A DNA stretch of 14,389 nt from the NCBI GenBank assembly GCA_043803945.1, contig JAZDJN010000009.1:1-14389 (forward strand). Direction: 5' to 3'. This document shows, piece after piece, positions 1-14,389 of this stretch. The stretch comes from a bacterium (GTDB lineage: Bacteria > Bacteroidota > Ignavibacteria > UBA10030). Made by a program: the position numbers and the translations under genes. A model generated the notes under the pieces. That model was not told the DNA's origin and did not search any database. It worked only from the letters and a program-made list of their open reading frames with translations. Position 1 is the stretch's first letter; each line of letters begins with the position of its first letter.

Positions 1-136
1 GCCGTGAACTTAGTACGACGTGTTCCCACGTCTTACCTCACGGTGGCTTCGACTTGAACGACAAATTTCGCCGTATGGTTCTTTCATCCATATAGGTATT
101 TTGTTATGTTGTTGCTACGCACGCCTCGTGGCGTAC
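1..136 (-). mobile_element. Probable group II intron, 5' end/domain I (truncated by the window edge; RT ORF and domains II-VI would lie beyond position 1)
   Basis: The minus strand from 136 begins GUACG (GUGYG-like 5' end), exactly where identity to the repeat copy at 14297-14389 stops. It continues with hairpin UAUGG-AUGAAAGAA-CCAUA (92-74), hairpin CGGC-GAAAUUU-GUCG (73-59), AGCC (48-45), ACC-GUGA-GGU (44-35), GACGUG-GGAA-CACGUC (32-17, GNRA loop) and GGC (3-1), which can pair with GCC (47-45). This order resembles IA/IB/IC with epsilon' and theta of bacterial (IIC-like) introns. The comparison is from memory, not a search. Confidence 0.68.
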
Positions 137-269
137 CAAAGGACACTAAGGATGCGAAGAATAAAAAGAAAAAGGAGTAATGGAAATTTAAATTAATTCA
201 ACAGTTTTTCCTTTATGTCCTTTGTGAACTTTGTGGTTTGATTATGTTCTTAACTTTTCGGCCAGTTCT
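137..269. mobile_element. MITE/REP-like palindromic element A (left end displaced by the intron insertion)
   Basis: Left heptamers are [ca]caaag 137-141, cactaag 144-150 and tgcgaag 153-159, followed by an AT-rich core. Inverted heptamers are ctttatg 211-217, ctttgtg 220-226 and ctttgtg 229-235. The terminal repeat acttttcggccagttct is at 253-269, then CTAG 270-273. Positions 137-229 match 14297-14389 at 92/93. Confidence 0.8.
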
Positions 270-273
270 CTAG

Positions 274-446
274 AGACCCGGTTGAAAAGTATAGGAAATA
301 ATTTAACCACCAAGAAACACGAAGGAAGAACTGTAAAAATGATAAAATTTCGAATCAATTTAATTTCATTTTATACTTTGTGTCCTTCGTTCCTTCTTCG
401 TGCTCTTCGTGTAACATCTTCGTGGTTGGACTTTTTGTCCAAGCTT
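274..446. mobile_element. MITE/REP-like palindromic element B (173 bp), flanked by CTAG 270-273 and CTAG 447-450
   Basis: Ends are agacccggttgaaaagt (274-290) and actttttgtccaagctt (430-446). Heptamers caccaag 308-314 and cacgaag 318-324 face ctttgtg 376-382, cttcgtt 385-391 and cttcgtg at 396-402, 405-411 and 418-424. The core is AT-rich. Confidence 0.8.
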
Positions 447-932
447 CTAGTTCTTTGGTAATTGATTCAGGGCTTTGTCAATAATTTTTTTATGCCTCTC
501 GGTATCGAGGGTTTCATCGAGAATTTTCCCCGCGGCCCGGATTGCCAGATCAGCTACTTCATTTCGAAGCTGCAGTTTCGCCGCATCGATGTCGCGCTGA
601 AGTTCATCCTTTGCCGCCAGCAGTTCACGCTGAGCCTGATGATGTGCTTTTTGCACAATCTCCTCTTTTAATTTCTCAGCGAGGGACTTTCCTTCCCGAA
701 TAATTTTTTGAAATTCCTCCTCTGCACGGGCAAGGTTTTGCTCATTCTGCTTGAGAAGCTGTGCCGCTTCTGCACGCGCCTTTTCGGCCTGACTCAGGGC
801 GGAACGAATTCCGTCTTCACGATCCTGAAGGCTTTTCAGCAACGGCTTCCACGCATATTTCCCTAACACCAGTGCAAGGAGGACAAACGTGACAATTGTC
901 CAGATCATCAATCCCGGATTAATATCAAACAT
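447..932 (-). CDS. atpF: F0F1 ATP synthase subunit b
   Basis: 161 aa with a single N-terminal TM helix (INPGLMIWTIVTFVLL...KYAWKP) followed by a long charged coiled coil; lies directly after atpE. Confidence 0.96.
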   Translation of the reverse strand: MFDINPGLMIWTIVTFVLLALVLGKYAWKPLLKSLQDREDGIRSALSQAEKARAEAAQLLKQNEQNLARAEEEFQKIIREGKSLAEKLKEEIVQKAHHQAQRELLAAKDELQRDIDAAKLQLRNEVADLAIRAAGKILDETLDTERHKKIIDKALNQLPKN

Positions 933-949
933 ATCGTCGGGGCCCTTAC

Positions 950-1186
950 TTACTTGACTGCGAGAATTATACAGACTGCAAGGGCAAAAAATGTTGCACC
1001 TTCAATGAGTGTTGCCGCAATCAGCATGGATGTTCGTACCTGGCCTGCCACTTCGGGTTGACGTCCGCTGGCATCCATAGCTGCAGCCGCAAGCTTACCT
1101 ATACCGAATGATGCGCCGAGCACCACGAGGCCTGCACCGAATCCCGCCGCAAGATATCCTAAAGCAATTGCTAATGAACCTTCCAT
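950..1186 (-). CDS. atpE: F0F1 ATP synthase subunit c (probably H+-coupled)
   Basis: 78 aa hairpin with a Gly-rich first helix, RQPE loop and conserved Glu in LIEGA. It lacks the E-S/T signature of Na+ c-rings. RBS AGGAGG on the minus strand at 1194-1199. Confidence 0.97.
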   Translation of the reverse strand: MEGSLAIALGYLAAGFGAGLVVLGASFGIGKLAAAAMDASGRQPEVAGQVRTSMLIAATLIEGATFFALAVCIILAVK

Positions 1187-1242
1187 TGTAATTCCTCCTA
1201 CGTGTTACGAGAATAAATGAGTTTCATGTTAATTAACTACGA

Positions 1243-2175
1243 TCAGTGTGCATGTTCCGTTTCTTCGTGAGCATGCTCCGCTTGCATCCCCAGTCCCATA
1301 AATAACGAGGTGAGCATCGTGAAGACATACGCCTGCAGGAATGCCACAAAGAGCTCGAGCATATTAATTCCGAGGACAAAGAGAATCGGAATTGGGGCGA
1401 TGACCGGTGATCGGAACAGGAAGATCATCCCGATCAAAGAAAGAATGACAATATGCCCGCCAGTCATATTCGCGAACAAACGGATACAGAGTGCAAATGG
1501 CTTGGTAAACAATCCGAGAATTTCTATGGGAATCATAATCGGCCACAAGAGAACGGGAACACCCCCGGTCAAGTGAGCCAGATAGTGCTTTATTCCCTGT
1601 GCCCGGATTGCAGAAAATTGAATCATGAGAAATGCAATGAAGGCAAGGCCGGCCGTTACGGAAACATTTGAGGTGGCTGTTACACCGAAAGGAATGAGTC
1701 CGAGCAAATTCAGAATGAGAATGAAAAAGAAAGTGGTGAGGAGGTACGATAGATACTTCATGCCACCCGGCCCCATATTAGGTAATGCAATTTCATCACG
1801 GATAAAGACGATGAAGACTTCAACAAGATTTCCAATTCCAGTTGGGACTGCAGCCTTCCGGTTTTTTCTCGCTGTATAGGTCGTCAGCAGAATCACCAGC
1901 AGTGCTGAGAACAGGAGAAAGAAGACATGCTTAGAGATAGAGAGATCGATAGAGAGACCGCCGATGTGGAGTGGAGCGAAATGCGGAAGCTCGATGTGCC
2001 CCCAGGGAAGTTCAAGCTCCTGAGAGTTCTTCATGTGATCGAGCAAGTGGCTGAACTCGAATTTTTCTCCATGTCCACCCGCAGAGAGCGCAGCCGCCTG
2101 TACAGTATCAGCCGCAGCCCGACTTGCGTGTTTCAGGGTATCGAGCACCATTGTAGGATCAGAATTCCACATCAT
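1243..2175 (-). CDS. atpB: F0F1 ATP synthase subunit a
   Basis: Contains NLLGLIP, KPFALCIRLFANMTGGH (essential Arg) and ELFVAFLQAYVF, plus a His/Glu-rich C-terminal tail. The exact start codon is uncertain. Confidence 0.96.
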   Translation of the reverse strand: MMWNSDPTMVLDTLKHASRAAADTVQAAALSAGGHGEKFEFSHLLDHMKNSQELELPWGHIELPHFAPLHIGGLSIDLSISKHVFFLLFSALLVILLTTYTARKNRKAAVPTGIGNLVEVFIVFIRDEIALPNMGPGGMKYLSYLLTTFFFILILNLLGLIPFGVTATSNVSVTAGLAFIAFLMIQFSAIRAQGIKHYLAHLTGGVPVLLWPIMIPIEILGLFTKPFALCIRLFANMTGGHIVILSLIGMIFLFRSPVIAPIPILFVLGINMLELFVAFLQAYVFTMLTSLFMGLGMQAEHAHEETEHAH

Positions 2176-2181
2176 ACTGAG

Positions 2182-2565
2182 TTATACCTTTAATGCTACT
2201 TTTTTCTGCAGATAGTAAATCTCAAGCACCAGATTCAACGCGTAAAACACGAGCAACGACAACATGAACGAGAGTGGATCAAATTGCAGAATTTTTATCA
2301 GGACAATAACAATTGAGATCAAGAGCGCTAACCGAACCACCGAACCGATAAGGATAATTTTCAGGAACTTTGTATGCGACATTGGAAAACCCCACTCGAT
2401 CGCAATATAGCTTAAAAACTGGTTCACCAGCATCGAAAGCCCGCTGGCAAAAACACTGACTGCAAGTGTGCGGTTCCCGATTGCCTCAAAAAAAACCGCT
2501 CCCAGACAGGCAGGGAGAAATAACACCAACGTCATTAACACGATAAACGATCGATCGAACTTCAC
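2182..2565 (-). CDS. atpI: ATP synthase protein I-like membrane protein (about 4 TM helices)
   Basis: 127 aa, very hydrophobic, GTG start, immediately upstream of atpB. Assigned by position and hydropathy. Confidence 0.72.
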   Translation of the reverse strand: MKFDRSFIVLMTLVLFLPACLGAVFFEAIGNRTLAVSVFASGLSMLVNQFLSYIAIEWGFPMSHTKFLKIILIGSVVRLALLISIVIVLIKILQFDPLSFMLSLLVFYALNLVLEIYYLQKKVALKV

Positions 2566-2567
2566 TG

Positions 2568-2843
2568 TTACTCTTTATGACTCGATTTCTCTAAGTACGC
2601 AGCAGTTTTAAAAAACTTGATCATCCCGCCGATTGCCCCAAGGAAGATCCCAAGGAGTTTACAGAGCGGCGATGAATTCCAGATCCCATCCAGCCACCAG
2701 CCAAGAAGAAAGAACAACATAATAGCTGCAGCAAGCTGAAATCCCATAGTCAAATATGGGCCAAAGTCACGATACACTTGTCCGAACCCCGGCAACAGCT
2801 CAGGCTTGCGATCCTGCTCAGACTTATTGGATTCGGAAGACAT
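2568..2843 (-). CDS. AtpZ/AtpI-family (ATPase gene 1) two-TM protein
   Basis: Has the pattern G-x-x-L-A...LLGWWLDGIWNSSP...LLGIFLG typical of the family. ATG at 2843 has a GGAG RBS at 2851-2854 and is preferred over the GTG at 2870. Confidence 0.85.
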   Translation of the reverse strand: MSSESNKSEQDRKPELLPGFGQVYRDFGPYLTMGFQLAAAIMLFFLLGWWLDGIWNSSPLCKLLGIFLGAIGGMIKFFKTAAYLEKSSHKE

Positions 2844-2881
2844 CGCACCACTCCAATCGCTGCGAAGCACTTAAGATAATA

Positions 2882-3247
2882 TTAATGCCGGGAATCCTGT
2901 GAATACGGCGTTGACTTCTCGGACATGTTCACTTTGCCATCGAACTTACACCCCTCATCGATGACGAGTGTGGCTGCCCGGATATCCCCTTTCACCACCG
3001 CCTTACCCTCAAAGACAAGTTTTTCAGAGGCAGTAATGGCACCATGGACTTTCCCACCGACCGTGACATTCTTGGCCGTGGTATTACCTTCAATCTCTCC
3101 GGTAAGTCCAACAGCAAGATTTTCACTCGCGGTAACATCTCCCACAAGTTTTCCGTCGATGCGCACACTTCCCTGGCTCTTGATCTTTCCTTCGACAACT
3201 GTACCAGCGCCGATAAGATTCAACTCTTTAACCGGATCGGTTTTCAC
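2882..3247 (-). CDS. Bactofilin (polymer-forming cytoskeletal protein, CcmA-like)
   Basis: Beta-helix repeats NLIGAGTVVEGKI...VRIDGKLVGDV...VTVGGKVHGAI...VKGDI...LVIDEGCKFDGKVNM. GTG start with an AGAGGT RBS upstream. Confidence 0.93.
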   Translation of the reverse strand: MKTDPVKELNLIGAGTVVEGKIKSQGSVRIDGKLVGDVTASENLAVGLTGEIEGNTTAKNVTVGGKVHGAITASEKLVFEGKAVVKGDIRAATLVIDEGCKFDGKVNMSEKSTPYSQDSRH

Positions 3248-3257
3248 AGGAGCACCT

Positions 3258-4142
3258 CTAAAAATTGTAGTTTAACATGTACTGCGATGGATTCACCGGA
3301 GAACCATCTTTCCAAATTTCAAAGTGCAGGTGCGGACCAGCGCTTGTTTCGCCCGTATTGCCGAGGTGAGCAATTGCCTCACCCCGCCTGACGAATGCAC
3401 CCGGTGTCCGTAATAAAAACTGGTTGTGTTTATAAAAGGTGAGATATCCTCCTGCATGCGAGATAATCACCTTATAGCCATCATCGCTTGTCCAGCCGGC
3501 AAACACGATATTACCATCAGCGGCAGCCTGCACCAGCGTTCCTGTTTTCCCCGCTATATCAAGGCCAAAATGGTTGCGTGCGGGATCGAATCTTCTCGAA
3601 ATATATCCTTCTGTCGGCATTATCACCGGAAAGGCAGTCACTCTGGGATCATTTCTGAGTTGTTCCGTGGTGCCGGATTGCCTCTGTGAAGGATTGACTG
3701 TTTTACTCTGCCCCTCACGCTTCTGTCCATTTTCGCTCCGGTTCGATGCATCATCGAGAGTGGAGGAACGTGATGAGAGGTTACGGAGAGAGTCTTTTCC
3801 TGTCGGTTTCTCACCGAGCGCTCTCCGTAAACGCGTATTATACTCACTCAGGACGACCATCTGCTCTGCCATTCCTGTCATCCGCTCACTTAAGCCGACA
3901 ATTTGTTTACCGTAGCGGTTTTCAAGTTCCGGATTGGAAATGGGCACAAGGCCGCCAAGTGGTGTATAGATGAGGATCAGAAGCACAACACCAACAACAA
4001 CTATAATAGACCCTGAGAGCAGTGCTATAACCTGCCAGAGAGAGAAACGAATTCGACGAGATTCACCGGCATCTCCACTTGGAACAAGGAGAAGATCGTA
4101 ACGTATTTTTTTTGACTTATGATGTTGTCGCTCGTCTGCCAT
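3258..4142 (-). CDS. M23 family (LytM) metallopeptidase with N-terminal TM helix and coiled coil
   Basis: Motifs HFGLD (HxxxD), YKHN and GPHLHFEI (HxH); TM segment LWQVIALLSG...LILI. ATG at 4142 (MADER) with GAAGG upstream is preferred over 4160. Confidence 0.93.
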   Translation of the reverse strand: MADERQHHKSKKIRYDLLLVPSGDAGESRRIRFSLWQVIALLSGSIIVVVGVVLLILIYTPLGGLVPISNPELENRYGKQIVGLSERMTGMAEQMVVLSEYNTRLRRALGEKPTGKDSLRNLSSRSSTLDDASNRSENGQKREGQSKTVNPSQRQSGTTEQLRNDPRVTAFPVIMPTEGYISRRFDPARNHFGLDIAGKTGTLVQAAADGNIVFAGWTSDDGYKVIISHAGGYLTFYKHNQFLLRTPGAFVRRGEAIAHLGNTGETSAGPHLHFEIWKDGSPVNPSQYMLNYNF

Positions 4143-4216
4143 AGCACCTTCGTATCTCACCCCACTGCATCTAAAAAGAAGCCCGTAATGGCTTTCCTTC
4201 TCAAAAATGGCTTGAA

Positions 4217-4245
4217 AATATAAAGAAAAGAGCCCCTAAAGTCAA
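4217..4245 (-). promoter_or_regulatory. Putative sigma70 promoter for the M23-bactofilin-atp operon
   Basis: Minus strand TTGACT (4245-4240), 17-nt spacer, TATATT (4222-4217), about 75 nt upstream of the M23 start. Confidence 0.6.
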
Positions 4246-4344
4246 AAACTTTCTCGGTGTAAATCTATGAATTTTAAGCACTTGAAGAGATACAGAGCAC
4301 CATCTCTGCATTCGCTCCGTTCTGGAAAGAGGATCTGCAGCCGC

Positions 4345-5466
4345 TCAGACGTCAAAGTGGAGAGCAATTTTCTCCTCAATGTAATCAGCGATTTTTTTCT
4401 TGAAGGAGTCACGATTAAAGAGCGCGGCATGAGAACGGATTGCTGATGGATTAAATGATCGTGACTGGAGTTGTTCCATCGCGGCAAGCAAAGCCTGTAC
4501 CGTTTGCTCCCGGAAGAAAACTCCTGTCGGATGATCTCCCTCGCCGACAACAGTCTCAAGCGCTCCCCCCTCGCCCAAAGCAATAATCGGTTTTCCGCAT
4601 GCCATTGCCTCAAGCGGAACAATGCCGAAGTCCTCCACTCCGGGAAAGAGAAGTGCGTGACAGCGTGAATATAATCTGACGAGCTCTTCATCGGATTGCC
4701 AACCGAGGAATTCGACGTTCTTCGGCGCCATCGCCTGCAGCTTTTCACTCTCAGGCCCCCGGCCAACGATGATGAGCCGCTCTGGCCTGAAACGAAATGC
4801 TTCAATCGCAAGGTCGATTCGTTTGTAGGGTACCAGTGCACTGACGATCAGGAAGTAACCATCATCCTGTTTCGAAAGCTGGAACTTTTCCATATCGACG
4901 GGAGCGCAGAGAATATCAGCAGAACGATGATAATAGTACTGAATCCGGTTGGCAACATTTCTTGAGTTGGCAAGAAAATAATGTACGCGGTTGCAGGTGT
5001 TAACATCCCATGCACGCAGCTTCGGTGCAACGACTGCCATCGCTGTTCGCATAATAAATCCCGCTCGCCCCGGACCGAAGTATTCATCATAGAGTTCCCA
5101 GACATATCGCATCGGCGTGTGACAGTAACAGATGTGGAGAGCATTCGTTGCAGGAAGTGCTCCCTTTGCAACACAATGGCTCGTTGAAAGAATAAGATCG
5201 TAATCGTGGAAATCGAACGACTCGATGGCGAGGGGGAACAATGGAAGATAATGCCGATACCTGGTCGTCTTCAAAGGAAGTCGATCGATAAATGAAGTTC
5301 GAAGCTCATGGGATTCGATCGTCGATGAAACGGATCCTTTGTTATGGAGCAGGGTGAAGAGCGTTGCTTGTGGATAAAGTTCACAGAGCACTTCCAGTAC
5401 CTTTTCACCGCCGCGCATACCGGTGAGCCAATCATGTACAAGGGCAATCCGTAGAGAGGAATTCAT
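4345..5466 (-). CDS. Glycosyltransferase family 4 (GT-B fold)
   Basis: N-terminal ALVHDWLTGMRGGEKVL, YCHTPMRY, YKRIDLAI and the EDFGIVPLEAMACGKP (E-x7-E) motif. Confidence 0.93.
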   Translation of the reverse strand: MNSSLRIALVHDWLTGMRGGEKVLEVLCELYPQATLFTLLHNKGSVSSTIESHELRTSFIDRLPLKTTRYRHYLPLFPLAIESFDFHDYDLILSTSHCVAKGALPATNALHICYCHTPMRYVWELYDEYFGPGRAGFIMRTAMAVVAPKLRAWDVNTCNRVHYFLANSRNVANRIQYYYHRSADILCAPVDMEKFQLSKQDDGYFLIVSALVPYKRIDLAIEAFRFRPERLIIVGRGPESEKLQAMAPKNVEFLGWQSDEELVRLYSRCHALLFPGVEDFGIVPLEAMACGKPIIALGEGGALETVVGEGDHPTGVFFREQTVQALLAAMEQLQSRSFNPSAIRSHAALFNRDSFKKKIADYIEEKIALHFDV

Positions 5467-5645
5467 CAGGCAAATCCATGCTGTTCACTGGTCCGGTAAA
5501 AGTACAACGAATTCCTATCACATCAAAAGAGAATCCTGGACGATCTCCGGGAACTGTCGAACCTTGCATGCCATTGTACCCATGAGTATATTGCTGATGG
5601 TTGGTTACCGGAAACCCTCATCGTGACAGGAATGCAAGAGTCCTC

Positions 5646-6560
5646 ATGCCGTTGATCCTCTCCATCATTCTGCTCGCTTTTCTGTTTCTTCTCTCAGTAT
5701 CTATTATGGTAATCATCCTGGGCCCTCTTCTTATGCTGCAGCCCCGGCTGAGAACACGACAATGGTACAGCACCTTCACCCGGTTACTGGAACCGAATGA
5801 TGCCGGGCTCCCACAGGAGGACATCACTATCACGACGAAGGATGGAATTATTCTCGATGGTTGGCTCGTGCGGAATCCTCGTGGAAAGGGAGGCACGGTT
5901 ATCTATCTCCATGGGATTGGCGATTGCAAGATTGGGGGAGTGCCGTATGCAAAACTCTTCTACGATATGGGCTTTCATGTATTCTTGTACGATTCACGCC
6001 GTCACGGAAAAAGCGGGGGAAGCTATTGCACCTTTGGATTTTATGAGAAGCATGATCTCTCCACCGTTATTGATTTTCTCACCGGGAGAAAAGATTTTCA
6101 AGCCGGAAAGATCGGTGTGTTCGGAACCTCAATGGGCGCTGCAATTGCCCTTCAGGCAGCGGCCCTCGATACCCGCATTGAAGCCATTATCGCTGAGGCA
6201 GGCTTCACCGATTTACGGACGATCACTGTCGATTATCAGAAGCGTATCATCAAACTCCCCTGGCACTTCCTTCGCAATCTCGCTATGATACGATCACAGC
6301 GGATGGCAAAGTTCAAAGCACGACTGGTCACGCCCCTACAGGCCGTGAAGGAAGTACATAAACCCATTCTCTTCATCCACGGAACCGACGATTCCCGTAT
6401 TAGAGCTGAATATTCCCAGGCGCTCTTTGAGAATGCAAACGAGCCCAAAGAACTTATACTTATTCCCAAAGGCAATCATACCGATTTGCTCAATGTCGGC
6501 GGCAGCGAGTATGAAGAACGCATTACGTCATTTTTTGAACACCATCTTCGCCCGGCATGA
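5646..6560 (+). CDS. Membrane-anchored alpha/beta hydrolase
   Basis: N-terminal TM helix, YLHG oxyanion region, DSRRHGKSGG, nucleophile elbow GTSMG, HGTDD (Asp) and GNH (His). ATG at 5646 is more plausible than TTG at 5601, but the start is uncertain. Confidence 0.88.
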   Translation: MPLILSIILLAFLFLLSVSIMVIILGPLLMLQPRLRTRQWYSTFTRLLEPNDAGLPQEDITITTKDGIILDGWLVRNPRGKGGTVIYLHGIGDCKIGGVPYAKLFYDMGFHVFLYDSRRHGKSGGSYCTFGFYEKHDLSTVIDFLTGRKDFQAGKIGVFGTSMGAAIALQAAALDTRIEAIIAEAGFTDLRTITVDYQKRIIKLPWHFLRNLAMIRSQRMAKFKARLVTPLQAVKEVHKPILFIHGTDDSRIRAEYSQALFENANEPKELILIPKGNHTDLLNVGGSEYEERITSFFEHHLRPA

Positions 6561-6621
6561 CAGAACTCACTATGAAAATTCTCCAGGAAAACACATTCCA
6601 CTTGATCGGAGGTTGAACTCC

Positions 6622-8961
6622 ATGCGACATACACTGAACATCCTTCTCATTGCTCTTCTTCTTGCCGGATCAACTGCGATGTCACAGACTCCGTTCAGAC
6701 AGGATAGTGCACTCTCCTATCTTAGAACCATTGCTGTCGATATTGGCCCCAGAACCATGGGATCTCCTGGTGAGCGGCAGGCGATGGAATTTGCCCTGAC
6801 AAAGTACCGGCAGTTTGGTTTGCAAGAAACATACATCATGCCGATTAAAGAGATTCCCGGTATCATGAACTCTGCACCCCGCAACACATCGAGCGGTGTT
6901 GCTGTCGGTATCCTCAAGGGAAAATCGGACCGGATGATCATACTCGGCGCGCATGCCGATTCAGACAGTCCGGACAATGCTGGTGCGAATGACGACGGCT
7001 CAGGATGTGCGGTCATCATTGAATTGGCGAGAATTCTTTCACAACGGCAGAATGAGTCGACTATCGTATTCGCTCTCTTCGGCGGAGAAGAGCAGGGCCT
7101 TGTGGGATCTAAATTTTTCGTCGATCATTTCGGGCAGCTCAATGATGTCGTGCTCATGCTGCAAGTCGATATGGCAAACGGTTCCGAATGGCTTATGCCG
7201 CACGTCGACTCTGAAAAATTCAGTTCCCCAGAGTGGCTTGTGCGAGCTGCCTATGAAGAATTCGAGAAGACCGGACATCATGGACTCTATTACCCAACGC
7301 ATTTCTTCGCCCTGATGAGCAGTCTGCCCGGTGGCGGCGTCGGTTCAGATCATGAACCTTTCCTGAGTCATGGTATCCCCGCAATTGATTTCACTACGTC
7401 AGTTAGCGACCCGATTCATACTCCGCTCGATTCGTTTGAGAATTTCAAACCGGGGGGATTGCAGCGTACCGGCGACTTGCTGTATCGGCTATTAGAACGG
7501 TTCGATGGAGGAGTTCCTGAACAACAACATGATACCTACTACCTCGTTCAACTCGGTACTACACCAATATTTTTTCCGCTCTGGCTTATTTCACTCTTTA
7601 TTGTTTCGGCTCTTCTCATCTCGTTCGTTGCACTTTTCCGAGCCCGACAGCACTACAAAAACAATCCTCCTGCCGACCATCGGAAAATTCCGGGACTGAA
7701 GCTTTTTCTTCTTATGCTCATCATTCAAACCGCAGTGTGGTTTTCGGAAAATATTGTCGGCCTTCTCAAAGGAGATCGTTATCCCTGGCTTCTTCATCCG
7801 ACCGATTATTTTATTCTCGGCGGTTTTGGTGCGCTCATTGGGATTTGGTTCAGCCTACAGCTCGCTCCCAAACTGCACATGAGGCAGGATGGATATTCCT
7901 ACTTTCTGCGTGCACTGATCTTCCTTTACATTTTCTTTCTTCTCACGGTGTTCGGTTCGGTTAAGCTCGCACTCTACCCGGCAATGGCAATTGGATTGCT
8001 CTCACTTGCAATGCTGGTGCGGCAGCCTGCGGTGAAGTTATTCTTCTGGATTCTTTCACCGCATTTCATGTTCCGGCTGCTGTTCTTTGAGCCATTTGAT
8101 TTTATAGCACGGATGGTCACTATCACCGGTAGCATGAATCATTTTTATAACCTGCTCCTGACCTTCTTGTATATCCTCTTCTTTTCAGTCTGGGCATTTC
8201 CCTTTCTTCTGGGATTTGCTGCCATCCGGTACGATTCCCGCGTCGATTTCTTCTGGCTTAAAACATTTCACAGGAAGAGTGGACTATTACTTGCGGGAAT
8301 ATTTTTCATCCTCACTGTCATTGTTCTCGCGATACAGCCCACGTTTTCGAATGAGTGGAAACAACGGATCTGGGCTGCTCAGCAATGGAATGTGGATTCA
8401 TCAACGGTTGGTTTTACGCTGAAGAGCGCAGAGTACATCCAAGGAACACGGATCACCGGCAACGGCATCGACACGGTTCTCCAGCGCGGGCTCGAAGCCA
8501 CGATCAGCACAACTCTGCCTGCGCCTGCTGTTCCCTGGATTCAGGTAAAACGGGAGATAGAAATGGAGAGCAGTGATTCAACCACCAGTGTAACGATTTT
8601 ACTGAAACCTAGATTCCTCTATCGTCCTTTCACAACCTCGATCTCTTATACAGTAAAAAAGGGAACAATCAAAACTCTCTTCTGCCCACTGGCCTCAAGC
8701 CGGACAGAAAGAACGATCACCCTGAGCTGGTATTCATTCCCCGACACAGCGCTTGTTATTCCCCTGAAGTTCAGTGTAGCGGGTACCGACAGCTTGATAG
8801 AAACACTCGATGCTTCATTTACTCAACCGCTGCACCCATTTACGCTCACCAAGGAGAACTCAGCTTTGAGTCAGAGTTCGCGGGTAACAAAGAAGACGCT
8901 GCTCTCCTTGCAGCCAATACCGAGGAGCGGAGAGGAACAACAGAAGCCACCGAGACATTGA
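6622..8961 (+). CDS. M28 family zinc peptidase with signal peptide, multi-pass membrane domain and C-terminal soluble domain
   Basis: Motifs GAHADS, GANDDGSG, GGEEQG, LQVDM, SDHEPF and IHTPLD, followed by about 8 hydrophobic helices. ATG at 6622 has GGAGG at 6608-6612 and a signal-like N-terminus (MRHTLNILLIALLLAGSTAMS). Confidence 0.9.
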   Translation: MRHTLNILLIALLLAGSTAMSQTPFRQDSALSYLRTIAVDIGPRTMGSPGERQAMEFALTKYRQFGLQETYIMPIKEIPGIMNSAPRNTSSGVAVGILKGKSDRMIILGAHADSDSPDNAGANDDGSGCAVIIELARILSQRQNESTIVFALFGGEEQGLVGSKFFVDHFGQLNDVVLMLQVDMANGSEWLMPHVDSEKFSSPEWLVRAAYEEFEKTGHHGLYYPTHFFALMSSLPGGGVGSDHEPFLSHGIPAIDFTTSVSDPIHTPLDSFENFKPGGLQRTGDLLYRLLERFDGGVPEQQHDTYYLVQLGTTPIFFPLWLISLFIVSALLISFVALFRARQHYKNNPPADHRKIPGLKLFLLMLIIQTAVWFSENIVGLLKGDRYPWLLHPTDYFILGGFGALIGIWFSLQLAPKLHMRQDGYSYFLRALIFLYIFFLLTVFGSVKLALYPAMAIGLLSLAMLVRQPAVKLFFWILSPHFMFRLLFFEPFDFIARMVTITGSMNHFYNLLLTFLYILFFSVWAFPFLLGFAAIRYDSRVDFFWLKTFHRKSGLLLAGIFFILTVIVLAIQPTFSNEWKQRIWAAQQWNVDSSTVGFTLKSAEYIQGTRITGNGIDTVLQRGLEATISTTLPAPAVPWIQVKREIEMESSDSTTSVTILLKPRFLYRPFTTSISYTVKKGTIKTLFCPLASSRTERTITLSWYSFPDTALVIPLKFSVAGTDSLIETLDASFTQPLHPFTLTKENSALSQSSRVTKKTLLSLQPIPRSGEEQQKPPRH

Positions 8962-9091
8962 GAACACAGTGGCAATTCATCGCTGAGTTATTGCGTCTTA
9001 TCGATGAAATGATTTTTCTTTAGTGAATTCTCCCCCTCCGCCGGGTCAGATCCCAAAATCGACCGATCCTAAAGAAAAACAATTGCCATTC

Positions 9092-9120
9092 TTGACATTC
9101 TTTTTAGAATTCCTTATTGT
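9092..9120 (+). promoter_or_regulatory. Putative sigma70 promoter for susC/susD
   Basis: TTGACA (9092-9097), 17-nt spacer, TATTGT (9115-9120). Implies a leader of about 260 nt. Confidence 0.6.
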
Positions 9121-9327
9121 TCGTTGTAGTTTTTACCTGTGACCTGTCGTAGTGAACTTGTTGATTAGTAATCTAAATTCATAATTCACGAATCACTAAC
9201 CAATATCAGCAAAGTGAGGGTAAATCCTTTTATGGACCAATTCCGTCATCCCCCATAGTTCCTTGGGTCTTTCTACAAAGTTTTTTCTGTTCTAGACAAA
9301 CTCGATTAACTCATATCAATCAGCACG

Positions 9328-9368
9328 CTTGCCATTGACCCCACCATAATTCACGGTCAATGAGCAAG
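9328..9368 (+). promoter_or_regulatory. Stem-loop just upstream of the susC RBS
   Basis: cttgccattgacc (9328-9340) pairs with ggtcaatg-a-gcaag (9355-9368), giving 13 bp with one bulge. The RBS AGGAGG is at 9381-9386. Confidence 0.5.
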
Positions 9369-9390
9369 GGCTCATCAAGAAGGAGGAGAT

Positions 9391-12300
9391 ATGAAACAAT
9401 CGTTACGGCGTTTCATCACGCCCTTGATTGTCCTTTCTATTTTCTTACCAGTAATTCTCTTCGCACAACAAGGCGCAACCATTCAAGGAAAGGTTACCGA
9501 TAACAAGACCGGTGAAGGCATCCCCGGAGCTAATGTCTTTATTAAAGAGCTCGCGGCAGGTGGTGTCACCGATGTTAACGGTGCCTACAGCTTTGTCATC
9601 CCCGGTGACAAATTCACCGACGAGGAAGTCGTTCTGAGTGTCCGCTATATCGGCTATCGTGAGAAGCTTGAAAAATTTGTAGTCAAGGCTGGTACGACAA
9701 CGAAGGACTTTATTCTCATTGAAGATCCACTTGGTATGCAGGAAGTTATTGTCACTGGTGTTGTCGGAGGAACATTCAAGGAGAAACTTGCATTCAGTGT
9801 CGACCGGATCAACAAAACCGCACTCGAACATGTCCCCGCAACCACAGCGGAACAGGCCATACGTGGAAAAGTTGCCGGTGTTCACATTGTCAAAGGAAGT
9901 GGACAACCTGGTACAGGATCAAACGTTCAAATTCGCGGAGCAAAGAGTATTAACATTGGTACCACACCATTGTACATCGTCGATGGCGTTATCATTGAGA
10001 ATGGCACGGTGAACCTTGATGCAACGAATATCGAGAACATTGAGGTTGTGAAAGGTGCAGCAGGATCTTCGCTGTACGGATCACGTGCACAGAATGGTGT
10101 TATTCAGATTTCCACCAATCGTGGTAGTTCGCTGCCAAGCGGTTCAACCCGTATCAATTTCCGAAATGAATATGGATTTAACCAACTTGAGCATAAATTA
10201 CCCTTATCGACCCAACATAATTATTTATACGATCCCAGCAGGCCAGACAGCCCATGGGTAAATTATCTGGGAGCCCATATAAGCCGGGCAGGGCGTGTTG
10301 CTGATACAACGTGGAGAGGACTTGTATTTAATCCAACCTTTAAGGATAAACCTTATGCCGGTAAACAATACGACCAGATCGATGAATTCTTCAACCCTGG
10401 AGATTACTACGAAAATCTCCTTTCGATCTCCCATCGTGCGCTCAATACAAACTTCTTTGTTTCTGTAACAAACCGGCGGGAATCTGGCATTATTGAAAAT
10501 CATTGGGGGTTTGGATCGCAATCATTCCGACTCAATATTGATCATACCTTCATCAAGGGAGTTGATCTGAGTTTTAGTGGATTGCATATGTCGTCGAAAA
10601 GAGCAAATATTGCCAGCAATCCACTCTTTACGCTCACATTCATGCCGCCGGATGTCGATCTGCGTTCACCAAATCCTGATGGCGATCCTTACATCGTCCA
10701 GCCTGAGCCGCAGATGAATGAAGCCAATCCATTGTACATGATAAACAATCTTGTGAACGAAGATAAAACAAAAAGGACGTTAGGAAACTTAACACTTCGG
10801 TATCGTCCGATGGATTACTTCGACATCGAAGCGAATATGAGTTATGACCGGAGCGATTTCTTTAACATGTCTTACACACGAAAAGGATACAAGACTGTCA
10901 ATCCTATAGGCGTTAGTACAGGATCGATGTCGACCTTTGACAGCGGTAATGAAGCGATGAATGGAAATTTTACTGCTTCGTTTGATAATATGTTTGGCGA
11001 TTTTTCAGTTCGCGCAAAAGCTCGATACTTATTTGAGACCACCAAGTATAGAGAGGAATCCGGAAGCGGCGCAAAGTTTGCCGTTGGCAATTTGTCGACG
11101 CTGAACTTGACGCAGGAGAGTAAGAATGTCGGCTCCTATACCGACAAGGTGAACGCAGATGGGTATTTTGGAATTATTGGTGTCGACTATCAAGGCAAGT
11201 ATATCACGGATTTTGTACTCCGCAATGATGGAAGCTCTCTCTTTGGCGCCGAAGACCGTCGACATTGGTACTATCGTGCCAGTCTCGCCTATCGTCTCTC
11301 ACAGGAACCATGGTGGCCATGGGCGGAGGATATCAATGAATTCAAACTTCGCTACTCGATCGGAACTGCCGGTGCACGCCCCGGATTTTCATGGCAATAT
11401 GAAACATGGAGCGCCAGTGGCGGCGCCGTTTCGAGAGGTGCGCTTGGCAATAAACTGCTCAAACCTGAAAACTCTACTGAGCAGGAAGTCGGCATGGAAA
11501 TTAGCGTTTCCAATAAGGTACTGCTGGACCTCACCTACGCAACGACAAAAACAGAGAACATGATCCTCAGCGTTCCGTTGGTGGCCTATCAAGGCTATGG
11601 ATCGCAATGGAACAATGCGGGTACCTTAAAGTCAACTTCGTTAGAAGCCAGCGTTAAAGCATTTCTGTTACAATCGGGTAACACAAGTTTGTCTGTTCAA
11701 TTCAACATTGATAAATTTACGCAAAAGATCGTAGAGTTTAACCGACCCGCTATGCGTACCGGTGGAGTGCAAACCACAAATCCATTCTACTATCGTACAG
11801 GAGAAATCCTGGGATCGTTCTACGGAATGAAATTTGCCACGAGTGTAGATGACCTGCCCGGACCGGCAAAAGCGTATGCTGACCAATTCCAGGTTAATGA
11901 TGACGGATGGTTGGTGTTTGTTGGAAAAGGGAATTCCTGGCAAGACGGGTTTGCAAAGAAGCTGTGGGGCGGCCGAGATACCGTTAAAACCGGGAAATAT
12001 ATGTACTGGGCAAAAACCGGAAATCTTGTTTACCAGTGGGGCATGCCAGTAAAGGTTCAAGATCCGGATTCTAATATGGGCGATTTGGTGTACCTCGGTA
12101 ATACCGTTCCCGATTTCAGCGCTGCGTTCTCCTCGACATTCCGCTGGGGGAACTTCACCGCCTATCTGCTTTTTGACGCACAAATCGGAGGAAAGATCTA
12201 TAATACGACGCGCCAATGGGCCTATCGGAATTTTGCCAGCGCCGATAACGATCAGATCGGAAAATCCAATGAAACAAAGAAACCGAATCAATACTATAGT

Positions 12301-12585
12301 GTCCTCTATGCAACAAATAGTGTAGCCAGTCCGTTTGTGGAAGACGGTTCCTACATGAAAGTACGTGAGCTCTCGATTCGGTATGCGTTTGACCGATCTG
12401 AATTAGCACCCTATTTTGGCGATTGGGTAAGCAGGATCACAGTGGGAGTCATTGGAAGAAATCTTCTCACTGTCACGAATTACAAAAGCTACGACCCGGA
12501 AGTCGGCAGTGTTACTCAACGATTCGATGGTCATGGCTATCCTAATTACCGACAATTCAACGGTGTTCTCGAGATCGAATTTTAA
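9391..12585 (+). CDS. SusC/RagA family TonB-dependent outer membrane transporter
   Basis: Signal peptide, N-terminal extension (GKVTD...GEGIPGANV), QEVIVTG TonB-box region, plug motifs PLYIVDG and EVVKGAAGSSLYGSRAQNGVIQIST, late barrel motif GRNLLTVTNYKSYDPEV and a C-terminal Phe. Confidence 0.96.
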   Translation: MKQSLRRFITPLIVLSIFLPVILFAQQGATIQGKVTDNKTGEGIPGANVFIKELAAGGVTDVNGAYSFVIPGDKFTDEEVVLSVRYIGYREKLEKFVVKAGTTTKDFILIEDPLGMQEVIVTGVVGGTFKEKLAFSVDRINKTALEHVPATTAEQAIRGKVAGVHIVKGSGQPGTGSNVQIRGAKSINIGTTPLYIVDGVIIENGTVNLDATNIENIEVVKGAAGSSLYGSRAQNGVIQISTNRGSSLPSGSTRINFRNEYGFNQLEHKLPLSTQHNYLYDPSRPDSPWVNYLGAHISRAGRVADTTWRGLVFNPTFKDKPYAGKQYDQIDEFFNPGDYYENLLSISHRALNTNFFVSVTNRRESGIIENHWGFGSQSFRLNIDHTFIKGVDLSFSGLHMSSKRANIASNPLFTLTFMPPDVDLRSPNPDGDPYIVQPEPQMNEANPLYMINNLVNEDKTKRTLGNLTLRYRPMDYFDIEANMSYDRSDFFNMSYTRKGYKTVNPIGVSTGSMSTFDSGNEAMNGNFTASFDNMFGDFSVRAKARYLFETTKYREESGSGAKFAVGNLSTLNLTQESKNVGSYTDKVNADGYFGIIGVDYQGKYITDFVLRNDGSSLFGAEDRRHWYYRASLAYRLSQEPWWPWAEDINEFKLRYSIGTAGARPGFSWQYETWSASGGAVSRGALGNKLLKPENSTEQEVGMEISVSNKVLLDLTYATTKTENMILSVPLVAYQGYGSQWNNAGTLKSTSLEASVKAFLLQSGNTSLSVQFNIDKFTQKIVEFNRPAMRTGGVQTTNPFYYRTGEILGSFYGMKFATSVDDLPGPAKAYADQFQVNDDGWLVFVGKGNSWQDGFAKKLWGGRDTVKTGKYMYWAKTGNLVYQWGMPVKVQDPDSNMGDLVYLGNTVPDFSAAFSSTFRWGNFTAYLLFDAQIGGKIYNTTRQWAYRNFASADNDQIGKSNETKKPNQYYSVLYATNSVASPFVEDGSYMKVRELSIRYAFDRSELAPYFGDWVSRITVGVIGRNLLTVTNYKSYDPEVGSVTQRFDGHGYPNYRQFNGVLEIEF

Positions 12586-12600
12586 TCCTCTGGAGGCATT

Positions 12601-14130
12601 ATGCGAAAATTCTTTTTACTTACTCAAATCATTATAATTTTTCTCTTGGGTTTATTTTGGGGGTGCATGGATCTCAATGTGTCGAATCCCAATTCACCGG
12701 ATAAGGATAAAGCGCTCGCGAGTCCTTCCGACCTCGAAGGGTACATCATGGGTTCCTATCGACTTGTTTTTAACGGATCTCAAGCACAATTCTTCCAGAA
12801 CATAACCCTCAGTACCATGGCAGACGTGCATACTTCTTCGTACGGCAATTGGGGTATGCAAGAATGTTCATCCGAGCCGCGGGTAGCTTTTCCTAATGGC
12901 CCGGGGTTTGGATATAGTGGTGATTTCTATTCCCCCTGGCAGGGAACCTACCGTGGTATCGCACAAGCTCACGATGGCATTGAGATTATCAAGGCTGGTA
13001 CAAAAATCGTGGATGTGAATAATGTAAACCAGACCACACGGACGCTTGCCTGGGCATATTTTGCACGAGGTATTGCCTACGGATGGCTCGCAATGAATTA
13101 TGACCAGGGGTACATACTGGAAGGAACCATCACGCAGGCTACCAAGCTTCCACTAAAGCCGTACACTGAACTTTTAAAGGCTGCATTGGCGGATCTGGAT
13201 GAGTGCATAAAGATTTGTGCAACAACATTTACCATTCCCAATTCTTCTACCGTTTGCAATGGCCTCACCATTACCAACACCGACCTCAAGAAGATTTGCT
13301 ATTCTTATAAAGCTCGATACAGAGCTTGTGTGGCGCGTACCGTTGCGGAACGTGCTGCGGTGGATTGGGCTACAGTCATTGCAGATGCTCAAAATGGAAT
13401 CACGACCGATTTCGCTCCTGTTGGAGACAACATCTTATTCTGGGAATATGGGAAATATTATGGAAGCGATCCTTCCTGGACGCGAACAGATTATAAACTC
13501 ATTGGCATCACGGATACATCGGGCGGCTATCAGGCGTGGCTGAACACACCTCTTACCTCACGGTCTGAGTTCCTTATTAAATCAGCCGATAAGCGAATTC
13601 ATCTTCCCGGTGATAACACAAAGGACGGTACCGATTTTGGCGTAGCAACTGCTTCTCCTTTTCCGCCAGATCGTGGCACTTACCACCACTCACGGTACTA
13701 TCATAAACGGTATAGCTACTTCAGGCCTCAATATCTTGGCCCAATGCCCGTGTTTATCATCCCCGAGATCGATCTGCTAATTGCGGAAGGTAAATTAAGG
13801 GCCAATGATAAAGCAGGGGCAGTCACTTTGATTAATAAGACGAGAGTAACGCGAGGTGGACTGAAAGCGTTAACCGGAACCGAGGCTACGGATGAAATTA
13901 TGAAGTGGTTAAAATATGAGAAGCTGATTGAAACGATGACAACCGCAGCCGGATTGGTGTTTTGGGATCGGCGCGGATGGGGCGATCTGGTGACAAACAC
14001 ACCCGTTCAGCTTCCGATTCCAGGTCGTGAACTGGATATTATCGTAATGACAAATTATACATTTGGCGGCGGTGGAGCTTTCTCGGCACCCAAAATCAAT
14101 TTTGGCCCGATTAAAGTAATCCCGTTCTAG
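12601..14130 (+). CDS. SusD/RagB family surface lipoprotein
   Basis: Lipoprotein signal ending LFWG-C, directly downstream of susC. Shows SusD-like patterns AYFARGIAYG, ALADLDECI, EIDLLIAEG...INKTR, EKLIE...FWDRRGWG and LPIP. Confidence 0.9.
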   Translation: MRKFFLLTQIIIIFLLGLFWGCMDLNVSNPNSPDKDKALASPSDLEGYIMGSYRLVFNGSQAQFFQNITLSTMADVHTSSYGNWGMQECSSEPRVAFPNGPGFGYSGDFYSPWQGTYRGIAQAHDGIEIIKAGTKIVDVNNVNQTTRTLAWAYFARGIAYGWLAMNYDQGYILEGTITQATKLPLKPYTELLKAALADLDECIKICATTFTIPNSSTVCNGLTITNTDLKKICYSYKARYRACVARTVAERAAVDWATVIADAQNGITTDFAPVGDNILFWEYGKYYGSDPSWTRTDYKLIGITDTSGGYQAWLNTPLTSRSEFLIKSADKRIHLPGDNTKDGTDFGVATASPFPPDRGTYHHSRYYHKRYSYFRPQYLGPMPVFIIPEIDLLIAEGKLRANDKAGAVTLINKTRVTRGGLKALTGTEATDEIMKWLKYEKLIETMTTAAGLVFWDRRGWGDLVTNTPVQLPIPGRELDIIVMTNYTFGGGGAFSAPKINFGPIKVIPF

Positions 14131-14268
14131 AGACCTGGCCGAAAAGTGACTTTGCCACTGAGTCACAGAGAGCACAGAGATAGTCTTTTTGAAATATTGA
14201 GGATATAATAAACATTTATTGATCTCAGTGAACTCTGTGTCTCCGTGGCGGACTTTTCGACCGGCTCT
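14131..14268. mobile_element. MITE/REP-like palindromic element C (138 bp), flanked by CTAG 14127-14130 and CTAG 14269-14272
   Basis: Terminal inverted repeats agacctggccgaaaagt (14131-14147) and acttttcgaccggctct (14252-14268) match at 14/17. Heptamers cactgag-t-cacagag-ag-cacagag (14156-14179) are mirrored by ctcagtg-aa-ctctgtg-t-ctccgtg (14224-14247). Confidence 0.83.
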
Positions 14269-14272
14269 CTAG

Positions 14273-14389
14273 AAACTTGGACGAAAAGTCCAACCACAAA
14301 GGACACTAAGGATGCGAAGAATAAAAAGAAAAAGGAGTAATGGAAATTTAAATTAATTCAACAGTTTTTCCTTTATGTCCTTGGTGAAC
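14273..14389. mobile_element. MITE/REP-like palindromic element D (truncated by the window end); intron-free counterpart of element A
   Basis: Begins aaacttggacgaaaagt-ccaac-cacaaag-ga-cactaag-ga-tgcgaag. Positions 14297-14389 match 137-229 except for one base (223 t vs 14383 g). Confidence 0.83.

Follow-up and report, generated by a model that had tools for sequence, protein, structure and literature searches.

RmInt1 has ISRm2011-2 as its natural target. For this intron, PMC8914252 describes a reverse splicing reaction whose substrate is single-stranded DNA at the replication fork. The sections on target choice in the review literature (PMC4424553; PMC12584367) distinguish three target specificities of bacterial group II introns: a unique homing site, a terminator or an attC site. 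In Pseudomonas putida KT2440, two of nine group II intron copies were recorded as REP-associated in the relevant part of a 2006 survey (PMC1525189). Ge.ur.I1-1, a class F (IIF) intron of Geobacter uraniireducens, is described in the passages devoted to it as having an IBS2, CGUGU, directly before an IBS1, AUUCG, with further copies of IBS1 9 and 19 nt upstream (Nagy et al., PMC3753933). In the openly searchable full-text papers, the homing of group II introns into MITEs or tandem arrays is undescribed, the IBS1 copies of Ge.ur.I1-1 being the sole and unexplained exception.

The locus described here lies at the start of contig C9 in a 5.54-Mb genome assembled in 118 contigs; by the window we mean the whole stretch of 14,389 nt from this contig that was analysed. 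A sequence-only reading of the window had proposed that a group II intron is inserted into the arm of a palindromic repeat. Our analysis leads us to the view, to which we attach a probability of roughly 0.85, that a mobile intron of IIB-like (class-F-like) type, whose reverse transcriptase (RT) lacks an endonuclease domain, has entered one arm of a MITE by at least three separate retrohoming events, the site being specified by pairing of intron RNA with target DNA.

Filled and empty sites within the window

Read on the minus strand, the window passes from repeat to intron at 137|136 with the sequence ...CTTAGTGTCCTTTG|GTACGCCACGAGG; bases 136 down to 1 run GUACGCCACGAGG... and are preceded by ...CTTAGTGTCCTTTG. 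The corresponding empty site lies on the minus strand at 14296|14297 and reads ...CTTAGTGTCCTTTG|TGGTTGGACTTTT, with an exact 17-nt match at 14288–14304. Both junctions are lettered as they had first been written down, and the filled and the empty site are indeed both contained in the window.

The occupied repeat, referred to here as copy A, extends over positions 137–273 on the minus strand. It is matched by nhmmer with E = 1.4e-33 over model positions 1–138, the intron cutting it at model position 138 of 166, and in the repeat census five other genomic copies, intact and full-length or near so, are 96–98% identical to window positions 137–273. A near-identical twin of copy A in which the site is empty occupies 14269–14389 on the minus strand and ends at the contig end; by eye, 92 of the 93 bases common to the twin and copy A are identical. 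Two further copies are present in the window. The first, at 270–450 on the plus strand, is a diverged copy in the opposite orientation (nhmmer, model positions 1–166), which has one CTAG end in common with copy A and itself ends ...CATCTTCG|TGGTTGGAC. It carries unoccupied TCTTCG|T sequences at 409|410 and 422|423, each a 6/6 match to the EBS1 defined below. The second, at 14127–14272 on the plus strand, was identified from its sequence and by nhmmer; it has the same terminal inverted repeat around a different internal array, made up of CTCTGTG-type units.

The genes atpB, atpE and atpF, encoding the F0 a, c and b subunits (447–2175, minus strand; Pfam ATP-synt_A, ATP-synt_C and ATP-synt_B), precede the repeats and the intron and share their orientation, so that read-through transcription might originate from them.

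The intron and its reverse transcriptase

Positions 1–136 of the window (minus strand) are the first 136 of the 1934 nt of the intron, beginning GUACG... and forming part of domain I. They are 100% identical to C5:1–136 and to C21:60639–60774. The remainder of the C9 copy lies beyond the start of the contig, but the full sequence is assembled at C21:58841–60774 on the minus strand. Searching the window alone against Rfam gave no match at gathering thresholds, since the 136-nt piece is too short and a match needs the C21 copy. With that copy, RF02005 (group-II-D1D4-6) is matched at intron positions 53–275 with 62.6 bits (gathering 49), and RF00029 (Intron_gpII, domains V–VI) with 54.2 bits (gathering 40; E = 6.9e-10), the latter match covering the last 80 nt and ending exactly at the 3′ boundary.

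Between the domain I and the domain V–VI matches, in domain IV, lies an ORF of 499 aa with similarity to RVT_1 (E = 6.3e-39) and GIIM (E = 6.9e-08), which reaches 390 bits (cut-off 300) with TIGR04416, the NCBIfam equivalog for group II RT/maturases. Its translation contains the YADD motif, as RYADDF, and a domain search of this RT/maturase ORF found the endonuclease domain to be absent. The two ribozyme matches above gathering and the RT/maturase ORF establish the element as a group II intron, and the features that the sequence-only reading had expected beyond position 1, namely an RT/maturase ORF with YADD and a domain V, are both present in the C21 continuation.

The boundaries of the intron were set where its copies diverge, using three copies at the 5′ end and four at the 3′ end. 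They are 5′ GUACG, which is GUGYG-like, and 3′ ...CUAC, an AY end. The minus strand of positions 1–136 had been described as a series of consecutive hairpins, two of them with GNRA loops. The hairpins are upheld by a predicted folding energy of −43.2 kcal/mol (z = −3.1), with 1 of 200 shuffled sequences folding as well, and one GNRA loop is present (GGAA); the other is not, the first loop being ACGA.

The repeat family

A census by nhmmer, seeded with the empty copy and run on both strands, returned 145 matches that merge into 82 loci. These loci account for 0.22% of the genome, and 43 of them approach the full length of ~166 nt. The element starts and ends with CTAG and has a terminal inverted repeat of ~21 nt. 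Compared at occupied sites, neighbouring copies overlap by CTAG, an observation that bears on a possible target-site duplication. Its interior consists of two imperfectly complementary arms built of 9–10-nt units, CAC followed by a hexamer in one arm and a hexamer followed by GTG in the other. The unit had been called a heptamer; its length is nearer 9–10 nt. Sub-families with the same ends have other interiors, among them the CTCTGTG-type array seen at 14127–14272 and a GC-rich hairpin type.

The terminal repeat pattern CTAGARACNTGGNCGAAAAGT has 51 matches in this genome, 34 in the relative G004 and 2–5 in four other relatives, while the reversed control pattern has none in this genome and 0–1 over the genomes searched. 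In G004, the 21-nt terminal repeat adjoins a transposase ORF of the DUF772 family, and in the present genome a 57% identical DUF772 ORF at C13:472–1434 is likewise adjoined by the MITE terminal repeat, at one end only. When the present genome was searched for a full insertion sequence with both MITE ends, only the intron-filled element was found. From the association of the terminal repeat with a transposase ORF in both genomes, we conclude that the repeat, which is short, non-coding and multicopy, is a genuine MITE belonging to an insertion sequence of the IS5/IS1182-like type.

Exon junctions and copy number

Intron termini are found at five contig ends, the 5′ end on C9 and C5 and the 3′ end on C66, C99 and C1. 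By our own reading, these five contigs stop ~141 nt past the point at which the copies diverge, which is the behaviour of a k-mer assembler at repeats. Since four distinct 3′ exons can be read, the intron is present in at least four copies. The interior assembled on C21 is a collapsed consensus, so that copy-specific EBS1 variants are invisible in it. No other RT of the intron's family occurs in the assembly, in which two distant RTs are encoded on C7 and C98.

The three assembled 5′ junctions read GTG-T-CCTTTG| on C9, GTG-T-TCTTTG| on C5 and GCG-T-CCTTAG| on C21. As had been anticipated, the 5′ exons are copies of the repeat in all three cases, and the junctions lie in the same arm of the MITE, in the same orientation, at model positions 129–138 of 166. 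A gene in the same orientation lies upstream of each of these copies. On the 3′ side, C99 and C1 continue |TGGTTGGACTTTTCGTCCAAG..., the repeat resuming as TGGTTGGACTTTTCG...CTAG or CCAG, and C21 continues |TGTCCTTCGTGGTTGG..., the repeat being resumed one unit further upstream. The AY end of the intron is thus followed by resumption of the repeat, as had been predicted, at three of the four assembled 3′ junctions. The fourth, |TGGCAGC... on C66, is outside any MITE copy, and we count it against the main explanation.

Intron-bearing MITEs could have arisen by a single entry of the intron into the repeat, the composite then having been copied by the MITE transposase. The filled element does retain both terminal repeats, 2090 bp apart, and a transposase could in principle move it as one. 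This course of events is nevertheless extremely improbable. The C9 and C21 copies are 87% identical over 270 nt, 136 nt of which are the identical intron, so that the repeat part is only about three-quarters identical, and the alignment with C5 extends only 13 nt past the intron. The three flanking MITE halves are accordingly diverged or of different sub-types while the intron ends that they enclose are identical, the insertion point on C21 is one unit off those on C9 and C5, and relatives of the intron in other phyla occupy the same EBS-matched array context. Because the flanks have diverged, the intron ends are 100% identical and the C21 site is one unit upstream, we regard the three insertions, as judged from their sequences, as independent and recent, with no composite copied by MITE transposition. 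The presence of identical ends at different sites suggests recent mobility.

Recognition of the target site

Of 537 relatives, 79 loci with RTs 45–76% identical to that of the present intron formed the related set, in which the exon junctions could be read from the RNA ends. The 5′ 330 nt of the intron can be aligned with 67 stretches in these 79 loci, one of which is on the opposite strand of its locus. Alignment of domain I of 25 distinct introns beside their exons brought out three covarying elements. EBS1 comprises 6 nt in a 9-nt loop of domain I, a hairpin loop that is also present in the Rfam consensus, and is CGAAGA in the present intron. EBS2 comprises 3 nt in the internal loop just upstream of EBS1, here CGC. 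EBS3 is a single nucleotide, the central A in GGGGUA-A-GAU. An early candidate for EBS1 at intron positions 125–131 (CUAAG) was rejected after the alignment had been made.

The covariation was quantified for 40 junctions representing 19 EBS types, locus L034 having been dropped because it has no exon sequence. EBS1 forms on average 5.30 of 6 pairs with exon positions −1 to −6, compared with 3.88 when shuffled, and none of 2000 shuffles was as good. EBS2 forms 2.87 of 3 pairs with a triplet 1–2 nt upstream of IBS1, compared with 2.30 when shuffled (none of 5000 as good); this significance is reached only with a 1-nt shift allowed, a choice made after seeing the data, and at a fixed offset the pairing is non-significant (344 of 2000 shuffles as good). 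EBS3 forms a Watson–Crick pair with the first base of the 3′ exon in 23 of 24 introns and is paired in all 24; the six introns with an exon starting with C all have G as EBS3. The EBS1 matching the CTTYG unit and the EBS3 pairing with T, both of which had been foreseen, were thus found by covariation. We conclude from the presence of a 6-nt EBS1, an EBS2 and an EBS3 that recognition is of the IIB type and not of the IIC type.

In copy A, IBS1 is CCUUUG, the hexamer with which the 5′ exon ends (137–142, minus strand), which is assigned by the EBS1–IBS1 covariation and pairs with EBS1 at five of six positions. IBS2 is GUG (144–146, minus strand), which is assigned by the EBS2–IBS2 covariation with its flexible offset and pairs with CGC through one G–U pair among the three. 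The assembled EBS1 forms only four of six pairs with the 5′ exon on C21, where there is a G·A opposition at −2 and the adjacent unit pairs better; this mismatch too counts against the main explanation.

For this genome, the pairing reduces to the target rule GYG-N(1–2)-(C/T)CTTYG|T, which corresponds to one unit of the 9–10-nt array of the MITE together with the start of the next. The base following IBS3 is G in nearly all junctions. Among 41 elements with the TGGTTGGAC landmark, 27 match EBS1 at five or more of six positions at one common unit. Motifs with perfect pairing number 216 in the genome, 6 of them in MITEs and 210 outside, and relaxed target motifs number 770, with 76 in MITE loci; were the frequency of the relaxed motif to govern which sites are used, the chance of finding three of three junctions in MITEs would be ~0.001 by simple arithmetic. 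Pairing alone is therefore probably not sufficient to confine the intron to MITEs: 210 of the 216 strict sites lie outside these elements and none of the three 5′ junctions does, so that something in addition to these 10 nt has to be involved. Insertions in genes may be selected against, the protein may make contacts with the DNA (for which the near-constant G after IBS3 would be a candidate), or the palindrome may influence single-strandedness or fork pausing.

Related introns and their arrays

The related loci come from Ignavibacteriota, Bacteroidota, Planctomycetota, Lentisphaerota, Spirochaetota and others, and their 5′ exons are visibly arrays, as in ...AATCCGTGTAATCTGTGAAATCCG|TG..., ...CTCTGTGATTCCTCTGTGAGGCTCTG|TG... 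and ...ATTTGTGAAAATTTGTGAAATTTG|TG.... At least one further EBS1-matching site is present within 60 nt in 33 of 37 junctions, and the spacing between neighbouring EBS1-matching sites is 9 or 10 nt in 40 of 71 cases. It is this peak in the spacing that is informative, the density of loose EBS1 matches near the junctions being enriched only 1.3-fold and 2.2-fold. In 24 of 35 junctions, the preceding 117 nt contain a direct copy of the site core, as against 27 of 430 control windows; the 35 junctions are not independent, 13 of them coming from one Saprospiraceae chromosome. On that chromosome, there are 13 distinct filled sites among the related loci, and the exact 12-nt target motif occurs empty 29 times, compared with 3 for the reversed control. 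The empty sites lie in palindromes of ~75 nt with the organisation GCCAC-(units)-hairpin-(units)-GTGGC.

The arrays themselves might be the work of the intron, if splicing at alternative 5′ sites upstream, followed by retrohoming, were to add one unit per event. The splicing of Ge.ur.I1-1 in vitro lends this idea some substance, the passages concerned describing a main alternative 5′ site that lies 9 nt upstream, with a second one at 19 nt, each after a copy of IBS1 (PMC3753933), and the unit length of 9–10 nt (40 of 71 spacings) equals the IBS2–IBS1–IBS3 footprint. We consider it very unlikely nonetheless, since the number of units up to the junction is the same in copy A, which is filled, as in the empty twin, and the arrays occur also as inverted copies in the other arm of the element. 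Moreover, the MITE terminal repeat is present in G017, G010 and G024, in a search for the ends only, and the intron was not found in these genomes, and for the array type composed of CTCTGTG units the assembly contains no intron that would match.

The closest relative, in G004, has 78% DNA identity to the present intron and is present in three copies, at a conserved site that is not an array, ...ACCGCAGCTTAG|CGCCAATC. The different, non-array target of this relative is counted against the main explanation.

Tentatively, and with somewhat less than even confidence, we propose that these introns represent a lineage without endonuclease domains that spans Ignavibacteriota, Bacteroidota, Planctomycetota and other phyla and is specialised on palindromic arrays of 9–10-nt units made up of a hexamer and GTG. 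In such a lineage, EBS2 would be fixed on GYG while EBS1 tracked the hexamer carried by the repeat family of the host, and the arrays would constitute a fourth target class. If this is true, intron and repeat would have spread in partnership, the arrays being either free-standing or embedded in MITEs.

Stem-loop recognition and intron class

The palindromic nature of the repeat raises the question of whether its DNA stem-loop, with a short IBS1 only, is what the intron recognises, as in IIC introns. The 5′ exon in copy A ends with 10 nt that constitute the 3′ strand of a stem (inverted repeat I5; 16 nt, 88%), and the insertion point coincides exactly with the base of this stem. Many insertions occupy the final unit ahead of the ...GTGG that closes a CCAC...GTGG palindrome, and an inverted copy of the site core is present upstream in 13 of 35 related junctions, compared with 32 of 430 controls. 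This core-motif test replaced a strict palindrome test, in which the final 9 nt had to recur as their reverse complement with one mismatch at most; only 6 of 35 junctions passed it, compared with 10 of 434 controls. Consistent with stem-loop recognition, too, the solved structures that best match the RT are those of IIC enzymes, 7uim (E = 5.6e-57) and GsI-IIC (6.6e-54), ahead of a IIB enzyme (4e-47).

Against these observations, the target covaries with EBS2 and with an EBS1 of 6 nt, as is typical of IIB introns; an inverted copy of the site core is absent from 22 of the 35 related junctions; and the three copies in G004 lie outside palindromic arrays. The site is inside the arm of the stem rather than past it, so that pairing with the intron needs an open stem. 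The hairpin itself is weak: the long repeat hairpin described in the sequence-only reading does fold in the copy at 270–450 (DNA fold z = −2.7), but it is imperfect, and in the truncated copy A the value is −0.35. With a hairpin this modest and pairing that needs the stem to be open, we judge stem-loop recognition to be unlikely; nor is it needed to explain the exact site, which is accounted for by base pairing. The analogy with IIC introns drawn in the sequence-only reading is unsupported, given that EBS2 is present, EBS1 is 6 nt long and insertion takes place inside the arm.

The closeness of the RT to IIC structures leaves the class of the intron undecided, because class F is taken as the outgroup of class C in published trees, according to the part of PMC4748821 that deals with them. 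Class F is defined by a IIB-like RNA having EBS1 and EBS2 in domain Id and by an RT without an endonuclease domain, and this is the combination found here. Class C introns have no EBS2 and an IBS1 of 3–4 nt, whereas in the present set EBS2 covaries and EBS1 averages 5.3 of 6 pairs; they insert just past the stem-loop of a terminator or attC site, whereas the present sites are within the repeat arm, with 28–38 nt of the element remaining 3′ of the insertion. Judged by its endonuclease-less RT, by its EBS1 and EBS2 and by exons like those of Ge.ur.I1-1, the intron is IIB-like and appears to be class-F-like.

Discussion

In the explanation that we favour, that of repeated retrohoming into the MITE arm by RNA–DNA pairing, EBS2 (CGC) would pair with GYG, EBS1 (CGAAGA) with the (C/T)CTTYG that comes next and EBS3 (A) with the T that follows. 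Since these pairing elements together make up one array unit, each copy of the MITE would offer at least one homing site. The MITE is probably spread by the transposase of its insertion sequence, and as it has no coding function and is found 3′ of genes, its multiplication would provide the intron with many sites that are harmless, renewed and open to read-through transcription. The intron is presumably active, may use single-stranded DNA at the replication fork like other introns that lack the endonuclease domain, and could be supplied with RNA by read-through transcription. Apart from the comparison with IIC introns, the interpretation first placed on the window has been supported.

The intron itself appears to belong to a known, class-F-like kind. 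What appears new is its target habit, a variation on behaviour already known, which involves a MITE unit here and array palindromes in the relatives. A homing site in the form of a short unit within a multicopy, non-coding repeat spread by a transposase would add to the classes of target and would explain how introns without an endonuclease domain can proliferate without damaging genes. It would also account for the puzzling upstream copies of IBS1 in Ge.ur.I1-1. The target rule is readable, with EBS2 on GYG, EBS1 on the hexamer and EBS3 on T or C, which makes the system directly testable, and it might serve for multi-copy insertion into genomes. The finding points, moreover, to palindromic GTG-phased arrays that are widespread and unexplained.

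Among described systems, class F introns combine an RT without the endonuclease domain with a IIB-like ribozyme and with EBS1 and EBS2 in domain I, as set out in the relevant passages of PMC3552965 and PMC3753933, and the same combination is found here. The likeness to Ge.ur.I1-1 extends to the exon, which has in the published passages the same GTG-N-hexamer array as is seen here and in the relatives. There, however, the additional copies of IBS1 were published as alternative 5′ splice sites and not as a repeated homing target (PMC3753933), and the passages on Ge.ur.I1-1 give no MITE context, whereas the present intron is in a MITE.

The intron resembles those of class C in lacking the endonuclease domain, in having a target that is intergenic, multicopy and hairpin-forming, as the pertinent sections of PMC4424553 and PMC12584367 describe for that class, and in the closeness of its RT to IIC structures. 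It differs from them in its EBS2, its 6-nt EBS1, its insertion inside the arm and its sequence-defined target. As with RmInt1, the homing site is part of another mobile element, and the copies of the target multiply with that element; in contrast to RmInt1, the target here is a non-coding MITE with a tandem 9–10-nt unit, which thereby offers several sites per element, on both strands. Small palindromic multicopy repeats serve as targets here as they do for the REP-associated elements ISPpu9 and ISPpu10 and for the P. putida intron. In the portion of the survey bearing on the latter, the association with REP is partial and comes with no mechanism, whereas in the present genome the repeat contains all three assembled 5′ junctions, and the pairing by which the intron selects its site has been identified.

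Multiple intron insertions in related loci

More than one insertion is seen at some of the loci found through related reverse transcriptases. At one of these, L024, two full copies of the group II intron lie in tandem (positions 1156–5050), separated by a spacer of only 19 nt in which the target unit is present again; here consecutive units of a single array have each served as a homing site. At locus L019, a second intron 5′ end is found in inverted orientation (291–619, minus strand), and about 450 nt separate it from the full copy downstream (1072–3036, plus strand), an arrangement consistent with insertions in both arms, or on both strands, of neighbouring arrays.

The genome from which the window derives encodes two other reverse transcriptases, at C7:27382–28194 and C98:46952–47686, which are 34% and 26% identical, respectively, to that of the intron. 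For neither gene did the searches run give a matching domain I or domain V.

The MITE copies and their surroundings

The MITE copies in the window (137–450 and 14127–14389) are arranged in pairs, the members of which overlap by the terminal CTAG (273/270 and 14272/14269). This overlap suggests either that the elements insert into CTAG, duplicating it, or that one site has been used more than once. A run consisting of an atpI-like gene, an unassigned 127-aa ORF and atpB–atpE–atpF extends on the minus strand from 2568–2870 to 447 and stops at the repeats. Neither atpH nor atpA follows it within the window, and the F1 genes may therefore lie elsewhere or past the intron.

The IS presumed to be the parent has a copy at C13:472–1434 of the same genome, in which a DUF772 transposase ORF comes directly after the terminal repeat; a search over 6 kb gave no second end. 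At 5.5 Mb, this genome exceeds in size all 30 relatives sampled (1.7–4.4 Mb), and it has the highest number of MITE-end copies among them.

Elements in this genome with the common terminal inverted repeat differ in their interiors, which comprise CCTTYG-GTG arrays, CTCTG-GTG arrays or a GC-rich hairpin of the GCGCAG type; the element at 14127–14272 of the window carries an array of CTCTGTG-type units. The invariant component of the arrays is a GTG every 9–10 nt. Free-standing palindromes of about 75 nt occur at two loci (L101 and L102) of a Saprospiraceae chromosome (G031), with the form GCCAC-(hexamer-CAC)n-small hairpin-(GTG-hexamer)n-GTGGC. Their inner module is the same as that of the MITE, without IS-type ends.
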